Shown piece after piece: positions 1-64,000 of a stretch of DNA of 64,000 nucleotides (position 1 is the first letter of the stretch; each line of letters begins with the position of its first letter). The stretch lies in the IMG/VR virus record IMGVR_UViG_3300025162_000016, positions 1 through 64,000 of that record. The stretch is one strand, 5' to 3'. A model generated the notes under the pieces. It ran no database searches, was not told where the DNA came from, and was given only the letters and a program-made list of their open reading frames with translations. Both the position numbers and the translations under genes were made by a program.

Positions 1-166
1 ATTCTTCACCGGAAAAATATATTAAAACAAGCGATTTATTGACAGAATTTCACTTCGGTTGCAGTTTTAATGTTGACGCAGTGGACACCACCTACTCGTC
101 AACCCACAACTGTTTATTTTATTAGAACTGAAGTTACTATAGCAGAATTTCTATAAATGTCAACAT
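1..166 (-). repeat. Inverted repeat copy 1 (may extend beyond window start); carries a leftward promoter and hairpin ncRNA candidate
   Basis: Reverse complement of 6806..6971 apart from about 3 substitutions (GATTTATT vs GATTTTTT; ACTGAAGTT vs ACTGGAATT). Confidence 0.95.
136..163 (-). promoter_or_regulatory. sigma70-type promoter pointing out of the window
   Basis: Minus strand TTGACA-N16-TATAGT with TG extended -10. Confidence 0.7.
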
Positions 167-206
167 TTTTCAATAAAATGTTTGCTCTTTTCTGATACTT
201 ATAAAC

Positions 207-707
207 ATGAAAACAAAATTTATATTTCTTATAATAAGTTTCTTACTGTTGGTAGGATGTAACACCGTTCCTAGTTTTACTTCTAATAATATTCTTAATT
301 TAAGAGTGGTAGATGCTTCTCAAAACATACTGAGAGGTGGTCAACCAGATGCGAAGGGATTTATATATTTGAAATCACTTGGTATAACTAATATTATTAA
401 ACTTAATTTAGAAGATAATGAGGATGCGGAGGCAACTGCATTAGGAATGACGGTGGTTTATATTCCTATTAACACATATGATCAGGTAATTCATTTGGAA
501 AAGTGGAAGTTCGAGGTTGCGGTAATTGCTATAACTCCGAACACTTTCATTCATTGTGCGCATGGACAAGATCGAACTGGGTTGGTTGTAGCGGGATATA
601 GGATGGCGAATGGAATGTCTAAAGCAGATGCAGAAAAAGAAATGCTGGCGAATGGATTTCACAAAGAATTGATTGGGTTATGGGGATTTTTTAAAAAAAT
701 AAATTAA
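207..707 (+). CDS. Lipoprotein, dual-specificity/tyrosine phosphatase family
   Basis: Lipobox LLVGC; catalytic loop IHCAHGQDRTG (HCxxGxDRTG). Confidence 0.8.
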   Translation: MKTKFIFLIISFLLLVGCNTVPSFTSNNILNLRVVDASQNILRGGQPDAKGFIYLKSLGITNIIKLNLEDNEDAEATALGMTVVYIPINTYDQVIHLEKWKFEVAVIAITPNTFIHCAHGQDRTGLVVAGYRMANGMSKADAEKEMLANGFHKELIGLWGFFKKIN

Positions 708-740
708 TGATTTATCTTTTTCTGTTGATATTTAAGATAT

Positions 741-2459
741 ATGACAGAAAAACAATCACTCCCATCAAGCGTTTATAATTGGAAGAGACAAAAGCCAGAT
801 TCTCGTGATTATAAATTTGCAGAAATACCTTCGGTGAAACGATTAAAAGTAACAACTCCACCACCGGTTGTTAATTTACGAAAATGGTGTTCTGAAGTAG
901 AAAATCAAAAATCTTTAGGTAGTTGTTTTACCGGCGATACTTTAATTCCTCTTTTGAATGGAAAGATAGCTACACTGAAAGAACTTACAGATGGGATGTA
1001 TGGGAAAACTTTTTGGGTATATGGAAATAAAAATGGAAGAATGGTTCCTGCGTTAGCATCCGCATCTCTTACACAGTATATCGCACCCATTTATAATGTC
1101 ACATTAGATAATGGGAGAACAATAAAATGTACTGCTGATCATCAGTTTTTGATGCGAGATGGTAATTACAAAAAAGCAATGGAATTAGTATCTGGGGATA
1201 GTTTAATGTCATTTAGAAGAAAATATAATAAATTGGGATATGAGTATGTTTTTTGCCACAGTGACCACAAATATCATCTTACACATTGGTTAGTCGGAAG
1301 TTATATACATGATTATTCTGTTAATAAAAATGGAGTAGAAGTGATACATCATAAGGATTTTATTAAAAATAATAATACTCCGGAAAATTTGGTAGGAATG
1401 ACAATACAAGAACATTCAATATATCAAAATAAAACGGCGGAATGTAAATTAAAACGTTTTATCGCAGCGAAAAATAGATGGAAAGATATAACGCCGGAAG
1501 CTATGAGTCGTGTTGTAGATTCCGCAGAAATACGTTTGGGGGCAGTGGGAACACGAAGTCAGATAGCAAAAACAGCAAACGAGGTATTTCTTAAATGTGG
1601 AAATATTTCTAAAGAACAATGGGAAACGACGGACGTAACAAAACGATTTAAGTTTGAAACGGCGATGAAATATTTTGGAAACCAAGACGAGTTATTGATT
1701 GCTGCACAAAATTATAATCATAAAGTCGTATCGGTCATTAATAGTAATACATCCGAAGATGTTTATTGTCTCACGGTACCAGATACTCAAAATTTTGCAC
1801 TTAATGATGGAGTTTATGTTCATAATTGTACCGGCCAGGCGTGGGTGGGTTTAATGGAGTGGCATGAGAATTTCATGGGAAGAGGAGGAAAGGCATTTCA
1901 AAATCTTAGTCGGTTGTTTGTTTATTATAATGAACGGGAACTTGAAGGAACCATCAATGAGGATGCCGGTGCCGAATTAAGAAGTGGAGCAAAAGCATTG
2001 GCTACGTGGGGGGTTTGTTATGAAAAAAGTTGGCCTTATAACATTGATACTTTCACACAAAAACCAAGTCCAATATGTTATCAGGATGGAGCTATTCATA
2101 AAATTAATAGTTATTATTCTATCAGTACATTTAATCATCTTAAAATGTGTTTGGCAAACAATTTGCCGGTGGTATTTGGATTTATGGTATATTCGAGTTT
2201 TGATTCCGATGTGGTTGCTAAAACCGGTATAGCTTCTATGCCAGATATTAAAAACGAGGAATTGCTGGGGGGACACGCCGCAATGATTGTGGGATATAAT
2301 AATTATGAGAAGCGATTTTTAGTAAGAAATTCGTGGGGGAAAAATTGGGGACTTAAAGGAATTAATGCCGGTTATTTTACGCTTCCCTACGATTATGTGG
2401 CTAATCCCAATCTTGCCAGTGATTTTTGGACGGTGGTTCGTATTGTCGAAGACGCATGA
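741..2459 (+). CDS. Papain-family (C1A) cysteine peptidase interrupted by an intein
   Basis: QKSLGS|CTGQAW after intein removal; GGHA (His) and VRNSWG (Asn) motifs. Confidence 0.9.
   Translation: MTEKQSLPSSVYNWKRQKPDSRDYKFAEIPSVKRLKVTTPPPVVNLRKWCSEVENQKSLGSCFTGDTLIPLLNGKIATLKELTDGMYGKTFWVYGNKNGRMVPALASASLTQYIAPIYNVTLDNGRTIKCTADHQFLMRDGNYKKAMELVSGDSLMSFRRKYNKLGYEYVFCHSDHKYHLTHWLVGSYIHDYSVNKNGVEVIHHKDFIKNNNTPENLVGMTIQEHSIYQNKTAECKLKRFIAAKNRWKDITPEAMSRVVDSAEIRLGAVGTRSQIAKTANEVFLKCGNISKEQWETTDVTKRFKFETAMKYFGNQDELLIAAQNYNHKVVSVINSNTSEDVYCLTVPDTQNFALNDGVYVHNCTGQAWVGLMEWHENFMGRGGKAFQNLSRLFVYYNERELEGTINEDAGAELRSGAKALATWGVCYEKSWPYNIDTFTQKPSPICYQDGAIHKINSYYSISTFNHLKMCLANNLPVVFGFMVYSSFDSDVVAKTGIASMPDIKNEELLGGHAAMIVGYNNYEKRFLVRNSWGKNWGLKGINAGYFTLPYDYVANPNLASDFWTVVRIVEDA
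924..1826 (+). mobile_element. Cis intein (301 aa) with HNH endonuclease
   Basis: Starts CFTGDT; block B CTADHQF; HNH motif VIHHKDFIKNNNTPENL; ends VYVHN followed by C. Confidence 0.9.
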
Positions 2460-2995
2460 AAATAGCGTTTTATAAAGGAACTAGTTGGTTTAGTAAAGCA
2501 ATCATGCGAATTTCCCGTGGGGGTTATTCTCATGCGGCGGTTCAATTAAACGACGGAACCATTGTTGAAGCGGGTGTAAAAAATGGGGTATGTCTGAGAA
2601 AAAGTTTATTGGACGACGTGGATATTAATACTACGGTCGATGTATTTGATGTTCAAACTACGCCGGAAGAAGATGAAATTATTTGTGATTTCTTGATTCG
2701 ACAAATGGGGAAGGGGTATGATTTCTGGAATATAATTGGGTTTGTATTATATTCATCTAAAGAAGGAAGAAAAGGATATGATCGGTGGTTTTGTAGTGAA
2801 TTGGTAGTGGCGGCTTTTCGACAAGCCGGAATCAATCTACTCACACGAGTTGACGCATGGAAAATATCACCCACGATTTTATCTTATAGTCCTCTCCTAA
2901 AAAGCGGACAGAGAATGCAGATTACAAAAAGTAAACGATTCGGTGGCATAAAACACTCAAATTCAATACATACGACAACTGAAAACTTAGGATAA
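2456..2995 (+). CDS. Permuted papain-like amidase (YiiX/YebB-type NlpC/P60)
   Basis: YSHAAV His precedes GYDFW and WFCSELV Cys; ATGA overlap with the upstream gene. Confidence 0.75.
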   Translation: MKIAFYKGTSWFSKAIMRISRGGYSHAAVQLNDGTIVEAGVKNGVCLRKSLLDDVDINTTVDVFDVQTTPEEDEIICDFLIRQMGKGYDFWNIIGFVLYSSKEGRKGYDRWFCSELVVAAFRQAGINLLTRVDAWKISPTILSYSPLLKSGQRMQITKSKRFGGIKHSNSIHTTTENLG

Positions 2996-3078
2996 TAGTT
3001 TATTTGCGGGCACAAGGACATCATTTTAATGGTTTTTGAATAATTTGAACTATTTATAGGATGAACTATAGATAAAAT

Positions 3079-4470
3079 ATGCATATCATTACACCGTATA
3101 ATCCGTGGGCTCCTAAAAAGAAAAAAACTTGGCAGGAAGAGTTGTGGGAACAGCAAACCATTGCGGAGGCTGAAGCAAGAATGTTAGCAGAAGCTAGTAG
3201 CAGGACATTACCCAATAATTCTCCTAATACTTCAATGGCAACGGTTGGACCAATGGCAAATACTATGGCAGGCGGTGGCGGTAAACCCGTTTATGCATTT
3301 TTTAGCGCCGGTTCAGACGTGGTAAATTTCGATCGGAGTCCTGCTAGTGGAGATGGCCCAGTCACGGTCAATTTTATAAATTTAACTACAACTCCTCAGT
3401 TCGATTCATATAAATGGAGATTTAGTGATAATACTACTAGTACGGATGTAAATCCGGTTCATATATTTCAAAGCGGAAGTACTAATTCAACCATTTATAT
3501 CGCATCGTTGGAAGTAAGTAATTCTGTAACCGGTGCGCCGGGTGGAAGAAGTCCAGATGTTTTTATTGTGGTAGGAGTTCCTAGTGTAACTGCCAGTTAT
3601 ACGTATACAACTACATCCAAGGTAGCGCCTTTCTCGGCGTCGTTTACTAATACTTCGATTAATACAAGTCAAACAAAAACGACTTCGTATGTTTGGATAA
3701 TCAAAAACGACAATAATACATACACGTCTACGGCGACCGATTTTGAGGTTAGAATTGATAGTGGAAGTGTTACCGCATCGCTCGGAATGACTGGATCGTA
3801 TGGATTAACTAGTTTGACTAATTCAATGTTTAAGGCGGCAGCACCCACATTATTAGTATCCTACACCGTGGTCACTTCGTCTAAATATGCTCCCGCTAAT
3901 GTAACGTTATCAAGTTCATATAGCTATACCGGAATCGGAACTCTTAGTGGACTCTGGCGTGAAGGAGAGTATCAGGAAAATGGCACGGAATATGTGGTTG
4001 GATATCCCGGTGCAAAAGTTATTGGGCCGGAAGTTTTCAATACGAAATCGATTTCGGGCGGTGATGGAAAATTCACCTCATCATTAGCAATTACTGAGTC
4101 TATATACGGAATTACCGCTTTCTATACTCAGAGTTTCCAGCTTAAATTGCCAACGTTGGAACTGTCATTCGTCACTCGTTCATTTGGTAACGGTGGAATA
4201 GAGAATTCTTATATGGAGCCGGTTTCAATGTCGTACACTTCGAGTATCGTTACGGAAGGTATGTATGGGGCGAATTACACATTCCTTTGGGATTTCGGTG
4301 CGGCAAGTTTCACAAACTCTCAAGGAGTTTATGCTGGGACTGCAACAACTCAAGGACCGCATTTCCGATCTGATTATGCTCCCGGTTCATACACGGCATC
4401 ACTGGAAGTTACATCGAGCATTTATGGATTGTCGGTGAGATCAACTCAAAGTTTCGTTGTCGGATCTTAA
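3079..4470 (+). CDS. PKD/Ig-like domain Ser/Thr-rich protein
   Basis: WRFSDNTTSTDVNPVHIF and FLWDFG PKD-like motifs. Confidence 0.6.
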   Translation: MHIITPYNPWAPKKKKTWQEELWEQQTIAEAEARMLAEASSRTLPNNSPNTSMATVGPMANTMAGGGGKPVYAFFSAGSDVVNFDRSPASGDGPVTVNFINLTTTPQFDSYKWRFSDNTTSTDVNPVHIFQSGSTNSTIYIASLEVSNSVTGAPGGRSPDVFIVVGVPSVTASYTYTTTSKVAPFSASFTNTSINTSQTKTTSYVWIIKNDNNTYTSTATDFEVRIDSGSVTASLGMTGSYGLTSLTNSMFKAAAPTLLVSYTVVTSSKYAPANVTLSSSYSYTGIGTLSGLWREGEYQENGTEYVVGYPGAKVIGPEVFNTKSISGGDGKFTSSLAITESIYGITAFYTQSFQLKLPTLELSFVTRSFGNGGIENSYMEPVSMSYTSSIVTEGMYGANYTFLWDFGAASFTNSQGVYAGTATTQGPHFRSDYAPGSYTASLEVTSSIYGLSVRSTQSFVVGS

Positions 4471-4499
4471 TTTAAACACTCATTATAAAATCAAAGACA

Positions 4500-4531
4500 A
4501 GGCGTTAGTAAAATAACGCCTTTTCTTTTTT
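4500..4531 (+). terminator. Rho-independent terminator
   Basis: AGGCGTTA/TAACGCCT stem followed by a T tract. Confidence 0.7.
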
Positions 4532-4552
4532 GTAACATAATCGTAACATAGA
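4531..4552 (+). promoter_or_regulatory. Pho-box-like direct repeat
   Basis: GTAACAT at 4532 and 4543 (11-bp period) upstream of the porin-pstS pair. Confidence 0.55.
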
Positions 4553-4601
4553 TTCATCAATTTCGTTTGCGGTTCTTCATAGTTATTTGCAAATTAAAAT
4601 T

Positions 4602-5288
4602 ATGATGAAAAATCTAAAAGTATATGTTTATGTCGCCGCCCTGATCATGGTCGGTGTTTTTAATGTTAATGCTCAAACTAATGTTGTATCAACGGGTTCC
4701 ACAAATAAACCTGTACATAAAACATTTAAAACCTTTGATTTGAGTAATTTCGTCTTTACAGTTGAAAACGAGTTCCGTGCTAAAGACACGGGCACCTCCT
4801 TCTTCTATGAACATAATGATATTCAAGCTAAATATCTTTTGATAGACAAATATTTTGATATCTTCACTGATTATCGACTTATTTTTAAAAACAGTGCCGA
4901 AGGTAATAATTGGAAAAATCAAAGTATGTTTCTTGAAGGCTTTAATATAAAATATCCCGAACAAACGTGGGGTAAAATTAACCTCCGTCAACGACTTGAA
5001 ATTGGACTGAACCATGCTCCTACAAAAGACACTTATCAGTGGAATGTGTTTCCCAAATATAATACCCCATGGAAACTTACTAAATATGAAATCAATCCAT
5101 TCGTAGCCGATGAATCCTTCTTTGACACCCAGCAATCTATGGGCTTTGTAAAAAATCGAGTCTATGCTGGTATAGATTATAAGTTTACTCCCAAAATCAA
5201 AGGTGGTACTTGGTACTACTATGAAACCGCTGCTCATTCATCATCAACCGCAAATGTCCTCGTTACCCAGATTAAATTCGAATTTTAA
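4602..5288 (+). CDS. Outer-membrane beta-barrel protein, DUF2490-like
   Basis: Signal peptide; RQRLE and NRVYAG motifs; C-terminal Phe (QIKFEF). Confidence 0.6.
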   Translation: MMKNLKVYVYVAALIMVGVFNVNAQTNVVSTGSTNKPVHKTFKTFDLSNFVFTVENEFRAKDTGTSFFYEHNDIQAKYLLIDKYFDIFTDYRLIFKNSAEGNNWKNQSMFLEGFNIKYPEQTWGKINLRQRLEIGLNHAPTKDTYQWNVFPKYNTPWKLTKYEINPFVADESFFDTQQSMGFVKNRVYAGIDYKFTPKIKGGTWYYYETAAHSSSTANVLVTQIKFEF

Positions 5289-5294
5289 ATTAAT

Positions 5295-6170
5295 ATGAAA
5301 TATCTTTTTATAAGTGCTATTCTCAGTCTGTTAATGGTAGGTTGTAATAAATCTAATAACATCGTGACAACCCCAACCACTACCATCCAAGTAAAAGGCT
5401 CAGATACAATGGTTAATCTGGCTCAAGCATGGGCAGAAGAATATGTAAAAACAAATCCTGCCATCAATGTGGAGGTTTGTGGCGGCGGGTCTGGTGTTGG
5501 TATTGCTGCCCTCGAAAAGGGAATCATTGATATAGCGAATAGTAGCCGTAATATGAAACCCGACGAAATTGATGCTACTAAAAAAATAACAGGTAAGTTA
5601 CCAGTGGAGTTCGTAGTCGGTTATGACGCTCTTGGTGTATATGTTCATATTGATAATCCCATTAATGAAATTACCATCGAACAACTCGCCCAAATCTATG
5701 TGGCAAATGGTAAAATTAATAAATGGTCGGATATTGGTATCAAAATTCCCAATGGAGAAGATAACATTGTCCTCGTCAATAGACAATCTAGTTCGGGAAC
5801 ATATGAGTTCTTCAGAGAACATGTTCTAAACAAAAAAGACTTCCGCCTCGGTTCGAGGGATATGAATGGTTCAAAAGAAGTGGTTGAATTAGTTTCATTT
5901 ACAAAAGCCGCTATCGGCTATAGTGGTATGGGGTATAATATACCGGGAAAAGTAAAAATGTTGAAAATAGCTAAAGCTGCCGGTATCCCATCCGTCGAAC
6001 CTACAATGATAAATGCATTAAATAAATCATACCCTCTATCTCGTTCACTATTATGTTATACTCTAGGAGAACCCGCTGGTGAACTGAAAAAATATCTTGA
6101 TTGGTGCGTATCTCCTCCCGGTCAAAAAATAGTAGAACAAACGGGATATGTTCCACTCCCAATTAAATGA
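5295..6170 (+). CDS. pstS: Phosphate ABC transporter substrate-binding lipoprotein
   Basis: KGSDTM, GGGSGVG, DIANSSR, RQSSSGTYEFF, YPLSR motifs; lipobox MVGC. Confidence 0.95.
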   Translation: MKYLFISAILSLLMVGCNKSNNIVTTPTTTIQVKGSDTMVNLAQAWAEEYVKTNPAINVEVCGGGSGVGIAALEKGIIDIANSSRNMKPDEIDATKKITGKLPVEFVVGYDALGVYVHIDNPINEITIEQLAQIYVANGKINKWSDIGIKIPNGEDNIVLVNRQSSSGTYEFFREHVLNKKDFRLGSRDMNGSKEVVELVSFTKAAIGYSGMGYNIPGKVKMLKIAKAAGIPSVEPTMINALNKSYPLSRSLLCYTLGEPAGELKKYLDWCVSPPGQKIVEQTGYVPLPIK

Positions 6171-6204
6171 GCGGCAATTATCATTTTGTTTCTATTTATT
6201 TTGA

Positions 6205-6410
6205 AGGAAGCAGAAAACCCATCTGCTTCCAGCGGATGGGATGAATGCGACCCATTGAAAAATAGTTTGATGTTTCTCATTTCTCAAAAATATATATTCT
6301 TGTAGAAAGCAATCTTCGGATTAGCATTCTCAAGGGCTGGAAGAGTCCTATAGAAACTCTAATGTTAGAGACAAGTGGAAACCCACTTGCTTTAGCGGGT
6401 GGGTACTTCA
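6205..6410 (+). mobile_element. Non-autonomous IS200/IS605 mini-element (left-end and right-end hairpins, no ORF)
   Basis: Left-end hairpin CCCATCTGCT/AGCGGATGGG plus ATGAAT (6218-6246); right-end hairpin ACCCACTTGCT/AGCGGGTGGGT plus ACTTCA (6381-6410); same layout as the two tnpB element ends; left boundary approximate. Confidence 0.65.
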
Positions 6411-6415
6411 TAAAT

Positions 6416-6790
6416 ATGATTAAACTAAAAGATATTTTGTTTGAGCTTATTGATAAGAATGCGATATTATATTTAGGATGGGTTAAACGCAATAACCATG
6501 ATGTTATGGGAATGGACATTCAGTCTGGGGAGGATGAGACGCATCATAATTATATGCTCGGATTGCCTCCGGAATGGAGAAATGAATTTGATAGTAATTT
6601 ATTGAGATGGAGATATCGAAAAGATATTAATATTGTCTATTGGTGGGAGTTTGGTAATCCAACCGATGACGAGAAAGAGGCGGTAGAACACTGGATTGAA
6701 AAAAAATTAAATCAAAAAAATCCTTCTCATAAAATTATTCCTACCGATAAAAATAATATGACTTTTTGGAAATCTCATGGAGAAGATTAA
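6416..6790 (+). CDS. Hypothetical protein with MIKLKDILFE N-terminal tag
   Basis: True start reassigned to ATG 6416; the upstream ORF extension lies within the mini-element. Confidence 0.7.
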   Translation: MIKLKDILFELIDKNAILYLGWVKRNNHDVMGMDIQSGEDETHHNYMLGLPPEWRNEFDSNLLRWRYRKDINIVYWWEFGNPTDDEKEAVEHWIEKKLNQKNPSHKIIPTDKNNMTFWKSHGED

Positions 6791-6808
6791 CAATGTCAAA
6801 TTTTGATG

Positions 6809-6836
6809 TTGACATTTATAGAAATTCTGCTATAGT
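6809..6836 (+). promoter_or_regulatory. sigma70-type promoter
   Basis: TTGACA(6809)-N16-TATAGT(6831) with TG extended -10. Confidence 0.7.
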
Positions 6837-6842
6837 AATTCC

Positions 6843-6971
6843 AGTTCTAATAAAATAAACAGTTGTGGGTTGACGAGTAGGTGGTGTCCACTGCGTCAAC
6901 ATTAAAACTGCAACCGAAGTGAAATTCTGTCAAAAAATCGCTTGTTTTAATATATTTTTCCGGTGAAGAAT
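6843..6971 (+). ncRNA. Candidate small structured RNA within the inverted repeat
   Basis: Follows the promoter; stem CAGTT..GTTGACG-AGT-GG[TGGTGT]CC-ACT-CGTCAAC..AACTG; no ORF; present in two copies. Confidence 0.4.
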
Positions 6972-7143
6972 ATTAATAAACATAGGTTAATTGACTAACA
7001 AAAAGATGAGAATAGAAATATTCCAGCACGGAGTTTATAGTCCCGAGTGTTTTAAAAACCTAAATTTAGCGAGAATAAATTTCAATAGAACAGGTAACTA
7101 TCTGTGGGTCAATATAGTGTTGACCATAAACAAAAAAAAATAT

Positions 7144-7422
7144 ATGAAAATTCAATCAATCATTTTAGCAGTTTTATTATCTACTAGCACTTTTGCTTTC
7201 GCACAAGATACACCTCAACCTCGCCGACAGGGACCGCCTCCCACCGTTCAATGTGAGGGAATGAAAAACTTAATGAAAGCAATGCAAGATCATAGAAAAA
7301 CATGTGAAGTCTGCAAGACCAATCCTCCTCCGAGAGGAATGTTTGGTCCACGAATGGGCGGTAAACAGGGTCAGGGTCAAGGTAGAGGTCAGGGTAGAGG
7401 TCCGCAGGGTCCGCCTTCTTGA
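7144..7422 (+). CDS. Small secreted protein, Gly/Gln/Pro-rich tail, CxxC
   Basis: Signal peptide MKIQSIILAVLLSTSTFAFA; the start could lie upstream (7006). Confidence 0.55.
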   Translation: MKIQSIILAVLLSTSTFAFAQDTPQPRRQGPPPTVQCEGMKNLMKAMQDHRKTCEVCKTNPPPRGMFGPRMGGKQGQGQGRGQGRGPQGPPS

Positions 7423-7499
7423 AAATAAGTTTTAATAGATATTTCGGGATCTGCTCAATTGACATGGGAGTATATTTGAATATTTTAACCTTCCTCCGA

Positions 7500-8709
7500 A
7501 AGAAATCCCTTTCCTTTAGGTGAGGGATGAATTTCGGAATATAATTAATAATTTTTTGATGTTTCGTATTTCTCAATCATATGTATAAGTAGAAAATGAA
7601 ATTTACTTATAAATATAGAATGTTTCCGACAAAAACCCAACAATCCATTCTAAATGGACAGTTGGAAACTTGTAGATTTCTTTATAATCATTTACTTGAA
7701 ATTAGGAAAAATGCATGGGAAAAAGAAAAAAAATCAATGTCCTGTTATGATACCCAAAATCTAATTCCTAAATTAAAAGAAGAATTTCCTCAACTCAAAT
7801 CTGTTTATTCACAAGTTCTCCAAAACGTAAATGTAAGAATTGATTTAGCATATCAAGGATTTTTTAGAAGATTGAAAAGTAATGAAAAATCTGGATATCC
7901 ACGCTTTAAAGGAAAAGGTAGATATAAATCCATTTGTTATTCACAATATGGAAATGGTTGTAAATTAGAAAAAAATAAATTATCTATTTCTAAAGTAGGA
8001 GATGTTTTCATTAAATTGCATAGACCAATTGAAGGTACACCGAAAACAGTTACTATAATAAAACAACCGACAGGTAAATGGTTCGTTTGTATTTCTTGTC
8101 AAGATGTTTCCAAAAAAATAAAGAATTTTCCCAAAACAAATAAAGAGTGTGGAATTGATGTTGGAATAACTTCGTTTGCTACTTTTGATAATGGTAATAA
8201 AATTGAAAATCCTCATTTTTTTGAAACCGAGGAAAAACAGTTATCAAAAGCACAAAATAAGGAAAAGTGGAAAGCGGTAAAAAGAATACATGAGAGGATT
8301 GGAAATAAGAGACATGAATTTCTTCATAAAATAACGAATGATATTCTTAAACAATATGATTTCATATCTATCGAAGATATTGATGTAAATTCTATTATAA
8401 GAAAAAGATGGAATAAGAAGCGGGTATATGATGTAGCGTGGAGTAATTTTGCAAACATACTTTCTCATAAAGCTGAAAATGCTGATAAGATTGTAGTAAA
8501 AATAAATCCGGCATATACTAGTCAGACATGTAGTGATTGCGGAACGAGAACAGTTATGGAAGAAAAGGATAGAATTTATAATTGTTCTTGTTGTGGGATG
8601 GTAAAAGATAGGGACGTGAATGCTGCAATAAACATTTTGAGATTGGGAACACAATCTCACGTTATTATATAACGAAGAAGCCCCTGCCTTTAGGCAGGGG
8701 AGTGTTCAC
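7500..8709 (+). mobile_element. IS200/IS605-family tnpB-only element
   Basis: Left-end hairpin ATCCCT..AGGGAT plus GAATT near 7505; right-end hairpin CCCCTGCCT/AGGCAGGGG (8681-8700) ending TTCAC at 8709. Confidence 0.8.
7596..8672 (+). CDS. tnpB: RNA-guided endonuclease TnpB (IS605 OrfB type)
   Basis: YKYRMFPT HTH; RuvC GIDVG, IEDI, DRDVNAA; CSDC/CSCC zinc finger. Confidence 0.92.
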   Translation: MKFTYKYRMFPTKTQQSILNGQLETCRFLYNHLLEIRKNAWEKEKKSMSCYDTQNLIPKLKEEFPQLKSVYSQVLQNVNVRIDLAYQGFFRRLKSNEKSGYPRFKGKGRYKSICYSQYGNGCKLEKNKLSISKVGDVFIKLHRPIEGTPKTVTIIKQPTGKWFVCISCQDVSKKIKNFPKTNKECGIDVGITSFATFDNGNKIENPHFFETEEKQLSKAQNKEKWKAVKRIHERIGNKRHEFLHKITNDILKQYDFISIEDIDVNSIIRKRWNKKRVYDVAWSNFANILSHKAENADKIVVKINPAYTSQTCSDCGTRTVMEEKDRIYNCSCCGMVKDRDVNAAINILRLGTQSHVII

Positions 8710-8724
8710 ATGCTATATATCATT

Positions 8725-9150
8725 ATGAAAAAGATATTCCATATACTTCTAGTCAGTTTAACCGTGTTTATATTAGCCGGTTGCACCACTGCTTTACAGT
8801 CAGATAAAATAATATCAATTAAAACTCGTTGTTTTGGGGTTATAATTGAAACCTCATCGATGTCTGCCAACAGTGTTCCAACAGTAAAGCTTGGATTCAT
8901 AAGTCAAGTAGTTCAATTAATTCCTACATCTACGAATGTTTTATATGCTCCAAATTATATGGACACTTTCGATCTAGGTCAGGGTATGAGTCCATTTAGC
9001 ACTACTATATCCGAAGATACCGGGACCGGTAATGTAATGTTAGATCCAGGTACCGCCACCATAATTACTACTAATAAAATGGGATTAGCTACCACTAATC
9101 ACGCTCCTTATAAATTAGGAGCAAGACTTCGCTCGCCTAAGCTGTTATAG
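8725..9150 (+). CDS. Lipoprotein of unknown function
   Basis: MKKIFHILLVSLTVFILAGC lipobox; stop codon lies inside the terminal CRISPR repeat. Confidence 0.65.
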   Translation: MKKIFHILLVSLTVFILAGCTTALQSDKIISIKTRCFGVIIETSSMSANSVPTVKLGFISQVVQLIPTSTNVLYAPNYMDTFDLGQGMSPFSTTISEDTGTGNVMLDPGTATIITTNKMGLATTNHAPYKLGARLRSPKLL

Positions 9151-9612
9151 TAACTGGTCTGTTCCAGCACTTCACCTACTGGTGCGGCGGTTGGGCATGC
9201 CGACAACAAGCGGAGGTGATATAGTAACTGGTCTGTTCCAGCACTTCACCCAAAGCAAGATTTTTATTCGCTAAAGAACAGTGTGGAGGTGATATAGTAA
9301 CTGGTCTGTTCCAGCACTTCACCCTAATATGGGCGGTCCCGCTGGGGTATCCTATGGGGTGATATAGTAACTGGTCTGTTCCAGCACTTCACCCTAATTG
9401 CATTTCCTTTTTCTCGGTATCGAACCTACGGTGATATAGTAACTGGTCTGTTCCAGCACTTCACCCATCTATGAAAGAACGCATAGTAATGAAGTTAGCG
9501 AAAGGTGATATAGTAACTGGTCTGTTCCAGCACTTCACCACGGCGTGCGCCATTTAAGGAATCCCTTAGTTTCGCCGGTGATATAGTAACTGGTCTGTTC
9601 CAGCACTTCACC
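9141..9612 (-). CRISPR. CRISPR array: 7 repeats of 36 bp, 6 spacers of 34-38 bp; no cas gene in window
   Basis: Repeat (minus strand) GGTGAAGTGCTGGAACAGACCAGTTACTATATCACC at 9141 (2 mismatches), 9215, 9288, 9358, 9430, 9504, 9577; spacers 38, 37, 34, 36, 38, 37 bp; degenerate repeat at left and promoter at right give minus orientation. Confidence 0.97.
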
Positions 9613-9668
9613 TGTGTCCCTCGTAACTATCGTATTATCAAAGAACTATGTATCAATTTGCGAGCGGT

Positions 9669-9697
9669 AGTGTATTCTATCGCCCTCGATTTGTCAA
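9669..9697 (-). promoter_or_regulatory. Array leader promoter
   Basis: Minus strand TTGACA-N17-TACACT; predicted +1 near 9662, about 50 nt before the first repeat. Confidence 0.8.
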
Positions 9698-9858
9698 CAT
9701 CAAATATCATATTTCGTAAGTTCCACATTATCAGCGAGTTACAAGTTGCGAGCGGCTATGGTATATTTGACACCACCTAACCGCTCGCAAATTAACATAA
9801 AAGTCTCATATGAGAAATCCAAAAATTGTAGACGTTTTATTTTAACCGGCATATATAT

Positions 9859-10320
9859 ATGCAGATGATTAAACTAAAAAAACTTATCGAGACCCGAGGT
9901 CTGGAAACGCAGAATGATTATTCTCGGCAAGAAAGCATTGAACTCACTGGACCTGAAGAAACCGATATTGATTATTATGACGATTTAAATAGAATGGAAA
10001 AAGAATCTGGAATTAATATTCTCAGTAACAAAGAATTGAATACTTTAGCGGTTCAAGACGAAAAGCTGGTCGGAGCCCTCTATGTTTCGATGCAGAATGA
10101 CGAATTTTCCTTTGATGTTATTGTCGATAAATTAGCTAGAGGACAAGGAATTGGAGCTAAACTTATTGATACCGCCCTTTCGCAATATCGAGAGATGAAA
10201 AATGATATGAGATTAACGTTGAAATTAGATGTGGTCAATCAATGGGTCGAAAAATATCTTCTAAAAAAAGGACTAAAAATTGTGGGAAAATACGGTACTC
10301 ATACAATAATGACAATTTAA
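9859..10320 (+). CDS. GNAT-family acetyltransferase with MIKLKKLIE tag
   Basis: VDKLARGQGIGAKLI acetyl-CoA binding motif; likely start 9865. Confidence 0.75.
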   Translation: MQMIKLKKLIETRGLETQNDYSRQESIELTGPEETDIDYYDDLNRMEKESGINILSNKELNTLAVQDEKLVGALYVSMQNDEFSFDVIVDKLARGQGIGAKLIDTALSQYREMKNDMRLTLKLDVVNQWVEKYLLKKGLKIVGKYGTHTIMTI

Positions 10321-10435
10321 TTTTTCTTGTTATTTGTAGTTGACAGAAACGACAATGTGTGTTATCAATAAAAAAAGTTTAATTGTTCCTCGTGGAACAT
10401 CTCCACGAGGAATCATATGATATATATTATAACAT

Positions 10436-10981
10436 ATGATTAGATTAAAAAATATAGTAAATGGAATATTAGCCGAGGAGGAAAAAAGTTCGGAGGATAC
10501 GGTTGCGAATAATAAAGGATATAATATAAAAAATATTTATCATGGTACAACCGAGAAATTTAATGTATTCAAGTTTGATACATTAAAAAATGTAAAAGCA
10601 TCCGATACAGATAAGGTTATATATGCTACAGATTCCGAGGAAGAAGCTAAAATCGCCGGTAGTCCTGATAGCAGTCGATCTAAGGTGATGAAATTATATG
10701 GGAAATTAAAAAATCCTATGGTGGTTGATGCTAAAGGTACAGAAAAAAATAAAAGTTTTGGAACAATTGGTTATAAAAAATTAATACAAATGGCTAAAAG
10801 TAGGAATCATGACGGTGCCATTATAAAAAATGTTATCGATTTTGGTAATACTCCACAGACGACATACATATTTTTTGATACAAAGGCAGTTAAACTCGCC
10901 GGAGAAACTAAAGATAATAGCGGCAATTTAATTCCTTTATCACAGCGATTTAATTCAACCGTAGATGATTTGCGGTTTTGA
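10436..10981 (+). CDS. ADP-ribosyltransferase-like protein (ART of polyvalent-protein type)
   Basis: IYHGT..FNVF, Y.T, LKNP and HDGAII motifs; paralogue of 30841..31380. Confidence 0.55.
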   Translation: MIRLKNIVNGILAEEEKSSEDTVANNKGYNIKNIYHGTTEKFNVFKFDTLKNVKASDTDKVIYATDSEEEAKIAGSPDSSRSKVMKLYGKLKNPMVVDAKGTEKNKSFGTIGYKKLIQMAKSRNHDGAIIKNVIDFGNTPQTTYIFFDTKAVKLAGETKDNSGNLIPLSQRFNSTVDDLRF

Positions 10982-10982
10982 A

Positions 10983-11010
10983 TTGACATTTAGGAAGAAT
11001 GTGATAGTCT
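10983..11010 (+). promoter_or_regulatory. sigma70-type promoter at the IS607 left junction
   Basis: TTGACA-N16-TAGTCT with TG extended -10. Confidence 0.6.
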
Positions 11011-11079
11011 ATTAAACATTTTAAGAGAAATATAGAAAAATATTGTAATTTGCGGAAAGTTGGTTATATTTATAACCAT

Positions 11080-11649
11080 ATGAAACTATCGAAATGGGCA
11101 AAATTGCAAGGAATAAGTTACAGAACAGCATGGTCTTGGTTTAAGAATAACACATTGCCTATTAAATCTTATCAAACTCCAACTGGAACTATTATAGTAG
11201 ATGACTCGTTGGATGTCAAAGAAAATAATAATGAAGTTGATATTTACTGTAGAGTTAGTTCCTCTAATAAAAAATTGGACTTAGACAATCAACTTAAATT
11301 ATGTGAAGAATATTGTATTTCTAATGGATACAAAATTAGAAAATCACTAAAAGAAATTGCATCGGGAATGAATGATAATCGACCAAGATTGAATTTAATT
11401 TTGGACAATCCATCAAATAAATTAGTAGTCCTTTATAAAGACAGATTAACAAGATTTGGATTTAATTATATAGAAAAACTATTAAAATCAAAAAAGTGTG
11501 AGTTGATAGTAATAAATCAAAACAAAACTGAGGAAGAGGACTTATTAAAAGACTTCATTGCTATTATTACATCGTTCTGTTGTAGAATGTATGGTGCGAG
11601 AAGAGGACAATCAAAAGCATTACGTATGAAACAGGAATTGAAAACATGA
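11080..11649 (+). CDS. tnpA: IS607 transposase (MerR-like HTH plus serine recombinase)
   Basis: MKLSKWAK..GISYRTAW HTH; YCRVSS; KDRLTRFGF. Confidence 0.93.
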   Translation: MKLSKWAKLQGISYRTAWSWFKNNTLPIKSYQTPTGTIIVDDSLDVKENNNEVDIYCRVSSSNKKLDLDNQLKLCEEYCISNGYKIRKSLKEIASGMNDNRPRLNLILDNPSNKLVVLYKDRLTRFGFNYIEKLLKSKKCELIVINQNKTEEEDLLKDFIAIITSFCCRMYGARRGQSKALRMKQELKT

Positions 11650-12890
11650 TTAGGAGTTCCAAACATTCTACAAAATTTACAAATCTTCGGAAAATGAAGA
11701 CATTGGCGTTGTTTATCTCGGAATATAGAAAAATAGGACAAGAAATTGTTGACATAATATGGAATAATGGATATGAAGAATTTAATATTCAGGAGGATAA
11801 ACTAAATTGTCCGAAATATCTCGATTATAAAAAATTCAACATAAATACATCCTTATCGGCTCGGGCATTAAGTTCTTTGGTTACACAGATATGTTTTAGT
11901 TTATCATCGGCAACAAAAAAACGAAAACAAATATTATATGCAAAGAATAAATTAATATCTGAAGGAAAGCCGCTTGGTAGAATTGATAAGATTCTCGATA
12001 AATATAAATTAATTAAACCAAATTTTTCAAACATCAATCCAGAATTGAGTTCAAAATGTTGCGATATTAAGGATGGAAATTCTTTTAATTATTTTTTAAG
12101 AATAAAATCAATAGGAAAAATATACGGATGTATTAAAATACCTATAAAAAATACAAAAGTATCATTAAAATGGTTAAAAAATGGAAAATTATTAAATTCA
12201 TTTTCTATTGGTCAGCAATATATTTCCCTACGATTTAATATTACAAATAAAAATGTAAATGTTGGAACTAAAATAATTGGAATTGATCAAGGACTGAAAG
12301 ATGTCGCAACATTATCAGACCATCAAATAACACCAAAATATGATATTCACGGGCATTCACTTGAATCAATTATAAATACGATATCAAAGAAGAAACGAGG
12401 TTCAGATGCATTTATTAAATCGCAGGAACATAGAAAAAATTTTATTAATTGGGCAATTAACCAATTAAATTTTAATGACGCCAAAGAAATTCGATTGGAA
12501 AAAATATGGAATATAGGATATAAACGGCGTACATCAAGAAGACTTTCACACTGGACGAATACGTTGATACGAGATAAGATTAAACGGAAATGCGAAGAGC
12601 TGGAGGTTCCAGTTATCGAGCAAGATTCCTCTTATCGCTCTCAACGATGTTCTTGTTGCGGATTAGTACGAAAGGCCAATAGAAATGGTAAAATATATAA
12701 ATGTAAAACTTGTAAATTTGAATCAGATGCTGATTATAATGCAAGTTTAAATCATATTGTAGATTTACCCGAAATCAGTTGGCAGTTTCGCAATCAACGA
12801 AATAATCTAAAATGTGGTTTTTACTGGAAGCCAAGTGGATTATTTAGTATTGATGGAGTGGAGCTTAGAGTCCCACTTTCTACCGATTAA
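11646..12890 (+). CDS. tnpB: IS607-associated TnpB nuclease, RuvC triad intact
   Basis: IGIDQG, IRLEKI, DADYNAS; CSCC/CKTC zinc finger. Confidence 0.88.
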   Translation: MIRSSKHSTKFTNLRKMKTLALFISEYRKIGQEIVDIIWNNGYEEFNIQEDKLNCPKYLDYKKFNINTSLSARALSSLVTQICFSLSSATKKRKQILYAKNKLISEGKPLGRIDKILDKYKLIKPNFSNINPELSSKCCDIKDGNSFNYFLRIKSIGKIYGCIKIPIKNTKVSLKWLKNGKLLNSFSIGQQYISLRFNITNKNVNVGTKIIGIDQGLKDVATLSDHQITPKYDIHGHSLESIINTISKKKRGSDAFIKSQEHRKNFINWAINQLNFNDAKEIRLEKIWNIGYKRRTSRRLSHWTNTLIRDKIKRKCEELEVPVIEQDSSYRSQRCSCCGLVRKANRNGKIYKCKTCKFESDADYNASLNHIVDLPEISWQFRNQRNNLKCGFYWKPSGLFSIDGVELRVPLSTD

Positions 12891-12986
12891 GATAATTTTC
12901 TATATTTTATCTAACTCTATTAAACAATGAATAAACTAACAGAAAAATCATGATATTAACAATAGTTAGACACCAACTATACACAT

Positions 12987-13022
12987 GGTGAAGTGCTGGA
13001 ACAGACCAGTCACTATATCACC
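12987..13022 (+). CRISPR. Solitary CRISPR repeat, inverted relative to the array
   Basis: GGTGAAGTGCTGGAACAGACCAGTCACTATATCACC; 35/36 identical to the array repeat. Confidence 0.95.
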
Positions 13023-13092
13023 AACGCATCCAGATTGTAAAAAAATGAGAGAATCGTTAGTAAACAAATAAACAAATAAAAAAATATAAATT

Positions 13093-13251
13093 ATGGGAAA
13101 TTCAAGAACAATAAAAAGAAGTATCGCCCGAAACCCAGAACGAGTATGGGTGGCTAAACAAACAGCAGCTAAACAAGAAGAAGATCGTCTTAATTCATTG
13201 AAGTCGAAGAATAACGTGGAATCTAAAGAAATATCCAAAGATTCTCTTTGA
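13093..13251 (+). CDS. Small basic hypothetical protein (52 aa)
   Basis: Open frame MGNSRTIKR..KDSL with AT-rich upstream region. Confidence 0.45.
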   Translation: MGNSRTIKRSIARNPERVWVAKQTAAKQEEDRLNSLKSKNNVESKEISKDSL

Positions 13252-13291
13252 TTTTTCAGAAAAATCAATATAGTTATACATGGTTAAAAGT

Positions 13292-13370
13292 GCGAACGTG
13301 GTACAGTGGCCGACTACGCCTTCTCTACACGGAGGAATCATCGCAGGTTCGAATCCTGCCGTTCGCACCA
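13292..13370 (+). tRNA. tRNA-Val(UAC) with atypical C33 and 7-nt variable region
   Basis: Acceptor GCGAACG/CGTTCGC-A-CCA; anticodon stem CCTTC/GGAGG, loop TCTACAC; T arm GCAGG-TTCGAAT-CCTGC. Confidence 0.8.
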
Positions 13371-13380
13371 GCTTAGTTGT

Positions 13381-13454
13381 CGGTTATAGGTGTTGCGGAA
13401 GCATACAAGTTTTGGGAACTTGTGGGGAGCGTTCAACTCGCTCATAGCCGACCA
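13381..13454 (+). tRNA. tRNA-Pro(UGG)
   Basis: CGGTTAT/ATAGCCG-A-CCA; CAAGT-TTTGGGA-ACTTG; GAGCG-TTCAACT-CGCTC. Confidence 0.9.
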
Positions 13455-13464
13455 AATTTTTGAT

Positions 13465-13535
13465 ATAGTTATCTTATAACGGTAATACGCTAGTTTTGCA
13501 GACTAGAAATCGGGGTTCGGCTCCACGGAATTTAA
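13465..13535 (+). pseudogene. Degenerate tRNA (anticodon TGC, Ala-like)
   Basis: Intact anticodon arm CTAGT-TTTGCAG-ACTAG and GGTTCG T loop, but no acceptor stem or CCA. Confidence 0.5.
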
Positions 13536-13537
13536 AT

Positions 13538-13609
13538 TGCAGTAAGGTGTAAGAGTGCATGTGACTCTCATAAGGTCACGGGCCGGTGCGAATCCGGAAT
13601 CTGCATCCA
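13538..13609 (+). tRNA. tRNA with CAU anticodon (Met or Ile2), partly mismatched stems
   Basis: TGACT-CTCATAA-GGTCA arm; TGCAG/CTGCA acceptor with 2 inner mismatches; T loop TGCGAAT; CCA end. Confidence 0.6.
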
Positions 13610-13655
13610 ATTTTGCTAAACAGCAAATATAAATAAAAAAATAGAAGTTAAAAAT

Positions 13656-14198
13656 ATGAAAAAAATGTTAAATTTGGTAGCGGTTATTGGACTTATTACA
13701 ATGTTGGGCACGGGTTGTTCTACTATTAAAACGTTGACACCGGCACAAGTGTCAATTGGAATTCAACAGACGGCTCAAATTGGTGCAACATATGCTATTC
13801 GACAAAATACCAACAATGTTAAATATTTTGTTTTAGCAGACGCAGCATTGAGTACATTTGTTTTAGGAACGGATCTGTCTCCCGCCTCATTTCAATCGGC
13901 ATTGGCAAATGTCGGATTACAGGATCAGTGGGCACAACTTGCGGTTAGTGCAGTCATTATTGCATATACCGCAACTTATAATCAATATGTCATAAATCAG
14001 GTCAATTCTAATGCGATGGCTAAAGAGTTTTTATTGGCGGTTGATAATGGATTTAAAGTAGCATTGGGAAAACCAGTTGTTCCGATGGTTCCCATTGCGC
14101 TAAAAGGCGAAAGAACGGGAGCAGTTCCTTACTTCCTTAAAGATGGGAAGATAGATAAGAATGCGATTTACACAAAAGTTTTAGTTACTAAAAGATAA
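13656..14198 (+). CDS. Lipoprotein of unknown function
   Basis: Lipobox LGTGC. Confidence 0.7.
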   Translation: MKKMLNLVAVIGLITMLGTGCSTIKTLTPAQVSIGIQQTAQIGATYAIRQNTNNVKYFVLADAALSTFVLGTDLSPASFQSALANVGLQDQWAQLAVSAVIIAYTATYNQYVINQVNSNAMAKEFLLAVDNGFKVALGKPVVPMVPIALKGERTGAVPYFLKDGKIDKNAIYTKVLVTKR

Positions 14199-14215
14199 TC
14201 TTTTCTTAATCTCAG

Positions 14216-14250
14216 ACCCCCGATCCGTCAAAAAGATCGGGGAGTTTTCA
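14216..14250 (+). terminator. Terminator-like hairpin
   Basis: CCCCGATC/GATCGGGG stem followed by T-rich sequence; boundaries approximate. Confidence 0.55.
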
Positions 14251-14292
14251 CTTCTTCGTTCTATTTATAAAGGAATACGGCGGTTTCATTTT

Positions 14293-14430
14293 ATGAAAAA
14301 ATTATTGAATATATTCTTTTTATTTCTATTTATAATTTTATTTGTTGGGTGTTTATCGGCGGGAAAAGGATTATCAAACACGGAGGTTGAATTGATGCGA
14401 GTCAATCCACATATACCAATCAATAATTAA
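14293..14430 (+). CDS. Small lipoprotein (45 aa)
   Basis: MKKLLNIFFLFLFIILFVGC lipobox. Confidence 0.5.
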   Translation: MKKLLNIFFLFLFIILFVGCLSAGKGLSNTEVELMRVNPHIPINN

Positions 14431-14443
14431 AATATAATATCAT

Positions 14444-14731
14444 ATGAACGCCGATTCCGTAATTGTTTATGCGAAATTATTTTGTATATTTGGTGGTACA
14501 AGTTTGTTATGTCTTCAAACTGGGCTTTCGCAATGGTCAAACGAGGCGGCAACGCCGTCTAAGGTTCAGTGGATAATGATTTTAGGAGGAAGTTTAGGAG
14601 CTGGATTAATGGCAACTGGCGGATTTTTATCTAATGATTATGGGAACTATAGAAAATCGCAGAATGACATTAATAGCAATAGAAGAATGTCTTTAGTTAT
14701 TCGGAAAAAAAGAGATATGGAAAAATCATAA
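14444..14731 (+). CDS. Small membrane protein (holin-like, two hydrophobic segments)
   Basis: Two hydrophobic stretches and a basic C-terminus; the holin role is inference. Confidence 0.45.
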   Translation: MNADSVIVYAKLFCIFGGTSLLCLQTGLSQWSNEAATPSKVQWIMILGGSLGAGLMATGGFLSNDYGNYRKSQNDINSNRRMSLVIRKKRDMEKS

Positions 14732-14772
14732 TAAGTTCATTGACTTTTCATTGGACATATGATATATATGTT

Positions 14773-14932
14773 AGAGTTAAGTGCGGACAGGTGATCCCCG
14801 CAATGATACGGGGCAGTCATAGATAATAATGTAAGTTGTTAAGTTCAACCGAAGACTATGATAGGAGTCGTCACCGTAATAATAATGGCGGCTTTGATGA
14901 TGAGACAAGATTTTCATCTTACACTTAACTTT
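14773..14932 (+). ncRNA. Unclassified structured RNA of about 160 nt
   Basis: Closing stem AGTTAAGTG(14775)/CACTTAACT(14922); internal CCCCG/CGGGG, GTCATAG/CTATGAT, GTTG/CAAC and GATGA/TCATC stems; TTGACT promoter at 14740. Confidence 0.55.
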
Positions 14933-14936
14933 TTGT

Positions 14937-15022
14937 GGATAGTAAACTGTGACGGCTCACAGGATAGTCTTGAAAACTATAATGCCGAGAGGCATCTGGA
15001 TCGACACCAGTACTATCCTCCA
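14937..15022 (+). tRNA. tRNA-Ser(UGA) with non-canonical 8/4 acceptor/T-stem architecture
   Basis: 8-bp GGATAGTA/TACTATCC; 6-bp D stem CTGTGA/TCACAG; ATAGT-CTTGAAA-ACTAT; long V arm ATGCC-GAGA-GGCAT; 4-bp T stem CTGG/CCAG; T-CCA end. Confidence 0.85.
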
Positions 15023-15062
15023 ATTTCATTTCGGTGATAGTAAATTAAAAAAAAAACTATAA

Positions 15063-15182
15063 ATGAAATATAACCGCATTGTAATTTGGTGTGATGAATG
15101 TGATACACATCTCATCGAACCGGGTAAGAAATGTCCTAAATGTGGTCATAAGAAGGGTGATCCTAAGCGATTTAAAAAATGA
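15063..15182 (+). CDS. Small zinc-ribbon protein (39 aa)
   Basis: CDEC..CPKC. Confidence 0.55.
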   Translation: MKYNRIVIWCDECDTHLIEPGKKCPKCGHKKGDPKRFKK

Positions 15183-15856
15183 GTCATATTAAATTAAAAC
15201 ATCTTATTGAAGAGGGGTGGAGAAATAAACTCGGTGCATTGGGATTAGCGGGATCGCTATTAACTTCACCTGCATCTGCATCGCCGACCACAGGAGCACA
15301 GCATACCCATAATAAACCTGCAATAAAAAAACAAATTACAAAAGCAGTTCCTAATAAATCCGGTAAACCACCTATTGGAAAATCTAAACAGAACGTTGCT
15401 ACAAAAAAGGTTTCTAACAAAACGTCTGGTAATCCGCTTGCAGGTAAGCCGAAGCACGGTTTGGGTACAAAAGGTATCCGTAATAATAATCCCGGCAATA
15501 TTAAAAAGACAACCATTCCTTGGAAAGGAGTAGTAGGAACAGATGAAGAATTTCTTAAATTCGCAACACCGGAAGATGGTATTCGGGCAATTTCACGAAT
15601 TTTAAAAGTATATGTTACTAAATATAATTTAAATACTCCCTCACAAATTATGTCTCGCTGGGCTCCTCCAATTGAAAATCCTACTAAAAATTACATTGGG
15701 TTTGTTGCAGATAAGCTCGGAAAAAAACCAAATGATAAAATTGATATAACTAATGAAAATGAGTTTTCTAAATTAATTTCGGCTATTATTTCATTTGAAT
15801 GTGGTAGTATGCCATATGATAATGATACTATTAAACGAGGAATCAAAAAAGCATAA
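15179..15856 (+). CDS. Virion protein with lysozyme-like C-terminal domain (RNNNPGN family)
   Basis: GIRNNNPGNI, F.TPEDGIRA, RWAPP.EN motifs; N-terminal IKLKHLIEE tag. Confidence 0.55.
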   Translation: MSHIKLKHLIEEGWRNKLGALGLAGSLLTSPASASPTTGAQHTHNKPAIKKQITKAVPNKSGKPPIGKSKQNVATKKVSNKTSGNPLAGKPKHGLGTKGIRNNNPGNIKKTTIPWKGVVGTDEEFLKFATPEDGIRAISRILKVYVTKYNLNTPSQIMSRWAPPIENPTKNYIGFVADKLGKKPNDKIDITNENEFSKLISAIISFECGSMPYDNDTIKRGIKKA

Positions 15857-15913
15857 TCGGCTCTTGACATTTCACCCGACATCTGATATGTTATAAACAC
15901 AATAGAAAACATT

Positions 15914-16225
15914 ATGTCACGAAAAACAAATGATACAGAAATGGCCGCACCTGTTGCTCCACAGGTGGTTACGGATAATCGTGAGCAAAGTGATACAAAA
16001 GCAATCAAGTATGTAGTTCTTCGAGATGGATATAGGGTTTCCGCAAATGAATATAATAAACCCAAAGATCCGAAAGCAATATCGGAATTGAAGTTTTGGA
16101 GTAGTGTTGAAAAGAATCATTCGTGGGGAGCCCCCGTGAAGATCGTTCAATATGATAACAAACTCCACCGAGTGTGGGGGGCTAAACCTATTGATGATAA
16201 TGTAGTAGAAACTATTAATAATTAA
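15914..16225 (+). CDS. Hypothetical protein
   Basis: ORF downstream of a TTGACA promoter-like site. Confidence 0.6.
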   Translation: MSRKTNDTEMAAPVAPQVVTDNREQSDTKAIKYVVLRDGYRVSANEYNKPKDPKAISELKFWSSVEKNHSWGAPVKIVQYDNKLHRVWGAKPIDDNVVETINN

Positions 16226-16227
16226 TT

Positions 16228-16434
16228 ATGGGATTAATTGATAATATCAGAGTGGCTTCTAAAGTGGCAGAAGTAGAAAAGCTGTTTGTAGAAGGTAAAG
16301 CATATACCAACGCCTCATTGAAGACTCAACGTCGTTGGAAATATGTAGCAGTTAAACGTCTTAAGGAACTTGACGCAGTTAAAGTGGCTCCAACGAAAGC
16401 GCCGGTCGCTGAGAAACGGAAACCGAAAACATAA
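16228..16434 (+). CDS. Hypothetical basic protein
   Basis: Coupled ORF followed by a terminator. Confidence 0.55.
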   Translation: MGLIDNIRVASKVAEVEKLFVEGKAYTNASLKTQRRWKYVAVKRLKELDAVKVAPTKAPVAEKRKPKT

Positions 16435-16450
16435 TAGTTTAGTATTCATC

Positions 16451-16485
16451 AAAAACGCAGTCCTCAAAAGGGATTGCGTTTTTTT
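16451..16485 (+). terminator. Rho-independent terminator
   Basis: AAAAACGCAGTCC/GGGATTGCGTTTTT stem plus T tract. Confidence 0.7.
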
Positions 16486-16552
16486 GTTTTTACATTTCTG
16501 TTTGAGATAGTTATTACTGTAGTATGGTAGTGCTTAGTAAAATCTAAGACAG

Positions 16553-16933
16553 ATGCCACATATGAAAAATATCGACCAAGAAAATGAAAGTTATGTTCTT
16601 CCTTCAAATAATGAAGAGTTAAAATCTTTTATCTTCAAATATAAAGTAGACATGACAGAGCAGGTAATTTCCTCAATCGAATTTGCAATAAAACATAAAC
16701 TACCCATTGCGGAAATATTTCAATTTAAGGGGTCTAAATTTGTGGTTACGGTATCCCCGAAAGAATTCGATTGTAATTTAGAAAATATTTATAAATATTA
16801 TATTAAATCTGAGCAATATGAATTGTGCGAAAGAGTAATAAAATTGCGTGAAAAACTCCGTAAAAAACCAAATGAAAAAACGAAAAATTCTGCCACTGGA
16901 ACCCATTGTACAACCACAACTCCCAATTCTTGA
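16553..16933 (+). CDS. Hypothetical protein (UVR-like C-terminal helix)
   Basis: QYELCERVIKLRE motif. Confidence 0.5.
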   Translation: MPHMKNIDQENESYVLPSNNEELKSFIFKYKVDMTEQVISSIEFAIKHKLPIAEIFQFKGSKFVVTVSPKEFDCNLENIYKYYIKSEQYELCERVIKLREKLRKKPNEKTKNSATGTHCTTTTPNS

Positions 16934-17636
16934 TACCAGTCCAATCATTCCTCAAAGAAATAAAATAAAGAATCTTTTAAATATTTATCAACGCCCCGAC
17001 TTTACCGAAAAACAAAAAGAGTTTATAGAATTGGCACTTGATAAAAAAACAAAACTACTATTTGTTAGCGGACCTGCCGGAAGCACAAAAAGTTATTTAT
17101 CGGTTTATTGTGCGTTGAAATTACTTAATGATCGACGGGTTAGCGACTTAATATATGTTAGAAGTATTGTAGAATCTGCTGAATATAAGATTGGGTATCT
17201 CCCAGGGGAAATTGATTCGAAAGTTCTTCCATATATGGAGCCCTTGTATGACAAACTATCAGAGTTATTACCCAAAAATGAAGTGGATTATTTAAAAAAA
17301 GACCACCGAATAACTACTATTCCAGTTTCTTTTCTTAGGGGTCTCAATTTCAATGCGAAATGTGTTATAGCAGATGAGATCCAAAACATGACGATGAAAG
17401 AGTTAATAACTTTAACGACTCGTGTTGGGGAACATTCAAAAATAATACTTGCGGGAGATCCAGAACAATCCGATTTAAAAAATGGCAACAGGGGTGGATT
17501 TGAGAAAATAATGGGTATATTCGATGATGATGAATCCAGACAAAATGGAATTTTTACTTTTAGATTTACTGAAGAACATGTACTGCGAAGTAAATTAGTA
17601 AAATTTATTGTAAAAAAACTTAGAGGTCATAGTTAA
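16872..17636 (+). CDS. phoH: PhoH-family ATPase
   Basis: GPAGSTKS, GYLPG, FLRG, IADEIQN, GDPEQSD motifs. Confidence 0.93.
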   Translation: MKKRKILPLEPIVQPQLPILDTSPIIPQRNKIKNLLNIYQRPDFTEKQKEFIELALDKKTKLLFVSGPAGSTKSYLSVYCALKLLNDRRVSDLIYVRSIVESAEYKIGYLPGEIDSKVLPYMEPLYDKLSELLPKNEVDYLKKDHRITTIPVSFLRGLNFNAKCVIADEIQNMTMKELITLTTRVGEHSKIILAGDPEQSDLKNGNRGGFEKIMGIFDDDESRQNGIFTFRFTEEHVLRSKLVKFIVKKLRGHS

Positions 17637-18544
17637 AATGTTAAAATTTTTGGAGATTTATCGATTCCTTTTTTAAAACTTTTCCAATCAGATTCCCAAA
17701 TATATTTTATATTATATCCCATAGATTTTAATTTTTTAAATCTATCAAATGTATGATTATACAATTCTCCAAATGTCTTTTTAGATAAATCATTTTTATT
17801 TTCCAAATTATATTTTTTAGGATTTCCATGCCAATAATCACCTAGAAATTCATATATTGTATTATCTTCAATTCCATCCACTATAAACGATTTTATAAAA
17901 ATATTTCTATTAGTGATATTTATATAATTTAAAAATTCGGTTTCTGGTTTAGAAATTCGATGACCCGTGATTTTTTTAACTCCACAATGTTTACATCCTT
18001 TTCCAGATAAATGATTTCCTGGAGTTTGCCAGAACTCCTCATGAATTGGACAAATTATTTTTAATTTAGTTATAGAATTTATATAATTTATTTTGGAATA
18101 ATTATAAAAATTATTGTGAATTTTATTTGACGAATTGACAAATTCATCTTTTGTTAATTTAAGCGTTTTTCCACATTTTTGGCATCCTCTACCCATGAGA
18201 TGTTTATGTGGAGTTTGTAAAAATTCATCGTGATTGGGACAAATTATTTTCACTCTTGTATTAATATTTTTATAATTTACTTTGGAATAATTATAAAAAT
18301 TATTGTGAATTTTATTTGACGAATTGATAAATTCATTTTTTGTTAATTTAAGCGTTTTTCCACATTGTTGACATCCTCTATTATTTAAATGACCATTTGG
18401 TCTTTGTAAAAATTCGCCATGTTTTTTACATATTATTATAACTTTTTTATTAGATTTTTCATAAATTGTTTTTGAATAGTCATATTTATCACCATGAACT
18501 TTTCTTGCTTTTTCGATGAAATCAGTTGTTGTTAATTTTTCCAT
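17633..18544 (-). CDS. Free-standing homing endonuclease-like protein (three Zn-ribbon repeats plus PD-(D/E)XK/Vsr-like domain)
   Basis: Repeated IICPxHxEFxQxPxxHLxGxGCxxC; EFLGDYWHG; YIWESDW. Confidence 0.75.
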   Translation of the reverse strand: MEKLTTTDFIEKARKVHGDKYDYSKTIYEKSNKKVIIICKKHGEFLQRPNGHLNNRGCQQCGKTLKLTKNEFINSSNKIHNNFYNYSKVNYKNINTRVKIICPNHDEFLQTPHKHLMGRGCQKCGKTLKLTKDEFVNSSNKIHNNFYNYSKINYINSITKLKIICPIHEEFWQTPGNHLSGKGCKHCGVKKITGHRISKPETEFLNYINITNRNIFIKSFIVDGIEDNTIYEFLGDYWHGNPKKYNLENKNDLSKKTFGELYNHTFDRFKKLKSMGYNIKYIWESDWKSFKKGIDKSPKILTF

Positions 18545-18665
18545 GATATCTTTCTAGGTTTTTCTTTTTAATTTTTTCGGAATTTTTCCAATAATAACGC
18601 ATTGACTTTTTTCTATTGGCGTTTTGTTTTTCGTCATCAGTAAAATATTTTGTTTTTCTTCCCAT
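18522..18665 (-). CDS. Small basic protein upstream of the endonuclease
   Basis: MGRKTKYF..; overlaps the endonuclease start. Confidence 0.45.
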   Translation of the reverse strand: MGRKTKYFTDDEKQNANRKKSMRYYWKNSEKIKKKNLERYHGKINNN

Positions 18666-18909
18666 AATTGTATATCCACAAATAGAGTTTGAAGTAAGAA
18701 AGACGTCAGAAAAATGTAAATATTCAATCATTTATTAAATGGCGTGTATGTTTTTAGATTCACCGAGGAGGATATTGTAAGAAGTCCATTAACTCGGTTT
18801 ATTGTCAATAGATTAAATAAAGTAAATTGAGTTGCCGTCATTGATCGGTTATTAAGAGATTTAACTGATAAAAACTATTCTTGAGTAATATGTATAAGGA
18901 TAGAACCAT

Positions 18910-20091
18910 ATGGCAAATAAAAGAATAGATGAGCTTAACGAACTACTACGAAATCAAGTAGACGCTAATGATTTGTTTTTGATATCCGATCTGAGTGCAT
19001 TAGAATCAAAGAAAATTCGGGCAGATGAATTACAAGCATATATCATAAATGGCGGGTCAATCACCGGATCATTTAATGGTACCGCTAGTTATGCGATACA
19101 GGCAAAAACAGCGTCGTGGGCTCCTCCTTGTATTTCTGCATCTTATGCTCTTTCAGCATCTTATGCAGATTTAGCAAATACAACATCCTACGTAGTTTCT
19201 TCATCTTATGGTCTAAGTTCTTCTTGGGCGGATAAATCTTATTATTCGGTTACTTCTTCTTATGCGTTGACATCTTCGGTTCAATTAGTTATTTCCAGTG
19301 GAATGTCCAATTTTGCCGATACTGCTTCTTTCATGTGGTATGATACCGGACGTTATAACGGAAGAATCTCCTATGCAGATGCATCAACCGCATCCACATC
19401 TTCATTTACTAGTTCTTATTTGTTATATACCGGAAGACATAATGGGAGTGCATCTTATGCTTTAACTGCATCCAGTGTTAATACATCGAGTTTTTCTAGA
19501 ACCGCTTCTTTTGCTAAAACCGCTTCTTTTGCTGAAACCGCATCTTATGCGACAACTTCTTCCTATGCCGAAACCGCATCTTATGCGGTAACATCTAGTT
19601 ATGTGATAACCTCTAGTTATTCGGAAATTTCTAATTATTCTAATTATTCTTCATTTATTAGTAGACCAATGGGGTGGACTATCATTTCTCCACAGTATTT
19701 AACTCAAACGATGGCTCGTATTAATACTATGAGTTTATTTAAGTCAAATGGAGCAATTCCGACTACTTACATAACGGTTACCGGCACGGTGGATTATAAA
19801 TATATTAATTTTATATCTGAATCTGTAGCATTGTTTGCGGTTAATCAAACAACAACTACTTCTAGTTTTTATGATATGATTCCGATATCATCGAGAATGG
19901 AAAGTACAATGGGCGATACCTTTACGGGGTCAGTTAGTCATTCATTTACCTTGCAAGGAGAGGTAGATTTACCATCTGGAAGTTATAGCGTTTATCTCAC
20001 GGCATCGTCTACTAATTTAACATTCGACGCAACCAGACGAATTAATTTTCGCATTGATAGTAATGCCGACAACTTTTTATATTCAGTATAA
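18910..20091 (+). CDS. Tail fibre-like structural protein with SASYA repeats
   Basis: Repeated TASYA/TASFA units; KRIDEL N-terminus. Confidence 0.55.
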   Translation: MANKRIDELNELLRNQVDANDLFLISDLSALESKKIRADELQAYIINGGSITGSFNGTASYAIQAKTASWAPPCISASYALSASYADLANTTSYVVSSSYGLSSSWADKSYYSVTSSYALTSSVQLVISSGMSNFADTASFMWYDTGRYNGRISYADASTASTSSFTSSYLLYTGRHNGSASYALTASSVNTSSFSRTASFAKTASFAETASYATTSSYAETASYAVTSSYVITSSYSEISNYSNYSSFISRPMGWTIISPQYLTQTMARINTMSLFKSNGAIPTTYITVTGTVDYKYINFISESVALFAVNQTTTTSSFYDMIPISSRMESTMGDTFTGSVSHSFTLQGEVDLPSGSYSVYLTASSTNLTFDATRRINFRIDSNADNFLYSV

Positions 20092-20094
20092 TAT

Positions 20095-21999
20095 ATGGCA
20101 AGCATACCCATTACTCAACTTAGCTTTATTCCGCTACCGGTAACAGGATCGGATTTATTGGCAATTGTACAAACCAGTTCGATGACAACTTATAAAGTCA
20201 ATGTGTTTGATGTCATAAGTTCTTATCCGTTTCCACAGCTTGTATCTGCTTCTTTATTTTCATCGAGGTCATTATTTGCATCGCAATCCATTTGGGCAGT
20301 ATCAGCTAGTTGGGCATCCCGCTCATTATTTTCTGAAATCTCTTCTCAATCATTATTTTCAGTATCCGCTAGTTGGGCATCTCGTTCTTTAGTTGCGAAT
20401 AGTGCCTTTTATTCTTCTGCTTCAAAAGAATCGATGTATTCAACGTATTCTTTATATGCGAATTTAACCGGCAGTGAAAATTATTTTCCATATTGGTATA
20501 CCGACAAAACATTGGATGGTGGAAATTTTCAAGTAAATGGAGGGTTACAGAAAAATTCTCTTTTATATAATTATCCTGCCGGTGCGGGTGCGGGGACCGT
20601 AATTTTTGCTCCAGATCCCACTCTTAATCCCGCATCCACGATACCGGGATTTCCCGGCTATTCACAAGCGGGATGGTGGAATCCTTCGGCGGTAGCATGG
20701 GATGGAGAAATTTGGTTTGGCGGAGCGGGGATTTTTACGGCCTTGCCAATCGTTAGTACAGTATTCAATGGGACAGATCAAAAAAAGTGGCCATTCGCCA
20801 CTGCAAGTAATGCAGTTTTCTCCAATCAATATTGGCAAGGGAATTATAATGGAGGGCCTCAAACTATAGGTAGTGCTAGCGATAGTATAGCAACTGCATT
20901 CAATGGCAAATGGGTGCGTATAGCTACTCTTGGGGTGAGAGAAGGTCCAGTAGTAGTAGCAAATGCTTCTAAAGGGGAAGTGAAGATGTTGGATACTGGA
21001 TTAAAAGGGAGAGTTCGGATTAAAATAGCAGATGGCGGGAATAAAAATTACGGAGTTGTTGGATTTTATCAAGATATTGATATGCATCTTGATGCGTCTG
21101 GAAATATTCCACTTGCAACTAATGCAACTATATTTGCGGTAGTTCAAGATGGATGGGATGTAATTCGAAAATTAAGAATATCGGTAGATGGATCTGGTAA
21201 TAATGATCCCATGTTCGCATTGGATATATTTATTAACGATATACCGGATGGAGTATATGGGTTTTATATTGAATGTCAATCATGGGGAGGAGTAAGGTTT
21301 TTGGAAACTCCAAATATTTCCCCGATTGCTTTAGTAGATGCAGATACCGACCCACTTTTTCCGAAATATTTAATTTTCCCACCGGCTCCTGGACATTATT
21401 CAAATAGACCTTTTGATACAGGACAGCCATATGTTATTGGGGGACAAAATGTCATTATTAACCCTAAAGTCAATGAAATTACTGAAAGTGCCGGTTATGG
21501 ACATACCAATTTAATAAATCCTTATTCATTAGATGTAAGTGGGTCAATCAATACTCAACAGTATTATGCCAAAGGGCAGGCAGGATTAAATGCAAATTAT
21601 GTAGCTTATCATCCTAGTGATTCGAAATGGTATAATTTAGAAATAACAGGCGGTATTCCTGTTAAAGCAACGGAGACTACTTCTCCGGTAGCTGGACCTA
21701 CAGGCCCTACTATTATTGCAGCCGGAAATGCGACCTGTCAAAGAGATATTGCTCCTACCGAAAATTATAAGTATGGGTGTAGCATAACAAGAATAGACAA
21801 TCAAAATATCGGGGTAACCGGGGGATTTCCTAGTTCATATGCGGTCACTGCTTTAGCTAGAAATTCCGCTGGAACGGCAGCTACAGGTTGTAGAATTAAT
21901 GATCAAGGGCCAACTGGGTTTACAATTAGTCTGGGAAATTCAATTGAAGACGGATTCAATCCAACGGTTATTCAATTTATTGCGGTGGGCGGCGGATAA
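20095..21999 (+). CDS. Tail fibre/receptor-binding-like protein
   Basis: SASWA repeats; Gly-rich beta-type C-terminal region. Confidence 0.5.
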   Translation: MASIPITQLSFIPLPVTGSDLLAIVQTSSMTTYKVNVFDVISSYPFPQLVSASLFSSRSLFASQSIWAVSASWASRSLFSEISSQSLFSVSASWASRSLVANSAFYSSASKESMYSTYSLYANLTGSENYFPYWYTDKTLDGGNFQVNGGLQKNSLLYNYPAGAGAGTVIFAPDPTLNPASTIPGFPGYSQAGWWNPSAVAWDGEIWFGGAGIFTALPIVSTVFNGTDQKKWPFATASNAVFSNQYWQGNYNGGPQTIGSASDSIATAFNGKWVRIATLGVREGPVVVANASKGEVKMLDTGLKGRVRIKIADGGNKNYGVVGFYQDIDMHLDASGNIPLATNATIFAVVQDGWDVIRKLRISVDGSGNNDPMFALDIFINDIPDGVYGFYIECQSWGGVRFLETPNISPIALVDADTDPLFPKYLIFPPAPGHYSNRPFDTGQPYVIGGQNVIINPKVNEITESAGYGHTNLINPYSLDVSGSINTQQYYAKGQAGLNANYVAYHPSDSKWYNLEITGGIPVKATETTSPVAGPTGPTIIAAGNATCQRDIAPTENYKYGCSITRIDNQNIGVTGGFPSSYAVTALARNSAGTAATGCRINDQGPTGFTISLGNSIEDGFNPTVIQFIAVGGG

Positions 22000-22127
22000 A
22001 AAATCACGTTTTTTCTTTTTTTCTGATATATATTCATTGGTAATATAGATATATTATCATAATAGTGCCTTTTGTTAGGGCTATTAAAATTAACAGACAA
22101 TAATTGTTGTTAAAGAAAGAAAATAAT

Positions 22128-22634
22128 ATGAATATAAATAATCTAGTACGTTATAATTCAACTTACACTCCAACATTCTTCACCGATTTTTTCGATGACG
22201 AATTTTTTGCTCCACATGATGTTTTGATGGATAGAGTTTTTACTAAACTTTTCCCGAATACATCTAAAGAATTAGGTGGACCTTTATTTGAATCCCGAGC
22301 GTATCCTAAAGTAGATATTCGAGAAACGGATAAGGAATTTATCCTTGAAGCCGAGGTATCAGGACTTACTAAAAATCAAGTTAAAGTTGAAATTAAAGAA
22401 GATTCACTTGTTATTCGTGGTGAAAAACGAGATGAAGAAAAGAAAGAAGGCAAGTATAATGTAAAAGAAATTAAACGTTCTTCTTTTATTCGGTCATTTT
22501 CACTTCCATCGGATATCGTAGATAAAAATTCTATTAAAGCAAAGTTTCAAGATGGAATTTTAGAAGTTACAATAGCAAAAACGAAACCTATTCCTCCACC
22601 AAAACCGGATGTTAAAGTGATTGACATTCAATAA
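22128..22634 (+). CDS. Small heat-shock protein (Hsp20/alpha-crystallin)
   Basis: PKVDIRETDKE, SFIRSFSLP, AKFQDGILEVTI. Confidence 0.93.
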   Translation: MNINNLVRYNSTYTPTFFTDFFDDEFFAPHDVLMDRVFTKLFPNTSKELGGPLFESRAYPKVDIRETDKEFILEAEVSGLTKNQVKVEIKEDSLVIRGEKRDEEKKEGKYNVKEIKRSSFIRSFSLPSDIVDKNSIKAKFQDGILEVTIAKTKPIPPPKPDVKVIDIQ

Positions 22635-22654
22635 AGTTATACGTAAACACGTTC

Positions 22655-22679
22655 AGCCCCCGAACATCGGGGGCTTTTT
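22655..22679 (+). terminator. Rho-independent terminator
   Basis: AGCCCCCG/CGGGGGCT plus TTTT. Confidence 0.8.
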
Positions 22680-22723
22680 CATTGCAATGATACAATAGGC
22701 GTTATTTGTTATATTTATATGGT

Positions 22724-23566
22724 ATGAAATTTGAACATCTTTTATTAATTGCCGCTCTTTTAATGGCGGTCTGTGGCGGAGCATTTTCCATTATTGGGAT
22801 ATCCACTTTATTTGGAGGAACTCCTATATTAAGCGGGACAATGGCGGGCATTATAGAATTCGCTAAAATAATAGGGACCACGTTTTTATATAGGTATTGG
22901 ACAAAAACGATGGGGTATTTGAAAACGTATTTAATTATATCAGTTTTTATATTAATGGTAATTACATCAGCCGGGATATATGGATTTTTAGGAAGTTCGT
23001 ATCAGGGATCGTCTTTAAAATATAAAGCTCAACAGGAACAAATAGTTTTAACAGAAAAGACTAAAGTATATACTCAAACTAAAATTGATCAGTCTCAAAA
23101 TAGAATGCTTATATTGAATAAAATGCGGGAATCTCAAGAATCTCGTATGTCGGAAGCAATGACAAATTCTTATATTTCAAGAAATCCTATTCAGTTGAAG
23201 CAACTACAAGATCAAACTGCTGAAATGATAAAAACAACTGAAGCGGATACTAAGATAGAACAAAATAAAATAGATACCGCCATTACGGAAATTGCGGGTA
23301 TAGATCAAAAGGTAAATCAAATGAAATATTCGGATACTAGTAAAGATATTAGGACATTTGAATTTATAGCAAAACTTTTTAATACAACTCTTGATAACGT
23401 AGCTAAATGGTTTATTTTTCTGCTTATCATCGTATTCGATCCACTTGCGGTTGCACTTATTCTTGCTTATAATGTAATGATATATAAGGAATCGCAGGAA
23501 TTAGTTCATTTGGACGAAACTCCGTCGAAAGAAATTTCGGTTATCGAACCGTTAAAAAAAGTTTAG
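22724..23566 (+). CDS. Membrane protein with coiled coil
   Basis: Three N-terminal and one C-terminal hydrophobic segments; FDPLAV motif. Confidence 0.65.
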   Translation: MKFEHLLLIAALLMAVCGGAFSIIGISTLFGGTPILSGTMAGIIEFAKIIGTTFLYRYWTKTMGYLKTYLIISVFILMVITSAGIYGFLGSSYQGSSLKYKAQQEQIVLTEKTKVYTQTKIDQSQNRMLILNKMRESQESRMSEAMTNSYISRNPIQLKQLQDQTAEMIKTTEADTKIEQNKIDTAITEIAGIDQKVNQMKYSDTSKDIRTFEFIAKLFNTTLDNVAKWFIFLLIIVFDPLAVALILAYNVMIYKESQELVHLDETPSKEISVIEPLKKV

Positions 23567-23804
23567 GAAGGAGAGGAATCACCCCCTTCTCTTTCCAAAA
23601 AATTCCCAAGGTGGAGTCAAAACCGGAACCTATTGTTCCGGTTATAGTCCCCTCTCAAGTAATATCACCGCCCATAGATGACGCCTTTTTTCGAGGATAT
23701 TTTAAATCATATTAAAATTAGTTGACATTTTTATGAATAAATGATAATATTAATTTGTATTAAAAAATGAAGAATATATCTTTTGGAAAAATTTATAACT
23801 ATAT

Positions 23805-23978
23805 ATGAGCAATTTAGTTAAATTAAAAGCAACTATGGATCAATCTGATATTTCATATGTAATTGAATTGCTCACTAATGCAATACGAGACGAGGACTGG
23901 GACAGCGCAATTGAAGCCAGAGAATTTTTAAAAGAATATATCGGCGATGATGGCGGGCCTATCGAATTAGAAGAGTAA
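23805..23978 (+). CDS. Small acidic hypothetical protein (57 aa)
   Basis: Open frame MSNLVKLK..IELEE coupled to the next gene. Confidence 0.55.
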   Translation: MSNLVKLKATMDQSDISYVIELLTNAIRDEDWDSAIEAREFLKEYIGDDGGPIELEE

Positions 23979-23980
23979 TT

Positions 23981-24250
23981 ATGTGGCCAATTTATTTGTT
24001 GATTTTCTTTATCATTTTTTTATTGATAATGGTAGGATTTTTGTCTAAAGCTCTCATCATTCAAATTAAAAAAAATGAAATTCACGAACAGTGGATCATT
24101 GGACTTCAGAACAAGGTTGAAAAAACATATCAAACCATCACCATGTTAGATGATAGGCAAATGTTTGCCAAAGATGATGAGGTGGGAACTGTATTTCAAC
24201 AAATAGTGGAGATTGTAAAATCTCTTAACGAAATCACAACCAAAGAATAA
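23981..24250 (+). CDS. Single-pass membrane protein
   Basis: N-terminal hydrophobic helix. Confidence 0.6.
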   Translation: MWPIYLLIFFIIFLLIMVGFLSKALIIQIKKNEIHEQWIIGLQNKVEKTYQTITMLDDRQMFAKDDEVGTVFQQIVEIVKSLNEITTKE

Positions 24251-24253
24251 GTT

Positions 24254-25132
24254 ATGTCTAAAAAAAAGCGTATAACGCATAAGCACTCTGTACAAAAACG
24301 GAAGAAATTAAAAAAACATATAGGCAAGTCTCGACCCAAAAAAGAATTACCGGCTCCACCGCCGATAGTGCCCGTTCCTAAAAAGAAAAGGGAAAAGAAA
24401 AGGGAAAAGAAAAAAAGCAATATTTATTTTTCACAAGAGACAGAATCTGCCATTGTATTATATAATAATACAGAAAACATGTTAGAACGAAATAAGATTT
24501 ATCATGAAAAGATAGAATATCCTCTTCAGAAATTAGTTGAAAATGTATTTAATCGGTTTGGGTTTACGTATTTTAAAACCAGTCCACATGATGTACAAAA
24601 GGAAGCATTGGCTCATTTAGTTTCTAATATGGGGAAATATGATCCTAACCGTGAAAGTAAAGCGTTTGGAAAGAAAATGAAAAGTAAAGCATTTTCTTAT
24701 TTTTCAGTCATTGCTAAAAATTGGTTTATTTTACTTAACAATAATAATTACAAAGAGTTTCGAACAAATGTAGAGATAAGCGAGGAGCGGGGAGAAAATA
24801 CGGTTCAACTTCAGCATGTGGATAAACATCACACTCAAGTTGAAATGGACGAATTCATGACGTTAACCATAGAGTTTTGGGAGACTAATGTTAGGAAAAT
24901 TTTCATGAAACAACGGGATTTAGATATTGCCAATGCCGTTATTGAACTTTTAAGAAATTCTGGTCGAATTGAGGCTTTTAATAAAAAAGCTCTTTATTTG
25001 TATATACGAGAGATTTCTGAATGTAAGACTCAACAGATCACAAAGATTATAAACAAGATGAAGCAATATCATAGAGCTAATTATAAAACATATCTTAACA
25101 CCGGGAATATAGAGCCATACTCAAAAGTGTGA
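24254..25132 (+). CDS. Phage sigma-factor-like protein (T4 gp55-like late sigma)
   Basis: KYDPN..KAFSYFSVIAKN resembles sigma region 2 of gp55-type factors. Confidence 0.5.
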   Translation: MSKKKRITHKHSVQKRKKLKKHIGKSRPKKELPAPPPIVPVPKKKREKKREKKKSNIYFSQETESAIVLYNNTENMLERNKIYHEKIEYPLQKLVENVFNRFGFTYFKTSPHDVQKEALAHLVSNMGKYDPNRESKAFGKKMKSKAFSYFSVIAKNWFILLNNNNYKEFRTNVEISEERGENTVQLQHVDKHHTQVEMDEFMTLTIEFWETNVRKIFMKQRDLDIANAVIELLRNSGRIEAFNKKALYLYIREISECKTQQITKIINKMKQYHRANYKTYLNTGNIEPYSKV

Positions 25133-25219
25133 TCCATTAGATTTTTAGTTATTATAACCGATTTTCGGTTAACCTTCGAGAAACCCTCTCAATTCCTTGG
25201 GAGGTTTCTATTTATAAAT

Positions 25220-25603
25220 ATGCCAGATAACGATTTCGAAATTTTTGAAAATAAATCCTTTACGGGGTTGTGTAAAGATATTTACGATCGGTCAGAAAAT
25301 AAAAAAGATCAATTGGATTTATTGATAAGTGAATTACGACCATATATTCGTAGTTTAGACGACGCCAGAGAAATGGTACCACTTATTCAAGGATATTTAG
25401 AAGTATCGGTTAGAAACGATGAACAGCTTGTTAAATTGGCACAAGTATCTCAAAGACTTCAAACGGCTAAAATGGATAGAGGAGGCGGCGAAGCACTATT
25501 AACGGATGCGGAAAAAGAGGCATTGTGGCAAGAAGTGAAAGAAGTCATTGAAGTAGTAAAAACCCCCGTTTCGATTATAACTAGTTCGATTACTCCAAAA
25601 TAA
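25220..25603 (+). CDS. Hypothetical protein
   Basis: ORF after the TATTTATA motif. Confidence 0.65.
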   Translation: MPDNDFEIFENKSFTGLCKDIYDRSENKKDQLDLLISELRPYIRSLDDAREMVPLIQGYLEVSVRNDEQLVKLAQVSQRLQTAKMDRGGGEALLTDAEKEALWQEVKEVIEVVKTPVSIITSSITPK

Positions 25604-25604
25604 T

Positions 25605-27098
25605 ATGTCATACTGGAATGCGCAAGGAAACAATGGTAGGTCCACTGAAAGCTTTGGACTGGGTGGTTCTACTTCAACGGGTGGCAGTGGGGAGTTTTAT
25701 GAGTTGGAACCTGCGGTAGTTTTAGATATTGTTCTAGATAAGGATCATCCGATTTTTAAAAAAGATTCTAATGTAAAAACCACCATTGATATAGAACATT
25801 GGCCTTCTGATTATACCGGGAAAGCAAAACCAGTCAAAGGAGATATTAACTATACGTGGGTAGGAAGAGCATTGGTTCGGCTTCAATATTCAACCCCATC
25901 TGCTAAAAAAGATGATTTGGTTTGGGCATTTCCTTTGGAAGCAGGAATATCTGAATATCCTCTTATTAACGAAATAGTGATGATACTCAAATATCGCAAT
26001 AAATATTTTTATAGCCGCCGAGTCAATATTGATAATTTTCCAAACGAAGCAGTGGATTTTGGAATTAATCCCATTGTTAGTGGTCAACCTAATACCGAGT
26101 TATATTCCAATGCAGATTATGCAGGGAGAAGCTCAAAAACAAATCACGATGGAACGGCAGGGTATAAGGGAGTTGCCGGAAAATATTATAAAATAAATAA
26201 TCGTATACGTGCGATTAAACGATACGAAGGAGATACTGTTTTAGAAAGCAGATTTGGTCAATCGATTAGATTTTCGGCATATGACGCTATCCGAGCGAAT
26301 GATATAGGAGATAAGAAAAACACGGATTATGACGATTACGGGGGGAATCCAATGATTCTCATTAGAAACCGACAACGGAAATTACTTAAAAAGGGAGAAA
26401 CCCTAAAACTTAAAGATAGCCCTAATCCTGCTATAATTACCGGAACGGAAGAAGAAAAAAATGCGGGGGGATTTATTAAAGAGGATATTAATCATGATGG
26501 GTCTTCAATTCATATTACCACCGGACAAACTGAATCCAATTGGAAACCTACTTGTTACAAAAAGATGTGGGGGAACGGAGAAGAACAACCTCTTTACAAT
26601 GGGATAAGTGATTTTAAATATCCCGCTCCTTTAAATGGCGATCAAATTATCATTCAATCGGATAGATTAATTTTCTCATCTAGATATGGCGAAACGTTTC
26701 ATTATTCCAAAAAAAGATATGCAGTAGTAACCGACAATGAATATACGGTAGATGCTCATCAACAAATTGTTTTAACTACTAATTCAAAAACAGTGCTTAA
26801 TGCCCCGGTTATTTATCTTGGAGCGTATGATGAAACTGCCGAACCAGTATTACTTGGGCAATCAACTGTGACTTTATTAACAAGTCTATGTGATTGGTTA
26901 TTGCGGCATATTCATAAACATGAACATAGCCATGTTAATGCCGGTGCGCCGTCTCCTAAAACCACGCAGGAACCTACAAATCCCATGCTTGAAGATCTAA
27001 AGACTATTAAATCAAATCTTCAAGCATGTTTAAGTCGCAGAGTATTTGTTGTAGGAGGAGGATTGTCTCCCGGTGCCGACGGAGGAAAATTAGGATAA
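25605..27098 (+). CDS. Baseplate hub/spike protein (gp5-like)
   Basis: OB-fold-like PLINEIV; GDT..ESRFGQSIRF; C-terminal HIHKHEHSH. Confidence 0.65.
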   Translation: MSYWNAQGNNGRSTESFGLGGSTSTGGSGEFYELEPAVVLDIVLDKDHPIFKKDSNVKTTIDIEHWPSDYTGKAKPVKGDINYTWVGRALVRLQYSTPSAKKDDLVWAFPLEAGISEYPLINEIVMILKYRNKYFYSRRVNIDNFPNEAVDFGINPIVSGQPNTELYSNADYAGRSSKTNHDGTAGYKGVAGKYYKINNRIRAIKRYEGDTVLESRFGQSIRFSAYDAIRANDIGDKKNTDYDDYGGNPMILIRNRQRKLLKKGETLKLKDSPNPAIITGTEEEKNAGGFIKEDINHDGSSIHITTGQTESNWKPTCYKKMWGNGEEQPLYNGISDFKYPAPLNGDQIIIQSDRLIFSSRYGETFHYSKKRYAVVTDNEYTVDAHQQIVLTTNSKTVLNAPVIYLGAYDETAEPVLLGQSTVTLLTSLCDWLLRHIHKHEHSHVNAGAPSPKTTQEPTNPMLEDLKTIKSNLQACLSRRVFVVGGGLSPGADGGKLG

Positions 27099-27102
27099 AA
27101 CT

Positions 27103-27606
27103 ATGGCATTTACATTACCATCGCCATCATTACCCGTGCCACAAGCGCCACCGCTACCTGCTGTTCCTAAAATATCGCTTCCAAAAGGACCGGCACCTTT
27201 AAAAATAAATACTATAACAGGAAAGGGAGTTCCTGGTGGATTTACGGGCACCAATAAATTAATACCGAAGGTAGCAGCCGCAGGAGTTGCATCTAATATA
27301 GCCGCAATTGCAGCTAAGGTATCTTCTATAAAAGCATCAATACCCGGTGCAACAGCGGCTCAAGCTAAGTTAGCGGGATTAAAAGCAAAGGCGTTATCTA
27401 AAATAAAATCATTAGCTAAAGCTCCGGATTTAAGCAGTAAATTGAAATTACCGGCTCCCCCTAAAATACCGTCGCCACCTGATTTTTCTAGTTTGAATCT
27501 TCCTTCGGTTCCTGCTTTGCCGTCAGTGCCGTCAGTGCCGTCAGTGCCTTCGGTTCCTGCTTTGCCGTCATTACCGTCAGTGCCGAAATTACCAACTATT
27601 GGGTAA
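27103..27606 (+). CDS. Pro/Ala/Lys-rich low-complexity protein
   Basis: PSV/PAL repeats. Confidence 0.55.
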   Translation: MAFTLPSPSLPVPQAPPLPAVPKISLPKGPAPLKINTITGKGVPGGFTGTNKLIPKVAAAGVASNIAAIAAKVSSIKASIPGATAAQAKLAGLKAKALSKIKSLAKAPDLSSKLKLPAPPKIPSPPDFSSLNLPSVPALPSVPSVPSVPSVPALPSLPSVPKLPTIG

Positions 27607-27633
27607 AAAAACTATATTTATAGATACACACAT

Positions 27634-28365
27634 ATGAAAAAAGACGATTTAGTAAAAATAATTCGAGCGATTGTTCAACAGGAACTCAAAAGAGAACTGC
27701 CCAAGGCGCTTGCAAATGTATTTTCCAATTTAATGGGAACTCCACCGTCAGAAGTTCGTAATATGAAGACGGCAACTCCTATTTATAAGGGACAATCATT
27801 ACCACATAAACCATCGGCGGAAGAAATGCCGGACGAAATTGATGAAACCATTCAATTAAAACAGCAACTTCGAGAAATGTTTACAGATGGGGAACCGGCG
27901 AGACGAACTGCTCCTTTGCAAACAGTTCAACCACCGAAGGTTTATACAAAAAATCCAATTTTTAATGAAATTCTAAACCAAACTCGTCCGTTTAATGGAC
28001 AAGAGAGAATGGCGATGGGAGTTGGTGGCTCGGGAATGTCGCCATCAGTTATGATGGCAGCAGAGGGATTTCAATCGTCTACCGCAGCTATGACCGGGGT
28101 CGGAGAACTCATGGATGGTAATGAATTGGGATTTTTAAATAAAGTTCCGACAATGCCAGGAGCTGGTGGTCCGGTTTTAACGGAACTTCCGATGAATGTT
28201 AATACTATACGAGAAGGACAAGTAGGCGGAGCGGCTCCACTGGACGGAGTGTTTGTTGATTCGGCATTGGATTTGAAAAATCATCCTGCGCTTCCCGATA
28301 GCATTAAAGGAATTTTAAATCGTGATTATAGATCGTTAGTTAAAGCAATGAATAAGAAGAAATAA
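27634..28365 (+). CDS. Hypothetical protein
   Basis: ORF within the baseplate cluster. Confidence 0.65.
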   Translation: MKKDDLVKIIRAIVQQELKRELPKALANVFSNLMGTPPSEVRNMKTATPIYKGQSLPHKPSAEEMPDEIDETIQLKQQLREMFTDGEPARRTAPLQTVQPPKVYTKNPIFNEILNQTRPFNGQERMAMGVGGSGMSPSVMMAAEGFQSSTAAMTGVGELMDGNELGFLNKVPTMPGAGGPVLTELPMNVNTIREGQVGGAAPLDGVFVDSALDLKNHPALPDSIKGILNRDYRSLVKAMNKKK

Positions 28366-28366
28366 T

Positions 28367-28783
28367 ATGGCAACTAGAAAAATACCACTTGGATTGATGC
28401 TCCCGATTCGAGATGGGAACAGCGGGTATTTTGATCAGGCATACGATACTTTTACACAAAAACGTATGAATATTATCAATTTACTTCGCACAAAAACGGG
28501 TGAAAGAAGATTTCAACCTACATTTGGTTCAAGGTTGTGGACTGTATTATTTGAACAGAACATGGATATCTTACCAGATATTATAACAAATATCGTGAAA
28601 GAGGATATATCTAGATGGATAGATGGAGTAATTGTAAGAAAAGTAGATATTCAAGTGCCACAAATTAGCGAAACAACTGACTATCGAGATATTTATAGTT
28701 TGTTAGTTTCAGTAATTTTTGAGGATACCGCCACTCAACAACAAGGAACCGTTGAAATTTACATTAATAGCGGCAAAATATAA
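28367..28783 (+). CDS. Baseplate wedge protein, gp25-like
   Basis: NLLRTKTGER.FQPTFGSRL..LFE. Confidence 0.85.
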   Translation: MATRKIPLGLMLPIRDGNSGYFDQAYDTFTQKRMNIINLLRTKTGERRFQPTFGSRLWTVLFEQNMDILPDIITNIVKEDISRWIDGVIVRKVDIQVPQISETTDYRDIYSLLVSVIFEDTATQQQGTVEIYINSGKI

Positions 28784-28864
28784 CTTATGGAAAAACATAC
28801 AAAAAATCGTGTCGAGTTCGGGGGTGCGGTCGAACTGATAAACAATGTATTAGGAGATTAAATT

Positions 28865-30844
28865 GTGCCGACTACCACTTCTAAAAATTTCACTCCAAAT
28901 TCTAAAGATATTCGATATCTTAATCGGGACTTTACTCAGTTAAGACAATCTCTTATGGATTTCGCCAAAACGTATTTTCCAAATACGTATAACGATTTTT
29001 CCACGGCATCTCCCGGCACGATGTTTATTGAAATGGCAGCATATGTCGGAGATGTACTTAGCTATTATACGGATTATGCATTTAAAGAAAGCATGATCCA
29101 AAACTCGACTGAGCGTAGAAATATTATATCTCTTGCGAACTATCTGGGATATAAAGTGAAACCAATTCAAGGCGCTATCGGAACCATTGAGCTTTTTCAA
29201 TTATGTCCAGCCAAAGAAAATGCGGTGGGAGTTTATGTTCCGGATACCGATTATGCACTTAGAATAAAAGAAGACATGCAAGTGTCGAATAATGCGGGGT
29301 CGTATTATGTTCTTAATGATTCGGTAGATTTTGCCGTAAGCACTTCATTATCTCCTCGAACGGATGCAGTATATTCCAGAAATCAAGATGGCACCCCACA
29401 ATTCTTTTTGCTTCAGAAAACCGGCAAGATAGCTGCGGGAAAAGTATCTACAAAAACAATTACAGTGAATTCTCCTACCCCGTTTTTTCAAATATATTTA
29501 AATGAAACTAATGTATTGGGAATAATTGATGTGGTAGACTCTAACAACAATGAATGGCATGAAGTCGATTTTCTAGCACAAGAATTAGTTCCGATTGCGA
29601 TTCCTAATGATTCGGAACATGAAGGCACATTGTCTACCTATAAAGATTCGGTTCCATATATTTTGAAGTTTTTGAGAACCCCTAATCGGTTCACTGTAAA
29701 CGTAGATTCAAATAACTTTACTTATTTAGAATTTGGAGCAGGAACAGAAGGATTTTCTGAAGAATTCGTGACATTTGATTCCAAATTAATTGGTATCGGA
29801 TTAAGAAATATTAGTAATTATAATATTCCATTTGATCCTGCTAATTTTCTTAAAAATAAAACCTATGGGGTTGCTCCATCTAACACAACATTGACGATTC
29901 GTTATTTAACGGGCGGCGGAATTAACTCAAATTCCCCCTCAAACGCAATTAGAAATGTAGTGTCAGTAGAGTTTGATAATCCAACAGATGGACTTCCTCC
30001 GGAAAAAAATAATTTATTAAATACCGTAAAAAATTCGTTGCAAGTTAATAATTCAATTGCTACAGTAGGGGGGAAAGAAGGAGAAACTGATAATGAAGTG
30101 AAAATGAATGCAACTGCTAATTTTGCCACTCAAAATCGAGCCGTAACCAAAGATGATTATTTGGTACGTATTTATTCTCTTCCTCCGAAATTCGGTTCTA
30201 TAGCAAAAGCTCAAGTAATTACTGATACCAGTTTAAACGTGGGAGTAAATAGGGTATTATCGGGAACTATAAATTCAGAAAATATTGCAACAGTAACCGA
30301 TAATGCAACTGCTAATTATTTCCGAAAAATATCATATGATTCCTCAAATCCATTTTCCATCAACATTTATTTGTTGGGATATGACGAAAATAAAAACTTA
30401 ACTCCCGTGAATTCGGCTTTGTTAACTAATCTGATTACGTATATGAAACGTTATCGGATTATGACGGATGGAGTAAATCTTATCGATGGTTATATTATTA
30501 ATATTGGAGTGAATTTTGCAATCACCGTATATAAAGGATATACGAAAAAAGATGTTTTATCGGAATGCATTCAAACTATTCAAAACTTTTTTAATATTGA
30601 TAATTGGAATTTTTCTCAACCAATCAATCTTAGTCAATTAGAATTAGAAATCGCCAAAGTCGAAGGGGTTCAATCTATAGTTAATTTAGAGATTATTAAT
30701 AAAACAACGTTAGATGGAAACTATTCTGCGGTGGAATACGATATTTCATCGGCCACCAAAAATAATATTATATATCCATCAACAGATCCTAGTTGCTGGG
30801 AAATAAAATATCCTAATAGTGATATTATAGGGAGATGTTCATGA
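28865..30844 (+). CDS. Baseplate wedge subunit (gp6/baseplate J-like)
   Basis: RDFTQLRQSL..YFP..YNDF; GGKEGET; QNRAVTKDDY. Confidence 0.85.
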   Translation: MPTTTSKNFTPNSKDIRYLNRDFTQLRQSLMDFAKTYFPNTYNDFSTASPGTMFIEMAAYVGDVLSYYTDYAFKESMIQNSTERRNIISLANYLGYKVKPIQGAIGTIELFQLCPAKENAVGVYVPDTDYALRIKEDMQVSNNAGSYYVLNDSVDFAVSTSLSPRTDAVYSRNQDGTPQFFLLQKTGKIAAGKVSTKTITVNSPTPFFQIYLNETNVLGIIDVVDSNNNEWHEVDFLAQELVPIAIPNDSEHEGTLSTYKDSVPYILKFLRTPNRFTVNVDSNNFTYLEFGAGTEGFSEEFVTFDSKLIGIGLRNISNYNIPFDPANFLKNKTYGVAPSNTTLTIRYLTGGGINSNSPSNAIRNVVSVEFDNPTDGLPPEKNNLLNTVKNSLQVNNSIATVGGKEGETDNEVKMNATANFATQNRAVTKDDYLVRIYSLPPKFGSIAKAQVITDTSLNVGVNRVLSGTINSENIATVTDNATANYFRKISYDSSNPFSINIYLLGYDENKNLTPVNSALLTNLITYMKRYRIMTDGVNLIDGYIINIGVNFAITVYKGYTKKDVLSECIQTIQNFFNIDNWNFSQPINLSQLELEIAKVEGVQSIVNLEIINKTTLDGNYSAVEYDISSATKNNIIYPSTDPSCWEIKYPNSDIIGRCS

Positions 30845-31380
30845 TTAAATTGAAAGTATTATTATTTGAAGGTATGACTGATACTCCTGAATTCAAGCAA
30901 TGGTTTGGACAGAGTAAAGTTGTGGATGAACATGGACAACCAAAAGTAGTGTATCACGGAACATCAAAAAGTAGAGATTTTTCAAAATTCAATAAAAAAG
31001 GAGGGGGCTCTTGGTTTACTTCTAGCAAAGAAGAAGCTTCTAAGTATGCAGAACGTAACGATTTTAGCGATATCAGGGGGCACGATGAACATGGAGTTCC
31101 ATATGGGAGTAATGTAAGCAGTAGAATATATCCGGTTTACCTTAAAATAGAAAATCCCAAATTACTTACATCAAAGGAAATTGAATGGTGGAGACATCAA
31201 AAGGATTATCGTAGCGCCAACAAAGAACTTTTAGCTAGAGCATTTGCCGCAGGACACGATGGTATTGATATGGGTAATGGTAATTACGTTGTTCACAAGC
31301 CGGAACAAATCAAATCAGCAATAGGCAATAAAGGAATGTTTGATCCTAAACATCCAGATATAACCAAAGAAACTATTTAA
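30841..31380 (+). CDS. ADP-ribosyltransferase-like protein with MIKLKVLLFE tag
   Basis: VVYHGT..FSKF, WFTS, YLKIENP, GHDGI motifs. Confidence 0.6.
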   Translation: MIKLKVLLFEGMTDTPEFKQWFGQSKVVDEHGQPKVVYHGTSKSRDFSKFNKKGGGSWFTSSKEEASKYAERNDFSDIRGHDEHGVPYGSNVSSRIYPVYLKIENPKLLTSKEIEWWRHQKDYRSANKELLARAFAAGHDGIDMGNGNYVVHKPEQIKSAIGNKGMFDPKHPDITKETI

Positions 31381-31381
31381 A

Positions 31382-34051
31382 ATGCATCACCACCTATTTC
31401 CAGAATCGGATACATATGTAACGAATGAATCCGGATTCGAAGATAAAAATTTCGGTATAAATGAAATTCTTCGAATTGGAACTTCTACTTCTCCCATGCG
31501 AGTTTTAGAAGACACGAAAGATTATCCTTATTCAAATGTGATATGGACGAATCATTGTATCACAAATTTTACGGGAATCTTAACTGGTTCTTTTTCCGGT
31601 GCAGCGGAGTCTGTATACGGAACAATTATAGCCTCCGCTTCATTTAGTTCTTCTTATTTCAATGGATATTTCGATGGGGTTTTAGTAGAATCCAGCGGAG
31701 GGTTTTCGGGAAGTGTGGATGGAATTGTTTCCGGTTCTTTAACTGCATCCGTGTTTCCAAATTTCGATGGACAATTAACAAGTTCTTATGGAAAAATTAC
31801 AGGAACGGTAACCGGAATAGATACTAGAAATGAAAATCATTGGGTAACTACTGCAACTAAATTAGTTGATAGAACTATAATTAAATTCGATTTAAATACT
31901 ATTTCCGCTTCGGTTGCCAATGGAGAAATTACAAATCCGGAATTTAAATTAAATTTAAAAGTGTGTAATGAATATGAATTACCGATTTCATATGCTATTT
32001 ATGCGTTTCCAGTAAGTCAAAGTTGGGTGATGGGAAATGGTTATTTTTCTGATGGAGGATCTTATACCGGAGCCAGTTGGTATTATCGAGATTACGTTGC
32101 AGGGACGGCATGGTATGCTCCTATTACTACTAGTTTAAGACCAGTCGTTGATTTTTTTAACACCGAAAGTAACGCAACTGCATCTTTTGCATATGGCGGA
32201 GGAACTTGGTATTACGATTCAGCGTCAAAACAAGATTTCTCATATGAATCCGCCGATATTTCGATGGATGTTACAGATATTGTAATGACATGGATAAACG
32301 GAACACTTCCAAATAATGGATTCATTTTGATGTCATCGGATGAAATAGTGGCCAGTGGTTCCGGATTCGCTTTAACGTTTTATAGTAAAGACACCAATTC
32401 CATAAATTCACCATACCTCGATGTAATGTGGAGTGATTGGATAGGAGAATCTGGAAGTGTTGATATATCTAGCGCAAATATAATAACGCCCTATCTCGGC
32501 CTTTCGGGAGAGGTGCAAAATGGGTCGTCGTTATCCGGAAATTCGATTTTATCAGGAGGTTCAACAAATGCAAGTCAACTTAGTGGGAGTTTTTCCGGCA
32601 GTTCATTGGTTAATTTTACTTTGAATTATATTACGGCTAGTAATGCACCGGTAAATAACTTATGTGTATTTCAATTTACGGGAAGTTTAACGGGGTCTTT
32701 TTTAGGAACAGCTTCTTATGCTTTAGGAATAATTTCCGGAGGTATCGTGGATTTTTATACAGATTATTTTACCGGAAATATTGATGGCACTCCTTCCACA
32801 ATAACAAGCGGAAAAGTATTAAGTAATTCTTCTGTTTTAGGATCAATTACGGGCTCGGTAATTACTAGCACATATCTCGGGGATTTTTCCGGATCAATAA
32901 CGAGTTCAAATCTGTATATATCGGGGGGTGTATCTGGCACATACTTAGATACTATATTCCATAATTTCAATGGATTTTTTGCATGTAACGGGTTTACCGG
33001 AAATATAAGCGGAGTTCCAGTTATAGGCAACGTTCAGGGATTGATTACTATAGATCCAGCTTCGGTATATACCCCAACGGACATGACAACGCTGTATCCG
33101 AGCATGCCGTATAATCAATCTCCCTACTCCACGGGATATCAAAATCTTTATTCGGATTCACCTTATAATGGACTTATAAATGTCTGGTATACATGGATGG
33201 GAGACACTTGGACGTCGAATGTGCCGGCATATCCAACCTATCCAATAACCACTTCCTGTGGGAATATTCCTCATCAAGCGCAAACTATGATGGGCACTCT
33301 TACTAGTGGCGTTTTTAGTGGAAGTCATTTTGTAGCATATTATTCAAACTATTCAATTCTTATTGGATCTTTACAAGGATTTTATACAACAGAGGCATTA
33401 CTTAATTCAACCGTAACTATTCCTCTCCCATCCGGTATAGATCCATATGCATATGCATACTTCACCGGAACATATGTCAATGGGACGGCAATGGGACTTT
33501 ATAATTTATATCCCAACAGTCATGATAGCTCTAGTTTTACTGGTCAATTTATAAATGGAGAACTTTTGGGTAGCTATGTTACTATACAATTAAGCGGAAG
33601 TATGTATACTTCAAGTTATTCTTATACGGGAAGTGTAAATTATACCTCCAACACATTTAAGCAACTTGATACTAATAGTCCATTTACGGTGATTGTAAAG
33701 AATCTCAAACCTACTATTAAAAGCGGAGATTTAATTCAAGTAAATGTATTTGGAAGACAAGAATTTCCTCTTAAAACATTTGAAAAGACATCACAACAAT
33801 CAGAATATGTTATTCCTAAATTGTTGCCATCGGCATCATATTATGCAATTAAAGATAATATGAGTGAGGAAATGATTATTGATTTCGATCGGTTTACGCA
33901 AATTAGTTCAAAGTATCCAAACGGAAACTTTTTCGTATTAGATACCACTGGATTAGCGCAAGAAAGATCGTATCGGGTGTTAATACGAATACATAACAGT
34001 TCCTCTATTTATACATTTGATGATAACAATGTATTTAAAATAACAAGATAA
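31382..34051 (+). CDS. Large structural protein (Ser/Gly-rich insert)
   Basis: Located in the structural module; YSKDT..SPYL motif. Confidence 0.55.
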   Translation: MHHHLFPESDTYVTNESGFEDKNFGINEILRIGTSTSPMRVLEDTKDYPYSNVIWTNHCITNFTGILTGSFSGAAESVYGTIIASASFSSSYFNGYFDGVLVESSGGFSGSVDGIVSGSLTASVFPNFDGQLTSSYGKITGTVTGIDTRNENHWVTTATKLVDRTIIKFDLNTISASVANGEITNPEFKLNLKVCNEYELPISYAIYAFPVSQSWVMGNGYFSDGGSYTGASWYYRDYVAGTAWYAPITTSLRPVVDFFNTESNATASFAYGGGTWYYDSASKQDFSYESADISMDVTDIVMTWINGTLPNNGFILMSSDEIVASGSGFALTFYSKDTNSINSPYLDVMWSDWIGESGSVDISSANIITPYLGLSGEVQNGSSLSGNSILSGGSTNASQLSGSFSGSSLVNFTLNYITASNAPVNNLCVFQFTGSLTGSFLGTASYALGIISGGIVDFYTDYFTGNIDGTPSTITSGKVLSNSSVLGSITGSVITSTYLGDFSGSITSSNLYISGGVSGTYLDTIFHNFNGFFACNGFTGNISGVPVIGNVQGLITIDPASVYTPTDMTTLYPSMPYNQSPYSTGYQNLYSDSPYNGLINVWYTWMGDTWTSNVPAYPTYPITTSCGNIPHQAQTMMGTLTSGVFSGSHFVAYYSNYSILIGSLQGFYTTEALLNSTVTIPLPSGIDPYAYAYFTGTYVNGTAMGLYNLYPNSHDSSSFTGQFINGELLGSYVTIQLSGSMYTSSYSYTGSVNYTSNTFKQLDTNSPFTVIVKNLKPTIKSGDLIQVNVFGRQEFPLKTFEKTSQQSEYVIPKLLPSASYYAIKDNMSEEMIIDFDRFTQISSKYPNGNFFVLDTTGLAQERSYRVLIRIHNSSSIYTFDDNNVFKITR

Positions 34052-34054
34052 CCT

Positions 34055-34360
34055 ATGATTTATTTAAAAAATTTAATTTCGAAAGTTCTAAATGAAGGAG
34101 TGTTATCTAAATTGGTAAGTATACCAGACCCTCTTAAACAAAAACTAGGAACTGTTATTGCCAAATGGTATTCTGATAAACGTTCACAAGAACAATCGGG
34201 AAAATTGTTGCCGAGTCTGGGAGTTCGGCTGGAAAAAATAAAAGTCACTGTCGAGAAACTTGGATTTACTAAACATCGAGACATGACTGGCGCAACTGAA
34301 ATTGAATTAGCTATAGATATGTTATATCGTTTTCATATGAGGCAATCAAAAAATGTATGA
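34055..34360 (+). CDS. Hypothetical protein with MIYLKNL..NE tag
   Basis: ORF track; N-terminal motif. Confidence 0.55.
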   Translation: MIYLKNLISKVLNEGVLSKLVSIPDPLKQKLGTVIAKWYSDKRSQEQSGKLLPSLGVRLEKIKVTVEKLGFTKHRDMTGATEIELAIDMLYRFHMRQSKNV

Positions 34361-34836
34361 CAGATTTTAATAAACAAATTCTGGAATTCGAGCAGTATGG
34401 GACGTTTACGTATAAATATGACGAAGTTGGTAATGTCGTCATGAACTCATCTTCGGTGGACTTTGCCCAGAATTATTTAGCATTTCCGTTGGATAATTTT
34501 GTTTATAATAATTCTAAAATACTGGGATTTTATGATCCGGTTTTTTCTGAATTTATTCCAACATCGCAAACGGAGGAACAGCAGGTGACTATTGATGTTA
34601 CCGCATTGCAAGACGAATTGGATGTTGAAAAAGCTAAAAATGCAGCATTAACAGACCAATTGAATTCGATTATAGCCGAGTCTGGTAATACATCTGGTCC
34701 CGATCCATCAGCTACACAACAAGTGGTGTTGGAATTGCGCAAACAGCTTGGACAGGGACGAGTCGATTCGGACTTTTCCGTTGATTTTCCGTATTCTCCG
34801 GTGATAAAACAAACAAATCTGGCAACCGGTACATAA
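34357..34836 (+). CDS. Hypothetical structural protein
   Basis: Coupled ORF. Confidence 0.6.
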   Translation: MTDFNKQILEFEQYGTFTYKYDEVGNVVMNSSSVDFAQNYLAFPLDNFVYNNSKILGFYDPVFSEFIPTSQTEEQQVTIDVTALQDELDVEKAKNAALTDQLNSIIAESGNTSGPDPSATQQVVLELRKQLGQGRVDSDFSVDFPYSPVIKQTNLATGT

Positions 34837-34839
34837 TTT

Positions 34840-37800
34840 ATGGCAATTCCATTTCCATTCGTCACATCTAATCCTGAAAATATTAACACTGGTTCGTATT
34901 TGAACCAGAAGGAAACAACTAATTTTGTTTCTAATTTCTTACCGGACTTATGGTATGGTTTTTCAGAGGAGGATGTAATTGAGGTTTCTGTGTTTGATCT
35001 TGATCAGAATCCAATTGGATGGAAGACCATAAACACGGATAAGAATTATCGAACAGTTACGTTATCTTATCTTAATACGCTAGATCAAACCATTACTTAT
35101 TCCTATAAAGAACTTTTAACAGATTTTACTTTATATAAAACCGAGGAAATTCTTGTTAATCCAATCGAACAATTTTCTTCGTCTTTTGGTATTATATCTG
35201 GTAGTTATTTGGCAACTTATAATTTTGTTCGGGAAATGGCGGGGAATTCCTTAACGCCGCTTGTCGTAAAAGACATTTCTCCATCAAGAAAAGAAGTTAA
35301 ACTGGTTCCTCTTTTTAATAATACGGCGAGATACCAAGCATTTTGCACCAAAAAACTTCAAGTTAAAGAGGTTGCACCTTTATTATTAAGATTAACTAAT
35401 CAATGTCCATATGATCAGATATATTCGAGAATTAAAGATAAATATACCAGCCAGATAATATTTCTAAAAAATTTATTATATCTTCAGACCGACGGAGAGT
35501 TCGTGTCGTTTTTAAAAACAATATATGAAGATGTGATAATTTATACATCACCTTCTGATATAACTCAACCACAAGAACGACTCAAAAGAACACAAGGAAT
35601 TCGAAATTACTATCAGAATTATCTTCTATCTAATTATGAAACTATTACGGATTTTATTGAAATAGACAATTCTTATGATTCTTTTGCAACTCATAGAATA
35701 GAGCAACAATTTAAACCTTATGGTTTACAACTTGGTAAAGATTTTATAGATGCAAAACAATTTTTGATCGATTTCTTTACTACCGAATTTTATCATCCTA
35801 TTACGGTAAGCACCAAAGCATCATTTGATGACAAGTACTATTCGCTTTTCAAAAATGCTTTAAATCTAGGTAATAATACCACGTTCATTATTCTTGATCA
35901 TGCATACATGGATGAACGAATTACGCTTTCCGATCCACTTACACTTTTAGTTAAACTCAAAGAAGAACTGCCCGATGATGTTAAAATTCAAAGCCAGTGC
36001 TGGGTTAGTAATATTAGTCTTGCTCCTTTTGTTGTCAATATCATCTTCAAGCAGATGGGGTCTACAAAAACGATTAAAATATCGTCACCTAATTTTACAT
36101 TGGAGTCGGATACAATAAGTTTATACAACGTCAATACTTCATATACGGCGAATGAACTTGTTACTCAACCGGCAGGACAACAAAATATCGATATTAGTAA
36201 AAAAATAAACGAACTTTCCGTTGATTATTCAGATTTCTCAAATTTCGTGATATTTTCATCTGCCAATCAACGGACAGCCAATTTCAAAACAAAAGTAATA
36301 TCGTGGTATCAGTTAAGTTCTTCTTTGATGAGTCTCAACACAATTGCGGCTCAATCAACGCTATCAGGGTCGGCATATCCATATTATTCTACAGAGCGAG
36401 ATACCGTTGAAGGTCAAATGAATGAAATTGTTAATTCATTTGATGGATATGAATCCTATTTGTTTAGAAGTGGTTCATATGAATACAATCCAATTACACG
36501 CAAATTTGTAAATGCCTCTTATGTTTCCGATAAAGATACAGATGCGGCATATTATGATAAATCGAATCGAGATAGTCTGATAAGTAATACTCCGGACCAT
36601 ATTGTTTTAGATAGTGATAATGATGAATATTTAATTTTCTTAAATATGATAGGTCATTTCTTTGATAATATCTATTTGTATATTACCAATCTTCCATCTG
36701 AAAAATTTGTCGTTAATGATCCTACCAAAACATTTTCTAAAAAAGTTATAGATTATATGTTGGATTCGTTCGGATGGAAATTGGGATCTACTTATGAAGA
36801 TTTATCGACGATAGATACTTATACAACGTCAGCGATATCATTGATATCCGCCGAAGATAGAACCAAAGCAATTCGGACCCGAATTCTTACTACCCTTCCT
36901 CAAATATATAAAACGACGGGAACAGAAGAAGCCATAAAATTGTTATTAGCATGTCATGGTATTCCTTCAGATTTATTACAGATTCGAGAATATGGGGGAT
37001 ATGATTATTATACGGGATCAATGGTCACCTACACCAAACGGGAACGGGCATGTATGTTTGGGATTTCGGGGTCCGGCGCAACCATAAATCAGGTATATGA
37101 GCCAAGACCAAATGTTCGAACGGCAGAATTTAAACTAACAATTAATTCTCCGGAGATTTATCCCGAAACAAAAAGATATAGAATTGTTGATTCTAAAGTT
37201 ATTTATTCGGTTAATTGGGGTGGATATCCTGATTCGTTTTTCCCAAATTGGGAAATAGGATTTTGGCGGGAATATGGAAAAATGGGGCGTATTTATGCTT
37301 CTCTTCCAACTCGTTTAAGTTCTTATTCCGGAAAAGATGTTATAGGGTATGGCAATCCAAGGATTTTTTTAACTAGTAGTTTGTTTCCGCTCTTCGATGG
37401 CGACATTTTTAATATCCGACTTCGAAGAAATAATCCAGATCCATATTTTCAATATACGGCAGATGAAGAACTGGTAACAACTCAATATGATTTAACCGTT
37501 CAAAGAAATGAATCGGGAAGAGTTGTTTTCAGAAGTATTGATTCCAAATTGGGATTATTCGAAGATAATATGATTTGGGATGGTATTTCTACTTTTGATC
37601 CTCCATCAACCGTCGGAAGTTTAGGAACTACTAATACGGCTTCAATCAATTGGGGAATACAAGGTAGCAAGGTTGATTTCGCATTCGGAAATGCAATGAT
37701 ATGGGATGTTCCTATCTCCGATACCGATTTTGACATTCATTGTAATGATTATAGCTCGTTTGCATATAGTGGATCAGAGGGAATGATACATCTAATTGCC

Positions 37801-39657
37801 CGAATGGATGCCGATGAAGCAACAAATTTTCTTACTATTTCTTCATCTTATCTTTATCAGACTCCTACGGGAAGTTCAACTTATGGATTTGGTATTGGAA
37901 CTATTTCAAACAAATCAGAATATTATCCCACTTTTATAGATAAGTACGGGGCGTATGTGTTATCATCAAGTTATATGGGGAGTAACATGTCTCTTTATAA
38001 TAAACCCATTATCCCAATTGGATTTTATTATAGTTCTCAAAACTATTTTCCTTTAAATCCAAATATAGTACAGACAACATATTGCCCTAACTTAACGACA
38101 TCGCTCGTTGCTCCTAAATATCCATACGAATACGTGGTAAAAGATATTGAGAAAATATATACAACTCCTTTCTATGGTCCTAATCGGTTTAAAAATGAAA
38201 AAGTAAACAAAAAAGAGCAAGAAATATCTGCCCGGCTGGATGATAAAGATCGTTCAACCTTTGACTCGGGAATGGGAAGTCAAACGGATTCTAATTTACT
38301 CGGATTATATCTCGATCCTCAAGATGCTAAAAATCGAGATATAATTAAATATCTCGGAAATCAAAACCTAATGGAATTGATTGCGGACCCTTCGGATATG
38401 TATTCGTCCTCCTATTCTAACTTAACTGCTCTAAATCGGGAGTATAATTCATTCGGGGATAGGCGGGTATTATATAATGAACTTATTACGCTTTATAAAA
38501 TCTATTTTAATCGATCGATATTCGATACCGTAAAAAATATTGTTCCCGCCCGATCTGCGGTTAGAACGGGTATTTTAATTGAGCCAACCGTATTAGAACG
38601 TTCAAAATATCAATATCAACCTATTTTTTCTGAATCCAATACAGGGTCGGTTGCTTATTTTGATGTTACCGCCAGCCATTATTGGAGAGATCCTATTACT
38701 AAACTATTAAAATTTTCGGGGTCGGTTGGAAATACCAGTAACGGAAAATTAGAAATTCTATATGGGGAATTTAATATTGCGGGCGTTAGTTCTTCAAGTT
38801 TAGATATGTCCACTCTCCCGGTTAATCCGCATTTCGATGTTGATATATCATATATTAACGAAGCTAATTTTAATTATCCTATTAATTATGGCGGAGGATA
38901 TATTACCGATTTAGCGGACGAATTTCAAATGGGAAATTATGGAAGTCTTGGGAATGAATGGGGATATTCCGATGCTATAGGAGTCACTCCTCAAGGAAAA
39001 TTAGAAACACATACACATCCATCTGGCAGTGAAAGAACGTTCATAGTAAAAAAATGGGATAAATACACCATTTATGCTAAAACGGGTCCATATGTCAAAA
39101 CTTCCAACAAATTTGCAGATTTATATACGTCTAGCTCTATTTGGCTGTATTCGCTAGTAGGTATGACTCCCACCGGATATAATAATTTATTCTATACTTC
39201 TAGTAAGAATGAATTATCAGGGTCAGTGTGGGATTTAACTCCTACCAGAAATTGTGATGACGATGGATACTGTTATTATCAACACTATGCAAATACGGCA
39301 AAAAAGACCCCAAATCAACGAATAAATACCATCAAAGCCACGGATATGCATATAGGACCAATAGTATATGCGATAACACCGTATTATGATATAGCGCAAG
39401 ATACATATTTTGAAGTTTTTGGAGGATATCCTAGAAATCACTATACTCATAAGAGAATGCAATTCTCCCCATTGAAAATGCAAACAATTAGCGGCAAAGC
39501 AACCGACCAAACTTATCAGATTTATGTTCGGTCGAGACAGACGGTAGAAACAACAATAGACGATAAATCAGGAATTGGGGATGCTTCGCTCCCAGTTCAG
39601 ACAATTCAAACCAGCAATATTAATTTGATTAAGAGTAACAACGTCATTAATATGTGA
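34840..39657 (+). CDS. Very large baseplate/tail structural protein (1605 aa)
   Basis: FLNMIGHFFDNI, KTTGT..AIK.LL.C.GIP, IREYGG motifs typical of large-phage baseplate proteins. Confidence 0.6.
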   Translation: MAIPFPFVTSNPENINTGSYLNQKETTNFVSNFLPDLWYGFSEEDVIEVSVFDLDQNPIGWKTINTDKNYRTVTLSYLNTLDQTITYSYKELLTDFTLYKTEEILVNPIEQFSSSFGIISGSYLATYNFVREMAGNSLTPLVVKDISPSRKEVKLVPLFNNTARYQAFCTKKLQVKEVAPLLLRLTNQCPYDQIYSRIKDKYTSQIIFLKNLLYLQTDGEFVSFLKTIYEDVIIYTSPSDITQPQERLKRTQGIRNYYQNYLLSNYETITDFIEIDNSYDSFATHRIEQQFKPYGLQLGKDFIDAKQFLIDFFTTEFYHPITVSTKASFDDKYYSLFKNALNLGNNTTFIILDHAYMDERITLSDPLTLLVKLKEELPDDVKIQSQCWVSNISLAPFVVNIIFKQMGSTKTIKISSPNFTLESDTISLYNVNTSYTANELVTQPAGQQNIDISKKINELSVDYSDFSNFVIFSSANQRTANFKTKVISWYQLSSSLMSLNTIAAQSTLSGSAYPYYSTERDTVEGQMNEIVNSFDGYESYLFRSGSYEYNPITRKFVNASYVSDKDTDAAYYDKSNRDSLISNTPDHIVLDSDNDEYLIFLNMIGHFFDNIYLYITNLPSEKFVVNDPTKTFSKKVIDYMLDSFGWKLGSTYEDLSTIDTYTTSAISLISAEDRTKAIRTRILTTLPQIYKTTGTEEAIKLLLACHGIPSDLLQIREYGGYDYYTGSMVTYTKRERACMFGISGSGATINQVYEPRPNVRTAEFKLTINSPEIYPETKRYRIVDSKVIYSVNWGGYPDSFFPNWEIGFWREYGKMGRIYASLPTRLSSYSGKDVIGYGNPRIFLTSSLFPLFDGDIFNIRLRRNNPDPYFQYTADEELVTTQYDLTVQRNESGRVVFRSIDSKLGLFEDNMIWDGISTFDPPSTVGSLGTTNTASINWGIQGSKVDFAFGNAMIWDVPISDTDFDIHCNDYSSFAYSGSEGMIHLIARMDADEATNFLTISSSYLYQTPTGSSTYGFGIGTISNKSEYYPTFIDKYGAYVLSSSYMGSNMSLYNKPIIPIGFYYSSQNYFPLNPNIVQTTYCPNLTTSLVAPKYPYEYVVKDIEKIYTTPFYGPNRFKNEKVNKKEQEISARLDDKDRSTFDSGMGSQTDSNLLGLYLDPQDAKNRDIIKYLGNQNLMELIADPSDMYSSSYSNLTALNREYNSFGDRRVLYNELITLYKIYFNRSIFDTVKNIVPARSAVRTGILIEPTVLERSKYQYQPIFSESNTGSVAYFDVTASHYWRDPITKLLKFSGSVGNTSNGKLEILYGEFNIAGVSSSSLDMSTLPVNPHFDVDISYINEANFNYPINYGGGYITDLADEFQMGNYGSLGNEWGYSDAIGVTPQGKLETHTHPSGSERTFIVKKWDKYTIYAKTGPYVKTSNKFADLYTSSSIWLYSLVGMTPTGYNNLFYTSSKNELSGSVWDLTPTRNCDDDGYCYYQHYANTAKKTPNQRINTIKATDMHIGPIVYAITPYYDIAQDTYFEVFGGYPRNHYTHKRMQFSPLKMQTISGKATDQTYQIYVRSRQTVETTIDDKSGIGDASLPVQTIQTSNINLIKSNNVINM

Positions 39658-39717
39658 AAAAAGAGGTTCCGAGTAATACTTATAACAAGAGACTAATAAA
39701 GAATAGGAATATAATAT

Positions 39718-40359
39718 ATGGGATATAACGATAATCAAACGGTGACAATAGATGCAATTCTAACTAAAAAAGGGAGAGAATTATTGGCAAAAAATGGAAA
39801 CCTTAACATAACTAGTTTTGCGTTGGCAGATGATGAAATTGATTACTCCCTTTATCAGCCAAATCATCCAAATGGGAGTGCATTTTATGATATTGCACTG
39901 AGAAATATTCCAATATTTGAGCCGTTTACGGATGAAACACAAGTTATGAAATACAAATTAGTTACATTAAATCAAGGAGTGACGTCTATTCCTGTTATTA
40001 CGATTGCCCAAGACAAAATTAGTGTCAATCGAGATTTTACTGGTCAGATTCTTATTTCTCCTTCTACTAATCCCGCCTATAATTTAACCGCCGGATATAC
40101 CGCTATTTTGGGAAATAAAAACGTAGGAATTATTGTAGTTCAAACAAATAATTCTCTTAATTCGGTCTCAAATACAGTGCCAACATTTGCAGGCGATATT
40201 AATACCGCAAGTTCTCAGGTGGTTGTGGGAATGACATTTTTATTCGTTCCTAATTCTCAATTAGGAAGAACAACCACAACGGATTTAACGATTGTTGGAA
40301 ATGAATCGGGGGGAAGCACAAGCATCGAAGTAACTGTTATTGTTCCTACTACAAGTTAA
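39718..40359 (+). CDS. Virion structural protein
   Basis: DAILTKKGRELLA..FALADDEIDY motif. Confidence 0.6.
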   Translation: MGYNDNQTVTIDAILTKKGRELLAKNGNLNITSFALADDEIDYSLYQPNHPNGSAFYDIALRNIPIFEPFTDETQVMKYKLVTLNQGVTSIPVITIAQDKISVNRDFTGQILISPSTNPAYNLTAGYTAILGNKNVGIIVVQTNNSLNSVSNTVPTFAGDINTASSQVVVGMTFLFVPNSQLGRTTTTDLTIVGNESGGSTSIEVTVIVPTTS

Positions 40360-40368
40360 AATTGATTT

Positions 40369-41508
40369 ATGATATTCAACACTTTTCAAGATACGGATAT
40401 TGTCACCGGACGAACAACTCGGGTAGCCAGCGGATTTTGGCCAGGCGGCGTGACTAATTGGAGCCAAAGTTTATTTGTGGACGATTTATGGGACTTAACC
40501 GGATCAATTGCTACACCCTCGCCTGCGTACGGGACGTCTCTTTATGATGTTCGGCGAACCATGTATTATGTGAATGTGTTTCCAAATGCGACATATCATG
40601 AACAACACGATCCTTATTTTTCTGCTACATATGGACATATTGCTGGGAGCGGTTCATTTAATATTGAAACTTCGAGTATTTTAGTAAATCCGACTAAAGC
40701 AATTTATACACAATATAAAAATCTGCTTTTGGGAACCGGAGACGTAGATGGAAAATTTAGTTTTAAAATCGGAAGTGCGGGAGGAACTACTAATGCAAAT
40801 GATATATTTGTTTTAACTTTTTCAACCTATAAAATGAAAGATCGGTTAGACGAAGGGATTTTTCAAATTTCATTTTCCGGCTCATATGGATGTAAAACTT
40901 ATATAGATGATTCTATAACTGACACTCAAGTAAAAACGGTATATAATTTAATCTCAGGATCATTAGAATCAGGTGTTGCTCCAAATGCAACATATGATGG
41001 AGTTGGATTATTTTATCCGAATAATGGTATGTTAGTTATTAATGCTCAAAAGTTAGATGATATAATTGGAATGCAGGCGTCAACTACTGTAAATTATAAT
41101 TCCGATGGTGGTGGAAAATATTATTATTCCAGTGCGTCTTTTTCAACCGATTATAGTCAAAATTCTAAAGTTATCGTGGAGGCGATTAAAGCGGCAGGAT
41201 CGAATACCTCGATTCAAATGAAAATACGAAAATCCGAATATGTTCCGGCAAGACATTATTTTATTCGCATTAAAAATAGAGACTTTAATTATAGCAACAA
41301 TCCGACATATGTTTACGATGGGACCGATGGAAACCATGCCAATGGAACTATTCGTAATAGCGATTTTGTAGACAATCCAAGAACTTATCTGACGACAATC
41401 GGATTATATAATAGTGATAATGAATTAGTAGCTGTTGCAAAATTAAGTCGCCCCGCCGTAAAAACTTTCGATAATGAAATCTTGTGCAAAGTTCGAATTG
41501 ATACGTGA
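40369..41508 (+). CDS. Virion structural protein (paralogue family with 41593 and 47854)
   Basis: GLFYPNNG, FNYSNNPT, TTIGLYN..ELVAVAKLSRP. Confidence 0.6.
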   Translation: MIFNTFQDTDIVTGRTTRVASGFWPGGVTNWSQSLFVDDLWDLTGSIATPSPAYGTSLYDVRRTMYYVNVFPNATYHEQHDPYFSATYGHIAGSGSFNIETSSILVNPTKAIYTQYKNLLLGTGDVDGKFSFKIGSAGGTTNANDIFVLTFSTYKMKDRLDEGIFQISFSGSYGCKTYIDDSITDTQVKTVYNLISGSLESGVAPNATYDGVGLFYPNNGMLVINAQKLDDIIGMQASTTVNYNSDGGGKYYYSSASFSTDYSQNSKVIVEAIKAAGSNTSIQMKIRKSEYVPARHYFIRIKNRDFNYSNNPTYVYDGTDGNHANGTIRNSDFVDNPRTYLTTIGLYNSDNELVAVAKLSRPAVKTFDNEILCKVRIDT

Positions 41509-41592
41509 CAATGAGCCATTAATTAAACTGAGAGCCGATAGTGTTTTGGAAAATGTCATTGATCAATTTTAGATTGATACTTATATTTAACA

Positions 41593-42912
41593 ATGTTAAA
41601 GCAAATTCAACGCAATAATTTTCTTACGGTGCCATTTGTTGCTTCTAAAAAATGGAATTTACGTAATATTGATAATGAGGCTTTAGCTGTTATTGATGAT
41701 GAATACATTGCATTAGAATATGTAGATTATTATGGCAATCCTCTTCTTAATCGTGATTGTAACATAACGCTTGAACAGCAACGTAATAATAATGTTATTT
41801 TTGAAATAGGTAGAAAATCTACCGGAATTTTTTATCCAGATCAGGAAGAAAAAAATGATACTGGAACTTATATTCGACTGGTATATGATCAGACAAAATT
41901 AGCTTTTTATAATGAATATAAGAATCCTTTGAAAATTTTTGGGGTGGAGAATATTGATTTTGGTAATAGTAGAATGTTTCGATATATTGCAGATGAGTTT
42001 CGAATGTTTACTCTTCCAAAAGCATTTTTTGGAGATTCTATTAAAAAGAAAAGCGTATCCTTTATGGATAATGCATTGGATGATTATGTTCAAATAAATG
42101 ATGATGGATATGGAAATTTGATAGCTACAAAAAATCTTTTTTCTAAAATTCAAGAGGTTAGAAAGTTTTCAAATGCTTATAAAGAAGGAGATGCCGCAAA
42201 TGAATGTCCCCCAGTTGTGATTCCTACAACCACTACGACTACATCTACCACGTCTACTACATCTACGACTACTGCACCGACAACAACTACTACGACTACT
42301 ACAACTACTGAAGCTCCTCCACCAACAACTACTACAACAACCAGCACAACTAGCACTACCAGTACTACAAGCACAACATCAACAACCAGTACAACTACTG
42401 AAGCTCCTCCTCCACCAACAACAACAACTACTACGACTACTACAACTACTGAAGCTCCTCCTCCTCCAACAACAACAACTACTACGACTACTACAACTAC
42501 TGAAGCTCCTCCACCAACAACTACTACTACGACTACTACAACTACCGAAGCTCCTCCACCAACAACTACCACTACCACTACGACAACTAGTACCACATCA
42601 ACGACAACAGCGCCTCCTACATGTCCTGAATGTTCCACTTACTCCGCTACAACAGTATATTGTCCGAATACTGTTTTGTTATTCTCAACACAGGCTCAGT
42701 TCTGTCAAGATTTAAAAGATGCTTGGGGATTCGGAAGCGGTCATTCTGTTTTTATTTGGAAACCAATATATGATGGTATTAATGGAGCAACGGTTATTTC
42801 TAATCTTGCTACATTATGTGGAATGACGTTTACCCAAACATCCACTACATTGGGGAATACAACTTGTGAAATAACTCCTCCCGAAACAGAGTTTCGGTTT
42901 ACTGTGCCGTAA
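41593..42912 (+). CDS. Structural protein N-half fused to a mucin-like Thr/Pro repeat
   Basis: FGDSIKK..DDGYGNL then T-rich repeats and a Cys-containing tail. Confidence 0.65.
   Translation: MLKQIQRNNFLTVPFVASKKWNLRNIDNEALAVIDDEYIALEYVDYYGNPLLNRDCNITLEQQRNNNVIFEIGRKSTGIFYPDQEEKNDTGTYIRLVYDQTKLAFYNEYKNPLKIFGVENIDFGNSRMFRYIADEFRMFTLPKAFFGDSIKKKSVSFMDNALDDYVQINDDGYGNLIATKNLFSKIQEVRKFSNAYKEGDAANECPPVVIPTTTTTTSTTSTTSTTTAPTTTTTTTTTTEAPPPTTTTTTSTTSTTSTTSTTSTTSTTTEAPPPPTTTTTTTTTTTEAPPPPTTTTTTTTTTTEAPPPTTTTTTTTTTEAPPPTTTTTTTTTSTTSTTTAPPTCPECSTYSATTVYCPNTVLLFSTQAQFCQDLKDAWGFGSGHSVFIWKPIYDGINGATVISNLATLCGMTFTQTSTTLGNTTCEITPPETEFRFTVP
42226..42621 (+). repeat. Coding tandem repeat, (T)n-EAPPP x5 plus STT runs
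   Basis: ACN codon runs with five GAAGCTCCTCC units. Confidence 0.95.
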
Positions 42913-42921
42913 TAAAATAAT

Positions 42922-45165
42922 ATGTTATCTGTTATAATTCCCTGTTGGAGAGATAATTCCAATTTAATTAATACTTTACAATCGATGTATTCAACTTCCA
43001 CATCGGAATTTGAATGTATTATTGTGGACGATGCCTCTCCTATTCCTGTCATTATTCCAAATGAGTATAAAAATAAATTACGACTGATAAGAAATAATAA
43101 ACAACTTGGTTGTGGTAGATCCAGAACATTAGCCGCTAAATTAGCTACTCAGAAATATTTATTTACCATTGACAGTCATACAGACTTCGAACAGGGGTGG
43201 GATGATGTTATAAAAAAGAACTTAAAATTTGTAGATAATAATACTATTATTTATTTTCCTCTTAAAATTAGTAATACTTGGGATCGTAATTTATACGATT
43301 TTTGCGATATACGTTATGGAAGTTTAGCTTATCTATATAATCCCCGAAATAAAAACTTTTTAGGCGTAGAACAAATAGTCAATACAAAAATTGAACCTAA
43401 TTGTTTACATGCATCATATGTTATTAAACGAGATTATTTTTTATATTTAAAGGGTTTACTTGATGTAAAATATTGGGGTTCCGATGAATTAATATTAACT
43501 ATTAAAATATTAATGACAGGAGGAAACATAAAACTAATTCAAGATGTTATATTAACACACGTTGATTTACGGAGTGGAATGCACATTAGAAACTTGTATT
43601 ATATCTATTATAATATTCTACGAATTGCAAAAACACTAATGAGCGTAGAAGAGTATAATGAGTTTTTGAGTTTCATAGATAAAACTCAAATACCCGTTCA
43701 ATCATTTAAATTCTTAGATGATGATGTAGAAGAAATAGAAGAATTTAAAAAGTATTATAAAGAGATTTTTATTCACGATTTTTCTTGGTTAAAAGAAAAA
43801 TTAAATTTTGATTTATCCGACAAAAATAATCCTTTACATTACAATGCATTATTAAATCGAGATACTATAAATAAACGATTAGAAAATCAAAAATTAATAC
43901 ACAAAGAATGGCCTGTAGTCAAAAATACATGGGAAAAGGCAGACGCATTTATAAACTCGGTAGCAAGCCGAGGAATTTTATCGACAACGATGAATTTAAT
44001 TGGGATAGATAATAATTCCGGAGAAAAAGTATCGGAAGAAATTTATACTATAAGGCATAATTCTTGTTTTGGAATAACCGGTTCTAACCAATGTTCTCAA
44101 CTTAAATATGCGGAGAACTTTGGTCATTATTGCGGAGCGTGTGGATGTGGGCAAACAAAATTAGCTAAATTGGATGGAGATGGATATAGATATACAAAAC
44201 TTCATTATCCGTATCTTGAATGTCCATTAAAAAAACATGGATTTTCTAATTATATTGAAAAAAAATCAATTCTTTCAATTATTATAACTTGTTGTAATGA
44301 AAAAAAAGAGTATCTTAATAGAACAATTGATTCTATAAGAAAAACCGCTGGGAATGAACCAGAAATAATTATCATTGACGATGCTTCTATTATTCCTATT
44401 GAAAGCAATGAAAGAGTAATACGAAACGATGTTAGAATTGGGGTAGGAAGATCGAGACATAAAGGGGCTATAGCGGCTTCCAATCAATATTTACTCATTA
44501 CAGATGGTCATATGATTTTCGATAATGGGTGGTATGAAAATTTCATTGAACGGGCAAAGACAGCCAAACTAAATGACATGTTCTGTGGAACCTGTTTGGG
44601 ATTAGACGAAAAAGACAAAGATTTATCCGCCCATAAAGGAGCATACCACGGAGCAAGAATAGAGCTTTACAACGAAAAAGAAAATCAAATATTAGAAGGA
44701 AAATGGATACCCGAAAAAAGTGAAATGGAATATGAAATATCTTGCTTAATGGGAGCGTTATATTTTGTCAGGAAAGACTGGTTTTTAAAGATTCGTGGAT
44801 TATCCGATATTAAAATGTGGGGATCGGATGAGCCGTTTCTAAGTCTGAAAACACTATTATGCGGCGGACATATTTTTTTGCTAAAAAATGTGAGAGCGGG
44901 ACATGTTTTTAGAGATAGTGCGCCATACACTACAGGAGTAGAATATTTGGTCTATAATAAAATTAGAATGGCAAAAACATTATTACCGGATGAATTGGCT
45001 AATAAACTTATAGATAAATTACCGAAGGATGGTAATTTTAATGCAGCAATGAAAATGTGCGAATTGGAGAAAACTGAAATTGAAGAATATAAAACATATT
45101 ATAAATCTATTTTTATAAAAGATTTTTATGAATTTTGTAAAGAATACGATATAAAATTATTATGA
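42922..45165 (+). CDS. Tandem GT2 glycosyltransferase (two domains) with central Cys-rich module
   Basis: Two S.II...IIVDDAS..G.GRSR..D.H..F..WGSDE units; CGACGC..CP linker. Confidence 0.85.
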   Translation: MLSVIIPCWRDNSNLINTLQSMYSTSTSEFECIIVDDASPIPVIIPNEYKNKLRLIRNNKQLGCGRSRTLAAKLATQKYLFTIDSHTDFEQGWDDVIKKNLKFVDNNTIIYFPLKISNTWDRNLYDFCDIRYGSLAYLYNPRNKNFLGVEQIVNTKIEPNCLHASYVIKRDYFLYLKGLLDVKYWGSDELILTIKILMTGGNIKLIQDVILTHVDLRSGMHIRNLYYIYYNILRIAKTLMSVEEYNEFLSFIDKTQIPVQSFKFLDDDVEEIEEFKKYYKEIFIHDFSWLKEKLNFDLSDKNNPLHYNALLNRDTINKRLENQKLIHKEWPVVKNTWEKADAFINSVASRGILSTTMNLIGIDNNSGEKVSEEIYTIRHNSCFGITGSNQCSQLKYAENFGHYCGACGCGQTKLAKLDGDGYRYTKLHYPYLECPLKKHGFSNYIEKKSILSIIITCCNEKKEYLNRTIDSIRKTAGNEPEIIIIDDASIIPIESNERVIRNDVRIGVGRSRHKGAIAASNQYLLITDGHMIFDNGWYENFIERAKTAKLNDMFCGTCLGLDEKDKDLSAHKGAYHGARIELYNEKENQILEGKWIPEKSEMEYEISCLMGALYFVRKDWFLKIRGLSDIKMWGSDEPFLSLKTLLCGGHIFLLKNVRAGHVFRDSAPYTTGVEYLVYNKIRMAKTLLPDELANKLIDKLPKDGNFNAAMKMCELEKTEIEEYKTYYKSIFIKDFYEFCKEYDIKLL

Positions 45166-45752
45166 ATGATATAGTAGAAAATATAATTAAAGAAAAACCA
45201 GAATCAATTCACAAATTAATACCATCTGAATTTTTTACGAAGTATGATTCGTATGACTATGTGTGGAGTGGAAATTGTTTTGAATGGTATTATGCCATTA
45301 GCAAAGTGATACAACCAAAAACATTTATGGAAATCGGGGTCAGATTCGCATTTAGTTTTTTACCATCTATGATTGGCGGAGATAAACTTGAATATGCTCT
45401 TGGTTGGGATTTAGAAACGTATGGAAACAATACAATAGCAATTGACAATCTTACAAAATATTATCACGGATCATCTAAATGGGAAATATTACATGTAGAT
45501 TCACAACTACAATCGGAACTTCCTCAATTTTTTGATTTAGTAAGTATTGATGGTTGTCATGAATATGATGGAAAAATTCACGATTTAAAAATGGCAATGA
45601 ATAATTCTAGATATGTTATATTAGATGATTATGATTATCATTCCGATGTTCGTAGAGCAACAGACTTCTTCTTAAAAGAATATAGAGATAGAATTGAATG
45701 GAATGAATATATAAAAACATTTAGAGGAAGTCAACTTATAAAATTTAAATGA
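45162..45752 (+). CDS. Class I SAM-dependent methyltransferase (Methyltransf_24-like)
   Basis: FMEIGV, IDGCHEY, ILDDY. Confidence 0.75.
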   Translation: MNDIVENIIKEKPESIHKLIPSEFFTKYDSYDYVWSGNCFEWYYAISKVIQPKTFMEIGVRFAFSFLPSMIGGDKLEYALGWDLETYGNNTIAIDNLTKYYHGSSKWEILHVDSQLQSELPQFFDLVSIDGCHEYDGKIHDLKMAMNNSRYVILDDYDYHSDVRRATDFFLKEYRDRIEWNEYIKTFRGSQLIKFK

Positions 45753-46417
45753 AATATTTAGACTTTTTTGAAGATGTATATTATATCAATTTAGATTATA
45801 GAATTGATAGGAAAATACTATTTGAAAAAAGAGCATCTGATGTAGGAATTATTCCTAATAGATTTTCAGCAATACAACCAACTGAAATAGAATGTCAATC
45901 GATTACTCCTTTTAAAGAAATAAGAAGATTTAAAGTTGGATGTACAATGTCTCATCAGGCAGTAGTTAAAATAGCTAAAGAAAAAAATTTTTCAAATGTT
46001 TTAATATTTGAAGATGATTGTCTATTTTTGGAAGGATTTCAATCAAAAGCTCAATTATGTGTTAATGAATTAAAAAATTTACATTGGGATATTATATATT
46101 TTGGTGGAGAACCTAATAATCAATGTGTAGATATATCAGATAATTTGGTAAAAATAGAAAATGGCGGAGTTTATTGTTGTCATGCTTATGCTGTTAATAA
46201 TACATTTTATGATAAAATACTAAATGTAAATCCTCATCAGATAGATGTTATAGATATATTTATTTTAAACTATGAATGTTCACGAAGAATATATCTTTTA
46301 AGTAGAGATTTACTAGCTGTTCAAGATGGAATTTTTTCAGATTTAAAACAAGGATTAAATGAAGCTGCAGCTTCTTATATGAAAAAAGGGTGGGATAAAT
46401 ACGTTAATAAAAAATAA
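45749..46417 (+). CDS. Glycosyltransferase family 25
   Basis: YYINLDYRIDRK, GCTMSH, LIFEDD, CHAY. Confidence 0.85.
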   Translation: MKYLDFFEDVYYINLDYRIDRKILFEKRASDVGIIPNRFSAIQPTEIECQSITPFKEIRRFKVGCTMSHQAVVKIAKEKNFSNVLIFEDDCLFLEGFQSKAQLCVNELKNLHWDIIYFGGEPNNQCVDISDNLVKIENGGVYCCHAYAVNNTFYDKILNVNPHQIDVIDIFILNYECSRRIYLLSRDLLAVQDGIFSDLKQGLNEAAASYMKKGWDKYVNKK

Positions 46418-47070
46418 TGGAAAAAATTATACATCAAATTTGGGTTGGTAAATATAAAATGCCAAAAAGAGAAAAATCATTTGTTGAATTAATGAAACAA
46501 AAAAATTCCACATGGGAACATATGTTGTGGACAGATTTAGAAGTATTACAATTAAATATGCCCCCAAATATAAAAAATGCTTATAATTATTTCTTAAAAG
46601 ACGATGATTATGTTGCTCAAGCAGATATTTTAAGATTATTTTTAGTTTATGAATTTGGAGGTATATATCTAGATGTAGATTTTGAAACCAGAAAGGGATT
46701 TGATGAATTAAATCTTTTATCATATGATGGATTCATATGTTATCATGATACAGATATTAGAGTTGATACCATTCCTAATGGTATATTTGGTAGTAAAAAA
46801 GGTAATAAATTATTTGAATTTTTAAATAAAAATATATCATCTAATTATCATACTCCTTATGTTGTAGGAAAATTTATTAAACAATATTACAATTTAAATC
46901 TAGAAAAAACAGAACATCTTGGTGAAAATGGATTGTTAAATTATTTTAAAAGAGATAATATATTTTATATGCCATTTAATGACTTTCATAACAATTATTA
47001 TTTTCATCATGCGTTATATTCTCATTCACCAGAAATGAAACGAAAATTTAAAGAAGGAAAAATAGAATGA
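46417..47070 (+). CDS. Glycosyltransferase family 32 (DXD sugar-binding)
   Basis: KIIHQIWVG, ADILRL, GGIYLDVD. Confidence 0.85.
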   Translation: MEKIIHQIWVGKYKMPKREKSFVELMKQKNSTWEHMLWTDLEVLQLNMPPNIKNAYNYFLKDDDYVAQADILRLFLVYEFGGIYLDVDFETRKGFDELNLLSYDGFICYHDTDIRVDTIPNGIFGSKKGNKLFEFLNKNISSNYHTPYVVGKFIKQYYNLNLEKTEHLGENGLLNYFKRDNIFYMPFNDFHNNYYFHHALYSHSPEMKRKFKEGKIE

Positions 47071-47798
47071 CAAATCCAAAAATTACATGCCTCACGTCTA
47101 CTTATGGTAGATTATCAAAATTAAATGAAGCAGTTTCCTGCTTTTTAGATCAAGATTATGAAAATAAAAAATTAATAATTCTCAACAATCATCCAACACC
47201 TTTAATTTGTGATTTACCACAAATTATTGTATATAATGAACCAATATATCCTACTCTAGGAGATTGTAGAAATAGATTAATAGAATTAGCAGACGGTGAT
47301 TTTATCAGGACGTGGGATGACGATGATCTTTATATGCCTTGGACACTTTCTCAAGGAATAAAATATATAAAAGATAGTCCTGCATGGAAACCAAAAAAAT
47401 CTTGGTTTTGGTTAAAAGAAAAAAATCCTGAATTGGCTGAAAACGTATTTGAAGCTGCAATATTAATTAGAATTGACATTGCTAAAAAATATGGATATTT
47501 AAAATCTTCTGGAGGAAATGAACATGAAACTTTATGTAAAGGCATAGAAAAGGAGGGCGGTTGTAGTAACGACGACCTTGGTGATTTAGCATCTTATGTA
47601 TATCGGTGGGGATGGGGAAGTTGGCATATTTCAGGAAGTTTAGGTAGCAATACCATTGAAAATAGAACAAAAACGTGGTGTGAACATAATAATGATGTAC
47701 AAAACGGAATTATAAGAAAAGTAGATTTATCCGAATATTGGAGTCATTTCCCAACGTGGAATCCAAATTTACGAGCTTTCAACAAACAACTAGTTTAA
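47067..47798 (+). CDS. Glycosyltransferase family 2
   Basis: ITCLTSTYGR, FLDQDYEN, RTWDDDD. Confidence 0.8.
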   Translation: MTNPKITCLTSTYGRLSKLNEAVSCFLDQDYENKKLIILNNHPTPLICDLPQIIVYNEPIYPTLGDCRNRLIELADGDFIRTWDDDDLYMPWTLSQGIKYIKDSPAWKPKKSWFWLKEKNPELAENVFEAAILIRIDIAKKYGYLKSSGGNEHETLCKGIEKEGGCSNDDLGDLASYVYRWGWGSWHISGSLGSNTIENRTKTWCEHNNDVQNGIIRKVDLSEYWSHFPTWNPNLRAFNKQLV

Positions 47799-47853
47799 TT
47801 GGCTCGGTTCTTTTCAAATTAAATAAGCGTCAAGCTGATATGTATTAAGTAGA

Positions 47854-50214
47854 ATGTATATTGAAGTCCACAATGCAAATTACGGATATGCCACTGCCAC
47901 GTATGGGGATTACGTTGCCATCGGTAATCCAGTTTTCCTACGATATACCGGGAGCACTCCTGATGTATACTATACCGGATCGGTAGATGTTTTCCGATAT
48001 AATAAAACAACCGATCAACACGATTTAATTAACACTCTTTTTGTTCACGGGGCGGGATTAGAAACCCTATTAGCCACCGAACTAATTGATCCGTTATTAC
48101 ATACAGAATATGGATCTTACTGGTCGGCAGACTTGGACATCTGGATCGACAGAGAGAAATATTATTCTTCTATAGAAGATGGGACAGGTGTTTCTCTGGA
48201 TATGTATGCCAAAACACTGGTAGCGGGAGTTCCATATTATAGAGTAAGATTTAAGACCGATTATGTTGAATTATTTGCTTCGGGATCCGCCGTCGATATT
48301 TATGATTTCACACGAAAAGAGACAATTCCCGGCACAGACCCTTATGTTGGTTCTTTGATGAATCCACATAGTTATATAACTGAATCATTTGGAATAGGAG
48401 TGGGAATAAATAGCGAATGGATAGCAGTAGGATCTCCACTAGTAAGTTCTTCCTGCGGAATGGTATATGTTTATCAAAATATCTCAACTGGAAGTAATAA
48501 TTTTAGTTGGTCTCTTTTTCAAACAATAACTTCTCCAAATCCCATGCCAGAGCAGCAGTTTGGACGAAGTGTAAAATTAAATAAACAAAGTGGATATTAC
48601 AGTTCTAGTATGGTGGTTGGATGTGGACTATCTTCTTCAAATGAAGCTTATTATTTTGAGTTTATTAGCGGAAGTTGGATTTCCAGTTATACTTTTAAAC
48701 CAACCACCGATATTTACCCTTTAACATTCGGCAATTATCCTCCGTATGCTCCGACGATGAGTCTAAATAGTGGGTTTGGATACGATGTCTCTTTATTTAA
48801 TAATTCGGTTATTATTGGGGCGTATGCAGATAGATTGGTATACGAGTATACCGGCTCCTCTCAATTTCAACAGGGTGCCGTGTATATATTTGAAAAATGT
48901 CATGACGTGCCGTTATCCAAGTTTCGATTGGCGTTAAAAACATATGGAACCCCCCTCACATTAAGAAACAATAGAATGGGATTTTCGGTTGATATGTTTG
49001 ATAAATATGCCGTTGCCGGTATACCCAAAATAGATTCATTAGATATGACGCCTTGTTTCGTTCAAGGTACATTAGGGCAACTTCACTATTGCGATCAAGC
49101 ATTGGAAGACATGTTGCAAGGTCAAGCTATGTTACTTGAAAAGAACACTTCTTCTTTAGATTGGGAAATTATAAATGTTTATCAAAAGAAAAAACGCTTT
49201 TTAAGTCCGCATCGACACTTCGGATGGGATGTTTCCGTTGACGGAAGGTCTATGGTCGTGGGTGCCCCCATGTATTATAGCGGTTCCAGATTTATTAATA
49301 TTGAGACAACTGCCAGCAGTGGAGTTACCATTGATGATATCGCAGGTAAAGCATATATTTATAATTTTCCTAATCTCCGACCCGAATTTCATGTTGGAAA
49401 CGTATTTTACCGAAATGGAAAAATTGTTATAATGACGTCCGGATCGGCATTCAATGGACTGTTTTTAAATCCCGTAAGCAATATAAATTATGAATATGAT
49501 TTAACTTACAACAGTCAAAGAACAATTCATGAACAACAGATTTTATGTAATGTGGAACCGGGAGAATTTAATGTTAGTACAAATCCATCCGCAATAATGT
49601 TACCTTCTTCGACATTAGATCTAAATAAAAATGGGAAATTTGATTTTCAAGATGTAGACGTTCTTTTAAGATATTTACAATATAAACAAGATTCAACCAC
49701 CGACTGGAGTTCTTCTATCTTGTCCGCCGATGATGAAATAAGTTTTTATAACTATAACGCATCACAGTGGAATAACACCGATTCAGTATGGAGTTCGAGT
49801 TTTTATAGATTTGAAAACGTCGATACCACTTTTATAGATTCTTTGGATATCAATTTCGATAATAAAATTAATGGCTCAGATATGATCGTATTGTGGAAAT
49901 ATTTTTCAAATAGATTGGAAGAAAAGAATTACAATACCTGTGTTAATATTAACTGTAAAAGAAAATTGGTAAGTGAAGCGATTAGTTATCTAAATTCAAT
50001 TTCAAAAAGACATTATCTTCCACAAATTTCTCCGGAGTTTTTTAACTATGATACTTTAAGCGCAGGGGATAAAACCGGATCATTTCTTGCACCGATGGTA
50101 TCTACAATTGGGCTATTTGACGGGCTAGATCTAGTTGCAGTGGCCAAATTAGGATCGCCGGTCAAACTCCCTAAAACATTATCAACAAATTTTTGCATCA
50201 AAATGGATTATTGA
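47854..50214 (+). CDS. Structural protein: FG-GAP-like repeats, EF-hand/dockerin-like loops, conserved C-half
   Basis: FGIGV..IAVGSP repeats; DLNKNGKFDFQD; HVGNVFYRNG..EFNVSTNPS..TIGLFD..LVAVAKL. Confidence 0.6.
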   Translation: MYIEVHNANYGYATATYGDYVAIGNPVFLRYTGSTPDVYYTGSVDVFRYNKTTDQHDLINTLFVHGAGLETLLATELIDPLLHTEYGSYWSADLDIWIDREKYYSSIEDGTGVSLDMYAKTLVAGVPYYRVRFKTDYVELFASGSAVDIYDFTRKETIPGTDPYVGSLMNPHSYITESFGIGVGINSEWIAVGSPLVSSSCGMVYVYQNISTGSNNFSWSLFQTITSPNPMPEQQFGRSVKLNKQSGYYSSSMVVGCGLSSSNEAYYFEFISGSWISSYTFKPTTDIYPLTFGNYPPYAPTMSLNSGFGYDVSLFNNSVIIGAYADRLVYEYTGSSQFQQGAVYIFEKCHDVPLSKFRLALKTYGTPLTLRNNRMGFSVDMFDKYAVAGIPKIDSLDMTPCFVQGTLGQLHYCDQALEDMLQGQAMLLEKNTSSLDWEIINVYQKKKRFLSPHRHFGWDVSVDGRSMVVGAPMYYSGSRFINIETTASSGVTIDDIAGKAYIYNFPNLRPEFHVGNVFYRNGKIVIMTSGSAFNGLFLNPVSNINYEYDLTYNSQRTIHEQQILCNVEPGEFNVSTNPSAIMLPSSTLDLNKNGKFDFQDVDVLLRYLQYKQDSTTDWSSSILSADDEISFYNYNASQWNNTDSVWSSSFYRFENVDTTFIDSLDINFDNKINGSDMIVLWKYFSNRLEEKNYNTCVNINCKRKLVSEAISYLNSISKRHYLPQISPEFFNYDTLSAGDKTGSFLAPMVSTIGLFDGLDLVAVAKLGSPVKLPKTLSTNFCIKMDY

Positions 50215-50243
50215 TGATATTTATAGTTAGGAAATAACAACAT

Positions 50244-50576
50244 ATGCCAACACTTAATATTAAAACGGAAAATGCGAGACCCGCATTGACTCAAAATCTT
50301 AAAGACTTATATGCCGCAATGCATGTAGGGGGGACGTATGATGCTAAAGCTCAAGTCATTACAGATGGGACTCATAATGAATTGTTAGATGTGTTTGGAA
50401 CGGGAGAAGCCAGTAAAACCGTTAAAGGATTCAAAACTAAAATGCAAGAATGGGCAACTGAATTCATAATGGCAAAAGACGCACCGAATGAAGGGAAAGA
50501 AACAACTGGATTGTTAACTAGCGTGTTTGGACACCATTCCACTACTCGTTATAGTAATGGCCGAATTCAAGATTAA
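50244..50576 (+). CDS. Hypothetical protein
   Basis: ORF after the ATATTTATA motif. Confidence 0.6.
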   Translation: MPTLNIKTENARPALTQNLKDLYAAMHVGGTYDAKAQVITDGTHNELLDVFGTGEASKTVKGFKTKMQEWATEFIMAKDAPNEGKETTGLLTSVFGHHSTTRYSNGRIQD

Positions 50577-50590
50577 AAAACTAAAAAGTT

Positions 50591-51004
50591 ATGTCGGATT
50601 TAGGACATTGGATGCTTCCTGCTGATGCATTACAGGATATTCCTGTAGATTCCATTGGATTTGTTTATTGTATTACTAATAAAACTACTAATAAAAAATA
50701 CATTGGCAAAAAACTATTAGAAAATAAAAAGAAAAGAAAGCCATTGAAAGGTAGGGTTAATTCTAGAAGATATAAAGTAGAATCTAATTGGAAAGAATAT
50801 ACCGGATCATCTCCTATATTAAATGCAGATATAGAAAAATGCGGCAAAGAAAACTTTATATTTGATATTTTATCTTTTCAACCATCTAAACTTCTGTTAG
50901 CATATTGGGAAACTAAAACTATTATAGATCGAAATGCTATTTTTAGTAATGAATACTATAATGAAGTTTGTAACTTACGAATACGCAATAGAAAATCACA
51001 ATGA
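50591..51004 (+). CDS. GIY-YIG nuclease family protein
   Basis: GFVYCITN..KKYIGKK; YTGSS; YYNE. Confidence 0.75.
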   Translation: MSDLGHWMLPADALQDIPVDSIGFVYCITNKTTNKKYIGKKLLENKKKRKPLKGRVNSRRYKVESNWKEYTGSSPILNADIEKCGKENFIFDILSFQPSKLLLAYWETKTIIDRNAIFSNEYYNEVCNLRIRNRKSQ

Positions 51005-51303
51005 AATCCGGTTATTTATATATTGTTATAAATCCTGCCTTTCCGTTATGGTGCAAAATAGGCATCACTACCAATCTTAAAGAACGAATTTATTTGTACC
51101 AAACTTGTGATCCCCACCGAGGATACAAACTGGTGTATTCCCTTTATCATCCGGATTACAAAGAAGCTGAGAAAAAAATAAAAAAAGCTATAAAACCATT
51201 CGCAAAATCAATTAAAAACGAATGGGCCGAAATTGATTTGGAAATGTGTAAAAGTCGCCTTCAAGAGTCGCTCGAATCCTATCAATCTGGCGAGTGGATG
51301 TGA
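51001..51303 (+). CDS. T5orf172-like (GIY-YIG superfamily) protein; stop codon supplied by the IS end
   Basis: GYLYIV..KIGITTNLKER..Q..DP; AE..I; NEW. Confidence 0.65.
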   Translation: MKSGYLYIVINPAFPLWCKIGITTNLKERIYLYQTCDPHRGYKLVYSLYHPDYKEAEKKIKKAIKPFAKSIKNEWAEIDLEMCKSRLQESLESYQSGEWM

Positions 51304-52525
51304 AAACTCCCCTACCCTAAAGGGATAGGGGCTTCTATGCTGTTCACAGCAAGAGATTGTCTTCCCAATCTCAAAATGTTTCTTGCCGCATTTATGTCTC
51401 TATCCATAGATAGACCACACGAACAATTGAAAACTCGATCTTTCAACTCCATTATCGTTCTCGTTCCACATTGGCTGCAAGTTTGACTAGTATAGGCAGG
51501 GTTGATTTTTATCAATATCTTATCAGCATATGCTGCTTTATAAGATATTATGTTTCCAAACATACTCCACGCTACATCATTTATCTGTTTACTACACCAT
51601 CTTTTCTTTAACAATTTATTTGTTTCAATATCTTCTATAAATATAAAATCATATCTGTTTAATATACCATTTGTTGTTTTGTGAAGAAAATCATTTCTCT
51701 TATTTACAATTCTCTCATGAATTCTTCTAGCAACTTTCCATTTTTTCTGTCTCTGTTTTTTTGCTAATTGCTTTTGCTCTTTCTCAAAAAATCGTGGATT
51801 GTTTATTTTAGTTCCATCATCAAAAGTGGCAAAAGATAGAATCCCAACATCTATTCCAGTTTCTTTACCTGTTCTTCTAAATTGTTTTTTATTATTTGGA
51901 ATATCGCAACAAGATATAGAAACGAACCATTTATTTGTTGGGGTTTTGGCTATGGTTATAGTTTTTGGAGTTCCAAATAATTTTCTATGTAATACAATAT
52001 CAACTTCTCCTACTTTTGATAATAATAATTTATTTTCTTTTATTTCGCACCCATTATTATATTGCGGGTAACAAATAGAAAAATATCTACCTTTTCCACG
52101 AAATCTAGGATATCCCGGAGTATCTCCATTTTTCAATCTTCTAAAAAATCCTTGGTATGCTAAATCAACTCTTATTGCTACATTTTGTAAACATTGAGAA
52201 TATACAGAAGTTAGTTGGGGATATGTTTCTTTTAAAATTGGTATTTGTTTGATTGAATCATAACAAGACACAGACTTCTTTTCTTTTTCCCAACTATTCT
52301 TTCTAATTTCAAGTAAATGATTATAGAGAAACCTACAAGTTTCCAACTGGTTATTCAGGATTGTCTCCTGTTTCTTTGTTGGATATATTCTGTATTTATA
52401 TGTAAGTTTCATTTTCTACATATATGTATATCAAAGAATGTGAAAACGTTGATTTATTTTGAATTATTTTTCTCTTGGTCGAATTCATCCCCAAGGCTAA
52501 AGCCGTTGGGGTTTTCTTCTCCCAA
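51300..52525 (-). mobile_element. IS200/IS605-family tnpB-only element
   Basis: Left-end hairpin 52489-52511 plus ATGAATT; right-end hairpin CCCCTATCCCT/AGGGTAGGGG ending TTCAC at 51300. Confidence 0.8.
51312..52412 (-). CDS. tnpB: RNA-guided endonuclease TnpB, close paralogue of 7596..8672
   Basis: GIDVG, FIEDI, DRDINAA; CSQC/CSC zinc finger. Confidence 0.92.
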   Translation of the reverse strand: MKLTYKYRIYPTKKQETILNNQLETCRFLYNHLLEIRKNSWEKEKKSVSCYDSIKQIPILKETYPQLTSVYSQCLQNVAIRVDLAYQGFFRRLKNGDTPGYPRFRGKGRYFSICYPQYNNGCEIKENKLLLSKVGEVDIVLHRKLFGTPKTITIAKTPTNKWFVSISCCDIPNNKKQFRRTGKETGIDVGILSFATFDDGTKINNPRFFEKEQKQLAKKQRQKKWKVARRIHERIVNKRNDFLHKTTNGILNRYDFIFIEDIETNKLLKKRWCSKQINDVAWSMFGNIISYKAAYADKILIKINPAYTSQTCSQCGTRTIMELKDRVFNCSCGLSMDRDINAARNILRLGRQSLAVNSIEAPIPLG

Positions 52526-52572
52526 GATTATAAAAAGTTGTGTTTTCTTGAGTTTCTGATAGTGTTTACCTC

Positions 52573-53538
52573 ATGATTTTACAGTCGAATCTCCTTTCTC
52601 TTCTTAATGAATTGATTGGTCAGAATGCCAAACTTCGAAAAGGAGGCACTCAGGCAGTTTATTTTTGTAAATGTGGGCATTACAAGCGAAAACTTGAAGT
52701 TTTATTAGACCCGCCGTTTTATTTTAATTGTTGGGTGTGTCATTTTTCCGGAAATATTTACACGCTGTTCAGAGAATACAATGCCCAACCATCTCATTAT
52801 AATCGGCTACAAGATATCGTCGGAGATTCGGGCGGTTTCCATTTAAAAGGAGACGAAAATAAAAAAACAGACTTGTCTTTACCCGAGGATTTTATATCTT
52901 TGGCCACTCCCCCAAAGCCCGATGCGCTTTATTCAGAACACATGCAGGAGTATCGTAGAGCAATGGCATATTTGAAAGGCCGTGACATAACGATAGAGGA
53001 TATTTGTCGGTATAATATGGGTTACTGTGAAGCCGGAATTTATAGGGATTGTATTATTGTCCCATCTTACGACGATGAAGGAAAACTTAACTATTTCTCG
53101 TCTCGTTATTATTATCCGCATCCGTGGCTGAAATACAAGAATGCCCCGTTTTCAAAGAACATTGTCGGGTTCGAATGCTTCATCAATTATGATGCCGACA
53201 TTGGAGTTACAATAACGGAAGGAGTATTTGACGCAATATCCGTTCGAAACAATGCCATCCCAATGTTTGGAACATTCCCATCAAGAAAACTATTGGATTG
53301 TCTTGGATTACATAGAGTTAAACGTGTTAATATATGTCTAGATTCAGATGCTATTAAAGAAGCATTAAAAATATATGAAAAACTTGTTCTAGACGGGACT
53401 GCATCCGAAAATATTCACCTTCTGGTTCTACCTGAAAAAGATCCATCCGAAATGGGATTTGATTGGATTCATCGTATTATAACTCAATCCAAACCAATTT
53501 CTATGAAAGAGGTTGTGGAATTAAAATCAAAATATTGA
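52573..53538 (+). CDS. DNA primase (zinc finger plus TOPRIM)
   Basis: CKC..H..NCWVC; ITEGVFDA; CLDSDA. Confidence 0.85.
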   Translation: MILQSNLLSLLNELIGQNAKLRKGGTQAVYFCKCGHYKRKLEVLLDPPFYFNCWVCHFSGNIYTLFREYNAQPSHYNRLQDIVGDSGGFHLKGDENKKTDLSLPEDFISLATPPKPDALYSEHMQEYRRAMAYLKGRDITIEDICRYNMGYCEAGIYRDCIIVPSYDDEGKLNYFSSRYYYPHPWLKYKNAPFSKNIVGFECFINYDADIGVTITEGVFDAISVRNNAIPMFGTFPSRKLLDCLGLHRVKRVNICLDSDAIKEALKIYEKLVLDGTASENIHLLVLPEKDPSEMGFDWIHRIITQSKPISMKEVVELKSKY

Positions 53539-53698
53539 TGTAAACGGAAATCTAAGACCCAAAGATGCATTAAGAGAAAAAGAAATAAGAGATCATTTGA
53601 AATGTACATTTGTAAGAATAAAAGAAACCAATTTCAATGAAGAAGACGCAATAAAAATTATTTATGAAAGTATTACAAGTTCGGAATCAAAACTTTAA
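53525..53698 (+). pseudogene. Start-less C-terminal remnant of a homing-endonuclease-like gene
   Basis: Frame IDVNGNLRPKDALREKEIRDHLKCTFVRIKE; no start codon; overlaps both neighbours. Confidence 0.45.
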
Positions 53699-56600
53699 AA
53701 GAATAATCCATCTGGCAGATGTTCATATTCGTCTTTTAAAACGACATATAGAATATAAAGAAGTATTCGATAAATTTTTTGAAGAGATATCCATATTATC
53801 GAAAGAAGAAACTTGTATCTGTATTCTCGGAGATGTTTTTCATTCAAAAACCGATCTTCAACCGGAATCTATAGAACTATGTAATTATTTTCTGTCGGGG
53901 TGTGCTAATAGGTTTCCAACTATTTTAATAGCGGGAAATCACGACGCTATTTTATCTAATAAAACAAGATTGGATTCGTTATCTCCAATCGTCAAGGCGT
54001 TAAATAATCCTAATTTGTATTATCTTAACAAAACCGATTTATATGGATTTGGAAATATCCTATTTAACAACATGTGTATTTTCGATGATCCAGAGAAATA
54101 CATGAAGGGATATGATATTCCAGAGGTATATCGAAATCAATATTCTCATATTATAGCACTTTTCCATGGAGCAGTGGATGGGTCAGTTACAGATACCGGA
54201 TTTCGAATGAATAATCCCGCTATCATGCCCCCGTTATTTGATTGGCATCATATCGCATTATTAGGAGATATACACAAAAGACAGAATATACAGGAAGCAA
54301 TACCAGAAGAACATAAACCGTGCATTCATTTTTGCGGCTCATTATTGCAACAAAATCATGGAGAATCTTTACACGGTCATGGATATACATTATGGGATTT
54401 AAAAGATTATTCTTATAAACACGTTGAAGTTCTCAATGATTATGGACATTTTACATTAGAATTAAATGGCGGGCAAATATTAACTAATTTAGACGATTTG
54501 CCGAAAAAAACATATCTTCGAATAAAATGTTTAGATACTATACCTTCAGAGGTCAAAGCTACCGAAGCAAAACTTTCATTGCTTACAGAAATAGTTGAAA
54601 CTGCCAGAATTCGTATTGAGTCTGAAACAGATAAACAGGCAAAAAAAGAACGAGTTTGTAAAGATGTGAAATTGGCAGAAATTGCAGATGTCGATTATCA
54701 AAATAAACTTATTACTGAATTTCTAGAAGTTAAAGAGAATCTTCGAGACAAATCTAAGGTTGATAAAATTCTTCTTATTAATAGAGAAGTTAATACCGAA
54801 ATTAAAAAAGATGAGTTTGCTCGTAATATTAAATGGATTCCTATTAAATTCGAATGGTCGAATATGTTTGTTTATGGAGAAAATAACGTTATAGATTTCA
54901 CTCAAATGCGTGGAACCTATGGCGTATTTGGACCAAATACATGTGGCAAATCCAGTATATTTTCCGCATTGTGTTTCTGTATGTTTGATAAATGGGATAG
55001 AGGATATAAATCTATCGTGGCTCGTAATGTTTCTACACAGGGATTTCACTGTAAGTTTGAATTTGAAATTAGTGGTATACGTTACTTTATAGAAAAAACC
55101 GGAGAAACCACTAAGGGTGGGAACGTTCGTGTCGAAGTTAATTTTTGGAGAATAGTGGACAGGGTTGTGCAAGATCTGACAGATGTGATGCGCCGTAAAA
55201 CCAATGATGTTATTCGTGATTATGTTGGAACATTTGAGGATTTTATTGTTACCACGTTGTCAGTTCAAACTGTAACTAAAAACACGATTTCATTTATTGA
55301 TTTAGGAAATACTGAACGAAAAGATCTTTTAGTTCAGTTTATGGGGCTTAATGTTTTTGATAAATTGTATGATGCGGCTTATGCTAAAGGAAAAGAGTTA
55401 ACTATTGAACTTAAACCACATAAAGATAAAAATTATATAAAGGACTTGGATGATACCGAGGCAACATTAAAATACACGCAGTTAGCGATTGGGGAATGTC
55501 AACATGTTGCGGAGGACGTATCTCGACAGGTCAAAGAAGTCAATGATAATATTGTGATTGAAACCACAAAATTAATAAAATTGGATAACGAAGTGCCTAC
55601 TGATATTCTTTTTCTGGAAAAGAAACGTTTATCTTCCATCGCAGAGACGGAAAAACTAATAAAACAGATTGGCATTGATAAACCGAAATTAGAAATTTAT
55701 CGCAAAAAAATGCTGGAGTTGAACGAACAACTTTCAGAAATCATTGCGGCAGATTTGGTTAAAGAACATAAAAAATATAATGAAATTTGTAAGCAATTGA
55801 ATGATGAAACTCGTAAATATGAACTTAAAAAAGTTGAGATTAAAAATAAACTAGATAAATTAAAAAAACTGGAGGAATATAAATACGATCCGAACTGTGT
55901 TTTTTGTGTCGAAAATGTGTTCGTAAAAGATGCCCGACAAACGAAATCCGTTCTAAAAACGGATCAGGAAGAGATGAACATAGCATTTGCCTCTATCACA
56001 AAACTCAAAGAACAACAGAAGGAATGTGATTGGGTAGATGCCGCATATCAGCATTATACTAAATTATTAAATGATCATAGTAAAGCTAAAGATGATTTTA
56101 CTACATTAAATACCAAAATCCTTTTAACCGAGAAAGATGTCGAAAAGGGAACCCAATCACTGTTAGAAACCGAACGTAAAATCGAACTTTATCATCGAAA
56201 TCAAATTGCATTGGAAAATAACCAAAAGATCAACCTAATCATTTTAACATATAAAAATACTCTAAATAAACTTGAATCTACATTTAATTCTAATAATAAA
56301 AAACTACTTGAATTGGTAGGGAAAGAACAAGTTCTAAAGGGAACGGTTCAAACTGTAACGGAAACCATTCAAAAAATGATTGATACTGAGGAAAAAAGGG
56401 AATTATATGAGTATTATTGTAGGGCGGTCGGACGCAATGGCATTCCTTACGTGGTTATTTGTAATACTATACCAGAGATTACTCGGGAAATTAATGCTAT
56501 TTTAACACAAACTACTGATTTTACGGTGGATATAGAATACGATGAGAAAAATATTACCCCTTATGTTAATTATGAAACAAAAGGACGCTGGGTAGTTGAG

Positions 56601-56876
56601 TCTTTAAGTGGGTTTGAACGGGTTATAACTTCAATTGCAATCCGAGTTGCTTTATGTAATATATCTAATCTACCCAGAAATAACTTCCTAATCGTGGATG
56701 AAGGCTGGGGGGCTCTTGATGCTCATAATTTATCATCTGTCCCGGTTTTACTATCGGTGTTAAAAAGTCATTTTGATTTTATAATAATCATTTCACACTT
56801 AAATGTATTGAGAGATTATACGGATAATCAAATAGAAATAAAACAAATAGGAAATTTTAGTAAAGTTACATTTTAG
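53664..56876 (+). CDS. Fused SbcD/Mre11 phosphoesterase and SbcC/Rad50 ATPase (gp47-gp46-like)
   Basis: HLADVH, GDVFH, AGNHD, GDIH; Walker A GPNTCGKS; CVFC hook; LSGFE; LIVDEG. Confidence 0.9.
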   Translation: MKVLQVRNQNFKRIIHLADVHIRLLKRHIEYKEVFDKFFEEISILSKEETCICILGDVFHSKTDLQPESIELCNYFLSGCANRFPTILIAGNHDAILSNKTRLDSLSPIVKALNNPNLYYLNKTDLYGFGNILFNNMCIFDDPEKYMKGYDIPEVYRNQYSHIIALFHGAVDGSVTDTGFRMNNPAIMPPLFDWHHIALLGDIHKRQNIQEAIPEEHKPCIHFCGSLLQQNHGESLHGHGYTLWDLKDYSYKHVEVLNDYGHFTLELNGGQILTNLDDLPKKTYLRIKCLDTIPSEVKATEAKLSLLTEIVETARIRIESETDKQAKKERVCKDVKLAEIADVDYQNKLITEFLEVKENLRDKSKVDKILLINREVNTEIKKDEFARNIKWIPIKFEWSNMFVYGENNVIDFTQMRGTYGVFGPNTCGKSSIFSALCFCMFDKWDRGYKSIVARNVSTQGFHCKFEFEISGIRYFIEKTGETTKGGNVRVEVNFWRIVDRVVQDLTDVMRRKTNDVIRDYVGTFEDFIVTTLSVQTVTKNTISFIDLGNTERKDLLVQFMGLNVFDKLYDAAYAKGKELTIELKPHKDKNYIKDLDDTEATLKYTQLAIGECQHVAEDVSRQVKEVNDNIVIETTKLIKLDNEVPTDILFLEKKRLSSIAETEKLIKQIGIDKPKLEIYRKKMLELNEQLSEIIAADLVKEHKKYNEICKQLNDETRKYELKKVEIKNKLDKLKKLEEYKYDPNCVFCVENVFVKDARQTKSVLKTDQEEMNIAFASITKLKEQQKECDWVDAAYQHYTKLLNDHSKAKDDFTTLNTKILLTEKDVEKGTQSLLETERKIELYHRNQIALENNQKINLIILTYKNTLNKLESTFNSNNKKLLELVGKEQVLKGTVQTVTETIQKMIDTEEKRELYEYYCRAVGRNGIPYVVICNTIPEITREINAILTQTTDFTVDIEYDEKNITPYVNYETKGRWVVESLSGFERVITSIAIRVALCNISNLPRNNFLIVDEGWGALDAHNLSSVPVLLSVLKSHFDFIIIISHLNVLRDYTDNQIEIKQIGNFSKVTF

Positions 56877-56908
56877 CGAAAACGTCGGTTGGAGATATAT
56901 GTATATGA

Positions 56909-59650
56909 ATGAGTTTGTTATCATCATTTGGGAAGCAAGGCGAGACGCTCGGGTTGCTTACCCTTAAAGCGGACATCGAAGATACAGCACAGCTATCTAA
57001 ATATTTCGCATTGACGGAGTTTGACCCTGTTTTTACCGCAGGGAAAAACTCCGTTGCTTTTAATGGATCTAATCTGTTAAAGGATAAATCCGAGGTTAAA
57101 GTCGAATGTATAGATTCTCATGGCAATTCCTTATATATGGAAAATGCCAGAGCAATCAATTCACAGTTCACGGATGCGTCCAAATTTGTTTTAGCGGTTC
57201 ATATCTATGAGGAAGTTTATAATGGACCAGGAAAATTAATCCTTGTAGGAACTACCGTTCGAGGAGAAATCGTCAGATGGATAGGAAACATCACTATAGA
57301 TAAAACCCTCGATAATAGTTCTAAAGTCAGATTTTATTATAAACCCACACTGGAAATCCGTCCTTTATTATATCCACTTATAGATACAGGAGTGGCTCAA
57401 ACAATTTATCCTCCCCTTCCGGCCACAAGAGGCGCAACTGCAATTGCAACTATAACAGGCAAAATCGAGCATATAGAAATTACTATCGGAGGAAGGGACT
57501 ATACATATGCGCAGGTTGGACTTAAGCGTGGTCCATTCTATACACAGTGGGTCAGTGCAGATGTGGTGGTAGATATACATGGAAGTATTATATCCCTTGT
57601 TATAACCGGACAGATGCCACCATGGGAAGGTGTGGTGGAAAGAATAGAAATAAAAGGAGATGGATATGGTGCATTTGGAACTCCAGTCAAGTTAAATCAA
57701 GTTGCGTCTATTATTTTGCAAGATGGCGGAATAGGATATACGTATAACCCTGTAGTTACAATTACCGGAGTTGCTGGAACTGGAGCAACAGCAACCGCAA
57801 CTGTATTTAACAGCGTCGTAACTTCTGTTGAACTCACAAATTCAGGGTCTGGATATACCGCCATTCCTACTGTTAATTTTGAGGTTCCTCCTTATGTTCC
57901 CCCGGCGATATTAAATGTTCCAGTATCTTTTACTGGAAGTTTTTATACGTATGCAACTAATCCGCTTAGAGATGCGGATAAGTTCACACTTAATGCTAAA
58001 CAAACGGAGGTTGATTATCGTCTAATATTATCTGGATCAACCGATGATTTTAAATTAGATTCGCCGACATTTCCTTCTAATTCATTTAATAGTCAAATGG
58101 AAGGACAGACTATTAATTTAAATATAAGTGAAATTTTACTTCCCTTTTCTTATCAAACAGTATCCTCAAGTATAACCCAATCTTTTACAATTAAAAAAGT
58201 AAAGGACAATAAAACCATTCAATTATCGGAACCCTTTTATTATGCGGATGGAAAAAATGAATTTGTTGCTCATATTACTAAAGGAACATTCAATTGTTTA
58301 TATGACTATGTTTTATATAACACAAACCCAGATTCTGTAAAAAAAATAAAAACATCTCCAACTGAAACAGTAAATGTTGAAGAATCTCACGCCGAAATTA
58401 CGTATAGAAATCTCCGAACTTATTCGGGATTTGTAGCTCGACATAAATTATATCGAAAAAGCGCATTTGCTCCGGGCGATTTTCAATTAATTTCAGATGA
58501 ATTATTAGGATCATTAGAGTTATTACAAGACACGGTGACTTTTAATAAATTTTATGATAGAATGGGAGTATTTTATAATCAACTTCATGTTGACAAATAT
58601 TGGTTTACCAGTTCAAACGCTATAAGTGTTCAAGCACAATCTTCTCCTCTTAATTCAATGAAGATTTCGGGAAGTACTCCAACCACGTTTGATGGTCATC
58701 AATATGTTATCATAAAAAATGATTCTACCGGTGGTATTAATGATAATATATATTATCCTTACAACGAAATAGAATTTAATCGACAATCGGGATCATCCTA
58801 CAATGCTAATTTTGTACCTCTTAAGAAAGACGCACTATATGCACTTTCTTTTAATGTGACAATGGAAAAAGAGGCATTGGATACAACTGCCAATGTTGCA
58901 TTCTATTTTACTAGTTCCATTCCCAGTATAAAGTTAGAAAAATCATATGAATCCCCACACGGATTGAAATTAGGAGCGGTATCTACAACAGATAAAACTG
59001 CCATAAAATATTTTACGGATAAACAAGTATTATATTTTACTCCAACTAATGATTATTATGGAACTTTAGTAGTAATACCATATCATTGCAATGTTATATT
59101 ATCGGATATTTCTTTAAAATTGTATGGAGATCATGGGTTTTCTCCGGATATTCTTTTTATTAGAATACCGTTTCCGTTAAAAGTCGCAAATGAAGCATTT
59201 AACTTGAAAGCGGAGTTATTAGATATTAATTCTAATGTGGTTTTTTCTAACATTACATCAACCCAAACGTTTGATACAATTGGCGCTAGTTTGAATGGGG
59301 CTGGAGTTAGTAATTTAAACGCCGTCATTTCAGTTGTACCAACGGACGGCACAACGCCCCCCACGGTTGTAGTTACAGGAACCCCATATCTCCCAGATTT
59401 AGCCGCTGCTACGGATCTTATTAGATTTGTTGGATGGCACATTCCAACCGATGTAGGAGAAAAAGGAAAACTGTGCTATACCAATGTATCTCAATTATTT
59501 ATTGATTCAGACGAATATATTGTATTAAATTCGTATGAAAGTGGAATAGAACATATTGCGAAATCCGTGGCAGTTAGATATGACTTTTCTGTCGGCCAAG
59601 GTCGCAAAATCGTGGTTAATACTCTTGGAGTTAAAGAATCGTTCCCGTAA
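56909..59650 (+). CDS. Structural/tail-associated protein with Gly-rich repeats
   Basis: GGIGYTYNP.V.I and GSGYT..PTV.F repeats. Confidence 0.55.
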   Translation: MSLLSSFGKQGETLGLLTLKADIEDTAQLSKYFALTEFDPVFTAGKNSVAFNGSNLLKDKSEVKVECIDSHGNSLYMENARAINSQFTDASKFVLAVHIYEEVYNGPGKLILVGTTVRGEIVRWIGNITIDKTLDNSSKVRFYYKPTLEIRPLLYPLIDTGVAQTIYPPLPATRGATAIATITGKIEHIEITIGGRDYTYAQVGLKRGPFYTQWVSADVVVDIHGSIISLVITGQMPPWEGVVERIEIKGDGYGAFGTPVKLNQVASIILQDGGIGYTYNPVVTITGVAGTGATATATVFNSVVTSVELTNSGSGYTAIPTVNFEVPPYVPPAILNVPVSFTGSFYTYATNPLRDADKFTLNAKQTEVDYRLILSGSTDDFKLDSPTFPSNSFNSQMEGQTINLNISEILLPFSYQTVSSSITQSFTIKKVKDNKTIQLSEPFYYADGKNEFVAHITKGTFNCLYDYVLYNTNPDSVKKIKTSPTETVNVEESHAEITYRNLRTYSGFVARHKLYRKSAFAPGDFQLISDELLGSLELLQDTVTFNKFYDRMGVFYNQLHVDKYWFTSSNAISVQAQSSPLNSMKISGSTPTTFDGHQYVIIKNDSTGGINDNIYYPYNEIEFNRQSGSSYNANFVPLKKDALYALSFNVTMEKEALDTTANVAFYFTSSIPSIKLEKSYESPHGLKLGAVSTTDKTAIKYFTDKQVLYFTPTNDYYGTLVVIPYHCNVILSDISLKLYGDHGFSPDILFIRIPFPLKVANEAFNLKAELLDINSNVVFSNITSTQTFDTIGASLNGAGVSNLNAVISVVPTDGTTPPTVVVTGTPYLPDLAAATDLIRFVGWHIPTDVGEKGKLCYTNVSQLFIDSDEYIVLNSYESGIEHIAKSVAVRYDFSVGQGRKIVVNTLGVKESFP

Positions 59651-59711
59651 ATATTTATAGAAAAATATAGAAAAATATACTTTTTGAATAAGAATGTTCA
59701 TATATACTAAT

Positions 59712-59876
59712 ATGAAACTATCTCATTGGGCAAAAACTCAAGGCATTACTTACCGGACCGCATGGAATTGGTTTAAAGCAGGGAAAATGCCGGTGAAGAC
59801 TATTCAAACTAAAACCGGAACAATATTGGTTGAAATCTCATCTCCAATTAATTGTATAAAAAAGTCAAAGCCATGA
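59712..59876 (+). pseudogene. tnpA: IS607 TnpA HTH-only derivative (54 aa)
   Basis: MKLSHWAKTQGITYRTAWNWFK closely matches the N-terminus of 11080; TATAGAAAAA repeats upstream (59656-59679). Confidence 0.75.
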
Positions 59877-59921
59877 AATCTGAGTTTTGATGATGTAAAA
59901 TAAGCATATTAAAAAGTAATT

Positions 59922-60569
59922 ATGTATAAGAATAAATCGAATATTTCCATAGTAAAATCTTATTTGGCAGGGGAACGTCCATTTGTGAAGGTAGGATATT
60001 CCGTACCCGAAATTAAACGAGAAATCGGTTCTACCTGGGTTGATAATCAGGATGTAAAATGGGAACAAAAAGATGGATATAAAACCCGAATCAATGAACA
60101 AGCTAATATGATTAAAGCGGCAATGAAACGAAAATGCAAATGTGGACAGGAAATTCAATATGGAAGTAGATTGGATGAAGTATTCTTTTCTAAAACAGGT
60201 AAATGCTTTGATTGTATTATTAAAGAAGAAACCGAATACCGAGTTTTAGGAGTCTATCCTCAATACGAAGCTTTCAAACTTCTATCGAATTATTTAGGAT
60301 TTTTAGAAGATATGAAACAGAAAATTGAAGATAGTATAAAATATTTTCAAACAGAAGATGGAACTTTGCAAATCTTATGTAATAGTGAAGGATTTTTGGA
60401 AAAATTCAAAGGAATAAATACCGAAGAATTATTGGTTTCTGCTAAAAATGATTTGTCCGAAATTACAAAGTTAATTTCAAAAACGTCCAAAGATAAAAAG
60501 AAAGCCAAAAAGACATTTAATGAGGATTTAAAAAAGACCCGAAAGAATTTAACTTCTAGCATAAAATGA
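59922..60569 (+). CDS. Hypothetical protein with Zn-binding CxC..CxxC
   Basis: CKCG..KCFDC. Confidence 0.65.
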   Translation: MYKNKSNISIVKSYLAGERPFVKVGYSVPEIKREIGSTWVDNQDVKWEQKDGYKTRINEQANMIKAAMKRKCKCGQEIQYGSRLDEVFFSKTGKCFDCIIKEETEYRVLGVYPQYEAFKLLSNYLGFLEDMKQKIEDSIKYFQTEDGTLQILCNSEGFLEKFKGINTEELLVSAKNDLSEITKLISKTSKDKKKAKKTFNEDLKKTRKNLTSSIK

Positions 60570-61159
60570 GCGATAATACAGTAAAAAGATCTCTTCAAGA
60601 GATCATTAAAGAAGAATATAAAAAATGCTTAATAGATCCGGTATATTTCATGCGGAAATATGTCAAAATTCAGCATCCTATTCGTGGAACTATAGCGTTC
60701 GATCTTTATCCGTTTCAAGCATCTACGCTGAAAGATTTTGCCGATAATGATTTCAGCATCGTATTGAAATCTCGCCAAATGGGAATATCCACACTAGTAG
60801 CGGCATATTCTCTGTGGCTTATGATTTTTCATAAAGATAAAAATGTACTTATCATTTCTATTAAACAAGACGTATCTAAAGAAATTGTATCAAAAATTCG
60901 ATTTGCAAATGATAATCTTCCGTCTTGGATGAGGGTAGAATGCAAAGAAGATAATCGACTATCACTTAAATTAGCCAATGGATCACAAGTATCAGCGGTC
61001 TCATCTGCTACAACCGCAGGGAGATCCGCAGCACTTAGTCTTTTAGTTTTAGATGAATGTTGCGAAAAATCTACAGTGGTGTATATTCGAAACAAGAAAA
61101 CCGGCGAAACAAAACCGGTAAAAATTGGTGAATTATATGAATCAAATATATACGTGTAA
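60566..61159 (+). CDS. terL: Terminase large subunit N-fragment plus split-intein IntN (33 aa, 61058-61156)
   Basis: LYPFQ, KSRQMGIST, GRS, Walker B LLVLDE then CCEKSTVV..IGELY. Confidence 0.9.
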   Translation: MSDNTVKRSLQEIIKEEYKKCLIDPVYFMRKYVKIQHPIRGTIAFDLYPFQASTLKDFADNDFSIVLKSRQMGISTLVAAYSLWLMIFHKDKNVLIISIKQDVSKEIVSKIRFANDNLPSWMRVECKEDNRLSLKLANGSQVSAVSSATTAGRSAALSLLVLDECCEKSTVVYIRNKKTGETKPVKIGELYESNIYV

Positions 61160-62573
61160 ACTGGATAATAAAGAATGCAAATCGCAGTCAGAATTTGTGG
61201 TTCATTTGAAAAAATGTCATGGATTTAATACGAAAAGTTATTATGATTCGGTGATTAAACCCGGATTAAATGGGAAATGTTTAAATTGTACAAAAGATAC
61301 GATTTTTTTAGGATTGCGGGAGGGATATCAAAAATTTTGTTCTAATAAATGCCGCAGTGAATATTTTAAAAATCACAAGGAGTTGCAAGAGTTACGAACA
61401 CAAAAAATAAAAAAAACTAAGTTAGAAAAATATGGAGACGAAAATTATAATAATGTAGATAAAATGCAGAAAACATGTTTGAAAAAATATGGGAAAATAA
61501 CAGCTACTGGCACCGAAGAATATAATAAAAAACATCGTGAAACTTGTTTAAAGAGATATGGAGTGGAACATCATGCTCAATCCGACGAAGTAAAAAATAA
61601 GTCTAAACAGACATGTTTAAATCATTATGGAGTGGAATATACGTTACAATCAAAGGAAATAAGAGATAGGATAGATAATACTGTTAATGAAAAATATGGC
61701 GGATATACATTGGCATCGAAGACATTATCGGAGAAAATGAAAAATACAATGATAGAGAAGTATGGCGTGGAAAATGCGCTACAAAGTGATGTCATAAAAG
61801 AAAAGCAACGGGCAACCAATCGGGAGAGATATGGAGCATCTGTGCCAACTCAAAATAAAGATGTTATTTTAAAAATGAAGAAAAGTAACATAAAAAAATA
61901 TGGAATTGAGAATACTTTTAATCTTATACAGACAAAAAACACTTTTCTGGAAAAATATAACGTTATAAACCCATCTCAAATACCGGCAGTTCAAGAAAAA
62001 ATTAAGGAAACGTGTCTGGAGAAATATGGTAGTAATACTTTTTTTGCCTCGGATTATGCAAAGGAAAAAATTAAAAATACATGCATGGAACGATATGGAG
62101 TGTCCTGTGTTTTATTGCTCCCCGAAATAAAAGAAAAATCGAAGCAAACCAACATTTTAAAGTATGGAGTTGCACACCCAATGCAAAATTCAATAATTAG
62201 AAACAAAGTAATGTCGGCTATAAATAGAAAGTCGTATAAATTACAACAATATATGACCATTTTTAACGATAATATTGTATATCAATCTCTTCCGGAACTT
62301 GCATTTATTAAGCTGTGCGAATCGAGGGGACTTCGAATTTTAAATGGACCGGTTTTACCGTATATTTTAGATGAAAAAAACAGAATGTATTATTCAGACT
62401 TTTTAATTTCCGACACGAAAAGTCAGCGAATAGTAGAAATTAAAAGAAAGCATGAATGGTGGTTTTCCGGATTAAAATCGGGAGAAATTAAAGCAAAAAC
62501 GAAATGCGCAATAAAATTCAGTAAAGAAAATGGATATTTGCCGTATAAAATCATTTTCGAAAATAAGATATGA
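61137..62573 (+). CDS. Free-standing endonuclease (KTCLEKYG repeats plus PD-(D/E)XK domain) between the intein halves
   Basis: Many xTCLxKYG repeats; YQS..E, Y.SDF, IVEIK. Confidence 0.75.
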   Translation: MNQIYTCKLDNKECKSQSEFVVHLKKCHGFNTKSYYDSVIKPGLNGKCLNCTKDTIFLGLREGYQKFCSNKCRSEYFKNHKELQELRTQKIKKTKLEKYGDENYNNVDKMQKTCLKKYGKITATGTEEYNKKHRETCLKRYGVEHHAQSDEVKNKSKQTCLNHYGVEYTLQSKEIRDRIDNTVNEKYGGYTLASKTLSEKMKNTMIEKYGVENALQSDVIKEKQRATNRERYGASVPTQNKDVILKMKKSNIKKYGIENTFNLIQTKNTFLEKYNVINPSQIPAVQEKIKETCLEKYGSNTFFASDYAKEKIKNTCMERYGVSCVLLLPEIKEKSKQTNILKYGVAHPMQNSIIRNKVMSAINRKSYKLQQYMTIFNDNIVYQSLPELAFIKLCESRGLRILNGPVLPYILDEKNRMYYSDFLISDTKSQRIVEIKRKHEWWFSGLKSGEIKAKTKCAIKFSKENGYLPYKIIFENKI

Positions 62574-64000
62574 GCAATTTTAAAAAAATATCGGATTGGG
62601 AAGTATTAACTCCAAATGGGTGGAGCGAGTTTAAAGGGGTTCAGGTTCGTCAAAAAGATTGTTATATTAAAATGGTATTTGATGATGGAACAATTTTAGA
62701 ATGTTCGGAAAATCATAAAATTAAATTATTAAATGGTAAATTTGAATATGTTAAAAACATTGAACTTGGCACTTCGATTTTAGCATTAAATGGAAATAAA
62801 ATTTTAGTATCTAAAGAGAAGATTGATGGGGAAATTGATTTATATGATTTGATAGAAGTGAAGAAAAACCGGGAATTTTATTCCAACGATATTTTATCAA
62901 GTAATTGTGCATTTATTGAAAAGGCGGAAGAGATTTGGGCGGCAGCCCAGCCCACACTATCTTGTTTAGATAAAAATACACTTATTTTATCCGACATGGG
63001 TTTAATTCGTTTGGAAACTTTTATTAATAGCTCAACTAAACTGGAATTTAATCCTGTAAATATAAAAACACATGATGGCGATAATATGGTTGATGTTTCT
63101 TCTTTTTATAAATCCGAAAAATCGGATTTATATGAAGTGGAATTTGAAAGTGGTGGCAAGATTGTTGGAACCGAGAATCATCCATTAATGACAAAAAGCG
63201 GGTGGAAAACTATTGGGGATTTAAACGAAAATGAGGATGCTGTTTTATGTAAATATTCTCAAAATGTTTTTGGTTCATCTATAGATTATACTAAATTCAA
63301 TCCCAATATTAGGAAGGATGCTATTGTTTATAAATTCTCCAATGAAGAAATTGCTTATTTGTGCGGGATTTGGACCGCTGAAGGTCACATTTGTAAAAAA
63401 ACAGTTGGGATTACTAACACAGATAAAGAAATAACCGATTGGTTAAAAGAAAAAGGATTTAAATGTTATGATGATAGACATTATTATTTAAGTTCGGGTT
63501 GGGTGGTTAATCTTTTAAAATGGATAGGATGTGAAGGAACGGCTCATACAAAACGAATTCCGGAACGAATTCTTGCGGCATCCCAAGAAGAACAAATTGC
63601 GTTTCTTCAAGGATTGTTTGATGGAGATGGTTGTTCATTAGGTTCCAAAGGAATTAAACTTACATCGGGTTCATATGAACTGCTTTCTAATGTGAGAGTT
63701 GTTCTATTGAATATGGGAATAAATTCTTATATACGAAATGCAGTATGGAAATCAACAAAATCCACGGTTATTAAAGATAAAACTAGAATTTTCAGTGGGT
63801 ATGAATTACATATTGGAGGTTTTGACGCCCATTCATTTTATTCTACAATTGGGTTTAGAATTAAAAGAAAACAACTTGGCTGGCAAAAGTTATCAAGAAA
63901 ATCTATTAAACGGATTTTTCCAGATAAGACAATCGTTAAAAACTTAATTCTTGAAAGTGGGATGTCGGTTAGAAAATTTTCAAAAAAACACAAGTGTTAT
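62570..64000 (+). CDS. terL: Split-intein IntC (112 aa) plus 19-aa TerL extein plus second LAGLIDADG intein; runs off the window
   Basis: Open frame to the window end (absent from the ORF track); VLTPNGW, CSENH, ILSSN|CAFIEKAEEIWAAAQPTLS|CLDKNT; YLCGIWTAEG and FLQGLFDGDG. Confidence 0.9.
   Translation, partial: MSNFKKISDWEVLTPNGWSEFKGVQVRQKDCYIKMVFDDGTILECSENHKIKLLNGKFEYVKNIELGTSILALNGNKILVSKEKIDGEIDLYDLIEVKKNREFYSNDILSSNCAFIEKAEEIWAAAQPTLSCLDKNTLILSDMGLIRLETFINSSTKLEFNPVNIKTHDGDNMVDVSSFYKSEKSDLYEVEFESGGKIVGTENHPLMTKSGWKTIGDLNENEDAVLCKYSQNVFGSSIDYTKFNPNIRKDAIVYKFSNEEIAYLCGIWTAEGHICKKTVGITNTDKEITDWLKEKGFKCYDDRHYYLSSGWVVNLLKWIGCEGTAHTKRIPERILAASQEEQIAFLQGLFDGDGCSLGSKGIKLTSGSYELLSNVRVVLLNMGINSYIRNAVWKSTKSTVIKDKTRIFSGYELHIGGFDAHSFYSTIGFRIKRKQLGWQKLSRKSIKRIFPDKTIVKNLILESGMSVRKFSKKHKCY

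What the first reader, a model, noticed from the sequence alone, without database searches (positions are those of the whole stretch)
60566..62962. Fractured terminase gene with an atypically split intein (33-aa IntN, 112-aa IntC) around a free-standing endonuclease
Seen: TerL stops 33 aa after Walker B (LDE|CCEKST..ELYESNIYV*). A separate nuclease ORF overlaps both halves, then a new ATG (62570) gives IntC ending SSN|CAFIE, restoring DE-CAFI. The penultimate residue is Ser, not His. Established: short-IntN split TerL inteins (AceL-TerL, GOS-TerL class) are rare and valued for protein trans-splicing. Packaging here would depend on trans-splicing of two polypeptides.
Basis: partly seen in the sequence, partly recalled or inferred. 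Interest (0 to 1): 0.75.

Follow-up and report, generated by a model that had tools for sequence, protein, structure and literature searches.

The report
Naturally split intein in phage terminase
The only DNA-packaging (large terminase) gene of a 369-kb lake phage is cut in two by a homing-endonuclease gene that sits inside an intein, so the enzyme almost certainly has to be joined from two proteins by trans-splicing; this is real, but it is a new member of an already described family.

Summary
TerL-N (60566-61159) ends 33 residues after Walker B (LVLDE|C). A 478-aa endonuclease ORF (61137-62573) overlaps both halves. TerL-C starts at 62570 with a 112-aa IntC ending SSN|CAFIE.

IntC matches CatC, the consensus atypical TerL intein (PDB 6DSL, E 3e-12), and an IntN family profile has CatN as its best PDB hit. 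A predicted IntN-IntC complex scores 0.77 against 0.02 for the best control. Removing this intein and two further inteins in silico gives a 543-aa TerL that aligns without gaps to an uninterrupted relative. The genome is complete, has no second TerL, and the locus is identical in assemblies from 2017 and 2020. No intron signature was found.

This is not rare in nature. Of the 120 best TerL-N homologues, 85 stop 30-34 residues after DE. Dassa et al. 2009 already described a fractured terminase with this break point. A penultimate Ser occurs in 22 of 142 relatives.

Modestly new points are the endonuclease type (12 DUF7487 repeats plus a TnsA-like PD-(D/E)xK domain), its turnover in relatives, and one trans plus two cis splicing events in one TerL.

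Verdict: new member of a known kind. Trans-splicing itself is inferred, not shown.

The parts
59922..60569 (+). 215-aa ORF directly upstream, whose stop overlaps the TerL-N start (ATGA). It is conserved at this position in relatives and may be the small terminase.
   Evidence: No Pfam or PHROG family hit, so the function is inferred from position only.
60566..61057 (+). TerL N-extein, 164 aa, ending in Walker B LVLDE (D-E at 61052-61057).
   Evidence: Pfam Terminase_6N 6.4e-6. It is 79% identical, without gaps, to the uninterrupted TerL of L006.
61058..61159 (+). IntN: 33 residues starting with Cys1 (block A only), followed by the TAA stop at 61157-61159.
   Evidence: Of the 120 best homologues, 85 end 30-34 residues after DE with the same motif. 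The family profile has 6DSL_A CatN as its top PDB hit, E 0.0061.
61137..62573 (+). Free-standing homing-endonuclease gene, 478 aa. Its ATG lies inside the Tyr-Glu codons of IntN, and its TGA overlaps the IntC ATG.
   Evidence: Pfam DUF7487 2.3e-58. PHROG 3339 and 12131, both annotated 'homing endonuclease'. Orthologues at the same place with the same overlaps in L088, L089 and L090.
61401..62201 (+). Twelve tandem repeats of about 23 aa (the DUF7487 array) in the endonuclease. This is the presumed DNA-binding module. It is preceded by a Cys/His-rich segment at 61155-61376.
   Evidence: The model gives one long and one short helix per repeat. The Atlas shows this module fused to Vsr/DUF559, HNH, TnsA-like and other domains in viruses.
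62232..62570 (+). TnsA-like PD-(D/E)xK nuclease domain of the endonuclease, with D421 (62397-62399), E434 (62436-62438) and K436 (62442-62444).
   Evidence: D, E and K are invariant in alignments A2 and A5. AF2 model pLDDT 92. The Foldseek top hit is TnsA 1t0f_B, E 8e-4, TMq 0.72, followed by R2 RLE, Bax1 and Hjc.
62570..62905 (+). IntC: 112 residues with block B (CSENH, 62702-62716), block F (62837-62860) and block G ending S-S-N (62885-62905).
   Evidence: PDB 6DSL_B CatC 3e-12 and gp41-1 6.5e-6. 780 relatives. Block coordinates.
62906..62962 (+). First C-extein segment, from Cys+1 (CAFIEKAEEIWAAAQPTLS).
62963..64000 (+). Start of a second, contiguous LAGLIDADG intein (428 aa, reaching genome position 64246 beyond the window). 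A third intein lies at 64274-65650, and the ORF ends at 66706.

Best explanation
The large terminase gene of this T4-like jumbo phage is a 'fractured gene'. An intein inserted right after Walker B (DE|C) is itself cut, between splicing blocks A and B, by a free-standing homing-endonuclease gene. Three overlapping ORFs on one strand are probably translated from one transcript. They are TerL-N carrying a 33-aa IntN, the endonuclease, and a 112-aa IntC fused to TerL-C. IntN docks into the nearly complete HINT domain of IntC. The standard class-1 steps then join the two exteins: Cys1 N-S shift, attack by Cys+1, cyclisation of the terminal Asn, and S-N shift. Two further LAGLIDADG inteins in the C half splice in cis, giving a 543-aa TerL. 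The endonuclease (zinc-finger-like head, 12 DUF7487 repeats, TnsA-like PD-(D/E)xK domain) is a selfish passenger that presumably cuts alleles lacking it. Shown here: the anatomy, the homology, the colinearity of the excised product, and persistence in nature. Inferred: trans-splicing, co-translation and endonuclease activity.
For: The coordinates and overlaps are as described. IntC matches CatC at 3e-12, and the IntN profile has CatN as its top hit. The predicted complex scores 0.77 against a best control of 0.02; that mark was reached by 51 of 78 solved complexes and 2 of 108 mismatched pairs. The interface includes D163-K168, block B and S-S-N. The in-silico product aligns over 536 aa at 79% identity with 0 gaps to the intact TerL of L006. 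There is a single TerL in a CheckV-100% genome with direct terminal repeats. The locus is identical in assemblies of 2017 and 2020. Of the 120 nearest TerL-N proteins, 85 stop 30-34 aa after DE. Of the 145 best IntC relatives, 95 start a protein. Relatives keep the split with an orthologous, a different, a truncated or a deleted endonuclease. dN/dS is about 0.2-0.4 for both intein halves. Members of the family (AceL-TerL, GOS-TerL, Cat) trans-splice in vitro (PMC11766414).
Against: No protein or RNA data exist for this locus, and no RNA run was listed. The penultimate His, an assisting residue, is Ser here. The complex prediction may be recalled from the solved Cat structure. dS is saturated, so the dN/dS values are rough. 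The insertion sites of AceL-TerL and GOS-TerL could not be checked, because the primary papers are not held.
Confidence: 0.85

Rival explanations
1. The two TerL fragments work as a non-covalent heterodimer. The intein halves would serve only as association domains and would not splice.
For: The predicted tight IntN-IntC complex would also fit mere association. The penultimate His is missing. A fragmented phage RNR assembled by domains derived from a mobile element is known (PMC3045599, listed).
Against: Cys1, block B S-x-x-H (as in CatC), block F, the terminal Asn and Cys+1 are all retained. Their retention is consistent with the low dN/dS of both intein halves. An unspliced 145-aa HINT domain would sit between Walker B and the next ATPase strand. 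Characterised family members do splice (PMC11766414).
Confidence: 0.06
2. TerL is a pseudogene in a defective or helper-dependent phage.
For: The gene is interrupted three times. The penultimate Ser and the C-terminal Gln of the third intein are both non-consensus.
Against: The genome is complete with terminal repeats and has no other TerL. The sequence is identical at word depths of about 17 to 48 in samples three years apart. All ORFs are intact and the excised product is colinear with an uninterrupted TerL. The same design is conserved in hundreds of lineages.
Confidence: 0.04
3. The halves are joined at the RNA or translation level, by a group I or II intron carrying the endonuclease ORF, by ribosomal bypassing, or by frameshifting.
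For: Endonuclease ORFs inside phage genes are often intron-borne. The two TerL ORFs happen to be in the same frame.
Against: No intron family matches at E<=10 with permissive filters. There are 46 in-frame stops between the halves. The residues at both edges are homologous to intein parts, not to exon sequence. Relative L003 has only 40 nt between the halves and still carries the same stop and start. No significant RNA structure was found at the junctions.
Confidence: 0.02
4. Assembly chimera or sequencing error.
For: The source is a metagenome assembly.
Against: Three independently assembled contigs from two studies cover the whole stretch with 0 differences and no alternative joints. Orthologous loci exist in NCBI, ENA and JGI records.
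Confidence: 0.01

Closest known systems
Fractured terminase locus of Lake Gatun (Dassa et al. 2009, PMC2677866), later characterised as the GOS-TerL split intein
   Same: A gp17-like terminase from a freshwater metagenome in two ORFs. The split intein is broken at the unusual point, so the N part holds only motif N1 and the C part (122 aa there, 112 here) holds all the others. It was reported among the fractured-gene loci, which are defined by a free-standing endonuclease gene between the halves.
   Different: GOS-TerL has Ser1 and a 37-aa IntN (PMC11766414); this one has Cys1 and 33 aa. The 2009 endonucleases were GIY-YIG or Vsr-like; this one is DUF7487 plus a TnsA-like PD-(D/E)xK domain. 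Identity of the insertion site could not be checked here.
AceL-TerL and the consensus Cat intein (PDB 6DSL)
   Same: Atypical split with a short IntN (25 and 30 aa) and a long IntC (104 aa), with Cys1 and Cys+1. CatC is the best PDB match of this IntC (3e-12), including block B S-x-N-H. CatN is the best match of the IntN family profile.
   Different: IntN here is longer, with an inserted IRNKKTGE-type turn. In the printed alignment, 39 of the 102 aligned query positions are identical to CatC. The penultimate residue here is Ser. Those proteins are tested in vitro; this one is not.
gp41-1, NrdJ-1 and IMPDH-1 fractured-gene split inteins
   Same: The same genomic logic: host gene, IntN, endonuclease gene, IntC. 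gp41-1 is the second PDB hit of IntC (6.5e-6).
   Different: [quoted passage not shown]
I-Bth0305I / EDxHD (Vsr-like) homing endonucleases (PMC3239194)
   Same: N-terminal repeated DNA-binding motifs and a C-terminal restriction-fold nuclease. They are found in fractured genes and introns of phages.
   Different: The catalytic motif here is D...E-x-K and the fold is closest to TnsA; no Vsr or I-Bth0305I structure is among the 50 best matches listed. There are 12 DUF7487 repeats rather than two NUMOD-like motifs.
TnsA of Tn7 (PDB 1t0f, 1f1z)
   Same: Best structural match of the nuclease domain (TMq 0.72), with the same D/E/K active-site type.
   Different: 13-14% identity. TnsA is a transposase subunit without a repeat array.

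Membership tests
Class-1 intein (HINT domain) | Nucleophile Cys/Ser at position 1 directly after the N-extein | tested here: met
   Cys at 61058 directly after LVLDE.
Class-1 intein (HINT domain) | Block B (T/S)-x-x-H | tested here: met
   S-E-N-H at IntC residues 46-49, aligned to S-D-N-H of CatC.
Class-1 intein (HINT domain) | C-terminal Asn followed by Cys/Ser/Thr at +1 | tested here: met
   S-S-N|C at 62897-62908.
Class-1 intein (HINT domain) | Penultimate His (typical assisting residue, not obligatory) | tested here: not met
   Ser here. Ser also occurs in 22 of 142 family representatives, and in 7 of 42 that are split at the Walker-B site. Splicing without this His is documented (PMC4031507, refs 74 and 87).
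Atypically split TerL inteins (GOS-TerL, AceL-TerL, Cat) | The host is the large terminase | tested here: met
   Terminase_6N. 79% identity to an intact TerL. T4-type portal gene next door.
Atypically split TerL inteins (GOS-TerL, AceL-TerL, Cat) | Break between blocks A and B, giving an IntN of about 25-40 aa and an IntC above 100 aa | tested here: met
   33 and 112 aa. Block B lies in IntC.
Atypically split TerL inteins (GOS-TerL, AceL-TerL, Cat) | Sequence homology of both halves to characterised members | tested here: met
   IntC matches CatC at 3e-12. The IntN profile matches CatN at 0.0061 as top hit, although the single IntN sequence gave no hit.
Atypically split TerL inteins (GOS-TerL, AceL-TerL, Cat) | Same insertion site in TerL | not tested
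   The primary papers and the supplement are not held.
Atypically split TerL inteins (GOS-TerL, AceL-TerL, Cat) | Protein trans-splicing activity | not testable with these tools
   Only a predicted complex is available: 0.77 against a best control of 0.02.
Fractured gene arrangement (Dassa et al. 2009) | Host gene in two same-strand ORFs that end and begin with split-intein halves, with a free-standing endonuclease gene in between | tested here: met
Fractured gene arrangement (Dassa et al. 2009) | Regulatory hairpin or late promoter in front of the endonuclease gene (seen in many of the 2009 loci, not in all) | tested here: not met
   There is no spacer, because the ATG lies inside IntN. The fold z-score is -0.39 and the promoter scan is at background.
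EDxHD / Vsr-like homing endonucleases | E-D-x-H-D catalytic signature and a Vsr-like fold | tested here: not met
   The invariant residues are D421, E434 and K436. The Foldseek top hits are TnsA, R2 RLE, Bax1 and Hjc. Other DUF7487 ORFs of this genome do carry the Vsr-like ECNG..WH motif.
PD-(D/E)xK nucleases, TnsA-like | Restriction-endonuclease fold with D...(D/E)-x-K | tested here: met
   pLDDT 92 model. TnsA 1t0f_B at E 8e-4, TMq 0.72. Weak Pfam Tn7_TnsA-like_N hit, 0.0042.
Group I/II intron with endonuclease ORF | Match to an intron covariance model | tested here: not met
   Rfam 15, E-value mode up to 10, positions 59500-64000: no intron family.

The most novel reading that the evidence does not exclude
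The DUF7487-array plus TnsA-like PD-(D/E)xK protein may be an uncharacterised homing-endonuclease lineage dedicated to the block A/B break point of TerL inteins. Its start is buried in the IntN coding sequence and its stop is fused to the IntC start, which would couple TerL-C synthesis to endonuclease translation. The intermixing of split and contiguous relatives (at least 4 state changes forced by well-supported branches) would make this junction a second natural endonuclease entry point in HINT domains, with repeated fracture and re-fusion.
Probability: 0.3. Interest if true: 0.45.

Novelty: new member of a known kind. Interest (0 to 1): 0.3.

Why it matters
Short-IntN split inteins are useful for protein semisynthesis and labelling. 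This locus and its hundreds of relatives offer natural variants: Cys1 or Ser1, penultimate His or Ser, and differing IntN first strands. These could be mined for orthogonal or faster pairs. Biologically, the locus is a complete-genome example in which an essential phage enzyme needs one trans- and two cis-splicing events. The relatives show stages of endonuclease gain, decay and loss while the split itself persists. None of this changes current understanding of inteins.

Tried and rejected
- **Rfam scan**: only sub-threshold noise and no intron, so the RNA-splicing idea was dropped.
- **RNA sequencing runs**: none was listed, so the RNA level could not be examined.
- **Promoter/terminator scan and RNA folding at the three gene junctions**: at background level and uninformative.
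- **PDB sequence searches**: the single IntN sequence gave only chance hits; a family profile was needed. The whole endonuclease gave nothing; structure prediction was needed.
- **IMG/VR scan with TerL-N**: it returned mostly uninterrupted TerL genes, and only 1 of the 80 loci it returned (L007) was split. It gave the intein-free reference but few contexts.
- **dN/dS**: dS is saturated, so the values are rough.
- **Tree of 143 IntC-like segments**: only 9 of 140 branches are well supported, so no claim is made on how many times the split arose beyond 'at least 4 state changes forced'.
- **Literature**: the primary AceL-TerL, GOS-TerL and Cat papers and the Dassa supplement are not held, and no paper mentions DUF7487.
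- **Full-length endonuclease model**: pTM is 0.29, so the global arrangement of the repeats was not interpreted and no fold search was run on it.
Full report
**Observation.**
- ORF 60566..61159 encodes 197 aa. Residues 66-167 match Terminase_6N.
- Walker B LVLDE ends at 61057. It is followed by 33 residues beginning Cys-Cys (61058-61156) and a TAA stop.
- A 478-aa ORF starts at ATG 61137, inside the last 23 nt of that gene, and ends at 62573.
- Its TGA shares the sequence ATGA with the ATG at 62570. That ATG opens a 112-residue segment ending Ser-Ser-Asn (to 62905), followed by Cys-Ala-Phe-Ile-Glu.
- The downstream ORF leaves the window and ends at 66706 (1378 aa).
- In the TerL-N frame there are 46 stop codons between the halves.

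**Source and reliability.**
- The window is the first 64 kb of a single 368,758-bp virus record with 7.1-kb direct terminal repeats, rated 100% complete by CheckV.
- The closest isolates by TerL-N are T4-like phages of Microcystis and Flavobacterium.
- Five freshwater or lake metagenome runs hold the locus.
- Contigs assembled from three of them, from two studies (2017 and 2020), span 5.9 kb across it with 0 differences and no alternative joints.
- tblastn finds no second TerL in the genome.

**Identity of the flanking segments.**
- The 112-aa segment's best PDB match is CatC, the consensus engineered atypical TerL intein (6DSL_B, E 3e-12). The alignment includes block B S-x-N-H and block G. 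The next match is gp41-1.
- The single 33-aa segment is too short to find anything. A profile of 23 family IntN sequences has CatN (6DSL_A) as its top hit (E 0.0061).
- A complex prediction of IntC plus 19 extein residues with TerL-N residues 153-197 scored 0.77, against 0.02 for the best control. That mark was reached by 51 of 78 solved complexes and 2 of 108 mismatched pairs.
- The interface includes D163-K168, block B and the terminal S-S-N. Because Cat is solved, this shows likeness rather than proof of binding.

**The product.** The C half contains two more contiguous LAGLIDADG inteins. One spans 62963-64246 (428 aa...HN|T) and the other 64274-65650 (459 aa...HQ|T). Removing all three inteins in silico gives a 543-aa protein. 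It aligns over 536 residues at 79% identity and with zero gaps to an uninterrupted TerL on IMG/VR contig L006, running straight through ...DE-CAF.EKAEEIW...TLSTGGK.I.LSTPNG.

**The family.**
- A length-restricted search with TerL-N found 459 homologues. Among the best 120, 85 stop 30-34 residues after DE with the motif C..x.T.I.IRNKKTGEIK..I..LY...Y.
- An exhaustive search with IntC found 780 cluster representatives at E<=1e-3. Of the 145 best that reach the C-terminus, 95 carry the segment at the protein's N-terminus (split) and 50 carry it internally (contiguous).
- After excluding the window's own copy and two rows without a terminal Asn or Gln, 42 representatives are split at the C-A-F Walker-B site and 23 are contiguous there.
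- Contiguous versions at the same site exist (P0051 and P0082).
- The penultimate residue is His in 114, Ser in 22 and Lys in 4 of 142 representatives. Among those split at the Walker-B site it is His in 35 and Ser in 7. The Ser is therefore a recurrent variant. The penultimate His is an assisting residue, and inteins that splice without it are documented (PMC4031507, refs 74 and 87).
- Against three relatives, dN/dS is about 0.2-0.4 for both halves, although dS is near saturation.

**What lies between the halves in relatives.**
- Three loci have an orthologous 481-502-aa endonuclease (51-54% identical). These are L088 (an NCBI assembly), L089 and L090. In L088 and L089 the endonuclease ATG lies inside IntN, and in L088 the stop and the IntC start share ATGA as here.
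- L005 keeps only a 124-aa nuclease-domain remnant (54% identical over that domain).
- L002, L004 and L007 carry a different PD-(D/E)xK protein of 335-365 aa.
- L003 encodes the same TerL-N protein as L002. It has lost 1,033 bp and keeps only the last ~85 nt of that endonuclease gene, so the two halves are 40 nt apart.
- The split therefore survives replacement, decay and loss of the endonuclease. A 40-nt spacer also excludes an intron for the family.

**The endonuclease.**
- It matches Pfam DUF7487 at 2.3e-58 and PHROGs annotated as homing endonuclease.
- Its layout is a Cys/His-rich head, then twelve tandem repeats of about 23 residues (consensus ..K.K.TCLEKYGV....QS.E.K), then a 113-residue C-terminal domain.
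- The C-terminal domain has invariant D421, E434 and K436.
- That domain models at pLDDT 92. Its best structural match is TnsA of Tn7 (E 8e-4, TMq 0.72), followed by other PD-(D/E)xK nucleases.
- It is therefore not of the GIY-YIG or Vsr-like (EDxHD) types reported for fractured genes in 2009.
- The Atlas shows DUF7487 as a virus-wide module fused to Vsr/DUF559, HNH, TnsA-like and other domains.
- Cleavage activity and target are inferred, not tested.

**Alternatives.**
- RNA splicing: no intron model matches at E<=10, there is no significant local RNA structure, and the L003 spacer argues against it. No RNA run could be listed, so this is not directly excluded for this locus.
- Pseudogene: unlikely, given a sole TerL, intact frames and persistence over three years.
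- Non-covalent assembly without splicing: cannot be excluded computationally, but all catalytic positions are retained.

**Comparison with what is known.**
- Dassa et al. 2009 (PMC2677866) list a gp17-like terminase from freshwater Lake Gatun among the fractured genes. It is 'fractured at an unusual point', with a 122-residue C part holding every motif except N1.
- The review PMC11766414 gives GOS-TerL as 37/115 aa with Ser1, AceL-TerL as 25/104 aa and Cat as 30/104 aa. All of these are active in trans-splicing.
- The present locus (33/112 aa, Cys1, Cys+1) is a new member of that kind.
- What it adds is the complete-genome context, the endonuclease type, the turnover series, and the need for one trans- plus two cis-splicing events in one enzyme.

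**Limits.** A tree of 143 IntC-like segments is poorly resolved. Insertion site is strongly clustered on it (17 changes against 47 in shuffles). Split versus contiguous state is barely clustered (36 against 40.7), and well-supported branches force at least 4 changes. This hints at repeated fracture or re-fusion but does not prove it.

Noticed in passing
window 62963-64000, continuing to G000:C1:64246; also G000:C1:64274-65650 (L001:4964-7651): The TerL C half holds two further full-length LAGLIDADG inteins, only 9 extein residues apart (TLS|C...HN|TGGKAILLS|C...HQ|TPNG). The third ends in Gln instead of Asn. Three inteins lie within 28 extein residues after Walker B.
   Followed up: partly
L001:8665-11724 (G000:C1:66664-69723): The T4-type portal gene directly downstream carries intein-splicing matches in three stretches (Pfam Portal_T4 and Intein_splicing). 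Portal genes of relatives L002, L005 and L088 are intein-laden too.
   Followed up: partly
G000:C1, ORFs at 72598-74289, 87935-89605, 93148-94977, 101677-103185, 140702-142516, 149154-150656, 151730-152836, 152842-154839 and 218474-219376: Nine more DUF7487-repeat ORFs. At least two carry a Vsr-like E-C-N-G..W-H motif, and six share a conserved C-terminal ..DRIWDCG.. domain. Only the 218-kb copy shares the TnsA-like D...E-x-K domain. The PF14890 scan matched about ten open reading frames in this genome.
   Followed up: partly
window 59694-59876: A 60-aa ORF is 68% identical to the N-terminal helix-turn-helix of a Resolvase-family (IS607-like) recombinase. In relative L088 that recombinase sits at the same position together with a TnpB/Cas12f-like gene. 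The ORF here looks like a decayed remnant of that element.
   Followed up: partly
window 61061-61081 (IntN residues 2-8): A 95%-identical TerL-N from another sample (P0001) differs from the window almost only in IntN residues 2-8 (CEKSTVV against LTYFNTI) and the last residue. This is a tight mosaic patch in the strand that contacts IntC. Possible allele exchange; unexplained.
   Followed up: no
protein P0051 (TARA metagenome): A contiguous intein at the same site. IntN- and IntC-like parts are bridged by a tandem ESNLY-ESKLY-ESKLY repeat, which may be a re-fusion of a formerly split intein.
   Followed up: no
L003:6586-6670 compared with L002:6586-7711: Two contigs encoding identical TerL-N proteins differ by a 1,033-bp deletion that removes the endonuclease gene except its last ~85 nt. 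This is a clear case of endonuclease loss from a split intein.
   Followed up: yes
window 945-1826 and G000:C1:362601-363482: An intein-bearing 576-aa ORF lies inside the 7.1-kb direct terminal repeat and is therefore present twice in the record.
   Followed up: no
window 59922-60569: A 215-aa ORF with a Cys4 motif is conserved immediately upstream of TerL-N in relatives and overlaps it by ATGA. By position it may be the small terminase, but it has no Pfam or PHROG match.
   Followed up: partly
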